NCBI GenBank assembly: GCA_900128585.1
Contig: LT642160.1
Coordinates: forward strand, 1-52,210
Direction of reading: 5' to 3'
From: Stramenopiles sp. TOSAG23-3
Lineage: Eukaryota
Length of the DNA stretch: 52,210 nt
Each line of letters starts with the position of its first letter. The stretch's first letter is position 1. Shown here piece by piece: positions 1 through 52,210 of this stretch. Under the pieces are notes generated by a model. That model was given only the letters and a program-made list of their open reading frames with translations, was not told the origin of the DNA and ran no database searches. The translations under genes and the position numbers were made by a program.

Positions 1-128
1 CAACAACTAGACTATTAACTACGAGGAAAAAAATACCTTTAGATATACGAAACAGATCTCCTTGTTCCACTTGTACCGGTATGACTACAAACAACTTTTA
101 TAAAGTACATAGTATACAGTTTAAATTA

Positions 129-194
129 AAAACAAGAAAATTGGCTGCTATTTATAAGTAATTAAATTTAGCTTCCTCATACCCTAATCCTAAC
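129..194 (+). repeat. Dispersed non-coding element, long copy (AAAACAAGAAAATTGGCTGYTATTT..AAGTAATTAAATTTAGCTTC..TACCCTAATCCTAAC)
   Basis: Near-identical to 52133-52199. Shorter copies at 1743-1781 (+), 11791-11817 (-), 36059-36085 (-) and a degenerate one at 9797-9840 (+). Confidence 0.85.
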
Positions 195-419
195 ATATAT
201 TAATTACCAAATCGTATATATAGGAATACGAGGACATTAGAATACAAAACGAATAGAATGGGAAGAAAATCCTTCAACGTAATAATATATACACAGCATA
301 TAAACCATTTCAAAGAGATGCGATGCTGTGATAATGTTATTTATACAGTACAGTATACTTCAATAAAAATTCAATTTAGTTATTTTTATTCATATCGGTT
401 TATTTTGTTTAATAATATT

Positions 420-609
420 ATACTAAATATATTATTAGACTATTAAGTAGATTTTTCGAGTTAACTGAATAATATAATGAACAGCACCTGTGCTGCTTGC
501 TTCCCTAACTCGATAAATTAATACTAAATATTTATTAAGTAGATTTTTCGAGTTATTAACTGAATATAATGAACAGCACCTGTGCTGCTTGCTTCACTAA
601 CTCGATAAA
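420..609. repeat. Tandem duplication of a ~90-95 bp unit with nested inverted repeats
   Basis: Two copies (about 420-517 and 521-609) of ATTAAGTAGATTTTTCGAGTTA..ACTGAAT..ATAATGAACAGCACCTGTGCTGCTTGCTTCMCTAACTCGATAAA. Confidence 0.9.
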
Positions 610-785
610 CCCATGTTCAATATGATAAAATCTAAAGCTATAGACTATTATGTATGATAAACACAAAGAAAACATTTGCAAAGAAAAAACATCACGAGAA
701 AAACAAGAAATGAGATTCAACGAAATTTGAAACAACACATAGTAAAGTATCAAAACAGAACTTTGCCTTATAATTTAGGGAAAAA

Positions 786-1688
786 ATGCTCTCACATCCT
801 GTCTTTCCCGAACCAAGGTGTACAGCAAGTTGCGCTGAGCAAGCGAGGGAGGACATGGATACGTCGTTCGACGCGAGCGAGTACCATGACTGTCTGCCCG
901 TTCTTGACCAAAAAATCCAATGTCTTGCTACCATGATAAAGAAATCAAAATCGTTTTGTGTGTATACGGGTGCTGGACTTTCTACTGCAGCAGGAATCGG
1001 AGATTATGCGAGCAAAGCAAAAGGAACCAAAGGAAAGCGTTGGAATCCAAAAGATGGGCCTCACATGGAATACTTGAAAGAAATGCGGCCGACGTTTGGG
1101 CACAAAGCGTTAACAGCTTTGGAACGCGCTGGATACCTAAAGCAATTCATTAACCAAAACCACGACGGCCTTGCTTTAAAAGCCGGGTTTCCTCTCGAAA
1201 AACTAAACGAAATCCACGGCAGCTGGTTTGACAATCGCAATCCAGTTGTCAGTATGGACGGTTGTATGAGAAAAGATCTGATGCAAAGGTTAGAACAGTG
1301 GGAGGAAAGCGCTGACTTAGTATTGTCCCTTGGGACATCCTTAAGTGGTTTAACAGCAGATGGTGTATGTGCAGCAGCTGCTAAGCGCGCGGAAGAGTCC
1401 GGGAATGGTCTCGGTTTAGTCATTGTTTCATTAACAAAAACCGGGTTAGATGACTTGGCAGCCATAAGAATTTTTGCAACTATTGATGATATACTAGCAA
1501 GACTTTCAAAACTATTGAAATTGGAAAGATATTTTCCAAATGATCAAGAAATACAAAAGGCTAGTAAACGTTCCTCTCTTTGGCATACGTATGCACTTTG
1601 GTATCGCGATTTTTACGATAAACAATTCAAACGTGAAACAAAAAAACAAATACGCCGTCGGGCACAGCCAAATGTTAAGTTTTGCTAG
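786..1688 (+). CDS. Sirtuin (SIR2 family NAD-dependent deacylase), SIRT6/7-like, lacking the zinc module
   Basis: YTGAGLSTAAGIGDY, PTFGH, INQNHDGL, EIHG (catalytic His) and LGTSL motifs. No CxxC pairs after HG. Confidence 0.9.
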   Translation: MLSHPVFPEPRCTASCAEQAREDMDTSFDASEYHDCLPVLDQKIQCLATMIKKSKSFCVYTGAGLSTAAGIGDYASKAKGTKGKRWNPKDGPHMEYLKEMRPTFGHKALTALERAGYLKQFINQNHDGLALKAGFPLEKLNEIHGSWFDNRNPVVSMDGCMRKDLMQRLEQWEESADLVLSLGTSLSGLTADGVCAAAAKRAEESGNGLGLVIVSLTKTGLDDLAAIRIFATIDDILARLSKLLKLERYFPNDQEIQKASKRSSLWHTYALWYRDFYDKQFKRETKKQIRRRAQPNVKFC

Positions 1689-1742
1689 TAGTAGTAATGT
1701 CTGTACTAAAATAATAGATGCTGTGAATTATGTTGTTGTATG

Positions 1743-1781
1743 AATAAAAAACAAGAAAATTGGCTGTTATTTAAGTAATTA
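1743..1781 (+). repeat. Dispersed non-coding element, short copy downstream of the sirtuin stop
   Basis: AATAAAAAACAAGAAAATTGGCTGTTATTTAAGTAATTA matches 129-162 and 52133-52169. Confidence 0.85.
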
Positions 1782-1818
1782 TAATATTTTTTTTAGCCGC
1801 CGGTCGGTACTATATTAA

Positions 1819-2025
1819 TACCAAGTAGAAGCATTCTGTACCCCTTGTAGTCTTGAAACATGTGCCCCTTCGGAAGGGCAGTCCAAGTGCACTGCGTGCG
1901 AAAGTGGGAAGTTTACAGACACAATTGGGGCGATTCCCTGCGAAGAAAAGAACTCGGAGACCCCGGTCTCGGAAATTATCATTTTGGTTTTGATTTCGAT
2001 CGAGTCGGTGGGAAAGAAGCGCTAG
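1819..2025 (+). pseudogene. Fragment of a cysteine-rich (GCC2/GCC3, ephrin-receptor-like repeat) surface protein
   Basis: My translation: EAFCTPCSLETCAPSEGQSKCTACESGKFTDTIGAIPCEEKNSETPVSEIIILVLISI. It has CxxCxxGxF...C spacing and the start of a hydrophobic helix, but no start codon. Confidence 0.5.
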
Positions 2026-2295
2026 TGCGAAGATCGTTGGCCAACAGATGGCCACCTAACATCTTTTTCCCCTTTCCCAAATCACCGCACAAACGGGTCC
2101 ACAAGTTTCCCCCCATTTCAGCGTCGCAAGTAGCGCCAGTGCGTTGCTCTCGAGGATTTTGCAACTCACGTAGTTTTTGTGTGATGGCATCGTCCAGGGC
2201 TTGGAGAGCGAAGGCCTGTGTCTGGAATTTTTCCATCTGGTGGTGAACTGGATCTTATATAGCCTACGTCCACTATAAAGTGCACTACGAGGAAA

Positions 2296-2608
2296 CTGGC
2301 TCAGAGAAGAAGACAAACCGAGGATGGGCGGCGAGAATGTTGATCAGTTTCACCCTCTGCAATCCTAAATTTNNNNNNNNNNNNNNNNNNNNNNNNNNNN
2401 NNNNNNNNNNNNNNNNNNNNNNNNNNNNNNNNNNNNNNNNNNNNNNNNNNNNGGAGACCATACCGTGTTGTCCAATCTTTGCGGCGAGAGACAGGGCACT
2501 TTCTCCGTTGGAATTGATAAAATCCAAGCTTTGATCAACAAATCCACCACTGCAATTTTATTCTGCTCCGCGGCGAACGTTATCGGCATTTCTCCGGTTA
2601 TTGAATTT
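2296..2608 (-). pseudogene. Internally deleted duplicate of the 3' part of the ankyrin gene (or assembly chimera)
   Basis: About 2296-2531 is identical to about 4077-4311, including the same N gap. About 2531-2608 is identical to about 4864-4941. The ~550 bp between those source segments is absent. Confidence 0.75.
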
Positions 2609-2784
2609 TGGCGGGGGCACGGGAGGCACTGAGTTGCGTTGGTTGCGCCTTGATTGGGGTTGTAGGTTCCAGCGGTGCAAGGCGTGCATGCTGTCTGCGT
2701 TGGGTTTGTAAACGTTCCGGGTTGGTAAGTAGTCGTGCAAAACGTGCGTTCGTTTTGATTTGGTTTCGGATAACAACCTATGAA

Positions 2785-3486
2785 TTACCGTGCGACAACA
2801 TATTGTTGCGGTTGTTGCATTTGAATTTGCGGTTGTTGCATTGGTTGTTGAAACCTCCCTTGCTGGCATTCGAAGCACGCCCATCGACGACCTCCTTTAT
2901 CCTTTATCTGTAAGTCCACACATCGTTGTTCTAGAATAGGTTTTGCTGTCTGTATTGCTTCTTTTTTCTTTTCCTCCTGTGCACCGTACAGGCAACAGGT
3001 TACAGGATTGAGCATACAAAGCGCATATTGAATTGGTCCTCCAGGAATGCAAAAATAGCAACATTCGGCACAGGCAGCACTATCTTCGCCACAAGAAGAT
3101 ACAAAAGGGTTTGCTTCGTGAACTTCCTGCAATTTATTTAAAATAATATTCCATTCTTGTGGTCCCACTCCACGCATTTGAAGAGGAGCGAGTAAGGAGC
3201 TGCCCCAGGCCCTTTTTGCTTTTTCTGTAGGCCATACGTCGGTGTCCAGACAAATCTCGACGGTTCCCCGCTGTAAATCAATGATTTGTACCATCTGGTA
3301 CATAGGCGGGGGGGGAGCCATTTGAAGTACAGGTTGAACAACAGGCTGCGCCTGGACTACAAATGCACTTGACGGCTGCATTTGCACTGCAGGCGGCACC
3401 ACTGTCGGCCCGACTGCGAGCTGCGGCTGGAATACAATTGAGTTCGACGTTTTCTGTGCTTGCATAACGTTTGCCTTAGTATGCAC
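2785..3486 (-). CDS. Pro/Gln-rich, Cys-rich protein, possibly Erf4/GOLGA7/CHIC-like
   Basis: 233-aa ORF with Q/P/V-rich ends, PLQMRGVGPQEWNIILNKLQEV and a CAECCYFC...TCCLY cluster. The Erf4 resemblance is by eye only. Confidence 0.55.
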   Translation of the reverse strand: MHTKANVMQAQKTSNSIVFQPQLAVGPTVVPPAVQMQPSSAFVVQAQPVVQPVLQMAPPPPMYQMVQIIDLQRGTVEICLDTDVWPTEKAKRAWGSSLLAPLQMRGVGPQEWNIILNKLQEVHEANPFVSSCGEDSAACAECCYFCIPGGPIQYALCMLNPVTCCLYGAQEEKKKEAIQTAKPILEQRCVDLQIKDKGGRRWACFECQQGRFQQPMQQPQIQMQQPQQYVVAR

Positions 3487-4068
3487 GCGTCAAGATTTTA
3501 AAAAAGCACGTAATGCTAATTGAATAATAATAAATTTGCTGTTAATTCAATTCTATGAATTTTACCTGTTGTAGTAAAAAGATAATCTGATATTAATAAA
3601 AGATTTCATACAATTTTATGTTAGTTTGAATGATGAATACCAGAAGTCTTATTCTGGAACAAGGAGGAGTTTGGGTTCTTGAACGGTTATATTCGAATAA
3701 TAATAACAACAATTTGTTTTTTTTTTTTTTTAAAAGAGTAATAATAAGTTCTAACTTAATTAATATTTCAAACAATTATTAAACACTCGCGGTTTGGGAT
3801 TGTGTATGTACGTACGAGTATGTATTTATTAGCTATATTTTGTCGTCGTCTGTCTGTCGTCGTCTTTTTTTTTTTTTACAACAATATGAGAAGAAGAAAG
3901 AAGATGAAGATAGTTTGTTTTATTATGCTATTACGGGTACCGGTACGGTAGGTATATGGTGTTAATAAGAAGAGTCAGTCTACCATGTCTCTTCTACCGG
4001 TCACCATATACAATGATGCGCCGTTCACCATGGAATGCCGATTCTAACTCTAAATATAAACCTTGATT

Positions 4069-6149
4069 CTAAAGAACTGGCTCAGAGAAGAAGACAAACC
4101 GAGGATGGGCGGCGAGAATGTTGATCAGTTTCACCCTCTGCAATCCTAAATTTNNNNNNNNNNNNNNNNNNNNNNNNNNNNNNNNNNNNNNNNNNNNNNN
4201 NNNNNNNNNNNNNNNNNNNNNNNNNNNNNNNNGGAGACCATACCGTGTTGTCCAATCTTTGCGGCGAGAGACAGGGCACTTTCTCCGTTGGAATTGATAA
4301 AATCCAAGCTTGAAGCCGCGAGTTTTTCTTCGCTCCCGTCTGACGTCAACATTTCCACGACTCTGTGGTGCCCATATCGTATCGCGAGGAAGAGGGGGGT
4401 ATCCCCGTTCTTATCAACCTTATTTACATCCTCGTCCGTGGCCACAGAAAGAAGAAGTTGAACTATATTTTGCAGTCCCCGCTCGCACGATGAATGCAAA
4501 CAGTTTGTGCCACTCTTCTTTGGCATGATTTTTCCCTTCTTGCTCCTGAGAATAGCTTCGACGCTAGCAATGTCTTGTGCAACTACGCTGCAATGCAGCG
4601 CCGACAGTCCAATTGATGACACGATGTTCATGTTGCAAGCCGGGTTGGAAGCCAGAACTTTTACGATTTTACCATGGCGCCCTTTTGCCGCTTCCATCAA
4701 CGGGGTCATACCTATTGCCGATTGCCGATTTATATCGATCTCCTCTACCCCGAGCAAGTACTCTACAAGCTTCAAATGACCATGGGTACAGGCAATGTGC
4801 AACGCCGTACTCCCACTTTTCCTCGCCGAATTGACGATAGATTCTCCTTTTAACTTGGCTTCCTTGATCAACAAATCCACCACTGCAATTTTATTCTGCT
4901 CCGCGGCGAACGTTATCGGCATTTCTCCGGTTATTGAATTTTTCTGGGTGACATCAACCTTTCCTCGATACACCAAGTATCGCGCAATCTCAATATCAAA
5001 ATGCTGAATGCAGGAAAGAAGGACGGTGACGCCGTCTGTCGCAACAAGGCTGTTCAAGTAGCCCGGAAGCGTATTCTTCTTCTTCTTCGGAGTAGCCCCG
5101 TACTTTCGGGCCAAATCGTTCGATACGGTTTCCATAATATGCTTTAGGCAGGACAACTGATTGTGAATTACCGCAATCTCCAGGCATGTCCTTCCATCCA
5201 AACGCTTTTTTTCGTACTCGCCGCCGTGTTCCAAAAGGGTCTGTAACACTTCCACAAAGCCAGCTTCACATGCAAGGTGCATGGGGGTCACCCCACCATC
5301 TTCTTGGTGGTTGGGATTTGCGCCGCCTTTGGCGAGGAGCATTCTCACAATATCCGCATGGCCAGAGGCGGCAGCGACGCAGAGCGCCGTCGAGTGAAAG
5401 CTGTTTTCCTTTCGAGAGGACGCTTTATGTTCTAATAACAATTCGCAAATATTCGTGTGTCCCTCTTGCGCCGCCATGATCAACGCAGTGGAGTTGTCGT
5501 CATGCTTTGGTACATCAACCTGTGCCCCTGCTTCGAGAAGGGCGCGGACTATATTTACATTTCCATTCTGAGAGGCGATTAGCAACGGCGTCGCCCCTAG
5601 CGTCTGGGCCCGGTCAATGTCCACGTCTTTGTGCTGAACAAGTCTATTGATGATGAGAAAGTTTCCGTTCGCTGCCGCAACGAAAGCTGGGGTTTCGCCG
5701 TCTTTGTTCGGTTCATTCACTCGCGCATTCAACTGCAGCAGGGTGTTAAGCGCTGCGCTATGCCCAAATTTGGCGGCAATGTACAAGGGTGTTTCGCCGT
5801 TATCGTTTTTGTAGTCTATGTTGCTCCCGTGTTTTCCCAGCAAGTAAATGATTCTATCGTTGTTCTTTGCCGCGGCAAAGTGTGCTGCGGAATACCCGTC
5901 TGGCCCCACAAAGTTCAACGGGTGCTTCGGTCCAGTGTTAGGATTGTCTTTTACGTGGGCTGCAATAAGATTTACAATCTCAACGCAATTCATTCCAGCC
6001 GCAAGGTGGAGTGGGGTAAAACCGTTCTCATCGTGCGCGCTCAACAGTGAGGCTTCGCGAGATGCCGCACCGTCCAAACGAAGCAGAAACTCACGCACCG
6101 TGTCAACCTCGTTCGATATGCACGCTCCATGAAGTCGATTCGAGCTCAT
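4069..6149 (-). CDS. Ankyrin repeat protein (many repeats); 3' end crosses an N gap
   Basis: Repeated GxTPLHxAA..G...IV..LL motifs (GFTPLHLAA, GETPLYIAA, GATPLLIAS, GVTPMHLAC, GSTALHIAC, GDTPLFLAI). After the gap the likely frame is NLGLQRVKLINILAAHPRFVFFSEPVL* (stop at 4069-4071). Confidence 0.93.
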
Positions 6150-6541
6150 TGCTCACTATAGACTGCCCAACCATTTAACAGAAGCCCTATGATGAATTTA
6201 TGTTCTCAAACAAAAAACAGGTACACAAGAAAGCAAGAACAACATCAAAAAAGAGGGAAATACGTATTTGGTATGAAGGAATGGAGATGAATGGTTGTTT
6301 GGTTGATGCGGTGGGAATGACACGACGAAAAAAAGGATCTCACTCAGTCAGAAAAAGAAATTGTACTTATAAAAGAATATGGATAATGTACGGTACCAGG
6401 TACCCTATCATAATTAAATGCCTCCATCCTTTTTTTATTTGTGTCTACTCCTCGTATTTATTATTTTTTCCTTGTTTTTTTTTGGTGCCGGGCAAATTGC
6501 TGCCTACCTCATAGTCCATGCACGCTACACGCTACACGCAC

Positions 6542-7798
6542 TCAAAGCCGCCTTGTTGTTTCTTTTCGTATAATTCTTTCCCGGTTAATATCGCATACAG
6601 CACGCACCAAACCTTCGCCCTCTGCTGTGTTCGGTAACAGGGTTCGGCTACTCTCTTTTGGGGCCCCAGCAGTCGTCGTGTTGAAGAAATCGACCAAGAT
6701 CCAATTTGGAACCTGCCCGTATGGTTCAAGAAGTTCAGCCCAACGCTTTTCTAATTGCCGTATGTGGCTGCCATTTGCTGCTGCAGACGCTTGCGCGGGA
6801 TTTCCTCCTGCTACAAACGGAAAATCGTGCCGAATGTTTGGCAAGCGTGTGTAGGATGTGTTATTGTCGGCCCGACCGCGCCGGGAGCTCAGGTTCGGAA
6901 TGGCAAAGAGGCCATGAATATTTGACTGGTCCAGGACTGCCTGGTTCGGAGATAAGTTGCCCACAGTAATGCTATCCCATAGCTCTAAACAGCGCGTTTG
7001 AACCTTTGTTTTGGGGTGGGTGCATGTTCCTGCTGTGTCAGATCCAGAGATCAAACTTGCATTGCTATGAGCAATGTGCCAGTCTGGTCCTTTGTTTGTT
7101 ACAACAAGCACAGTCTTTTTCGTTGCGCGCATCGCCCGCAATGTTGGGTAGTTATCGGCCAAATCAACTTGTTTCCCAGTCACTGGGTCAAAGTTGTAAA
7201 CAAACTGGAGCAAACCAGTAGAATTCAAACGTTCTACGACAGCCTCTTCCGATGGAAACGCATTCCCATGCGTACCTAATAAAACTAGCGTCACGACCTC
7301 GAGAGGGTTTGCGGCTACGAATTCAGCGACAGAAGCAAATAATTTCTCTGGAAAAGTGTAACCCATTCCCAGTCCAATTGATTCTTCGAGGTTGCCATGC
7401 GATACAATAAAAGGGCAGTTGGAAAAACATCGGCCGTGCAGCGTGTAGTGCTCCTTGCATGAGTTTGACTGGTTGCTGAAAAAATTCTTGTTGCAGATCC
7501 AACCTGAGCTTTCCAAACTAGCTACTTCAAAATCGAGGACACGCAACCCTTGTTCGAGCTGGTCCAAAATAGACAACCGTTGGTCCATGACTTGATAACC
7601 ATAGGCTTGGTGAGCTTCGCTTGGATAACGGCCTCCAACTGCTCCTGAAGGGCGCAACGGGGTCCCCTTACCAAGATTTATAGCTGAGTTGTGGGTCCCA
7701 GCGAAAAGCATTTCGTTGTAGAGCATGCCATCGTCATCTAGCGGCGGACTGCAAGGTATAACCGAACGAGTTAACACGAAAAGAACAAAAAACGCCAT
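6542..7798 (-). CDS. Secreted PI-PLC X-domain-like phosphodiesterase
   Basis: LYNEMLFAGTHNSA, DQRLSILDQLEQGLRVLDFEV, VSHG, FVAANPLEVVTL and PNWILVDFF motifs. Hydrophobic N-terminus from ATG 7798 (alternative ATG at 7828). Confidence 0.8.
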   Translation of the reverse strand: MAFFVLFVLTRSVIPCSPPLDDDGMLYNEMLFAGTHNSAINLGKGTPLRPSGAVGGRYPSEAHQAYGYQVMDQRLSILDQLEQGLRVLDFEVASLESSGWICNKNFFSNQSNSCKEHYTLHGRCFSNCPFIVSHGNLEESIGLGMGYTFPEKLFASVAEFVAANPLEVVTLVLLGTHGNAFPSEEAVVERLNSTGLLQFVYNFDPVTGKQVDLADNYPTLRAMRATKKTVLVVTNKGPDWHIAHSNASLISGSDTAGTCTHPKTKVQTRCLELWDSITVGNLSPNQAVLDQSNIHGLFAIPNLSSRRGRADNNTSYTRLPNIRHDFPFVAGGNPAQASAAANGSHIRQLEKRWAELLEPYGQVPNWILVDFFNTTTAGAPKESSRTLLPNTAEGEGLVRAVCDINRERIIRKETTRRL

Positions 7799-8510
7799 GG
7801 AAGCAGGGTATTTTTTTAAAATAAGCATGATGTTATTAACATTCCCGTATGTTTCAAACCTGACGCGCTTGTCCAGATTATCCAACACACCTTCGGCGTT
7901 TTTAAATTCCTTGTAAAGAAGACTTATTACGAAAAGATTTCTTGTCACACTTTAATTAACATCCAAAAAAGTTCATTTCGCGAGGGATGATTCTCGCTTC
8001 TTCTTCTGCGAGTGGTGGTGGTATTGGTGGCGGGTGGCGGATGATTAATTATTATTTTATTACTATAAAAAAATTCTTCTTCCTTCGCGATTATTATTTT
8101 TATTTATTATTCTCTCAGTGCTATGTTCCTCTTCTTTACCACTGAATATTGACTAATTATTATTATTTTCTTTGCTGAACCTATTTCTTCCAAAATAACC
8201 AAAAAAAAAAGTTCTCTTTTATTTTTCACTCTATGCATTTATATAGGACATTGTTACAAGTACAATATTTTAAGTTTTTTTTGCGAAATTCAACAAAAAA
8301 ATGTATGATTTTTTTCGTATTCCGGATTCGCTCGCAAGAATTATTTATACTAGTCTAATGAATTATTAATATACGGTACGGTACGGGTGCCGTGGTGATA
8401 CGACGTACCCAACCGTATCTGTTTTATATACACGTAAAAAGATAAATGCCCGGTTTCTTCAAAAAGGGAGTGTGCTAATTTTCAGGACATTCCTTCGTTT
8501 GACCTCGAAA

Positions 8511-9749
8511 ATGGTGAAGAAACCCCTGGTTGGTTTAGTGTGCCGAGAGGGTGAAATGCTGAACGTTCCACTGTCGTTGGAGTTTATTTACTTGTTGCCA
8601 GGGGACGTGTCTAGGGGATACAACGACTGGGATTTCAAAAAATTGCAAAGTAAATTGCAGGCGATTAAACAGCGCGGTCGCCAGGCTATAGTGAGGATCA
8701 ATTTTGGTGCATCTTGTGAGGCACTTGCGGGCGGGGATGACCACAACCCCGAACCCTTGTCGCTCCCAGCTTGGTTACAAAAACACGAGGAATGGGTCGA
8801 GTACGAGCGAGTGTATGAAAACAATCGAAAAGTGCTTTACCCGGGATGGGATTGCAACTCTTGCTACCCGTGGTTTTGCAACGAACTCCTGAGAGCTGTA
8901 GGGGGGGAGCTAGACGGTGACAAGCGCGTGGCCTATTTGCAAGGTTTTGTTGGCCACTGGGCGGAGGGCCACGTTTACAATGGGAAAACCCAAGGCTTCG
9001 AAGACGACGTGCGAAGTGGGAAAATATTCCCTTCAAAATCTCAATATCAAGCATTATTAGAAAATGCATCGAAGGCATTTGACACGTTAAGGTGGAGCGT
9101 TGGCATTAGTTTAGGTCACGAATTGTACAGTCCCAGCAATTTTAGAAGCTTAGGAAATTTTGGAGTGTTTAATGACACTTGGTTGGACGAGAATTCAGGG
9201 ACGGAGTCCTGGAATGAGTCACTCACACGTGCGTTGGGGGAAGGGCGATGGGAACTTGCTCCTCGAGGTGGCGAGATAAGCTGGGCGGGGAAAAGCAGAG
9301 AAAATGGCCTCAAACTCATTCTTGAAGGTACCGTCTTGCGCAAAGATCACATGACATACATGTTTGGGTTTGATCAGGACCGGTACTGCTACGGCCACAG
9401 TCCGGAAGATTTAGCAAGAGCATCCGAGAAGTTTGGATATAATTTTGAGGTGTCTTGGAAATGCGCCACTAGTGGGACCGACCTGTTTTTAAGAAACAAC
9501 GGTGTTGCGCCGATATACTACCCAACGTTTGTAAGTGTTGGTGGAAATCTTGTTGTGAAGGACGGAAGACGGGTAGATCTGTCGGCTCTCTTGCCCAATC
9601 AGTCGCTCTTCATTTTCTGCGAGTATTCGCTTCTAAACACAGAGCGCCCTGTACTTGTTTGCGACAGATGTGTTGATGGGCAAACTATTCCGTATGAAAT
9701 AATAAAATACCCAACCAGCAGTAGAAAACGTCAGGGCTTATCGTCATAA
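8511..9749 (+). CDS. DUF4832-like putative glycoside hydrolase (bacterial-type)
   Basis: GFVGHWAEGH, FGVFNDTW, RWELAPRGGEI, KFGYNF and LRNNGVAPIYY resemble DUF4832-containing TIM-barrel proteins. First ATG at 8511. Confidence 0.6.
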   Translation: MVKKPLVGLVCREGEMLNVPLSLEFIYLLPGDVSRGYNDWDFKKLQSKLQAIKQRGRQAIVRINFGASCEALAGGDDHNPEPLSLPAWLQKHEEWVEYERVYENNRKVLYPGWDCNSCYPWFCNELLRAVGGELDGDKRVAYLQGFVGHWAEGHVYNGKTQGFEDDVRSGKIFPSKSQYQALLENASKAFDTLRWSVGISLGHELYSPSNFRSLGNFGVFNDTWLDENSGTESWNESLTRALGEGRWELAPRGGEISWAGKSRENGLKLILEGTVLRKDHMTYMFGFDQDRYCYGHSPEDLARASEKFGYNFEVSWKCATSGTDLFLRNNGVAPIYYPTFVSVGGNLVVKDGRRVDLSALLPNQSLFIFCEYSLLNTERPVLVCDRCVDGQTIPYEIIKYPTSSRKRQGLSS

Positions 9750-10372
9750 GGTAATATAAAAACAAATTATTTAAAAAAACAAATATTATATACGTATTAA
9801 TTAAAAACAAAATACTGGCGGGTATATAAGTATAAATTAAAGATATCTCGGTCATTTAAAAGGATTACCAATCCACCTATCGATTCGGTTCATGCATGGA
9901 GTACATCTGAGAATGATAGTCAAGACTAAGTGACAAGAAGGATATTGAGTATAATGTAAAACCACAAGAGCAGAGATTAGGCCGGAACATTCAATAGTGT
10001 ACCCAATCCTAAAATTAATAAGCCAATAATAAGAGCCACACAGGAAGACTGTAGAGTGCCAAGAAAACCAAGAAGAGTCATCATTCCATTTTTTCTTTTT
10101 TTTTTCATCACACCACCACCCACAAAAATACAAAAAATTAATAAAAAAAACAACCCGGTAATAAAAAATTATAGTGTGCTAAAATAATTCCTAATAAATT
10201 TTTGGTGTCCGGTACGATTTAATACCGGTAACAGACAGAGCAACCATTTCATTCCAAAAAAGTACCAGCACGCACAAGAAAAGCGATCAAGTGTTTCGCG
10301 TAAAACTTACGAGAGATTTTTATTATCAAATTTAACAACTGGAGCTGTGATATTTACAAATTTTCTTGGAAA

Positions 10373-11584
10373 ATGTTGTTCAAGGTTTTTCTTTTGATCC
10401 TGGCCACAGCGTCGGCCGCGGACATACTAAACGTAAAGAACTGTCCAGGTGTAGTCGCGGACGGAGACACCGACGACACGGCAAGCATACAGAAATGCAT
10501 CGATGCCCAAAGTGGGTCATGCGGAAAAATTTTATTCCCAATAGGTCGTTACATGATAAAGGGCTCGATTTTTTTCGACAGCTGTGGCGGACAAATCGAA
10601 ATTGAGGGCGAAGGAGAAGAAACGGTCTTCATCTGGGGTTCGCCTGCCGACATGTTTGTTTGGGGAGACAAAGCAGGCGTTGTGGGTCGGTCCAGTTTTG
10701 CTTCGTTCTCAATTCTTGCGTCTGTGGTGTCGAAGGCACCGAATGCCACCGCTATTCGTTTTACAAATGGGCTGGTCCAATCTACAGTGAACGATATCCT
10801 GGTAATATCCGACGACCAAGCCAAAATTTACCCGATGAATGTTCTGGACCTTGGCTTGGTCACCGACACCGTCCAAATAACGAACCCCCTGTTTCAGAAT
10901 GTGCATGGCACGGGCATAAAGGTGGGCAGAGGGTCGGAAGTTAGGGTAGTGGGAGGCCGTATCTTTGGGCAGTTCGATAATAAAAACTGGATAAAAGGGT
11001 CTGTCGGGATGCATGTGACAGGGAATAATGGTGGCGTCCACATCGTTTCTACTGACCTGATCGCACTGGAGAATGGGCTTTTGTTGGAAAATTCAAATGG
11101 CCAAGGATCGAATCGCGAAATTTTTCTGTCGCAAACAACGGTGGATTCAAACTGGAGGGGTTTAACAGTAAATGACAACAGTTACGTGGACTTCTCCGGT
11201 GTATGGACCGCCAGTTCTGGGGACGCCAATATTTACGTTGATGCGAATGCGTCCCCCATAATTTCGCTGCATGGTGGAACCATTTTCAATTCCGGCACCT
11301 ACAGTGCCGGAGGCAACAACGACGCGATAGCTTGGCATGGGACTGGGTCGTTCGTCCTTTCGGGTGTGACTGTGCGAAACAATAAAGGGCGAGGAATATG
11401 GATTGATAATCCGTCCATGTCGAACTTTATCGTTTCGGGTTGCAACTTTTATGGAAACGGTATGAATTTGGATATAGTAGGTGATAGTTACACCATCACT
11501 GGATCCATCTTTCAAAGTGGACAAAAGGACAACAAAATCGGACCTTCAAAAAATGCACAAATTGGGCTTAACATTGGTTTGTGA
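10373..11584 (+). CDS. Secreted right-handed beta-helix protein (pectate lyase 3 / pectin-lyase-like superfamily)
   Basis: Signal peptide MLFKVFLLILATASAA, then NVK..GVVADGDTDDTASIQKCID...ILFPIGRYMI and Asn/Gly-rich beta-helix repeats. Confidence 0.8.
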   Translation: MLFKVFLLILATASAADILNVKNCPGVVADGDTDDTASIQKCIDAQSGSCGKILFPIGRYMIKGSIFFDSCGGQIEIEGEGEETVFIWGSPADMFVWGDKAGVVGRSSFASFSILASVVSKAPNATAIRFTNGLVQSTVNDILVISDDQAKIYPMNVLDLGLVTDTVQITNPLFQNVHGTGIKVGRGSEVRVVGGRIFGQFDNKNWIKGSVGMHVTGNNGGVHIVSTDLIALENGLLLENSNGQGSNREIFLSQTTVDSNWRGLTVNDNSYVDFSGVWTASSGDANIYVDANASPIISLHGGTIFNSGTYSAGGNNDAIAWHGTGSFVLSGVTVRNNKGRGIWIDNPSMSNFIVSGCNFYGNGMNLDIVGDSYTITGSIFQSGQKDNKIGPSKNAQIGLNIGL

Positions 11585-11888
11585 ATTCAAAAAAATATTG
11601 TCGTCTATTATTTATAGGATATATATATTTTAGGATAATATTTAAGTAATAAAAATGTAGCTTTCTCGTGTACCGCGAAAATGAATCTGCTCCTTTTGTA
11701 TCCATTAAAGGTTTACGTTCCTTCATGTACTGCGAAATGATCTGTACCATTGTGATTTTACTAATCTCAATATATATACCCCTGTCACGTAATAACAGCC
11801 AATTTTTCGTTTTTATTTAATAAATGTACTACTTATTTTTACCGGAACTCAGAGGGGTCAGGAAGGTATGGATGGGACTTTCAAACGC

Positions 11889-14172
11889 TTATCGTGCCAT
11901 TGTCATTGCCAGCAGGTACCGGTACGATAGCTTGAAGGCCTGCTTTGCTTCTTTTATTTCCTCTCTTTTTCTTTCTCTTTCTTCTCTTTTTCTTTGTTTT
12001 TCTTCTCTTTTTCTTTGTTTTTCAGCTTCTCTTTCTTCTCTTTTTCTTTGTTTTTCAGCGCCTCTTTCTTCCCTTTTTCTTTCTCTTTCTTCTCTTTTTC
12101 TTTGTTTTTCAGCGTCTCTTTCTTCCCTTTTTCTTTCTCTTTCTTCTCTTTTTCTTTGTTTTTCAGCGTCTCTTTCTTCTCTTTTTCTTTCTCTTTCTTC
12201 TCTTTTTCTTTGTTTTTCAGCCTCTAACTCTCTCAGAGCCAGTTGTTTTTTTTTTTTTTTTTTTTTTTTGGGCGGAATAAATCGACGTTTGGCAACTTTC
12301 GTTAACCAATGTTCTGCCGCATCCCTGTCGTCGAATGTTTTACTGTAACCGACACTTTTTACGGTAATCTTCGCGTGATACCGGGTTCCCTTTGAAGTCT
12401 TCCTTACTAAACAATGCCCATATTTTCGTCGTCTCCGTTTTGGTCGTTTCCGTTTCAGATGATTTGACTGTCTGGGCGGAACCAATCGACCTTCGGCGAT
12501 TTCCGTTAACCAATGTTCTGCCGCATCCCTGTCGTCGAATGTTTTACANNNNNNNNNNNNNNNNNNNNNNNNNNNNNNNNNNNNNNNNNNNNNNNNNNNN
12601 NNNNNNNNNNNNNNNNNNNNNNNNNNNNNNNNNNNNNNNNNNNNNNNNNNNNNNNNNNNNNNNNNNNNNNNNNNNNNNNNNNNNNNNNNNNNNNNNNNNN
12701 NNNNNNNNNNNNNNNNNNNNNNNNNNNNNNNNNNNTCCTCGTCCTCGCTGGACTCTTCCTTGTCCTCGCTGGACTCTTCCTTGTCCTCGCTGGACTCTTC
12801 CTCGTCCTCGCTGGTCTCTTCTTCCTCCTCGCTGGACTCTTCTTCTTGTGTTGACTTCTTGCTGTATTTAGTAGGTGCGGGCGGAACCAATCGACCTATG
12901 GCAACTTCCGTTAACCAATGTTCTGCCGCATCCCTGTCGTCGAATGTTTTACTGTAAACGACATTGTTTACGGTTATCTTCGTGCGGTATCGGGTTCCCT
13001 TTACAGTCTTCTTTTCTTCACAATGCCCATATTTTCGTCGTTTCGGCCCTGCCGGTGGAAATAAGTATTTTCCCATTTGCGACATAAGACGTACGCTCCT
13101 CTTTTCCTCGCTGGACTCTTCTTCTTCCTCGCTTGGCTTAAAGTACATTGGCGTTGGGCATCGAACAACAACGCGGCGCCTCTTGTCTGTGGGCGGTCGT
13201 CTCCGCTTCAGTGGTTTTGACTGTCTGGGCGGAACCAATCGACCTTCGGCGATTTCTGTTAACCAATGTTCTGCCGCATTCCTGTCGTCGAATGTTTTTG
13301 TGTAACCGACATTGTTTCTGGTTATTAGCGCGCGGTATCGGGGTCCCTTTCCATTCATTCTTACTGCACAATGCCCATATTTTGACTTCTTGTTGTGTTT
13401 AGTAGGTGCGCTCGGAACCAATCGGCCTTCGGCAACTTCCGTTAACCAATGTTCTGCCACATCCCTGTCGTCGAATAATTTACTGTAACCGACTTTGTTT
13501 ACAGTTATCCTCGCGCGGTACCGGGTTCCCTTTGAATTCTTCTTTACTTCACAATTCCCATATTTTCGTATTCTCCGTTTTGGTCGTTTCCGTTTCAGAT
13601 GATTTAACGGTCTGGGCGGAACCAATCGACCTTCGGCGATTTCCGTTAACCAATGTTCTGCCGCATCCCTGTCGTCGAATGTTTTACANNNNNNNNNNNN
13701 NNNNNNNNNNNNNNNNNNNNNNNNNNNNNNNNNNNNNNNNNNNCGACCCGAGGTGTTTCCTCTTTTCCTCGCTGGACTCTTCTTCTTCCTCGCTGGACTC
13801 TTCCTCGTCCTCGCTGGACTCTATCGCGTCCTCGCTGGACTCTTCTTCTTCCTCGCTGGACTCTTCCTCGTCCTCGCTGGACTCTTCCTCGTCCTCGCTG
13901 GACTCTTCCTCGTCCTCGCTGGATTCTTCCTCGTCCTGAGGTTGTGTTGACTTCTTGTTGTATTTAGTAGGTGCGGGCGGAAACAATCGACCTTCGGCAA
14001 CTTCCGTTGCCCAATGTTCTGCCGCATCCCTGTCGTCGAATGTTTTACTGTAACTGACATTGTTTACGTTTATCTTCGCGTGGTACCGGGTTCCCTTTGC
14101 AGTCTTCTTTACTTCACAATGCCCATATTTTCGTCGTCTCCGTATCAGTGGAATTGGCTGCAATGAGTTCAT
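11889..14172 (-). CDS. Multi-repeat protein with at least 7 AP2/integrase-N-terminal-like DNA-binding modules, acidic EEESSED tracts and a charged C-terminal helix; spans two N gaps; start uncertain
   Basis: Modules YGxCxxxxxxKGxRYxxxIxxxxVxYxKxFDDRxxAEHWxTxxAxxRxxPx at 14127-13975, 13688-13614 (partial), 13562-13410, 13379-13227, 13031-12879, 12548-12474 (partial) and 12422-12270. Basic NLS-like linkers. In-frame ATG at 14172. Confidence 0.7.
11960..12222 (-). repeat. Coding tandem repeat, 54-bp unit (AEKQRKREERERKREERD)
   Basis: Three full copies plus truncated copies in the translation. Confidence 0.9.
13765..13937 (-). repeat. Coding minisatellite, 21-bp unit (EDEEESS); second tract at 12736-12846
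   Basis: Repeated CTCGCTGGACTCTTCCTCGTC on the + strand. Confidence 0.9.
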
Positions 14173-14897
14173 TAGTTTGCTTATCGGAGAGTTATTTGCC
14201 CTAGATTCTTCCAGCAGTTTTGCCACACAGTCCTCGCACTTTTGTGCTGAAAATGAAAAGAAATTTTCTGCTTTTGTGAATATCAGCCAAGTCTTTCACA
14301 TCTGCGAATCAGACCCATCATGTTTTCATACAAATTTTATTAGAAGACAAGTCACGGTACGGTACCAGATACTGGTGCGTATGGTACACGTACCTGTTGT
14401 ATTGTAAAACCTGAACTCTTACCGTACTCACTCACATGAAGGAAAACTTTATTTAAAATTTAAAAAATTCGTAAAAAAATACAGTTTGCTGCTATTCAAT
14501 AAATAAAATTGTATTTTTTAAATGGGAAGAAAAAAGAATTCCGATGTATTATTAATATTAAAATAACAGTCGTCTACGTAGCAGACAACAACAACAAAAA
14601 ACGACAGATGGCGAGAGAATGAGATGAAGAGTACGTAGTATTAATACGTAAGGTGATCAAAAAATAATAATTATAATTCAAACAAAAAAAAAACAAAAAA
14701 ACAAAAAACAAAAAAAAAATAGAAAAAAAAAATATTTAAAAATTTTTGATTTTATTAAATACCTTGGTAATATTATACTACTAACCATTAAAAAAAAGAA
14801 GAAGACAGTTTCTTCGTGTTGAAACATTGATCGGACGGGACGGGAATTTGCAATTGGAATGACCGTTTGTTTATCAATTTTATGACATATGTATTGA

Positions 14898-17241
<2,344 letters not shown>

Positions 17242-17615
17242 ATCGAAGGGATTGAGGGTGCACAGGGTTTGCTTTTCCGAGACCTGGTGTGTCAGAAAAG
17301 ACGGGCCATGTTCTTAATTTTATAAAACTATAAGAGTCCTCATTTTAACATAAGCGAGGGACGAAAATATTTTTTTATAACAATGTTTATCATTTAACCC
17401 TCTTTGAAAAAATTTATATAAGCTTGTGCGTCCAATAAGAATTACTCTGTAAGTTTTTAGATATGCCTTTTCGTGTTTTGTACTTTACTTTTCTGATATT
17501 CCCTTTCGTCCATGGACCGTGGTAGCGCCTTCTTCTTCTGCGGTGAGCCTTTCTTCTTTAGCGGAGAGGTTTTCTTCCTCTTTGGAGAAGCGAAGGTGGG
17601 GTAAGCGAGCAAGTC

Positions 17616-18329
17616 ATGGATCAATTTCTTCAAATAATCATTTTTGTCAACCACCCGCAGAGAGCTGCATACCTCTCTAAGCTCCTTCGCAGCCTAGATC
17701 TGAGCTTGGGCAAGTGGAACGAGATGTTTCGGGTAGTTGTGGTCATCAACAAAGGCTTCTCGTCGGAATTTGCGGAAGTTTTTCAACGGTACGGTTTGCA
17801 GAAAACAGTCGTTGTGCACAAGAACGAAGAAATAAACGAGCTATGGAATCGCATTAGTGCCGTGTCATCGTCGGATACGCGGATATCCCTTATTCTTCAC
17901 GACAACGTGGAAATAGTTGGCCTGCTTCACCTCGAAGAGATCAGGACTGCCTTCGCCATACATTCCGACTTGGCATTGATCGACTTAACAGAGCAGTATG
18001 GGTCGACGTCGCTGCCCATGACGCCCCACTACGTTGGTCTAGGACTTTACAAGTGGACATGGACACGAAGTAACACCTTACCAATCGCTCTGGGCCCAGC
18101 AACCTTGCTAAAGACATCCGACTTTAACTTCTTTTTGGGAATCCTGCCGTCTATCCGAACGGAAAGAGAGAATCATTTGAACGAACGGAGCCCAGGGTCC
18201 ATCCACTACCAGCTGGAATTTGCCCTCAACTCCAGCCCGGAGATACAATCCCTTATGAACCGGGAGCGCGCATTTTGCGGATGTTTAGCTGGTCCTCCAA
18301 GGGCAAGGGTTCAGAAGGATGTGCTGTAG
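17616..18329 (+). CDS. Hypothetical protein, possibly a degenerate GT-A-fold glycosyltransferase-like domain
   Basis: 237-aa ORF with coding-like composition. IIIF..PQRAAYLSKLLRSL and LILHDNVEI resemble GT-A beta-alpha and DxD regions. The 5' end is unclear. Confidence 0.45.
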   Translation: MDQFLQIIIFVNHPQRAAYLSKLLRSLDLSLGKWNEMFRVVVVINKGFSSEFAEVFQRYGLQKTVVVHKNEEINELWNRISAVSSSDTRISLILHDNVEIVGLLHLEEIRTAFAIHSDLALIDLTEQYGSTSLPMTPHYVGLGLYKWTWTRSNTLPIALGPATLLKTSDFNFFLGILPSIRTERENHLNERSPGSIHYQLEFALNSSPEIQSLMNRERAFCGCLAGPPRARVQKDVL

Positions 18330-19595
18330 TGTTGACACTTATGCCCGCGCACCGATGTACTTGGTATGAATGACAAATTTGTTAATTTAAGTGCGTGTAG
18401 GATTCGATCTTAAGAAATAATGTTAATGCTATTCCTATGTAATTGTATCCTACTTTTAAAAAAAATGAAAGACGACCGTCGTTGTTTTTATTTAAGTTAA
18501 TTGCCCTGGTAGACACCTGTTCAAACAAGTGTTCAGTGTCCTTGGCGCGAAAAAAAATCCGACTCGATTTTTAAAGTACGGAAGCGCTTGGACAGAAACC
18601 AACAAAGAAAAGACAAGAGGACGCCTAATTGCACAAGTTTAGACCAGGTAATTGCTCCCGGCACGATGGCCGTCCTTCAACGAACGTTTATAAATTGTTT
18701 GCCCTGAATTGACTTGGAAATGCGGTTCCTAGGGACAATTTTTTCGGAAATGAACGATTTCACCAAAACACCACCGGAACAAACACTTATTCATTTGTTG
18801 CCGTTAGAAAAATGAACCGTACTGGCAGATTTTTATAAATTAGAAAGCACTTTTGGCTGTTTAAATTTATAAAAATTATTCTTTTTTCATAAAGATCTCT
18901 TTGTCTCAAATAGTTAACACAAAGTCGTTAACACTTTTTCCATTTCGCGCCAAAGATAGTCGTCAACCGGAAAATCGGACATCATCCCTCGCGTTCCTTT
19001 GCTCTGTCTTTGTTGTACGGCCTTTTGGTTGGTATTAATACGGGTATACCATGTATAAATATAATAGCGTTTTAACAACAAAAAATTATGGGATACGTTC
19101 AATTATTATTAGTACTCCTCGTACTATTATAAAATTGGTACAGGTACCCGGTACCTGGTAATACCAGGTATTACCAGGTTCCCGTACCGGTACGGTACAT
19201 CCCGCTGCCCGCTGCCGTTTTTTTTTTTAATTCTTATTTTTTTTTTATATTATTATTTCATCAGTTTTAGTATTTCACACGCTTGTACCAAGTATTAATA
19301 GTATGAGGTAGACTAAGTATTATTTTTTTTTACTTTATTGGAATTATTAGTCGTCTGAAAAAAAAACTTTAAAACTCTAATTTTTTAGTCGTCTGATATT
19401 TAAAAAACATTGGCTGATGTTATTAGGACTATTGTTGCCTCTGACATGCCAAATATATCCCCTCTAACGAATTCAGGTGTGCGAGTTGTCTCCTTTTTAA
19501 TAATTTTAAAGAGTATGACATTATTCATATATCATGATTTTTTATTATCTACGAAGTACGTACTCTATACCTCTTTTGACTTTTGAAAAATCTCC

Positions 19596-21170
19596 TCACC
19601 GACCTACCTCCTCAAGGCTTTGTTCCTTCGCGCCGCCGTCTTCCTTGCTAACGATTAACGGCATGGTGAGCATTGTAACGTTCTTAGACGGGCCATTGTT
19701 CACCGCGTCGTGTTTCGTGGGAAGCTCCACCGTAGCTCGAACGGGCATTTCTAAAATTTCGTCGGGCGACTTGATGCGAATGGTCTCAGAAAACTTGCCC
19801 TGCCGCTTGGCCGTAAATACAACGATGACTGTTCGGGCTATTCCAGGGGCCATTTGCCCCGCAACCGTAAAGTGGCACCGTAGTTCGTTGGACCGTGGAG
19901 GGATAAGAACTACTCGTGTGCTTTGAACGCTAATATTTAAAATGTTGAACGTGGCCTGGTACATTTTTCCAAGGCACAGACGTCCAAAGTTGACGACCCC
20001 TGGCTTTACTTCGAGAACGATGCCGGGACGGATAGAGATGGCCTCAAACTGAGAGGGTTCTCCGAAGACCGTGCTGCCCAGTTGTTTCATAGAAGACGTT
20101 GCCGACATGCCGTACGTGCTCATTTCCCTATCAACACTGCTGCAGGGCGCAGCAGTGTAAGTCTTGGAACCCATCAAGATCGACGACCCCGTGCTCGACA
20201 GCAGGGACGTCTCCGACCGCGATTGCCTCAGGGCGGACGCGCTGGCATTGTTCGTCACTCTGCGGACGGGTCCCTCGATGTGGACGAATCGATCGTTCGT
20301 CACCTTGTCCAGGTCATATTTTACTACACTATTTACACGAACGGGCGTTTCCCTCGGCTCTCCCAGGATATCATAGAGGCGGCAAGGCAGGCCGTGAAGG
20401 TGGTACGTGTGTCCAGGCAGCCCCGCGGGCTTGGCCGCGGCGTACCGCGAGGTCTGTCCGTACTTGTTCTTCAGTACTTGCGAGGCGGAGGCATCCACGT
20501 TCTGAGAGGCCGCGAACGAGGTGCTGCTGGAATCCTGCAGTAAATGCCCCCCGGCGCCCTTGCTGCTTCCCCGGTCGGGGATGCTCCAATCAATGTCTTC
20601 GTTCAGAATGTCCATCTCCTCTGCGCGCTCCAGCTCAGCGTCTTGGTTGGTAATAAATAGACTGGTATTGATACGGTTGTCCGCGGCGCCAAGCCATAGC
20701 TGAAGCTCTCCCTCGTCCATGTCCACTATCGCTTCCCCCGGGAGCCCAACAGGGACCGCCCCGTCGAAGCTGGGTGTGTCGATGATGTTTACCAGCTTCC
20801 TCGCGTGGTCGGCCAAGTGGCTTAAGCGGCTGCTGCCCCCCCCCACTTTAATGTTCGAATCGAACACGCTTCTCAACAGATGCAGCGCCTTGTCCCGAGG
20901 CACCCGGTTTTCCGGAGGAGTAAACTGGGCCTGGAACAGCTTTTCAAAAATTTCCCTAGTATTTACAGACAGTTTGGTTCGCAACGTTGACTCCCACTCA
21001 GATTCTAGCAAGCTAGTCCCCGACAATGGCTTCTCGGACTCATCAATGTACTTCTGAAGCTTGGCTTCCTTCTCGTTCATCCGCGCGCGCCGGAGGGCCT
21101 CTTCGAACCCCTCCGGATCGGCCAAGAAAGCCTTCCCAGTATCGGTTCCCCAGTACGACGAGTTTGACAT
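19596..21170 (-). CDS. Protein with C-terminal flagellar-associated PapD-like/ASH Ig domain (likely ciliary)
   Basis: VLEVKPGVVNFG...YQATFNILNI...GQMAPGI....VVFTAK..G.FSETIRIKS..EILEMPVRATV. First ATG at 21170. Confidence 0.7.
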   Translation of the reverse strand: MSNSSYWGTDTGKAFLADPEGFEEALRRARMNEKEAKLQKYIDESEKPLSGTSLLESEWESTLRTKLSVNTREIFEKLFQAQFTPPENRVPRDKALHLLRSVFDSNIKVGGGSSRLSHLADHARKLVNIIDTPSFDGAVPVGLPGEAIVDMDEGELQLWLGAADNRINTSLFITNQDAELERAEEMDILNEDIDWSIPDRGSSKGAGGHLLQDSSSTSFAASQNVDASASQVLKNKYGQTSRYAAAKPAGLPGHTYHLHGLPCRLYDILGEPRETPVRVNSVVKYDLDKVTNDRFVHIEGPVRRVTNNASASALRQSRSETSLLSSTGSSILMGSKTYTAAPCSSVDREMSTYGMSATSSMKQLGSTVFGEPSQFEAISIRPGIVLEVKPGVVNFGRLCLGKMYQATFNILNISVQSTRVVLIPPRSNELRCHFTVAGQMAPGIARTVIVVFTAKRQGKFSETIRIKSPDEILEMPVRATVELPTKHDAVNNGPSKNVTMLTMPLIVSKEDGGAKEQSLEEVGR

Positions 21171-21556
21171 TTTACACTGTTGACGCGAGACGAGTACCTG
21201 ACGGTGGTAGAGAAAAAAGCCGTACACAAACTACGAAAGAACGAATGAGAATTAAAGATGGCGAACTTTAAAATACAATAACCAGCGGAACTTTAATACA
21301 ATCGTACATTTACAAATGTGTCTACTTTTGTCTCTCTCTTTTGTGTTGATAAAATACAGAAGACGACTTACTAGACTTCAAAATAATAATAATAATTAAT
21401 TAGACGACTACGAGGTAGTCTAATAATAATAATAAATAAATAAAAAAAACAGCAACATACGAGGATATAAATACAGAACCAAAATTACGGCGGCGGTGGT
21501 AATATATAAAATAATAAAAAAAAATTAATTAGTCTAACCGACCGTCGCTAATTTGC

Positions 21557-21559
21557 TTT

Positions 21560-21634
<75 letters not shown>

Positions 21635-21648
21635 NNNNNNNNNNNNNN

Positions 21649-21708
<60 letters not shown>

Positions 21709-21736
21709 TTTCTTTCTTTCTTTCTTTTTCTTTCTT
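21557..21736. repeat. (TTTC)n microsatellite with an N gap
   Basis: Directly visible. Confidence 0.97.
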
Positions 21737-22526
21737 CGCTAAAAAATTTCTTCTTTTTCAATTATTATTTTTTATTAATTATTTTTACTCTCTGTTTGTT
21801 GTGCTGCTGCTATAATATTATTATTTATAATAAAATAATTAATAAAACAATTGAACGGATAAAAAAATAAAATACTGAAGAACGACTACCGAACGGGGGA
21901 GACAAACAATCTATTTTTTCAATCTGTGACCAAGACAATACTCATACTAAATAATGCTTCTATGAATAGAAAATAGACACATAGTTTAAGTATATATAGA
22001 CTACAAATATATTATTAGTTTAATTAAATATAATATTATAATTGTATTATTATAATTATAATATATATATCCTTAATTTAGAATACAATAATAATAGCAT
22101 TTTAAATTATACATTCCTCTTCTTTCTTCTTTCTTCTTTCTTCTTTCTTCCTCCTCTTCTATTTTTTTTTTACATTTATTTTTTTTCTCTCGTTTTTTCT
22201 TAGGTAGCTCTTAATAATAAAAAAATTATTATACGAAGTACATGTATTACACTTCTTATACAAATTGACTAATATATAGATGAAAACAACAATGAAACAA
22301 GAAAATTGATCGTTTCAAAGCCAACAGTTGCAGACATTACAGCCAAACTGTTACGACTGAACATTTTCCCATCAACTTATTGGGTTATCGGTCCAGAAAC
22401 AGCCCCCAACCCACCCCACCCACCCCACCCCGTGTCTTCGCCAGGGCACTGTCTACCGTTGCGCTTACATAGACACTGGGTTCGCTCGCCTGGGGAACGA
22501 ACAGCACTGTATAGAAACTAGGAAAT

Positions 22527-24281
22527 ATGCCAAAAAAGACGATGAAAGTGGGGGGGAAGAAGAAGAAGGGTAAGAAGAAGGGTAAGAAGAAGGGCAAGAA
22601 GAAGGGCAAGAAGAAGGCAGCGGTCGATGTCGTCCGGGACGCGGCCTTGAACCTTACTGGGAACGAAGTTATGGAGCTTCAAATTCTTCGGGAAGACCGA
22701 GTCGGCCTGCAAGATCGTGTAAATGAACTATCAAAGGGGAAGGAGATATTGAAAATGCAGATGGACACCCTGTTAGAAGACGAGGAGGAAGTGTTCGAAA
22801 ATTTGCGGAGCAAAGTCGAGCGTTCGAAGGCGTACGCGAAGGTGCTGCTCGACCAGCGGGACATTATCGAGCGCGAGCGCCAGGACGCCGAAACGGCCAT
22901 GACCCAGCGGCTGGCCGCCCAGCAGCGCATTGCCAAGGAGAGCAAGAAGCAGTTGCAGGAAGTGCTGTCGCAGTGGGAGGACGAGAAGAAAAAGATAGAA
23001 ATGGCCGGGAAAGCCCTTGCGGAGAGAAAATCGTTGCAAGAAAAGATAAAAATGTTAGAGAAAGACTTGGAGAAATCGTCCGCGCACATAGACATGCGCG
23101 AGGAGGAGTACAGCATCATCGCGTCGATCGACAAGGTCAAGGACGAGGGCTACGGGGTCCCCGCTTTGCTGATGGAGACCATGACCAAGTACCCCAACCG
23201 GCGCATCATTGTTAGGGACAGTATTGCCGCGCTGACGCGGGTGTTGCACCCGACGAACGCGAATTTCGTGTACGAAAAGGGGGGAGTCGACAGAGTCCTG
23301 CAAGGCCTGCACGACCACAAGGAGGACGCGCAGATCCAGGCCAACGGGTGCAGGTTCTTGTGGCAGATCCTGATCCAAGGCAACACCCCCCCGATTCTGC
23401 GGGTCTTGGAGGAAAAGGAGTGCCTCATGTTCGTGCTTGATGCAATGCAGCGTCACGCCGACGAGAGGCACCTGCACTACAACGCTGTCGGTTTGGCGTG
23501 CTTGCTCATACCGAAACTTAGAAAAGAAATAGAAGCGAACCACGAAGACGTGAAGCGGGAGTACGGCATGCCGGACAAGAAGAAGAACGCGGGGACGACG
23601 TCGCTGCCCAGCCTGACACGAAAGAGCGCGGGGCGCGTCATGGTGAATAATTTGACGAAAAACAACGGTGTGGGGATGCGCGCCCTGAAGAAAATGTCAA
23701 AGAAGACGAAGTTTAAAGACATGCCCTCCGCGGCGGTGTTGCGCTCCCGTCAGACAACCTCGGACACGGTGCGAATGATATTTGCCGCCATGGACTACAG
23801 GGACGGGGACGGGCTCGCGGCGACCTGGTGCTGCACCGTCCTGTGCTCCATCATATTCAAACGGGCGGAGCAAGAAGTGGCGCACAAGATGCCTGGGCCG
23901 CAGGAGACCCCGAGCCTGGTGAGGAAGCACGCGCTGGATACTATCAAGCGCTCCGTCGAGGGGGCAGAAAAAGGGTTCATTTATCGAATGGTGCACCTAC
24001 TCCGCAGCTACCGGGGCAGGCGCCACGCAGCGATGCAGGGGATGGTGTGCCTGATGATCGTCCAGTTGTTGCCGGACGACCCGGTAAAAAAGACAAAGTA
24101 TCTGAAATTGTACAAAGAGTTCCAGGTTCCGCAGTCGGTCATGGACGTTTGCAAGCAAGAGCACGCGCACCGGGACAAGGCGCTGCTGGCCGTTCTAACT
24201 GAAATTTTGAATTATTTTGCGTTTCCTGTGCCAGAAGACCCGAAGAAAAAGAAGAAGTTCGGGATGCTCTTTGCGAGGTAG
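22527..24281 (+). CDS. Lys-rich N-terminus, coiled coil and armadillo-like helical repeats
   Basis: (GKKK)n N-terminus, heptad-rich residues about 45-195, then EKGGVDRVLQGLHDHKEDAQIQANGCRFLW and FVLDAMQRHADERHLHYNAVG ARM-like repeats. Confidence 0.75.
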   Translation: MPKKTMKVGGKKKKGKKKGKKKGKKKGKKKAAVDVVRDAALNLTGNEVMELQILREDRVGLQDRVNELSKGKEILKMQMDTLLEDEEEVFENLRSKVERSKAYAKVLLDQRDIIERERQDAETAMTQRLAAQQRIAKESKKQLQEVLSQWEDEKKKIEMAGKALAERKSLQEKIKMLEKDLEKSSAHIDMREEEYSIIASIDKVKDEGYGVPALLMETMTKYPNRRIIVRDSIAALTRVLHPTNANFVYEKGGVDRVLQGLHDHKEDAQIQANGCRFLWQILIQGNTPPILRVLEEKECLMFVLDAMQRHADERHLHYNAVGLACLLIPKLRKEIEANHEDVKREYGMPDKKKNAGTTSLPSLTRKSAGRVMVNNLTKNNGVGMRALKKMSKKTKFKDMPSAAVLRSRQTTSDTVRMIFAAMDYRDGDGLAATWCCTVLCSIIFKRAEQEVAHKMPGPQETPSLVRKHALDTIKRSVEGAEKGFIYRMVHLLRSYRGRRHAAMQGMVCLMIVQLLPDDPVKKTKYLKLYKEFQVPQSVMDVCKQEHAHRDKALLAVLTEILNYFAFPVPEDPKKKKKFGMLFAR

Positions 24282-24457
24282 TAAATGTTGCGGCGCTCAA
24301 GATATATTTAAGAAAGTCAAAATGCGTAATAATTTACGTTTTACAAAAAAAACACACATTGTAATTCTAGAATTTTAAGGGTGAAATTGTAACTATTATC
24401 ATACGTATGTACGAATTAGCATCTACATTTACATGAAAAAACCACGGTAGTCCGTCT

Positions 24458-25012
24458 CTACGATTTCAGAACGGACTTTAGCCTTGACAATCTGTTCTGC
24501 AGGTCTCGCCGCTGCTGGGCGTGGGACTCTATGGCAGTGTGCGCCGACTGCTGTACCCATGACACCGTTTGGGGTATTGCGATCGTCAGCTGCAAAACTT
24601 GCGCCCGTATGACCAGCATCTGCTGCTTCAGAAACCTTACCTGCTTCCTTAACTTCATCATTTTCTCTAGAAGGTTGGCGTCCCCGGCAACCAGCACCTT
24701 CATCGGCCGGGAATCGTCGTTCAAGTTTACTTTTACGTCGACGTTCTGCAACAGGAGCAGGGCTTTAACCAATTTCAACTCTTGCTCCGCTAGCAACGTG
24801 CGACTGACATATGAGTCCCTCTCCATCTTCCACGCTTCCTCTGTGCACCCGACTGCGCTCGTCTCCCCGGCAACCGTAAACTGTTTACGAAGGGATTCAT
24901 TCTCACTCTCTAATTGTTTGATCTTCTCAAGAGCCTTTGTGAGGGAAGCCTCCAACCGTTGCTCACTCTTGCTCTGCCTACCGATACTACTGCTTTCGAC
25001 TTGGGAAGCCAT
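24458..25012 (-). CDS. Coiled-coil hypothetical protein
   Basis: ATG at 25012 and heptad patterns (LEASLTKALEKIKQLESENESLRKQ; LRKQVRFLKQQM). Flanked by AT-rich spacers. Confidence 0.7.
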   Translation of the reverse strand: MASQVESSSIGRQSKSEQRLEASLTKALEKIKQLESENESLRKQFTVAGETSAVGCTEEAWKMERDSYVSRTLLAEQELKLVKALLLLQNVDVKVNLNDDSRPMKVLVAGDANLLEKMMKLRKQVRFLKQQMLVIRAQVLQLTIAIPQTVSWVQQSAHTAIESHAQQRRDLQNRLSRLKSVLKS

Positions 25013-25656
25013 GCGCACGGAAAAAGAAAGAAAAGAGGCTAACGGTGGTGGTGCAGACGAAGGTCGAAGGTGCAAAAAATTAACAACCACTTAACACAGG
25101 GGGATAGGAGAATGGGCCAAATCGATTTAATCCATGAAAACAAATGCAAAATAGAATTAATAAAAATATGAAATTATTGAGAGAGACATCAAGTATTATG
25201 TCTATAAATGTATTTATAATATAGAAGACGACGACTATTATAAAAAAATAATAATAATAGAAGAGCCTCCTCGAGCGGTACGCGGATCCTCGTAGATAAT
25301 AATTTAAATTAATATGATGATGATGATATGATGATGAAGAAGAATGAGAAAAATAATAAAATAGCTCTTCATGTGATGATGATGCGTTGTTTATTTTTTT
25401 TGTTGTTGTTGATTGTTGTACCCCAATAAAATAATACGTAATAATATTGGAGGAAAGAAGAAGAAAAGAAGAGAGAAAAAAAAAGGGGGGTTACTTTTTA
25501 AATTACAATACGACACAAAAGTTGGCATGCATGGGCATGCATGGACAAATTGGGGTATTTATTGGGACGAGATTGTGTTCCGAAATTTTCCTGTTCATAA
25601 CTGTTTGACAAAGCAAGAAAATAGCCAAACAAAAATTATCCTTTGAGAAGACTACG

Positions 25657-27117
25657 ATGTTGAATTCGTTCCTGTTGTTAGTTGGGGTATTTTTCGCGTC
25701 GGTATCCGGTCATGGAAATATGATAACGCCGGCGCCACGGCAAGCGCACAACCAACGGTTTGATTCTCGGAATAAGTGCGGGTGCGCGTCGACGCCAGAA
25801 GGTTGCTATTCCAATGCTACCTCTCCTGGGACGTATTGCGGACTAGGCTGTATTGGGGAAGCATGCTTATACTACCAAATTGGGTGCTTCCAGTCCTGCC
25901 CTGTTTGTTCGTACACGGGCAAGACGCTCTACCCCGTCCTTGAAGATCTCAAAAAGGCAGGAAATTGCCCCGTACCACCGAAACCGACACTGGAGCCCAG
26001 AATGCGCACGTACAACGTTGACAACTTGTCCAAGCGCGGGGACTGGACCCGCTGGAACCCTTGGCGTTCTCCAGGCACTGCCGGGAAAGGGAACCTAGCA
26101 TTTCAACCCTGTGGCGTGAACTCTGGGTCCGACCCGTCGTTTCCAGACCCTCCCGCGTCTGGGCAAAAGCAGTTCGCAAACGGAACTGACTTGCCGCCGA
26201 CGAGGGAGAAAGCGACGTGGAAGATAGGCTCTGCAGTTGATGTAGAATGGTCAATCTACGCGAACCATGGCGGCGGCTATTCTTACAGATTGTGTAAAAA
26301 GGTCCAGGGAAAAGACGCGACGGAAGAGTGTTTTCAACGAACGCCGTTAGACTTCGCGTCCGACTCGACGACCATCAAGTACTATGATGGTTCAAGGGCA
26401 CCCTTTGATATCAAGGCAGCCACCACGAATGTTGGCACATGGCCAACGGGATCGCAGTGGCGGAAGAATCCAATCCCAATGTGCAACTGCGACATGGGGA
26501 CCGGTTGCCACCAGAAGAAAGACCAGGTCGACTACAAGCGGTTGCCAAAACATACGATTGAAATGATGAAAAATGAATTTTATCGTTCCAACGCGAAGAA
26601 GACGAAAAATACCGACGACAAGAAGGCAGGGGGCAAACACTGCACAGCCGTTAAGGAAGACCAATGCGGGGACATTACGGGCAAAAATACGTGCTTGTCT
26701 TGCTCTGCGGACTCGGCGTACGATTGCAAGAAGTGTTGCCCAGGGTTGGTGAGGGTGAGTAAAGGCGAGTACAGCTGGTGTGTCAAGAAAGGCAGCAAAC
26801 CATCTGCGGAATGTTCTGAATCTAACCCAGAAGGGTGCTATTTTCTCCCGTACAACAAGACTTACTTGGCGCCTGGGCAGGACACGCCGTTGTGCGAAAC
26901 GGGGCTGATGTTTCCATCGCTATGGGACGATGGGTATGGCAATGGGTTTGGACAAGAGGGGTATGAAGGTTACGGTTCGTTTATGTTCTCCATGACGGAC
27001 AAAGTCCAAATCCCGAGCGATATCGAGACTGGAGAGTACAGCCTGAGTTGGAGGTGGGACTGCGAACAAACCCCTCAGGTATGGAATAGCTGTGCCGATA
27101 TCAACATTGAGAAATAG
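25657..27117 (+). CDS. Secreted lytic polysaccharide monooxygenase-like protein (histidine brace; AA13-like core with Cys-rich insertions)
   Basis: Signal peptide ending VSG followed by HGNMITPAPR (His1), then VDVEWSIYANHGGGYSYRLC (second His), ATEECF and LSWRWDCEQTPQVWNSCADI. Confidence 0.85.
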   Translation: MLNSFLLLVGVFFASVSGHGNMITPAPRQAHNQRFDSRNKCGCASTPEGCYSNATSPGTYCGLGCIGEACLYYQIGCFQSCPVCSYTGKTLYPVLEDLKKAGNCPVPPKPTLEPRMRTYNVDNLSKRGDWTRWNPWRSPGTAGKGNLAFQPCGVNSGSDPSFPDPPASGQKQFANGTDLPPTREKATWKIGSAVDVEWSIYANHGGGYSYRLCKKVQGKDATEECFQRTPLDFASDSTTIKYYDGSRAPFDIKAATTNVGTWPTGSQWRKNPIPMCNCDMGTGCHQKKDQVDYKRLPKHTIEMMKNEFYRSNAKKTKNTDDKKAGGKHCTAVKEDQCGDITGKNTCLSCSADSAYDCKKCCPGLVRVSKGEYSWCVKKGSKPSAECSESNPEGCYFLPYNKTYLAPGQDTPLCETGLMFPSLWDDGYGNGFGQEGYEGYGSFMFSMTDKVQIPSDIETGEYSLSWRWDCEQTPQVWNSCADINIEK

Positions 27118-27678
27118 TTTGTGCGTGTTGTGAGATGCGCGCAAAAATTCCCATTTGAATCCAAATAAGATCAATTTATTTGCCTATACCGGTACATTAA
27201 TTAATGATGTTATGTGTACAAAGGACTTTAAGGTAAATATCATCTACACCAAATATTTATTTCGAAAAAAAATTATTGTACGGGTACCTCCTAGAACCCT
27301 AATTTGTCACCCCTCCTCCCTCATTTGTCTTTTGGTTCGACCGTTCGGTCGTGGTGTACGATGGTACTCATAAAGTAGTACGGAAAAATAAATAATAAAT
27401 TTTACCTGGTATTATATATAATTATGTACGGGTCGTGCTACAACCGGTAAAAAAAATGCATGAAATAATAGAGCGCGTAGTCGTGTTTTAAATTGATTGG
27501 TGGAATAAAATTTTATGGTTGGATCGTTATTACATTGTATAAAACAATGGATTCATGTAATATATATATATCTTACTTCTCTTTTCCAGAAAACAGTTTG
27601 TATTCGATTCGAAAACATCTTTTTGAACAGGAAGAGAATTTCCCCCTCTGTGGCAGCACAACGATTTCTTCAGGTAAC

Positions 27679-29838
27679 ATGAATTTCCTATTTTTTTGTC
27701 TCTTATTGGTTGCCTTCTTTGGCTCTCTCGTCGGTAGCTTTCGCATAGACGTTCATATCGACGATGATAAGTATTTGCTGGAAGTCGATGGTGGTGTAGA
27801 TTTTGAGCAGGCGGCAATGGAATTTTGCAGAACGAAAGGCCTCTTGGACGTATCCGAGGTATCAACCAAGAATGGCTGCGTGGCTGCCATCGTCAACATG
27901 CTCAACTTGGAACAGGAAAAATTAGAAAACGATAGAGTATCGAACGATCCATTGACGCATTTTGCCATTTCGCCAACTACTGTATTCCCCTACACTGTAA
28001 ATACAACATCTTTAGAAAAATCTCTTAAACCGGAAGGCAACCGGTTAATTGTTGCGGCATACCTGTATGGCCACGATGCAAGCCTGGTAAGTCTTTGCAA
28101 CGGGAATGTTCTCGGGGTGATTGAACTCGAGCGTATTTTTGGCGAGCGGTATTTCGATTTATCGCTCAAAGCGGACAAATCGACCCCAAATTCAACGTCC
28201 GAAAATGATCCAGCAAAGCAGAAGTTTGCACGGGATCATCTGCAGATAGCCGTCCAAGAACTTAACAAATTGACCTTTTCAGCGCCAGTTGGTTTGTGCC
28301 CTTCGGCATTGCTCGAACGAAAAGCCTACGACGAAATAATTCTAGTGGACGCGCAAACAAGAAGTTTTCTTTCGAAAGCTTTGAAAGAAACCGTCCCTTT
28401 GATCAACAGCGCCGACGAAGACTCTTCTTTCCACACAGTGAACCACCATTACTCGCACGCCCTTCTTGGTTGGTACGATTCGCCGTTCTACAATGGACAA
28501 CACCCAATGTCCGGAACAACTTTGATTTTGTCATACGATGGTTTTGGAAATGATGGGAGTTTTATGATGTACTACAATTCAACAGAGTCGGAGGACGGCA
28601 CCGCGCCGCTCAGAGCACTCAAACTCTTTCGATCCATCCCTCTATCGCTCGGTCAGGGGTATATTGGAATTGCAAACATGATTCCTCATTTTTGGAGAAC
28701 AGACGAGCAGGGTGTGCGACATAGCCCTTGCCCATACCAAGTGAAGCCAAGCTGCCAGATGCGGCTCCCTGGAATATTCATGGCCTATGCTTCACTCGGA
28801 AGACCAAGGAGTGAGTGGATGGAAGGTGTAGAAGTCCTCTTTCGCACGGGTCGGTTTGATGAGAGAAACATGCCGCCAATCGACCAAGACGAAGAAGAAA
28901 TATTAATAGCCGTAGACGAGCGCGGGGAGCGGGATTTTGCTGCGACCGTCCAGCACGTCTTTGAAAACATAGTGGTGAAGGAGCTGTCCGGGGCGATTGC
29001 CGAGTTGAACGAGCAATTCAGAAACCATCGAGGAGAACGCGTCCTTCCTCCGGTGTCCTCCTTGGTTTTAGTCGGTGGGTGCGCCTTGAACGTGCGAGTA
29101 AATACCGTGGTTCAGAATCGATTTAATTTTCCAGTATACGTACCATCCAGTCCTGGGGACAGTGGGATTGCAATCGGGGGTGGCTGGCACAAGCATCCCC
29201 CACCAGTGCATCCCCAGCTGGAGTATCTGGGGGCCAATTTGTTTGACATTGAGGTGCTCGACACAGAAGTAGTGGCAAAGTACTCCCCTAGGCGGGCATC
29301 GCCAGAGACAGTGGCTCGCTTGCTCGTTTCAGGAAAGGTAGGTGCTGTCGTGCGCGGACGCCAAGAAGTCGGACCCCGCGCTCTTGGACATCGAAGCATT
29401 CTTGCAATTCCGACTGACAAAGAGATGAACGCTCGAATGAACAGGATAAAGCACAGGGAGTGGTACCGCCCAACTGCACCTGTGTTGAACGAAGAGGCGG
29501 TAGCGAACATTTTCGAAAACTTGAAAGACACGGCGATAGATTCTCCTTACATGTCCTTTGCCCCCCTCTTGCAGGGTTGGGCAATAGAAGCATTCCCTGC
29601 AATTGCGCATGTGGACGGGACTGCCCGACCTCAGACGGTAAAGAAGAGCCGGAATCCATGGCTATGGGAGCTGCTGAAATATGTGGGCGAGGCCATAGGG
29701 CAACCGATTCTAATCAACACGTCATTCAACGCGCATGGCCACCCAATCGTCAATACTGTGAAAGATACAATACGACTCTGGGAAGAGTCAAAAGATTTAG
29801 ACTTTGTGGTAATTGAGGACTGGCTATTTATCAAATGA
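27679..29838 (+). CDS. NodU/CmcH-family O-carbamoyltransferase with N-terminal signal peptide
   Basis: GHDAS..IELER, HHYSHA, YDGFG, GGCALNV, PGDSGIAIG, GRQEVGPRALGHRSILA, IKHREWYRPTAP, HVDGTARPQTV and INTSFN. MNFLFFCLLLVAFFGSLVGS from ATG 27679. Confidence 0.92.
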   Translation: MNFLFFCLLLVAFFGSLVGSFRIDVHIDDDKYLLEVDGGVDFEQAAMEFCRTKGLLDVSEVSTKNGCVAAIVNMLNLEQEKLENDRVSNDPLTHFAISPTTVFPYTVNTTSLEKSLKPEGNRLIVAAYLYGHDASLVSLCNGNVLGVIELERIFGERYFDLSLKADKSTPNSTSENDPAKQKFARDHLQIAVQELNKLTFSAPVGLCPSALLERKAYDEIILVDAQTRSFLSKALKETVPLINSADEDSSFHTVNHHYSHALLGWYDSPFYNGQHPMSGTTLILSYDGFGNDGSFMMYYNSTESEDGTAPLRALKLFRSIPLSLGQGYIGIANMIPHFWRTDEQGVRHSPCPYQVKPSCQMRLPGIFMAYASLGRPRSEWMEGVEVLFRTGRFDERNMPPIDQDEEEILIAVDERGERDFAATVQHVFENIVVKELSGAIAELNEQFRNHRGERVLPPVSSLVLVGGCALNVRVNTVVQNRFNFPVYVPSSPGDSGIAIGGGWHKHPPPVHPQLEYLGANLFDIEVLDTEVVAKYSPRRASPETVARLLVSGKVGAVVRGRQEVGPRALGHRSILAIPTDKEMNARMNRIKHREWYRPTAPVLNEEAVANIFENLKDTAIDSPYMSFAPLLQGWAIEAFPAIAHVDGTARPQTVKKSRNPWLWELLKYVGEAIGQPILINTSFNAHGHPIVNTVKDTIRLWEESKDLDFVVIEDWLFIK

Positions 29839-29965
29839 GCAGTGGTTGACACTCACCCATCGTGAGTGCTAAAGCTGGTATGATAGTCCAACGAAGGCCT
29901 TTTGGGAGCACTTTTTCTAATCAGATTACTCTATACTACTACTACAACACTAATCGATTAAAATT

Positions 29966-31384
29966 TTACTTCTTCGTTTTCTTCTTCCCTCCACCATCCC
30001 CTATCTCCTTCTTCAACCCTCCTGCTCCTTCCCCCCCTTGTAATCGTTGTAAAATTTGCAATTTTTGCCTACCATCAATTAATTGCCCTTGCCGTATCAT
30101 TTTATATTTAGCCGGTGGGTTGTTATCCAGCGCTTTCTGTGCGTCATCAAAAAGTTTAGTTGCCGCCTTCACAAGTTTCTTTATGGGCACAGGTTTTACT
30201 TTCTTCTTCTTCAATTTTAATTGACTGAAAACTTTACCAAAATCCAGTGCATTGAACGTAGTGGCGGCATTTGCCGGTGCTTGAGAAACGCATATGAACA
30301 CTGCAGTGAACGCCTCACCAGACAGAGATTCACTTAGCAGAAGAACGAGATCAAACAGAAAGGCTCGGAACGAAAACTTTTTCCGGTTTCTCCTGGCATC
30401 AAGCAGCGCTCGAATAGCCTGACCAAGCATTGCCAGCGACAAATTCACAATCATGCCTTGAAACGATTCTGCAGAAGCATGATAATTTTTGTCCCCATGC
30501 GCCTCTTCCAGCTTTTCGCTGCCGGCCAGGTCTACAAATTGGAACCGCGAGCTCCATACCGTCTCGGTTTCCGGGCGGTAGCAATACAGCGTCAAAACAA
30601 TGAAACAGTGCGATCTACTACTGTATTGATTCAGCCCTGTCCCCGCTGTACAGCGCTCAGATATTCCTGAAAAGAATCGAAACAAATCTGCATCGGTATC
30701 AAGGATTAGCTCCTCCATGCCAAACATTCGATTTGGCTTTGCTGCTTTGTCAATGCAAACACCGTACTGTGTTGCTTTCGCGAGTCCGCCTACACCAGTA
30801 TTACCGGTTTTTTTATTCAGCATGTCTTGGTTTCCTAACATCATACTAAGCTCAATTGAATGCGCCGTCAAAAGGTACGTCTCACTTTTGGAGGAGGAGG
30901 AAAGCTGTTTGTAGCGAGAAAAAATGTCAAGGGCCGCGCGCGGAAAAATGCCATACTCTTCATGAACAGACGTGCCGTAGTCACCACGACCTGCGCGTTT
31001 CATCACCCCCGGCGTACCAAGCATCGTGTGCGTTTTCCCGGTCCCCGTTTGACCGTACGCCAAAAGGTTGACGTTGTAACCAGTCATAAACGCCTCTATA
31101 CGCCTTGGAAGGAAAAAATTATATAACTTTTCATTGTCAGTTTCCGGCGGCACAACATGGTCCATATAATTGAATGATTTTCCATCGATTCTCCCTCGAA
31201 CAATATCGATTTGCCCCCCCCCACCATCACCAACTCCCTCCCCGGTTTGGTACCGAAGTCCGGCCTCATTGTCTTTCATTCCTTGAGCACTGCTTTCCAC
31301 ACCGCCACCCCCAGCACCAATTGGTTTTACACGTATAATCGTGTTCCCACCGTCGTCGTCCTCCTCAACACTTGACCTTTTCAT
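29966..31384 (-). CDS. Divergent kinesin motor-domain protein with a short tail
   Basis: P-loop AYGQTGTGKTHTM, switch I NQYSSRSH and switch II FVDLAGSE. Confidence 0.92.
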   Translation of the reverse strand: MKRSSVEEDDDGGNTIIRVKPIGAGGGGVESSAQGMKDNEAGLRYQTGEGVGDGGGGQIDIVRGRIDGKSFNYMDHVVPPETDNEKLYNFFLPRRIEAFMTGYNVNLLAYGQTGTGKTHTMLGTPGVMKRAGRGDYGTSVHEEYGIFPRAALDIFSRYKQLSSSSKSETYLLTAHSIELSMMLGNQDMLNKKTGNTGVGGLAKATQYGVCIDKAAKPNRMFGMEELILDTDADLFRFFSGISERCTAGTGLNQYSSRSHCFIVLTLYCYRPETETVWSSRFQFVDLAGSEKLEEAHGDKNYHASAESFQGMIVNLSLAMLGQAIRALLDARRNRKKFSFRAFLFDLVLLLSESLSGEAFTAVFICVSQAPANAATTFNALDFGKVFSQLKLKKKKVKPVPIKKLVKAATKLFDDAQKALDNNPPAKYKMIRQGQLIDGRQKLQILQRLQGGEGAGGLKKEIGDGGGKKKTKK

Positions 31385-31871
31385 TTTCTTTTTGAAACGA
31401 ACGTCAACAATTAGGGTATTGTTACTCTCAGAGTTGCATCATGTCGTTAAGCTCACAATGCCTTCTACTTGTATTGCAATGCACGAAAATAAAAGAAAAA
31501 GAGGCCTCAAAGTTTTCAAAAGGCAAACATGTTAAAAAAAATGTGAGTTTGAAGTTTTTTGAATTTCATTTTTTTCTTCTTCTTCGTCGTATTATTTTAT
31601 TTGCATAGTAGCAGCTGCTAGCAGCCCCGCAGCCCCGCTGCAAGGAATCATGTTAAGAATAGGGCAAGTATATTTATAAGGGTTTCGTTCGTTCAATTGA
31701 AAGCAGGTTGGTCTACCGTACGGTACCGGTACGGGTACCGAACCGATACCTGTAGTCGTACAATAAGGAAGAAGTACCAAGCCTTGGTAGCAGTTTTCGT
31801 CTTTTTCTTCAGTGTGATACTTTTAGTGTGATTATTATTTCGTAGGATGTTTGGGCTCTACTCTCTTCTTC

Positions 31872-32759
31872 TTACTGCTGCTTTCTTCTTGCGAAGGTGC
31901 AAATACTTGTATCGTTGAATGCTCTTTCAAGGTTGCCGTCGAGCGAAATCCCTTGCTGTTGTTTGTCCCCTTCCACTTTTGCACCCGTCGCTCCTGGGCG
32001 GATCTGTTGTTTTGGAGGAGCAATGCGATGACGATGTACAACATTTTCCACTAAGATTTCCCGAACCTTGCAGATGGACTTCAGGGACAGCTGTGTCTCC
32101 TCTTGATGGTTTTGAAATGCCAGTCCACTGCCCAAGCGGGACGCATTTTCGATGTAGTTTGTCAAACCATTTCCAACCAGAATAATATTTTCTAAGGTAT
32201 CGCTTTCAATGTTTGTCTCCAACAGGTTCCCATACATGAATATATCCCCGTGCGGCAAGAAGAACAGAGTCGATTCTTTAGCAATCCTTTTGCAATTCTC
32301 GTTTTCTTTTACGCACGCAAAGCCTAGCTTTTCCACAAGGCCGACGTCCAATTCACTCATAACAGGATCAAAAATTTCTACTGCGACGCTGCAGGACTCA
32401 TTTCGCCGCCGAAGGTAATCGACAAGGTTCAGCAGGCAACCCATTTGTACAATTGCATTTTTTGTCTCAAAACTCCCCATCCCGTACGCCACGACAGATG
32501 TCGTTCTCTCCATCCTTTCAACCCCTCCTAATATCTGCACAATTCTATTCCAAAACGGTGTGTCCAGCATGGACGTTTTCTCTAGTAAAACTTTATCAAA
32601 AATGACCGTCTCGTACTCCTCTTTCGTGTACGACACGCTATTCCCCGCACTCTTGTTGGAAAGACTTCCCCCCTGACGTACATATTTAACTTTCCGTTTC
32701 CCCTTTCGTCTCGGAGCCACAGTTTTCCACTCATCTTTACTGTTCACCATGGAAGACAT
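31872..32759 (-). CDS. SRR1: SRR1-domain protein (SRRD/BER1 family)
   Basis: VVAYGMGSF...IVQMGCL, IFDPVMS, ENENCKR..TLFFLPHG...YGNLL, IILVGN and AFNDTS. Confidence 0.85.
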   Translation of the reverse strand: MSSMVNSKDEWKTVAPRRKGKRKVKYVRQGGSLSNKSAGNSVSYTKEEYETVIFDKVLLEKTSMLDTPFWNRIVQILGGVERMERTTSVVAYGMGSFETKNAIVQMGCLLNLVDYLRRRNESCSVAVEIFDPVMSELDVGLVEKLGFACVKENENCKRIAKESTLFFLPHGDIFMYGNLLETNIESDTLENIILVGNGLTNYIENASRLGSGLAFQNHQEETQLSLKSICKVREILVENVVHRHRIAPPKQQIRPGATGAKVEGDKQQQGISLDGNLERAFNDTSICTFARRKQQ

Positions 32760-33149
32760 ACCGGAGAAGGCGACCGACCTGCCCTCTATCTAACCCAAGT
32801 CAGTCACAGCAAACAAAATTACTGAACACACACACACAAAAAACACAAAAAGATGATTTACAATCTCTTATGTATAAATCAAATACTTTTCTTTCCATTC
32901 CTATAAATATACATTAATTGTATGCACACACAAATACACATTACAGTGTCAATAGTTCATCGTATAAAACAAAATACCGGAGGGGGGAAGAAGAAGAAGC
33001 GAACCTTCACTTGTGTTTTGTTGTTGTTGTTGTTGTGTGTGATGAAAAAAAAAAGAAGAAGAAAAGCTAATATTAATAATAATAATATATACGGGTACAG
33101 TAGAAGTAGACTTGACTAACAATTATTTATTAAATAATATCAATCATGG

Positions 33150-33181
33150 CGAAGAAGAAGAAGAAGAAGAAAAGAAGAAGA

Positions 33182-33212
<31 letters not shown>

Positions 33213-33291
33213 AGAGAAAAAAGAAGAAGATAAAAGAAGATAAAAGAAGACAAAAGAAGAAGAAGAAAAAGAAGAAGAAGAAGAAGAAGAA

Positions 33292-33323
<32 letters not shown>

Positions 33324-33397
33324 AAGAAGAAGAAGAAGAAGAAAGAAGAAGAAAGAAGAAGAAGAAAAAAGAAGAAGAAAGAAGAAGAAGAGAAAGA
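33150..33397. repeat. Imperfect (GAA)n purine tract
   Basis: Directly visible. Confidence 0.95.
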
Positions 33398-33967
33398 ACA
33401 CAACAACAACCGATTTTCTTCCTCCTTTTCCCTTAAAATAACTATACTTTTATCACACAAAGACCTTAACATTGGATTTTTTAATAATGATGATGAAGTG
33501 AAGGAGAAAGGAGAACCATTCAAATTTGTATTTATTTTATCCTAGACTAAATGGAATATTATTTATTTAGAGAAAAATAAATAAATCAATGCTGTGTAAT
33601 GTAAATAAATTAATAAAATTGTGCGAAAAAAAAAAAGGAGGAGGAGAAGAGAAAGTAATAATATTTCAACAGGTACGTACGGTACCCATACAGTAGATTT
33701 ACGACTATTTAGAAACTCTGTCGCTTGTCTTGGAATGGTGGTGGTCGAGAAGACAAGTTACGCAATGTTTCGAAAGGTTAGAATGTTTTAAATGCATAGT
33801 GGTATGTACGCAGAGTGTTCAGATAAGTAGCAACTACTTCTATTACTTGACGCAGTTAGTTGCGTATGGATTGCACTATAAGGGCGTGACCGTTCGTCTC
33901 CCGTGCCCTTCTTACTGTAAAGGGGAAGGTTTGATAGACAATTTATAGGTAAGTGCAAACCGTCTCG

Positions 33968-33968
<1 letters not shown>

Positions 33969-34005
<37 letters not shown>
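33969..34005. repeat. C37 homopolymer (further C runs at 34958-34974 and 34995-35005)
   Basis: Directly visible. Confidence 0.9.
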
Positions 34006-35030
34006 ACCATCTGTAGGAAGAGCCGTATGAAATACAGTTAGTGATTCTATGGTTTACTTTGTCTGATTTCAACACACCTATAGTCTTCTTTCTGCACTGG
34101 CCGTATCCTTTCTTTCACGCACCCTCTGAGGTGCACACCACCTATGTAGTCTGCGAAAGCTTGCACGACAAGCTACCCGATGACGAATGATATTTGCTAC
34201 TCTTGACTGTTGAATGACGACAACCTATCCACCAAGATCACTGAGGGTTATGAGCACAGAAACATACATACACACACACACCGCTTGAGGCGATACACGG
34301 AAATGTTCTCTACGCCGCCGTGACGGTGGAAACTGCGGGAGAACACAGAGAGAGAGAGAGAGAAAGGCGCAGAATGAAATTGATGATTGAATTACTTAAT
34401 GCATAGTTCACTCAGACTTTTACCAAAAGAATGTTGAGTATCATTTCGCCCCTATCTGATTTGTTTGTTGCCTTGTTTTCTCTTTTGTCCCTCTTTTCGT
34501 TCTGACGAAAGGAATGGGACCGTATAGCGTGCCAACAATGGCAGCCTTTTTAGGCACGTTGGAATATCCCCAGACCAGCGTGTTCACTCTAAACTGCCTA
34601 GAACATTTTTTCGTGGCGTTTGCGGGCCTAGAGAAGTGGTTTACCAATACTTTCCCTTTCTTCGCAATTTATTTCATATTCATGGGACGTCTCTAACATT
34701 GTTTTCATATCTTTTGAACAGAAAGTGGCGACAACCCAGCCGATAGCCCGTTGTATTTCATCGTTGCAACCGAGTTGTAAGTACACGTCACACGTAGACC
34801 CCCGCACGTAACAGCCAGACAATTTGTGAAATGAGGACATTATTCTTTCCCCGTATGATCGACTATGATTCGTGTAAGATCAAGCAGCCCGTCTTCTTGC
34901 CAGTGGACGTGGATATGCGTACCGATCACAAGGTGTCAATGGCGCATGGTTACCCTTCCCCCCCCCCCCCCCCCTGTCCTTTCGACTTCTCTAACCCCCC
35001 CCCCCTCATTTCCACCCCCAGATTGCAGCA

Positions 35031-35810
35031 ATGGATCCAGTGGCCAATCCGAGCAGTCCGCCCCCGTCTGGTCTTGACTTTGATTTACTCAAAAGAACGC
35101 AAAGGGAACAGGCGGCGGAGCACGAAAAACAACAGGGCTCAATCGGCAATCCAACTGCGAACAGGAGAGAGCATAGACGAATGGAGGCAATCTGCACTGG
35201 CCTAATTTCATTGTTGAACCAAGACGTTGCCGACACGACTGTAAATAATGGGCAGCACGACAAGTGGTTAAAAGGGGCCTTAAAGTTTGAATTCAACGCA
35301 GACAACCATAGTGCATTTGATAATCTTCCCGTGACTGTCCGGAACATGGTCGAGTCACCTACTAAGGCGCTCGGTAAAGTTGTTATCACCGAACACTCAC
35401 GATTGGCTTTGTCAAAGGCAGTTGAGGGCTGCGAGTCCGCCAGGATAGAAAGAGACATAGAAAAGGCACAGGAGGAAGATTCAAACGGATCAGATTTATA
35501 TTCTGACATAGACGATGAGTACCAATGCGAAGCGCTACCAGAGTCAAAGGAAGAGCAAGAAAAAGGCGAGAATGCTGTGAAAGCAGTCTCACCCGACGAA
35601 GAAAGCATAGCAGTCCGCGCGGAAAGCAGGGAATTGCAGAACCTCCCGAAAGCAGCACTGGCACCATTACCGGTACAGCCAACTGCCAGGGCGCCGTTGG
35701 ATGCTTGCAAAGGTCTGGAAAGAGAAAGCCATGAGAGCGTATACGATTACAAAACGAGGTTACAACATGAGTTATTGCTAATCGAACGAGCTTTGTCGTC
35801 CGGCATGTAA
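35031..35810 (+). CDS. Hypothetical acidic protein
   Basis: 259-aa ATG-started ORF with coding-like composition, followed directly by an AT-rich spacer. No recognised motif. Confidence 0.6.
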   Translation: MDPVANPSSPPPSGLDFDLLKRTQREQAAEHEKQQGSIGNPTANRREHRRMEAICTGLISLLNQDVADTTVNNGQHDKWLKGALKFEFNADNHSAFDNLPVTVRNMVESPTKALGKVVITEHSRLALSKAVEGCESARIERDIEKAQEEDSNGSDLYSDIDDEYQCEALPESKEEQEKGENAVKAVSPDEESIAVRAESRELQNLPKAALAPLPVQPTARAPLDACKGLERESHESVYDYKTRLQHELLLIERALSSGM

Positions 35811-36079
35811 ATAAATATATATAATGTACAAAAGAAATCTATAGTTGATTAAAATTAAAAAAGGAGGATACTATCGACCGGATTATAAAGAATTAAAATA
35901 CGCGCGTACATAAATGAATGGAAAAAAAAGGCAAAGTGACAAGGGTATGATGATTACTAAAATCACATCATCAGCAGAGGTGAGTTCGCAGCAGTACAAA
36001 CAACACAAAAATTTTTAGACGACTAATTAATACTTACCTATTAAATATATAGTATATAAAAATAACAGCCAATTTTTTG

Positions 36080-36110
<31 letters not shown>

Positions 36111-36436
36111 AAGTTTAAATAAAATATTCCTCTTCCTCCTCCTTCCTCCTCCCTCTGTCATCATCGGTTTTATAATACAATTGTATTATTATAATATTAT
36201 TGATAATAATAAAAAAATATAATAATTGATCGACTATATATTATTACTGTTTTTGTAAACTATGACAATAAAAGGAGTACTGAAAGGAAAAGGGTTTAAT
36301 TTGTTCTGTTCATATTGGATTGCTGGCGATTGAAAAGATAAGCATCAAGGGAAGGTTACCTTTGTCAATTTTCTGACTTGGTCTTGCACCTAGAAGTGGA
36401 CTGCTGGGAGCTCACTCCACCGTAGATACAAAAGTG

Positions 36437-39385
36437 ATGGGAAGTGACTCGGAGGCGAAGCAGATTGAGTCTCGTTGGAGAAACGTTGCATCCCGGGTTT
36501 TTTTTGTCGTTTGGTTTTTGTCTATATCATGGTTTTTTCTTGCTGCCATTTTTACCGTAGAGGATACCCAGGTCATTCATGGTAGTTCCATACAGGGCAG
36601 TGCCTTTGTCGAACCTGAGGCGCGGGGCCTGGGGTCAGCAAACGCAGGCAACGGCGAGCCCGCCCGCCCGCGCAACTTATCCCACGCATACAGGGCGCCG
36701 CTGAGCAGGCCCGAAGTTGGAAAGTTAGCAGAGGAAGCAAAAAAATTAAAAATATACGTGTATTCCCTTCCTAAATGGTTCAATGTAGCCCCGTTCAAGC
36801 TGCTAAGAAAGCAGAAGAAATTATTTGCCAGCGCTCACCACAAAGGTGCCGACGCCTATTTTCACCAACGGCTTATGCACGTTTCCTCGTTGCGGACGGA
36901 GAACCCAGAAGAAGCCGACTTCTTCTTTGTCCCTGTTTACACGTCGGCAGTGGCCGCTTTTGGAACGAACAAAAAGGTTTCCCGGGAAAAGATCCGGAAA
37001 ATGATTCTGAAAGCCGTTTCCCGGCTGCGGCTGCTGCCGTATTGGAATAGGAACGACGGCAAGGATCATATTTTTGTGTTCCCCAACGCGTACGGACCGT
37101 GCATTGGCAACCCGTTAGACGATTGGAGGCTAGAAAGCGACACGCAAGCAAAGATGATGAAGAGGATTCGAAATGCTATATTTTTGACGTACAGTGGCGA
37201 CGCCAACACACCATGTTTTGACTCCAGCAAAGACGTTGTGATACCGCCAGTAGTGGATATGAACCGTATTGTATCGCATTTGAAAGCTCAGCGGAAGAGG
37301 CTGAACTTGAAAAGTGGTGAGCACCCTAAGCGCACTCAGTTTTCTTTTATCGCAGGTCGGATGCAACTCGAGAAGAAAAACGACCCGTGGTTCTCAATTG
37401 TAGTTCTCTACGGTTCGTACGAAGAACAAACGTTGAGGCCGCGTGTGACACCGTCAAAAGACGTTTGTTGGGACCGCCCAGATTTGAATCTGGAACAGTG
37501 TGTTGCCACGTGCGATTCCGAGCTGAGCCGGTCCCGCGTCTACAGTCACGGGCTGAGGCAGAAGATACAACAACTTTTTAAGCGCAACTCTTTGTTGAAA
37601 CAAATGGAAAAAACATCGATGAAGTACATAGACGAAATGCGGACATCCATCTTTTGCATATCCACCCGAGGCCTGGCCCCGTACGATATAAATATGTACG
37701 AGGGCGCCCTAGTGGGCTGCATTCCTGTTGTAATGATCGACGACGTGGAGGTCCCATTCGAAAAGTTGGTGCCATGGGATTTGATGACGAAGAGGGTAAG
37801 GGAATCGGACGCCTCTCGCCTTATTTTAAAACTGTCGAAAACCCCAAAACATTGGATTAAAAATGCCCAGTCGTTGTTAAAAGAGAATGTTTACGCATTT
37901 GCGTACACCCCTTTATCCAAGGCACGGAAAGAGTTTTGGAGCCTTGAGGAGCATGGGTTCGGCGCGCAGGGCCCCGACGCCTTCGAATACACGATGATGA
38001 TGCTTGTGAAATTAAAATTGGGTAGAAAGAAGCAGTCTTTTTTGGAACAGGCAATGGCAGCGTCAAATAAGTACAAAAATTCCGAGAGATTCCGAGGGAA
38101 CTTCTTGTTTAGTACAAAATCCTTACACTTTTCGTCCTACCTGAGCAATGTCGATAACCGGAACCCTTCGGCAGAGAAGAAACCCGGACCGGCACGGCGA
38201 AGAGTTCAAGGGGTGCAGTTGATTGGACCGCCCCATATGTCGTTTGATTCTACTCAGAAGCGGCTTTCGAAAAAATATTTATCTACGAGTGCGTTTCCTC
38301 GAAGAGCTTTTGTGTTCCGAGGACGAGTAGGAATTGGGGGTGAGGGACAAAACGCAGTGTTTAGCAAGTGGAGGCAGGTAACCGCTGGCACGATAGTCTC
38401 GGAGTTAGAAATTACAATGTCTCTGGCGCTAAGGGATATTTCTGAAGAGCAGTTGCAGCACCTTACAAAAACTGCGAAGGCATGGGGGGGATATGTTTCC
38501 GTCGGAGTTGTTGCGATGGAAAAATCCGTGGAAGAGGTGGCATCTGCTCTTAAGGCACTCTCTTCCACTCCCAACTCAAAAATATTGTTTTCTGTGGTGA
38601 AGCCACGGCTGCGTGATGGAGATGGCGAGGGGCAGTACAAGGAGGCTTTGGAAACAATGTACCCCATCAACCGCGCCCGCAATGCAGCGCTGGCAGCAGT
38701 GGTCACCAAGACCGTGCTGCTGTGGGACAACGGTTTCGTTTTAAGCCCAGAAAGTATGGACGGATTGCAGCGGACAAAGCGGTCAGTGCTTACGTGGAGG
38801 GATCGGACAGCAATCGTTGTGCCCACATTTGAATTCACGACTTCGAATTTCGCGAAAAAAGGTGTCCCGTCGACCAAGTACAATTTGGTCTGGAACATGA
38901 AGAACGAAGAGTTACAACCTTATGGAATGGTAGGCGACGCGTTTAAATACTCAACGCACGCGACCAACCACAAGGTGTGGTATGAAAGCAAAAAATCTGT
39001 GCGTGCAAAATACGAGTTTGGATACCAACCGTTGATGATGGTGAGGACCCCAGCACTGCCCTTCGACGAACACTTCAATATTCCCTATTTAAGCAAAATG
39101 CACTACTCGTACGAACTCACAGCTGCTGGTTTTGAGTTTTTAGTGCATGCAACCGCGTTTGCAGTTACAATTGGAGATGGCGAAGCCGCCAAGGAACAGC
39201 AAAAAGTCGAGACGACTGATTTATGGACTGTCCCTTGGTCATGCTGGCGACAATTTACTGATCGGATTCAGCGAGACTATGAAGGGTTCTATTTTCCAGA
39301 ACCATGTTGGGTATCAAAGTCGATATGGCCAGTCGTCAACGAAAAACATGCGGACAAGTGCGTTGTTTCCCCGATAAGAAACTGA
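36437..39385 (+). CDS. Type II membrane glycosyltransferase fusion: exostosin/GT47 domain plus GT49 (LARGE/B4GAT1-like) domain
   Basis: N-terminal TM helix. GT47 motifs KIYVYSLP, RTENPEEADFFFVPVY, PYWNRNDGKDHIF, KDVVIP, MRTSIFC and GCIPVV. GT49-like YPINRARNAAL, AIVVPTFE, YEFGYQP, PFDEHF and GFEFLV. Confidence 0.85.
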   Translation: MGSDSEAKQIESRWRNVASRVFFVVWFLSISWFFLAAIFTVEDTQVIHGSSIQGSAFVEPEARGLGSANAGNGEPARPRNLSHAYRAPLSRPEVGKLAEEAKKLKIYVYSLPKWFNVAPFKLLRKQKKLFASAHHKGADAYFHQRLMHVSSLRTENPEEADFFFVPVYTSAVAAFGTNKKVSREKIRKMILKAVSRLRLLPYWNRNDGKDHIFVFPNAYGPCIGNPLDDWRLESDTQAKMMKRIRNAIFLTYSGDANTPCFDSSKDVVIPPVVDMNRIVSHLKAQRKRLNLKSGEHPKRTQFSFIAGRMQLEKKNDPWFSIVVLYGSYEEQTLRPRVTPSKDVCWDRPDLNLEQCVATCDSELSRSRVYSHGLRQKIQQLFKRNSLLKQMEKTSMKYIDEMRTSIFCISTRGLAPYDINMYEGALVGCIPVVMIDDVEVPFEKLVPWDLMTKRVRESDASRLILKLSKTPKHWIKNAQSLLKENVYAFAYTPLSKARKEFWSLEEHGFGAQGPDAFEYTMMMLVKLKLGRKKQSFLEQAMAASNKYKNSERFRGNFLFSTKSLHFSSYLSNVDNRNPSAEKKPGPARRRVQGVQLIGPPHMSFDSTQKRLSKKYLSTSAFPRRAFVFRGRVGIGGEGQNAVFSKWRQVTAGTIVSELEITMSLALRDISEEQLQHLTKTAKAWGGYVSVGVVAMEKSVEEVASALKALSSTPNSKILFSVVKPRLRDGDGEGQYKEALETMYPINRARNAALAAVVTKTVLLWDNGFVLSPESMDGLQRTKRSVLTWRDRTAIVVPTFEFTTSNFAKKGVPSTKYNLVWNMKNEELQPYGMVGDAFKYSTHATNHKVWYESKKSVRAKYEFGYQPLMMVRTPALPFDEHFNIPYLSKMHYSYELTAAGFEFLVHATAFAVTIGDGEAAKEQQKVETTDLWTVPWSCWRQFTDRIQRDYEGFYFPEPCWVSKSIWPVVNEKHADKCVVSPIRN

Positions 39386-39973
39386 GTTACAAAAGCGCAG
39401 GCATAATGCGCGCACATACTAAATTTATTCACAAAGAGGTCTTCAGACAGGTCAGATTTGTTTCCATGTGCATGAAAATAATAATCTGAGTTTAATTTTA
39501 TGAAGGGTATATATTTATGAAAAAAAAACAAATTATATAATATGTAAATTTATGATAAGGAGGAGTTTGGGTTCTTGAAAGGTTTTACCTTCTTTTTTCT
39601 TTTCTTTTTTGACTTAAAACATACTAATATAATTTGTTTATATGATAAGTGTACGATGAGTTATCTTACCGGTGGTACCTGTACCGGTTTAATTCTGAGA
39701 TGTTTATGTTAATTTAAAATCTTTTACGAATTTGTATATCATTAGTTTTTTTTTTTTGTATCATACTTCTTCGTTAAAACATGAGCAAGATAATTTTTAA
39801 TTTAACAGATTTAAACACTTGACTATCATATGAACAATGAGAGTCTTAAAACATACTATATAATTTGTTTTTTTTTCATTGTCATATGTACTCTATGCAT
39901 GATCCGAATCAGTTAGTGAAATCGCATTAACGCCAACGTTTTTTAAATACTGATAATGTGACAACTTAAAGTT

Positions 39974-40843
39974 TCATAGCGCTGCAAATGTTGGAGAGGG
40001 GAACCTCTTCAGCAAGTCTTGTTTTTCTTCGTCCCCATCCTCGTCATCGTCCCCAATATGGGCGGAATGTTTGTACGGAGTTTTCCAGCCTGTGGAATCG
40101 TTTCCGTTCCATACATAAGATACCCTCGGCTGGTTGGTTGCCTGCAAATAGAAGGACTGCCAGTTTTTTGCAATTCCTTCGTTGTAAGGATTGCTCCCCC
40201 GGTATACATTTTTTATTTTTTCGGCAGTCGTAATGTTCTGCCCTATAATGTAGATATGGTACACAAGCAAAGAACCAACCAAGGAAACAATACCAATGCA
40301 ATACAGCCCTATTGCCACCAAGACGTGGCGGGATTTCACGTTAGAGCTGGCATTCAGGAACGAAGTCACGCCGACAAACGAAGCGTGCGCAATTGTGAAC
40401 ACAAGAAACATAAAAAAATAAAAATAGTTTCGAACGCCAACGCCATTGCCTGTCCAGGGACAAAAATGATCAAATCGTTCTATTGTTACACCTAATTCTT
40501 TGCAAAACTTTGCTCTAAATGCTGAGAGGTCGTATAATTTGCCATCCAGGGAAATTTTTTTAACCAAACGCCCATCACTCCTGGCCTCTTCCGTGTCCAC
40601 GGTGGGGAGGATTCCCGGCTCGACTGCCCAAGCTCTGACCAAAAAGTAAAGGGAGAAAAAGAATGTGACAGTCCCCATGATACCGTTAAAAGCAGTCAAT
40701 TGCGCATTGTAGTACCAGACCGAAGTGGGTATCAAAATTGAGAAAAAAGATACTAGGAAACAGTTTCCAGAATGGAACGGTGGTAACAAAAATTTACCAA
40801 AGTACAAAGAATATTTTCCTGGCGCCGAAAGCCGTTCAGCCAT
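39974..40843 (-). CDS. DHHC-family protein S-acyltransferase, DHFC variant
   Basis: Four hydrophobic segments, EPGILP, ERFDHFCPWTGNGVGVRNY, ITTAEKIK and NPYNEG..NW. Confidence 0.88.
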   Translation of the reverse strand: MAERLSAPGKYSLYFGKFLLPPFHSGNCFLVSFFSILIPTSVWYYNAQLTAFNGIMGTVTFFFSLYFLVRAWAVEPGILPTVDTEEARSDGRLVKKISLDGKLYDLSAFRAKFCKELGVTIERFDHFCPWTGNGVGVRNYFYFFMFLVFTIAHASFVGVTSFLNASSNVKSRHVLVAIGLYCIGIVSLVGSLLVYHIYIIGQNITTAEKIKNVYRGSNPYNEGIAKNWQSFYLQATNQPRVSYVWNGNDSTGWKTPYKHSAHIGDDDEDGDEEKQDLLKRFPSPTFAAL

Positions 40844-41284
40844 TGTCTTTGTAGTCAGTCGAAAACTGTTCGTTCAGTCGTTGTCAAAAGAAGGCAATGA
40901 TGATTTTTTACAGCACAAGTGTCAGTTTGAAAAGGAGTCTCTGCAGTCTTCATGCCGTCATTACGAATTTAATTCAAAGAAGACCGTAAGTTTTTTTCTA
41001 TCTGTGATCGAAAAAAAAGAAACCGTTATATATAAATTGTGATTGATGAGGACTACTGAGGACGCGAGAAAGAAGGCCTACACTCTCGTCGACCACCAAA
41101 AAAAAAAAAAGAGAGCCGAGACGGAAGACGGAAGAGCCGATGATGATGATGACTCATTTATTATAGTCGTTCTACCAACATAGTAATGTACTGGTGGAAA
41201 TATTAATTTTATGATAGGCAATGGGTAGTTCTACACTGTAGTTGTATTTTAATATACTACAACTGAATAATCGATGAGTTTTTT

Positions 41285-44200
41285 TTACTGTGTGGTTGCT
41301 GATGGTGTGGAACGACTTTCCACCCGGTAAATTTCCGTGTAAACATTTGAAAGCATGTTTGCACCATTTTGCATCGCCGTGGCATCTTTGTGCAGCGCTG
41401 CCAACTTAATTTGTTTCTCAAACTGATCCCTTGCAGCTGCGTACTCGCCCATGGATACGTATAAATTCCCCAAAGCCCAACACTGTTCCATTTCCCCGCG
41501 GGTGTCACCAAGCGCCTTTTGCTGGGTAATGCAGCGGTTGTAGTCCTCGACTGCTTGGAGGTTTTCGCCCATGCGCCATTTGCACTCAGCCAATCCAGCG
41601 AACGACTGGGCTCGCCTTTTTTCGTTTTTAAATTTAACGGCCTTGTCAAGCAACTTGTTAAAGTGAAAAATACCCTCTTCCAAAACAGCGAGAGATTTTT
41701 CATCCCTTTCGTTACTGTCGTCAAACGTCTGCAGCATGCACATGCCCAAATCAAAATGTGCACCCATAACATCATGCCCAGCCGAATCTTCGTTTGTGAG
41801 AGCCAAACATCTTCCAAAATATTTTTTTGCATCCTTATTCTCGTGAAAGGTTATTTTAAGTCGGCCCAAGTGTTTGTAAATGTTACATGTCAATTGTGGT
41901 TGGCCAGAATCCAGGGAGGATAGCAACGCCCTGTGCAGCACCGTCACAGCTTCATGGTTTTCTCCTATGAGGGACATCGAACAGCCCAACTTGTAAAGCG
42001 CTTGTGCCATCAGAGGGGTCCCATGCACTCCAATCTCAATCCTGTTTGCCAGTTTTCTGGACTCCTCGTAAGCGCCTATAGCACTATGATACTCTTGACC
42101 AAAAAATGACAGGACATCTCCCAAACGCAAGTAGGCAGTGGCAACATCTTTGTACGCCTCCAATGTGTCGTCCACGGACCGTAGCCCAATAAATTTTTCA
42201 TACAGGCGAATGGCGCTTCGATAAGAGTACGATTTCGATCGGGGCGAAACGCTAGAAGGCTGTGCCGCTTCTTCACTGTCACTACTAGAGTTTTTATCCT
42301 TATCAGAAACTAAATGCAAAAAACTTAGGTGGCATTTCGCCTGTGAAAATAAGTAGCGACATGCAATAACACGGTTTTTCTGGAGGGCCACGATGCTGTT
42401 GTATTGTACGGCAGCATCTTGGAACTTTTTGCTTTTTTCTAATGCGGCCGCTATGCACTCGTGAATGGCCGTCCGCTTCAGCGATCGCTTGGGAAGATAA
42501 ACAAGGCAATCTTTCCAATTCTTTATTGCCTCCTCATAATTTTCCTGCTTGCTGCAAATGTTTCCAATAATTTGATAGCCCTTTGCTTGCATTTTGTAGT
42601 CTTTCTCCTTCTGCATTATGTTTATGTAGTATTGAACGCAATTTATAGCCTCTGGAGAATTTTTAAGACGCTGGTACAGTGTTGCCAACGCAATCATTAT
42701 TCGACATTTTATGTGTGGGTCCGCGACAGATTCAAATTCGCCACGACATTGCAAAAACTGTTTCAAGGCATCTTGCGTCTTTTCTTGCCGTGCAAAATAC
42801 GTTCCCATGGACTCCCATGCCAGCACGAGCAACTGTCCACGCGTTCGGCTCGAAGCCGACTTTGCAGAGTGGATTTGCTGATTTCTGTATCCTTCACTGT
42901 CTTCATGATTGTTGTGAGCATCAGCCACGCATGCCAGCGCTTCCAAAATATGAGACGCGCGTTGCGAACGCTCGTCATGCAAGTCAAATACGGGATCAAA
43001 CCGTCGATTTTCGTTGCGCGCATTTGTCTTTCCTGCATCATTCGGAGCAGTAACATTGTGAAATTCTAGCAGCAAGTCTACAGTTGTAGACAGTGCTTTT
43101 TTCAGCATTGCAGTTGCTGCATTGAATTTTCCATCCTGCAAGTCTTGTTGCGCTTCAAAAAATTGTTCAATAACCTCAACGTCCTGCTCACTCCCCGGGT
43201 CAAGCATTCTCACGCAAGAGTTCAAGCATAGATGACCAAAGCCAGGGTGGTAAGGGGCATTGCATACCGCAGAAAGCATGGTTTCTTTCCGCGTACTCTG
43301 TTTCCTAGTCATTGCCATTACTTGCTCATGCATTGTTTGGACCGAAATTGCGTTTTTGTCTTTGATGCGTTGTTGGGAATCCATGAAGACCCCCATGAAC
43401 AGAGCTTTCGACAACGGTTGGTGTGGTTCTGGTGAAACGCACGATATTTCTTTTTCTCGTCCTACAATATCTTTAAATTGCCGCGAGTTTGCCTCCCATA
43501 AATTCAAGTATTTGCTGCGACTCTCAAGCCCTGCCGAGATTACTGAAGCCTTTTTCTTGGTTTTGAACATCGGCCTCCCAAAACTGAATGCTCCCTCGGC
43601 TAATTTTAACGTGCGCCCTGGGCGCTTCTTCCCGCCGATTCTACTCCTGATATTTGTGCTGGGTGCTTTCGGAACCTTTTTCGATACCACGAGCTCTGCT
43701 TCCTCCGCCAATTGCGGCTTAGGTAATGGTTCAGCTTCCAAGGAGGCCTGATTATTCCGGGAAATTTCCTCTTCCTCTTCCAGCACATCCCATATCATTC
43801 TTTCAACGTGAACTGCCCGGGCCTCCCTTCTAAACGCTGTCCCGAAGCCTAGTTTTGACAGTTTCATCATGTTCCCAGTCTTTTGCCTTATGGCGCGCTT
43901 CAGCCTAGATCTTGCGATACTGTTACCACCGTGCTTATCTCCCTTGCCGCTCGCCATCCGTAAAAACGAGCCGGCGCGGTTCTTATTTTTCCGCTGCTTG
44001 TTTTTGGGAGACATCGTTCTCTCAGGAGATTTCCTAGTCATGTTTGGTCCATCCCTGGGGGCAATGGATGTCGACCGACCAACGGGATTGTACTGCTCGT
44101 ACAGCACTTTAAGTTTAGCAATTGCATTTCTGAGGGTAAGGCCGTAGTGGGTGATTCCAGTTCCAGGACCAATCGGCTCAAAGTAAGACAGTGGCGCAGG

Positions 44201-46639
44201 GCTTGATTCCTGGGAACAAAAGTTTGCAAAAAGTAGTCCATCAATAGCAGTACAGAATTGATCAAAATTTAGGCGCATGCTGTTCGAGGACTTGGACAGT
44301 GTAGCTTTGAACATGTTAATTGCCTGCTCGTAGGTTATCTTTTTCAGAATTCGACAGTCTTGAACAAAGAGAATAAATACATCCGAGGACATACTCTGCA
44401 CGTTAAGACCGTCCTCCAAGAATCGGTATTTTTCGTACAACGTTTCAAGTATGGCTCGAAAATGCTTTTTGATGCCATCGATGAGCGGGTCTGTTTCCAC
44501 GTCATCGTTGACTTCGGTCTCAATGGCCCTTCCAAATTTTACACGAAATGTTGGGTCCATGACTTTGAAAATTTCTTGCATTGGAAATTCCCATTCGTAC
44601 GGCATTTTTTCAAACACGAAAGCGTTTGTAGCGCACAAACTCAAGGCATGCATAAACTCTGGAAACGTCAATTGTCCGTGCAATATCTGGCCTCGCAGTC
44701 GCCGACTTTGCTCGACTGCAAACATGAACTGTCCTTGGTTCACACACTTCCCCTCTCTGATAGAGGAAGCATCATTATTTTCGGGGTCGTAGAACGTGTA
44801 TTTTTTCGTTACCGAAGCTACTTCGGTCAATATCTGTTCTACAAAGAACTCCTGGGCAGGCAATTGGTCCTCGCCAGCGTGGTGTAAAATTTGGGCCAAG
44901 TCGTGGATAAACACATGACCTTCCTTGTCTGAGTGTAGCTTAAATTCTTGCTCAAGTTTTTCTTCTGCGTGATGGGACAGTACATACTGTCGCTCCCCAC
45001 AAAACACACAGTATTTTGCAGATATGTTTCCCTTTTTGTGACGCCCTTCTCCCACGGTTATATGACTGCTGAATTTGCATCTATGGAACGGATCGGTGCG
45101 TGTACCTTGTGCTGCAGACAGGAAAGAGTGCAATAGAGAAAATCTGCAGCGTTTGTCGTTTCCTATATATTTTGGATATATGCCAAAATCACTTGCAAAT
45201 CGTATAAAGTTCGAGTAGTCCATGCGCAAACGTTCGGAGACGGCGTCCTCCCAACTTTTTCTTTGATTAATCGCAAGGTCCCATGCCTGCGAACTGTAAT
45301 AGACAAAAAGGCTTTTCAAATTGTTTTCGAATCTTAGCCACCACCGAACATGGTCTTCAAAATTGAGCAGGTTTCGGCCGATTACAGTCAAACCACTGCA
45401 CAATTCGGATTCAGACGTATGGTGATTGCTCGGGGCGACGTGATACCTATGCAACTGCTTTAAAGCGTGCTTCGCGTGGACGTCCTGGGTAGTGCTTCGT
45501 GGGGGCAATTTTTTCTTCTGACAGGCCGCACACCGGCAACTTGGTTCTGGCTGGTACACTTTGGGCGCTATTTCGAGCAAGACAGACTTTAACCCAGCCA
45601 ATTTTAAGCCTAAATCGTGCAAAGAGGTCGTTTTACCCTTCTTCTTCTTTTTTTTATCCTTCGTTGCCGTTGCTTTGGCCGTCTTCAGATTGTCGCCGAT
45701 GTGTTTTTGCCAAAATTTCAAGAAGTCTCTTTCACTCAAATGGCTCTCTCCATTTAGAAGTTTTTCGGCGTCTTTTACAGTGTCATGATTACAGCCTAGA
45801 TTCTTCAAGCATTCGCTGATGATAATTGGTGAGAATTTTCCATCGTGCGTTGTACTTACGTGCAAGTAGCTGAACCTAGCCCTGACTTTTTCCCTCTCCT
45901 CATTAATCTGGACGGCGTACTTCTTGAACAAGCGCGATATTTCTCCATGGGTGACCCCGTTGCAGAGAAGCTTAAAGTCCCGCAACATTATAATAAGATA
46001 GCTGAACGAGATTGCTTTCGAAAAGTAGATAAAGTTTTTCCCTAACGAAAGACCAGACTTTGACTTTTTGTAAAACCGCCTGAAATCAACGTTAACTTCC
46101 AGACACCGTCGAATAGCCCGCTTGTGAACTTTCTTGCAGCAGAATCGCTTCGCTTCTTCGAAGGACATTTTGTCGTCAAGTGTTGACTTTAATCCACTCT
46201 CTTTGTAATAACTTTGCAACGCATTTAGGTCCTCCGCTGACTTGAAAAACTTGGACCATTTTTCAACATCAGAGTGTGCATTGAAATAGTAGCGCTCTTT
46301 CCTCGTTTCTAACTCGCTCTGTCGGTCTGTATAATAGTTGAACGCGTTCTGAAAACTCCAGTCTTTGGCGTAGCGATGTTCTGCCTTGTGCCTGGGCATA
46401 TGGAATAGTCTCGCCAAAAACCCACGGGAACAAGCCTGCAGCCGTCTAATTGATCGAAGTGCATTGGCATGAATTTTTTCGTTCATTACCAGGGCAGCGG
46501 CATCCTCCTTTGCCTTTCTTTTCGTGTCCTCTAATTCCTTGCGCCTTCTTGCACGGTAGGTAAGGGGATCTACCTTGGGCGTCTTCTTCGCAGCAGTTTT
46601 TTTGCTGCCCCCCTTCGAAGAAGAAGCTTTAGGAGGCAT
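41285..46639 (-). CDS. Large protein with IQ motif, EF-hand-like segments and C-terminal TPR repeats
   Basis: 1784-aa ORF. IRRLQACSRGFLAR (IQ-like), LTFPEFMHAL and LNFDQFCTAI (EF-like), and TPR-like repeats such as AKGYQIIGNICSKQENYEEAIKNW and CWALGNLYVSMGEYAAARDQFEK. Confidence 0.8.
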   Translation of the reverse strand: MPPKASSSKGGSKKTAAKKTPKVDPLTYRARRRKELEDTKRKAKEDAAALVMNEKIHANALRSIRRLQACSRGFLARLFHMPRHKAEHRYAKDWSFQNAFNYYTDRQSELETRKERYYFNAHSDVEKWSKFFKSAEDLNALQSYYKESGLKSTLDDKMSFEEAKRFCCKKVHKRAIRRCLEVNVDFRRFYKKSKSGLSLGKNFIYFSKAISFSYLIIMLRDFKLLCNGVTHGEISRLFKKYAVQINEEREKVRARFSYLHVSTTHDGKFSPIIISECLKNLGCNHDTVKDAEKLLNGESHLSERDFLKFWQKHIGDNLKTAKATATKDKKKKKKGKTTSLHDLGLKLAGLKSVLLEIAPKVYQPEPSCRCAACQKKKLPPRSTTQDVHAKHALKQLHRYHVAPSNHHTSESELCSGLTVIGRNLLNFEDHVRWWLRFENNLKSLFVYYSSQAWDLAINQRKSWEDAVSERLRMDYSNFIRFASDFGIYPKYIGNDKRCRFSLLHSFLSAAQGTRTDPFHRCKFSSHITVGEGRHKKGNISAKYCVFCGERQYVLSHHAEEKLEQEFKLHSDKEGHVFIHDLAQILHHAGEDQLPAQEFFVEQILTEVASVTKKYTFYDPENNDASSIREGKCVNQGQFMFAVEQSRRLRGQILHGQLTFPEFMHALSLCATNAFVFEKMPYEWEFPMQEIFKVMDPTFRVKFGRAIETEVNDDVETDPLIDGIKKHFRAILETLYEKYRFLEDGLNVQSMSSDVFILFVQDCRILKKITYEQAINMFKATLSKSSNSMRLNFDQFCTAIDGLLFANFCSQESSPAPLSYFEPIGPGTGITHYGLTLRNAIAKLKVLYEQYNPVGRSTSIAPRDGPNMTRKSPERTMSPKNKQRKNKNRAGSFLRMASGKGDKHGGNSIARSRLKRAIRQKTGNMMKLSKLGFGTAFRREARAVHVERMIWDVLEEEEEISRNNQASLEAEPLPKPQLAEEAELVVSKKVPKAPSTNIRSRIGGKKRPGRTLKLAEGAFSFGRPMFKTKKKASVISAGLESRSKYLNLWEANSRQFKDIVGREKEISCVSPEPHQPLSKALFMGVFMDSQQRIKDKNAISVQTMHEQVMAMTRKQSTRKETMLSAVCNAPYHPGFGHLCLNSCVRMLDPGSEQDVEVIEQFFEAQQDLQDGKFNAATAMLKKALSTTVDLLLEFHNVTAPNDAGKTNARNENRRFDPVFDLHDERSQRASHILEALACVADAHNNHEDSEGYRNQQIHSAKSASSRTRGQLLVLAWESMGTYFARQEKTQDALKQFLQCRGEFESVADPHIKCRIMIALATLYQRLKNSPEAINCVQYYINIMQKEKDYKMQAKGYQIIGNICSKQENYEEAIKNWKDCLVYLPKRSLKRTAIHECIAAALEKSKKFQDAAVQYNSIVALQKNRVIACRYLFSQAKCHLSFLHLVSDKDKNSSSDSEEAAQPSSVSPRSKSYSYRSAIRLYEKFIGLRSVDDTLEAYKDVATAYLRLGDVLSFFGQEYHSAIGAYEESRKLANRIEIGVHGTPLMAQALYKLGCSMSLIGENHEAVTVLHRALLSSLDSGQPQLTCNIYKHLGRLKITFHENKDAKKYFGRCLALTNEDSAGHDVMGAHFDLGMCMLQTFDDSNERDEKSLAVLEEGIFHFNKLLDKAVKFKNEKRRAQSFAGLAECKWRMGENLQAVEDYNRCITQQKALGDTRGEMEQCWALGNLYVSMGEYAAARDQFEKQIKLAALHKDATAMQNGANMLSNVYTEIYRVESRSTPSATTQ

Positions 46640-47960
46640 TGTGTTGGAGATCTTGATCCTGCGCCCACTCCCTCGACGAGTATCAAAACATAAAGCAGAC
46701 CAGACAGACCAGAGTCTTTTTCGTGCAACGAATAGTGAGGTAAATAAAATCTGTCCCTTCTGTTTTCCAAGGTGCTGGTATTCGTGTAGATGGAATGGGT
46801 TGAGACAGTTGCTTTCCGAGGTGGGGGTTTTTTCTTTTTTTTATTTGGTTGTTGTTTGCTAGTGGACTGCTCTGCTTACTATGTTGTTTCGACTACTATT
46901 ATTTTGTAACCGCTGGTTGCTGTGTTGCTGTTAGCAAACGGCAACCGGGAGAAAAACTTTATTTTCAAGCAGTTGTTCAACGTCATTTATGAGTACATTT
47001 ATTCATAAAGTAATAATGATTTACCTATTTACACAATTTGTTCAATGCTGTCTTTATTTATAAACCCAATGAAGAATTAGTGAGTCTTGGTATAAAATAG
47101 TAATAAGGTAGTAAACTGAATTTTGTGGTATTGTTTTTACGAAAATACCTATCTAAAATTTAAATTATCTCATAGCCAACAAACAGCCAACCCCTTCCTC
47201 TAGTTACGTAGTCATCTACTTAGTAGTTAATACGAGGAGTTATTTTAGTTCTAAATAGTGTTATTATTATAGAGAAGTAATTTAATAAAGAGGAGCGCGA
47301 GCCCTCCACACAGTGTATCCATCATTGAGAAAAAAAAGAAGATCTTTGTTTTCCATAAATTAAGGCATTATTTATTCTTTGTTAAACTAGAACAGACTAT
47401 GTATTAATATTCTCTATTTATAAAATAAAAAAACAAAGCAATTATGAACATATAATATGCCCTTAATATATAAAGCAAGAATAGATATTTTCTATTTGTT
47501 TCAGTAGATAATTACAAGCGATTTTTTATTATTTATATTACAACAACATGGCTACAGCAAAGGAATTAAAAATTAAGATCTTTTTTTTACTTGTTTTTGA
47601 TGCTACTACACGTACCAAGGTAGCTGACGACGACACTGAGGAAAAAAAAAAATGAAGAAGGAACTTAGTGCAAGAAGTTGTTAAAATCCAATGTCAACAA
47701 TGCTATTTAGTAGTTAGTAGAATTAATATTAAAAAAAAAAATAAGAATAATATTTAAATATTAAAATAATAATATATAATAAAAAAATTATTGATTGTTT
47801 TTTTAGGGCGAGCGAGTTTATCAGAATTGATTATGGAAAATGTAGATTTTGTTTTCAAAATGGATAAGAGAAGTAAAGAAATAAAGAACAGAAAGGTTTG
47901 GAACTATTCGAATCATCGTTAGCCCCAGTTCATATTCACACATTTTCTGTCTTTAATAAT

Positions 47961-50900
47961 ATGCCAAAACAAAACTCGGACGGCCCGGACGGCCCGGACG
48001 GCCCGAAGCAAATCCTCTTGACTCCCAGGTCGACGTTTGACGCAAACGCCAAAGCTGGAGACGTGGTGTTGGACGTTGGCGGTAAGACAGGGCCTACCAA
48101 AAAGAATATATTCGTGAATGCCAACAAGAAGTGCTTACCAAATCAAGTTGTTGGGCAAGAATCGTCTGCTCCAAAACAGTTCGCGGACAACGTCATTGTA
48201 ACGTCGAAGTATACGGCTTTGAACGTTGTTCCGCTCTTTCTTTGGGAGCAGTTTTCCCGAGTGGCCAACGTGTATTTCTTGGCCGTTTCTGTACTTGAGA
48301 TGAACTGCTTCTTTCTTCCGGTCGCATCAGCGCCATTCAACATTTCACTGACCAATGGAAGTTCGACCAATCTGCCGATATTGGCTGCTGTGTTGCTGGT
48401 CGAACTCCTGACGCAACTCTCGGAAGACCGAAAAAAGCACGTTGCTGACAGTACGGCCAACGCAAAGCCTACCTTGGTCTACGATCCGACACGGAAAAAA
48501 ATGGCAGCTTGCCACTGGAGGGACTTGAAAGTCGGTGACATAGTGGAGGTAAGGCAGGGGGAAGAATTCCCGTGCGATTTGTTGCTCCTGTGTGGTAGAA
48601 CGAAAAAAGGTGGAGGGTGCCAGCAAGCCTACGTTGAGACAAAGAGCTTAGACGGGGAAACAAACCTGAAATTACGGGTAGCCCCGCCGGACATCTACAC
48701 TATTTTTCAGGAAGAAGGCAGAACGACAGAAGCCAAAGGAAGAGAAGCCCAGTTCGTACCAACTTTGAAGACGCTGGACGTTCTCACCGGCGCGATCTTA
48801 TCCTGCGATGACCCAAGGGATAACAGGACTTCAAAAAGTATTCACTCGTTTTTAGGAAACGTGAATGTTTCACAGATAGGCCGGGCCGTGGAGCACGATA
48901 ATTTTCCTGTGAACGAAAAGAACATCTTGCTTAGGGAATGCCGTTTAAAAAATACGGACATGGTCTACGGTCTTGTCATAAATACTGGGCCAGATACCAA
49001 AGTAATGAAAAGTACGACGGAAGCAAAACCGAAGGTAAGCGATTTGGACAGAACCCTGAACCAAGTGTTGCTACTGTTTCTTGCAATCATGGTGGCGCTG
49101 TGCCTCGCTGGGGCGATTGTTGCCGTGGTGATGAACTCCACTGAACACAAGTTTTTAACGTATGTGCAGAAGGGTACCACAGCAAAGCCAGTAGAGAAAG
49201 TATTTTTTGAGTCTTTTTTTCTTTATTTCATCGGGATTGCCCAGATGATTCCCATCGCACTTTACGTCCAGCTCCGACTGGCGCGCATGGTGCAAAGCAA
49301 ACTGATTGAATGGGACGAAAACATGGTGCACGTGATCCCTCCGCAGTTCAGTCTCAGTGGTGAGGAGGAAGAAATACTCACGAAGGTGCGCACTGCCGAT
49401 CTAAACGATGAGTTGGGCCAAGTAGGTTTTATTTTTTCCGATAAAACAGGGACTTTGACCCAAAATATTATGGACTTTCGCAAAATGTCAGTTGCGGGAG
49501 TGGCGTACGGGAAAGGAACCACTATGATCGGCATCGCAGCCCTTGAAAAAGACGGCAAGTTCGAAGAGGCAGCGGCCCAAAAAGTAGAACTGGAAAAGCA
49601 AGAAAACAGGAAAGACAAAGTGCCGTACTGTTCCTATTTTGACGACGAAAACCAAAGCGCGTACGCGCACATGGCCCCGAGTTCGAAAAACAAGGCCCAA
49701 AAGGAAAAATTGGAAGAGTTTTTTAGAACCCTTGCCCTGTGCCACAGCGTTGAAGTCGAACATCGTGGAAATTCCCTATTTTACTCCTCCTCCTCGCCCG
49801 ACGAGCAAGCGCTTGTGGCAGGCGCGAAGCATTTTGGATTTTTATACGAAGACCAGAAGCAAGGCGTTCACCCGACCACTAAAAAGAAAGGGGCCTTTCG
49901 GTTCGTTCGGCGTGCGCCGCCCGGAGTGTTTGACAAAATGCCACTTGCAGAGGCCCTTGGTCCGAAAACGAAGTGTGAGAAATGGCAAGTGCTGGAAGTC
50001 ATGGAGTTCACGAGCAAGCGCAAGCGAATGAGCGTTGTCGTTGAGTCTCAGGGCAAAATTAAGCTCTTGACGAAGGGGGCAGACAGCGTCGTGTTCAAAT
50101 GTCTAAAAGCTTCCGAAAAGAAAACGAAACTGTTTGGGCAAACAAAAAAAGACTTGCTGTCCTTCGCGGACGATGGCTTGCGGACGCTTGCGGTCGCGTA
50201 CCGATACATTCCGCGGAACGAATTTGTAAAATGGAAGAAAGAGTTTGATGCTGTCTTGAACGACGAGGAGCAGCAAGCATTAAAGAAGAAGCAAGTGCCG
50301 AACAAGATTGATGATAAAATGGGGGAATTGGAGCGGGAACTGATTCTGCTCGGGTCAACGGCAATCGAGGACAAGCTGCAAGTTGGTGTGCCTTCCGCCA
50401 TTGCTGACATGGCCAAGGCTGGGGTCAAGCTTTGGGTGTTGACGGGGGACAAGGAAGAAACCGCAATAAACATTGGATTCGCCTGCCAATTGCTGAATAC
50501 GGAGATGCCGCGCTGCGTTGTTCGAGGGGTGACGACGGAGGCACCACACCGCATGAAAACAGAAGAGGAGTTAAAAATGGAACTGGACCAAGCCTTTGCA
50601 GCTCTGCAGAAACGAATAGGAGACGGAGACTCACGCCCCCAAGCTCTGGTCATCGACGGAAGTGCTCTGGAAGTTGCACTTGACAACACCAAACCGGCGG
50701 ACCCTATATACCAATCACTGCTGCGTTATTCGACTTCGTGCAAAGCTGTTATTGGATGCCGGGTCAGCCCTTTGCAGAAGTCACTGATGGTCAAGTTGGT
50801 AAAGGACAACTCCCCAGGGATCAAAACGCTAGCGATCGGCGATGGTGCAAATGACGTCCCGATGATACAGCAGGCTCATATTGGCATCGGCATTGCAGGC

Positions 50901-52063
50901 CAAGAAGGCATGCAAGCAGTTCTGGCGAGCGATTATGCAATTGGGCAGTTTCGTTTCATGAAACGCCTGACACTTGTGCACGGAAGAGAAAACTACCGCA
51001 GGGCTTCAGCCCTAGTGAATTACATGTTCTATAAAAATGTGCTGCTGTGCCTCGTGCCATACATATACAAGATTGTAAACAACACTACGGAAGACGGCAT
51101 TATGCGCTGGATTGGGGTCAGTTTCTTCAACATCACACAAACTGGGATGCCCATATTCTTTCTTGCGTGCTACGACCGAATGTGTAATGACACGAGTGCG
51201 CTGAGCTTTCCACGGTTGTACAAACCTGGTCCAGCCAAAGAGTACTTCAACAGCAAAGTGTTTCTACGTTGGCTGAGCGAAGCCATGGTTCATGGAGCAC
51301 TATGTTACTTTATCGCAGTGAATTGTTTTGCAGAAACAGACATGACCACTGAAGTGAATGGGATGATTATGGCGTGGTTTTTAGCCACGGCGTGCAACAT
51401 TCGAGTAGGTTTCGAGTACGTCCGGGTATACACAAAAACCATTATCTATCCGCCGAACACAATCATCGCAATTACTCTTAGTATGCTCGCGTTCCCAGTG
51501 CTGTTTTTGGCTTTCAGTATGCAATATACTTTTGACTTTGGGGTACAGGATGACGGAGCTCGTTTCTTCGGAGTGGCAATAGAAACGTTTGGCACGCCCC
51601 GGGTATGGCTAGGGTTCGCATAAAACGGCGATTTATGACATCGTTCTTAGATATGGTCAATGAATACGAACAGGTCGAAGAGAGTGGTACATCGCCCGAA
51701 CGTGCAAAGGAAATGAAAGAACACTTGATGTCTCTGGACAAAAAGTTGTGGATAGAAGAATGCGGCGGAGAGAAAGAACAAGTACGAAGAAGAAAGGTAT
51801 CGAATATGGAGGAGAGTATGAGACATGCCAGCGTGATGAGCGATGCCTCCTCTGGTAAGTGGGATGCTTACCATACCGGGGCCAACTTTGGCCACGACGA
51901 TGAAACTGCGGCTCTGGAAGCTAGCTTGCACAGGAAGCATATCCGAATCGCGACCCTCACCGACCTTTCAATGTTTGCCAACAAGAAAGCCCACAAAACG
52001 AGTACGAAACAAAGACCAGGAAAGGGTCCAGAACTTGTGAGGGGAAGGAACTCTTGGGCGTAA
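47961..52063 (+). CDS. P4-type ATPase (phospholipid flippase); reading frame breaks near 51619
   Basis: NVIVTSKY, ETKSLDGETNLK, IPIALYV, FSDKTGTLTQN, SSSPDEQALV, FTSKRKRMS, LTGDKEETA and GDGANDV. ORF 51605-52063 supplies the cytosolic tail (IKRRF...DMVNE). Confidence 0.93.
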
Positions 52064-52132
52064 GGTTTTATACTGTTACCACTCACGCGTACATTTTACC
52101 CATGTGTGTACATTACGAATTTAAGAAAAAGT

Positions 52133-52199
52133 AATAAAACAAGAAAATTGGCTGTTATTTAAGTAATTAAATTTAGCTTCGTCGTACCCTAATCCTAAC
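52133..52199 (+). repeat. Dispersed non-coding element, long copy downstream of the P4-ATPase stop
   Basis: Near-identical to 129-194. Confidence 0.85.
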
Positions 52200-52210
52200 T
52201 TGGTTCTGTA

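What the first reader, a model, noticed from the sequence alone, without database searches (positions are those of the whole stretch)
12270..14127. Tandem array of at least 7 AP2/integrase-like DNA-binding modules with variable strands: candidate modular DNA-recognition protein
Seen: five complete 51-aa modules, YGHCEVKKTAKGTRYHAKINVNNVSYSKTFDDRDAAEHWATEVAEGRLFPP / YGNCEVKKNSKGTRYRARITVNKVGYSKLFDDRDVAEHWLTEVAEGRLVPS / YGHCAVRMNGKGPRYRALITRNNVGYTKTFDDRNAAEHWLTEIAEGRLVPP / YGHCEEKKTVKGTRYRTKITVNNVVYSKTFDDRDAAEHWLTEVAIGRLVPP / YGHCLVRKTSKGTRYHAKITVKSVGYSKTFDDRDAAEHWLTKVAKRRFIPP, plus two cut by gaps. The FDDRDAAEHW core is nearly invariant while the N-terminal half differs between copies. Known: the pattern RYxAxI...KTF....A..W matches the three-strand-plus-helix fold of AP2/ERF and integrase arm-binding domains, which read DNA through the beta-sheet, and classical AP2/ApiAP2 proteins carry only a few such domains. 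Inference: a recently expanded array diversifying at DNA-contacting positions, conceptually like zinc-finger or TALE arrays. No integrase or nuclease catalytic domain is visible.
Basis: partly seen in the sequence, partly recalled or inferred. Interest (0 to 1): 0.8.

Follow-up and report, generated by a model that had tools for sequence, protein, structure and literature searches.

The report
Seven AP2-like domain array protein
A marine protist gene encodes seven recently multiplied copies of a small AP2/integrase-type domain, most like those on homing endonucleases, whose likely DNA-facing side varies most; it is a plausible fast-evolving DNA reader, but binding is untested and seven-domain AP2 proteins are already known.

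Summary
The array is real. The minus strand holds 5 complete and 2 gap-cut 52-aa modules. A gap-free protein of the same gene from another assembly (P0004) has exactly 7 plus a half-module stub, and other sequencing runs support one gap fill. One module models as three strands plus a helix (pLDDT 89); the best-fitting PDB match is the Plasmodium SIP2 AP2 domain (Z 5.2, rmsd 2.0). It does not match Pfam AP2. Its nearest outside relatives are the C-terminal repeats of HNH and GIY-YIG homing endonucleases and nuclease-free five-module proteins. No nuclease or integrase is attached. Variation concentrates on the inferred free sheet face (p=0.003 against the interleaved helix-facing positions), and module 6 is a recombinant of modules 4 and 2. 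Against the TALE-like reading: linkers are 9-115 aa, overall dN/dS is about 1.7 but not distinguishable from 1, and binding is untested. Two paralogues fuse the module to HA repeats. A seven-AP2 green-algal gene is in print, and this scan earlier noted six-AP2 bacterial arrays on other DNA. Verdict: new variant of a known kind.

The parts
11889..14172 (-). Coding region of the array gene, intronless as far as seen. Probable start is the ATG at 14172. The stop at 11889-11891 applies only if the tail is in frame.
   Evidence: The Met lies at the same place in the C2321 paralogue. P0004 covers the whole array as one ORF. A possible splice acceptor near 14247 was seen but not tested.
13975..14130 (-). 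Module M1 (52 aa)
   Evidence: identical protein in L033 and P0004
13744..13974 (-). Acidic linker 1, 21-bp repeat units (8.2 copies); one unit fewer in P0004
13689..13743 (.). N gap 1 (55 N). P0004 places 38 aa here: end of the linker and first half of M2
13614..13688 (-). Module M2, second half
13566..13613 (-). 16-aa Lys/Arg-rich linker (net +9), NLS-like or backbone-binding (inferred)
13410..13565 (-). Module M3, the one modelled: strands 4-10, 13-22, 25-31, helix 34-45
13227..13382 (-). Module M4, after a 9-aa linker. M3 and M4 fold as separate domains
13035..13226 (-). 64-aa mixed basic/acidic linker, partly shared with the C2692 paralogue
12879..13034 (-). Module M5. Free-face position 26 is Val here and Gly in P0004
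12736..12878 (-). Acidic linker 2, 21-bp repeat units
12549..12735 (.). N gap 2 (187 N). P0004 places 95 aa here: acidic repeats, a half-module stub copied from the end of M3, and the first half of M6
   Evidence: The stub junction is seen as a loose end in runs X4 and X6, and M6-type letters in X4
12474..12548 (-). Module M6, second half, identical in 75 of 75 nt to that of M2. The whole M6 is a recombinant: residues 1-23 nearest M4, residues 24-52 nearest M2
12270..12425 (-). Module M7, after a 16-aa basic linker (12426-12473)
12246..12269 (-). 24-nt A run (poly-Lys). Its length sets the frame of the tail; P0004 reads on in another frame
11892..12245 (-). Charged E/K/R coil-like tail made of 54-bp repeats (3.7 copies), in frame in this assembly only
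11639..11815 (.). Dispersed non-coding repeat just 3' of the gene; a copy also follows the C2321 paralogue. Link to the gene not shown

Best explanation
A lineage-specific, non-catalytic nuclear DNA-binding protein of about 700-830 aa. Its module is an AP2/integrase-arm-type domain taken from the C-terminal DNA-binding repeats of HNH or GIY-YIG homing endonucleases, probably of viruses. It was multiplied recently by unequal crossing-over that also recombines half-modules. Each module would lay its three-stranded sheet in the major groove; positions 6, 8, 17, 19, 21, 26 and 28 would set the preference for a short site. Closely linked groups (M2-M3-M4, M6-M7) would read extended sites, while long acidic linkers let M1 and M5 act at a distance or recruit chromatin or transcription partners. 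Shown: sequence, copy number, homology, predicted fold, recombinant module, distribution of variation, presence in RNA libraries. Inferred: which face is free, DNA binding, nuclear location, viral origin, regulatory role.
For: Fold: pLDDT 89, three strands and a helix. VIA matches to SIP2 AP2 (6sy0, Z 5.2, rmsd 2.0, 48 aa), TEM1 AP2 (7et4, Z 4.8) and the AtERF1 GCC-box domain (2gcc, Z 4.3). The M3-M4 model hits viral proteins at E 8e-6 and 1e-5, a phage AP2/ERF protein at 2.5e-4, and HNH endonucleases of phages and giant viruses at E 0.003-0.02. Sequence: of 20 hits among 1.84 billion proteins, 6 are HNH_3 endonucleases with 3-4 C-terminal repeats of this module, 1 is GIY-YIG type, 2 are nuclease-free five-module proteins. 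Precomputed PF26003 (Integrase_N_phage) is listed for P0004 and 8 of the 13 other hits. Free-face entropy 1.07 against 0.38 for interleaved helix-facing positions (p=0.003) and lower still for exposed helix positions (p=0.0009); 16.7 of 42.7 amino-acid-changing substitutions fall on 21% of sites (p=0.004). Positions 6, 8, 19 and 21 fall by my strand register on AtERF1 R150, R152, E160 and R162, named as base readers in PMC6631176. The four M4/M6 differences seen in run X4 cluster in codons 6-9 (p about 0.001-0.003). Paralogues pair the module with HA repeats and a C2H2 finger. RNA runs hold the stretch.
Against: No binding data. All PDB Z scores are under 8, which the tool calls a possibly common arrangement; Foldseek ranks dsRBDs first (E 0.09 or worse). 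No PDB sequence match. Face assignment rests on strand register and hydrophobic alternation, not on coordinates. Omega is about 1 even on helix-facing codons, and omega of 0.5 or less is rejected for the module as a whole, so purifying selection is not visible by this measure. Synonymous change is also high in free-face codons (0.54 per site). Exposed-helix conservation may come from regional gene conversion. No contig context shows that the endonuclease relatives are viral. Relatives above 50% identity were found only as near-identical forms of this genome's three genes. No silent control was laid on the RNA runs.
Confidence: 0.6

Rival explanations
1. A young, nearly neutral expansion: a captured endonuclease fragment inside a repeat-prone ORF, amplified by slippage and unequal crossing-over. 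It is kept only loosely folded and has no selected set of DNA targets.
For: Omega 1.7 is not distinguishable from 1 (p=0.08) and is about 1 in helix-facing codons. There is a half-module stub, a truncated second module in the C2692 paralogue, a frameshifted chimera (P0005) and an unstable A run before the tail. No orthologue from a clearly different species was found.
Against: Interleaved codons of the same strands change at different rates (21 changes in 11 free-face codons against 8 in 12 helix-facing ones), which drift alone does not predict. All seven modules are 52 aa with no stop. The core Gly3, Ile20, Val25, Tyr27, Lys29 and Phe31 is invariant in the 8 aligned copies, including paralogues. 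The one length difference from P0004 inside the array is a whole 7-codon unit.
Confidence: 0.22
2. The modules bind RNA (structured or double-stranded), as dsRBDs do and as AP2 domains do in the Toxoplasma mitoribosome.
For: Foldseek's top PDB rows are dsRBDs. The top VIA row and two other high rows are Toxoplasma mitoribosome chains; AP2 proteins there bind rRNA (PMC11652630). That these chains are the AP2 proteins is my inference.
Against: The model has no N-terminal helix of the dsRBD fold (fold from general knowledge). The best rmsd among the top rows is the DNA-bound SIP2 AP2 (2.0 A). Sequence relatives are DNA endonucleases. Partner domains in paralogues are HA and C2H2.
Confidence: 0.09
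3. The gene is cargo or a remnant of a mobile element or integrated virus, not a host regulator.
For: The module's relatives are mobile endonucleases. A dispersed repeat lies just 3' of this gene and of the C2321 paralogue. The assembly holds giant-virus-like contigs.
Against: The neighbours are ordinary host genes (beta-helix protein, FMN oxidoreductase, kinesin, flippase), with the oxidoreductase in the same place in L033. No transposase, integrase or capsid family among the long ORFs scanned. No second repeat arm in 14131-14700. The two repeat copies are only 83% alike.
Confidence: 0.07
4. An assembly or scaffolding artefact that strings alleles or collapsed copies together.
For: Both N gaps start at the same offset inside an identical 75-nt stretch. 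No contig of the four runs laid spans the whole segment. P0004's contig may share reads with this assembly (unknown).
Against: P0004 has the same order without gaps. Modules differ by 8-19% in DNA. Overlapping contigs of runs from different studies tile 12785-13670 with 0-2 other letters, apart from the M6-type piece, and two runs show the stub junction.
Confidence: 0.02

Closest known systems
HNH-AP2 and GIY-YIG-AP2 homing endonucleases of phages, giant viruses, cyanobacteria and ciliates (described in PMC10448857 and PMC3794426, passages read)
   Same: Same module, already in 2-4 tandem copies after the nuclease; shared Gly, Tyr/Phe-x-Ala-x-Ile, Lys-Thr-Phe and Trp pattern; closest outside sequence and structure hits.
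   Different: No nuclease domain; seven copies 70-80% alike; long acidic linkers; sits among host genes.
ApiAP2 and plant AP2/ERF factors (PfSIP2 6sy0, AtERF1 2gcc, TEM1 7et4; Coccomyxa CsuAP2-007 with seven AP2 domains, PMC4982375)
   Same: Three strands and a helix; nuclease-free eukaryotic protein with several domains in low-complexity linkers; likely origin from mobile elements.
   Different: No Pfam AP2 match and hhalign probability 2.7% to the genome's own canonical AP2, so a separate recruitment is likely. The canonical GCC-box Arg/Trp set is not kept by my register. ApiAP2s have one to four divergent domains (PMC6631176).
Integrase arm-binding domains (Pfam PF26003 Integrase_N_phage, PF14657 Arm-DNA-bind_4, PF02920 Tn916 Integrase_DNA)
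   Same: PF26003 precomputed on P0004 and relatives; Atlas feature neighbours at 0.88-0.89 (leads only); PF14657 hits two endonuclease relatives.
   Different: Arrayed and with no recombinase; PF14657 finds nothing in this genome.
Nuclease-free five-module proteins P0007, P0030, P0021 (unannotated, origin unknown)
   Same: Array of the same module without a catalytic domain; P0007 and P0030 also end in a charged tail.
   Different: About 35-40% identity, short linkers, more divergent repeats; a separate clade in the tree.
PRDM9, KRAB zinc-finger and TALE arrays (general knowledge)
   Same: Recent repeats, recombination between repeats, variation concentrated at putative contact positions.
   Different: Different fold; irregular 9-115 aa linkers; no effector domain recognised; no code shown.

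Membership tests
Pfam AP2 (PF00847; plant AP2/ERF, ApiAP2) | Match to the AP2 profile | tested here: not met
   No AP2 row for any module or segment at E up to 0.5-5. The genome search with PF00847 found two other loci, both under the cut-off, and not this one.
Pfam AP2 (PF00847; plant AP2/ERF, ApiAP2) | Three antiparallel strands followed by one helix | tested here: met
   VIA Z 5.2 to 6sy0, 4.8 to 7et4, 4.3 to 2gcc, all middling scores.
Pfam AP2 (PF00847; plant AP2/ERF, ApiAP2) | GCC-box contact set R150, R152, W154, E160, R162, R170, W172 | tested here: inconclusive
   By hand register the positions hold variable residues and no Trp. No structural superposition was available, and ApiAP2s also depart from the set.
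AP2/integrase arm-binding superfamily (PF26003, PF14657, PF02920) | Profile match to an arm-binding family | tested here: inconclusive
   PF26003 is listed as precomputed for P0004, with no score shown; the family is not in the local library. Atlas 0.88-0.89. PF14657 gives 0 matches in the genome.
AP2/integrase arm-binding superfamily (PF26003, PF14657, PF02920) | Structural match to solved Tn916 or lambda integrase N-terminal domains | tested here: inconclusive
   Not among the 50 rows shown; an unlisted family is not excluded.
AP2/integrase arm-binding superfamily (PF26003, PF14657, PF02920) | Sequence-specific major-groove binding through the sheet | not testable with these tools
   Needs PBM, SELEX or a structure.
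HNH / GIY-YIG homing endonucleases with AP2-like repeats | Homologous C-terminal repeat | tested here: met
   E 5e-10 to 4e-4 for six HNH_3 proteins and 1e-6 for a GIY-YIG-type protein.
HNH / GIY-YIG homing endonucleases with AP2-like repeats | Catalytic nuclease domain | tested here: not met
   None in the window segments or in gap-free P0004.
TALE- or zinc-finger-like programmable arrays | Uniform head-to-tail repeats with fixed short linkers | tested here: not met
   Linkers 95, 16, 9, 64, 115, 16 aa; M3 and M4 modelled as independent domains, pTM 0.45.
TALE- or zinc-finger-like programmable arrays | Variation concentrated at putative contact positions | tested here: met
   with the face inferred from strand register.
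TALE- or zinc-finger-like programmable arrays | Positive selection at those positions | tested here: inconclusive
   2.6 against the module-wide synonymous rate (p=0.009), but p=0.15 in a codon model with a class-specific rate; recombination can inflate both.
dsRBD | Helix-three strands-helix topology | tested here: not met
   The model starts with a strand; one helix only. Foldseek dsRBD rows have E of 0.09 or worse.

The most novel reading that the evidence does not exclude
The host has domesticated a viral homing-endonuclease DNA-binding repeat as a recombining, positively selected reader array, a PRDM9- or KRAB-ZNF-like system on an AP2/integrase fold. About seven sheet positions per module set the site, half-modules are swapped to make new specificities, and the targets are the giant viruses or mobile DNA of this lineage. 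It would be one arm of a wider kit in which this genome shuffles endonuclease-derived Zn domains, HA repeats, C2H2 fingers and this module.
Probability: 0.15. Interest if true: 0.8.

Novelty: new variant of a known kind. Interest (0 to 1): 0.48.

Why it matters
Seven folded modules that are 70-80% alike and differ mostly on one sheet face are a natural allelic series for working out how AP2/integrase-type domains read bases, which is hard with the divergent domains of ApiAP2s. The gene also looks like a very young, separate repeat of the route from homing endonuclease to transcription factor proposed for plant AP2, caught while the mobile relatives are still recognisable. If the modules bind different sites, the fold becomes a candidate scaffold for modular DNA recognition. 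If not, it is one more lineage-specific expansion of a mobile-element domain, which is common in protists (PMC3537659).

Tried and rejected
Pfam on modules and segments gave only sub-threshold DUF1391 and composition hits; PHROGs on the 8 modules gave at best phrog_99 HNH at E 0.014. PDB sequence searches with one module and with the 20-row profile found nothing relevant. Tn916 and lambda integrase domains were not among the rows shown. Of the 20 hits I dropped 5 (P0006, P0014, P0016, P0018, P0023) as repeat-driven; none holds the module in the per-domain scan. Viral context for the relatives was not obtained: IMG/VR scans with P0009, P0021, P0011 and A1 found none; P0030 gave one 24-aa match and P0052 six nuclease-only matches; of 79 HNH loci only 2 had a weak module hit. 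Prokaryotic genomes: 0 confirmed of 58 pattern matches. No HNH_3 or Arm-DNA-bind_4 match in the own, incomplete genome. No Rfam match in 9500-15000. No long inverted repeats around the gene other than A/T runs. The idea that the gene lies between two arms of the dispersed repeat failed on the 5' side. An early idea of strict A/B alternation of modules holds for the linkers, but the tree supports only M4+M6. Parts of the stretch not covered by X17 say nothing. Atlas scores under 0.9 are leads only. Searches failed to parse omega; one search gives the values. No description of this protein or module family turned up in seven literature searches; Balaji 2005 was not held, and no supplements were read.
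Full report
Setting. The window is the whole contig C6009 of a 28.4-Mb, 7,088-contig eukaryotic assembly. Its long ORFs are ordinary host genes: Sir2, FMN oxidoreductase, a flagella-associated Ig-like protein, kinesin, exostosin, DHHC, flippase (23 proteins scanned). Runs that hold the locus are marine, apart from four from an unnamed organism. The label 'uncultured marine stramenopile' comes from earlier notes of this scan; I did not test it.

Observation. The five quoted modules and two cut copies are present on the minus strand. A profile of 8 modules searched against 1.84 billion proteins returned P0004 (722 aa, E 5e-226), the same gene from a 43,947-bp JGI/IMG contig without gaps. It has seven whole modules and a half-module stub. 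It differs from the window by 7 substitutions and one 7-aa acidic unit over the aligned segments, and fills the gaps with 38 and 95 aa. Of 24 runs listed, 20 hold the middle segment, from 12 studies, 6 of them RNA. I laid 4 of the 24. Contigs of X4 (metatranscriptome), X3 and X6 cover 30, 28 and 29 of 30 bins; X17 (oligo-dT) has one 270-nt contig at depth 2. X4 and X6 show the stub junction as a loose end, and X4 carries the letters that give M6's first strand. So the array is not an assembly expansion. Transcription is suggested but not shown, because no silent stretch was laid.

Anatomy. The likely start is the Met at 14172, which lines up with the first in-frame Met of the C2321 paralogue. 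The order is M1, 95-aa acidic linker, M2, 16 aa, M3, 9 aa, M4, 64 aa, M5, 115-aa acidic linker with the stub, M6, 16 aa, M7, poly-Lys. In this assembly a 54-bp-repeat charged tail follows in frame; P0004 leaves the A run in another frame, so the C-terminus is open. M6 is a mosaic: residues 1-23 differ from M4 at 3 positions (8-10 from the others), residues 24-52 differ from M2 at 1 (4-8 from the others). The ten modules of this genome's three genes form one clade (99/95); deeper forks are mostly unresolved with 50 columns, and duplicate rows were left out.

Fold. AlphaFold2 on the 8-row alignment gives strands 4-10, 13-22, 25-31 and helix 34-45, pLDDT 89. M3-M4 without an alignment folds as two such domains with a disordered link (pTM 0.45). 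Against 48,161 PDB representatives only 3 reach Z 5: a Toxoplasma mitoribosome chain (5.5, rmsd 4.4), a Bacillus phage protein (5.3, rmsd 3.0) and the SIP2 AP2 domain (5.2, rmsd 2.0, 48 aa). TEM1 AP2 scores 4.8. These are middling scores, and Foldseek puts dsRBDs first without significance. The two-module model gives three viral hits under E 0.001, one named AP2/ERF domain protein, followed by HNH endonucleases of phages and giant viruses.

Relatives. Of the 20 hits, 2 are this lineage (P0004, P0005), 6 are HNH_3 endonucleases with three or four C-terminal repeats, 1 is GIY-YIG type, 2 are nuclease-free five-module proteins, 4 are short single-module proteins, and 5 were dropped as repeat artefacts. 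PF26003 (Integrase_N_phage) is precomputed for 9 of the 14 proteins. Pfam AP2 does not match; the genome's two canonical AP2-like domains are elsewhere and align poorly (hhalign 2.7%). HNH plus C-terminal AP2 is a known endonuclease class and the proposed source of plant AP2 (PMC10448857 and PMC3794426, passages). That these particular relatives are viral rests on architecture and; my contig scans did not place them.

Paralogues and context. The module search in the own genome gave 10 matches from 11 candidates: 7 here, 2 on C2692, 1 on C2321. C2692 has HA repeats followed by two modules, the second truncated; C2321 has one module, a C2H2 finger, HA repeats and the same acidic repeat. HA domains gave 19 matches on 9 contigs. 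P0005 joins a Cys4 Zn-type domain to a copy of M1. That Zn domain also heads two HA arrays and a family of endonuclease VII-like genes (phrog_1035, E 2e-28 and 1e-23 for the 2 scanned), several on contigs with intronless RNA polymerase, DNA polymerase B or TBP and many orphans, which look like a giant virus in the assembly. P0005 comes from a 650-bp contig and may be a chimera. Together this suggests a lineage that reuses endonuclease-derived domains (inference).

Where the modules vary. I assigned faces from the hairpin register and the hydrophobic alternation; no coordinates were available. Over the 7 modules of P0004 the 11 free-face positions have mean entropy 1.07, the 12 interleaved helix-facing positions 0.38 (permutation p=0.003), and the free face also exceeds 10 exposed helix positions (p=0.0009). 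In the 5 complete window copies, 16.7 of 42.7 non-synonymous changes fall on the free face, which holds 21% of such sites (p=0.004). Against the module-wide synonymous rate this is omega 2.6 (p=0.009). But only 9.3 synonymous changes exist, 4.3 of them in the same codons. A codon model on 8 rows gives omega 1.7 overall (p=0.08 against 1), about 2 for both free and other codons when each class has its own rate (p=0.15 and 0.11), and about 1 for helix-facing codons; free-face codons change about three times as fast (tree length 4.2 against 1.4). So the pattern fits diversification at a binding face but does not prove positive selection; relaxed surface, a constrained core and gene conversion in the second half could give much of it.

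Mechanism. Most likely (0.6) this is a non-catalytic DNA-binding protein whose modules read short sites through the sheet, as AP2 domains do (PMC6631176, passages), with basic linkers adding affinity or nuclear import and acidic tracts acting as spacers or partner-binding regions. Rivals are a near-neutral young expansion (0.22), RNA binding as in the mitoribosomal AP2 proteins (0.09; PMC11652630, passages), mobile-element cargo (0.07) and artefact (0.02).

Novelty. It works like a multi-domain AP2 factor but is not a member of Pfam AP2 and not an endonuclease. ApiAP2s have one to four domains, yet a seven-AP2 gene of Coccomyxa is reported (PMC4982375, passages), most AP2 families are tied to endonucleases or integrases (PMC4117751, passages), and recruitment of mobile-element DNA-binding domains is a recurring theme (PMC3537659, passages). 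PMC12768974 (passages) has no AP2 mention and was not used. Magnani 2004, Wuitschick 2004 and Balaji 2005 were seen only as reference titles. Seven searches found no description of this protein. Earlier notes of this scan describe six-AP2 bacterial arrays on other DNA, unchecked here; no look-alike of this sequence was on file. What is new is the subtype, its youth, the recombinant module and the one-sided variation. Verdict: new variant of a known kind, interest 0.48.

Noticed in passing
window:11639-11815, partial copy near window:9873-9980; G000:C2321:2700-2845: A dispersed non-coding repeat of about 150-250 bp, MITE-like, with an end motif that recurs inverted and two internal 14-bp sub-repeats (11666, 11723). 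40 of 382 candidates were scored, 75-96% alike. It lies just 3' of both this gene and the C2321 paralogue in the same relative orientation.
   Followed up: partly
G000:C6566, C6476, C732, C806 (L146-L150, L152): Giant-virus-like contigs inside the assembly (intronless Rpb1, DNA polymerase B, TBP, many orphans) carrying several endonuclease VII-like genes each.
   Followed up: partly
G000:C403, C3192, C2416, C6883, C5543, C3519, C681, C2321, C2692: An expanded set of HA-repeat proteins; two begin with the same Cys4 Zn-type domain as the virus-like endonucleases.
   Followed up: partly
P0007, P0030 (18 members), P0021 (5 members): An unannotated family of nuclease-free proteins made of five of these modules, of unknown origin.
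   Followed up: partly
window:15010-17241 (+): The 2,4-dienoyl-CoA-reductase-like FMN oxidoreductase is split into two overlapping frames near a G run at about 15613-15622, in this window and also in L033: a shared frameshift, small intron or error.
   Followed up: no
window:14247-14320 (-): A pyrimidine tract ending in CAG near 14247 looks like a splice acceptor, and similarity to the C2321 paralogue starts there; a spliced upstream ATG would add about 27 aa.
   Followed up: no
window:36377-39385 (+): One ORF fuses an exostosin GT47 domain and a GT49 domain.
   Followed up: no
window:27481-29838 (+) and 25609-27117 (+): A secreted-looking carbamoyltransferase (CmcH/NodU type) next to an LPMO-like protein.
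   Followed up: no
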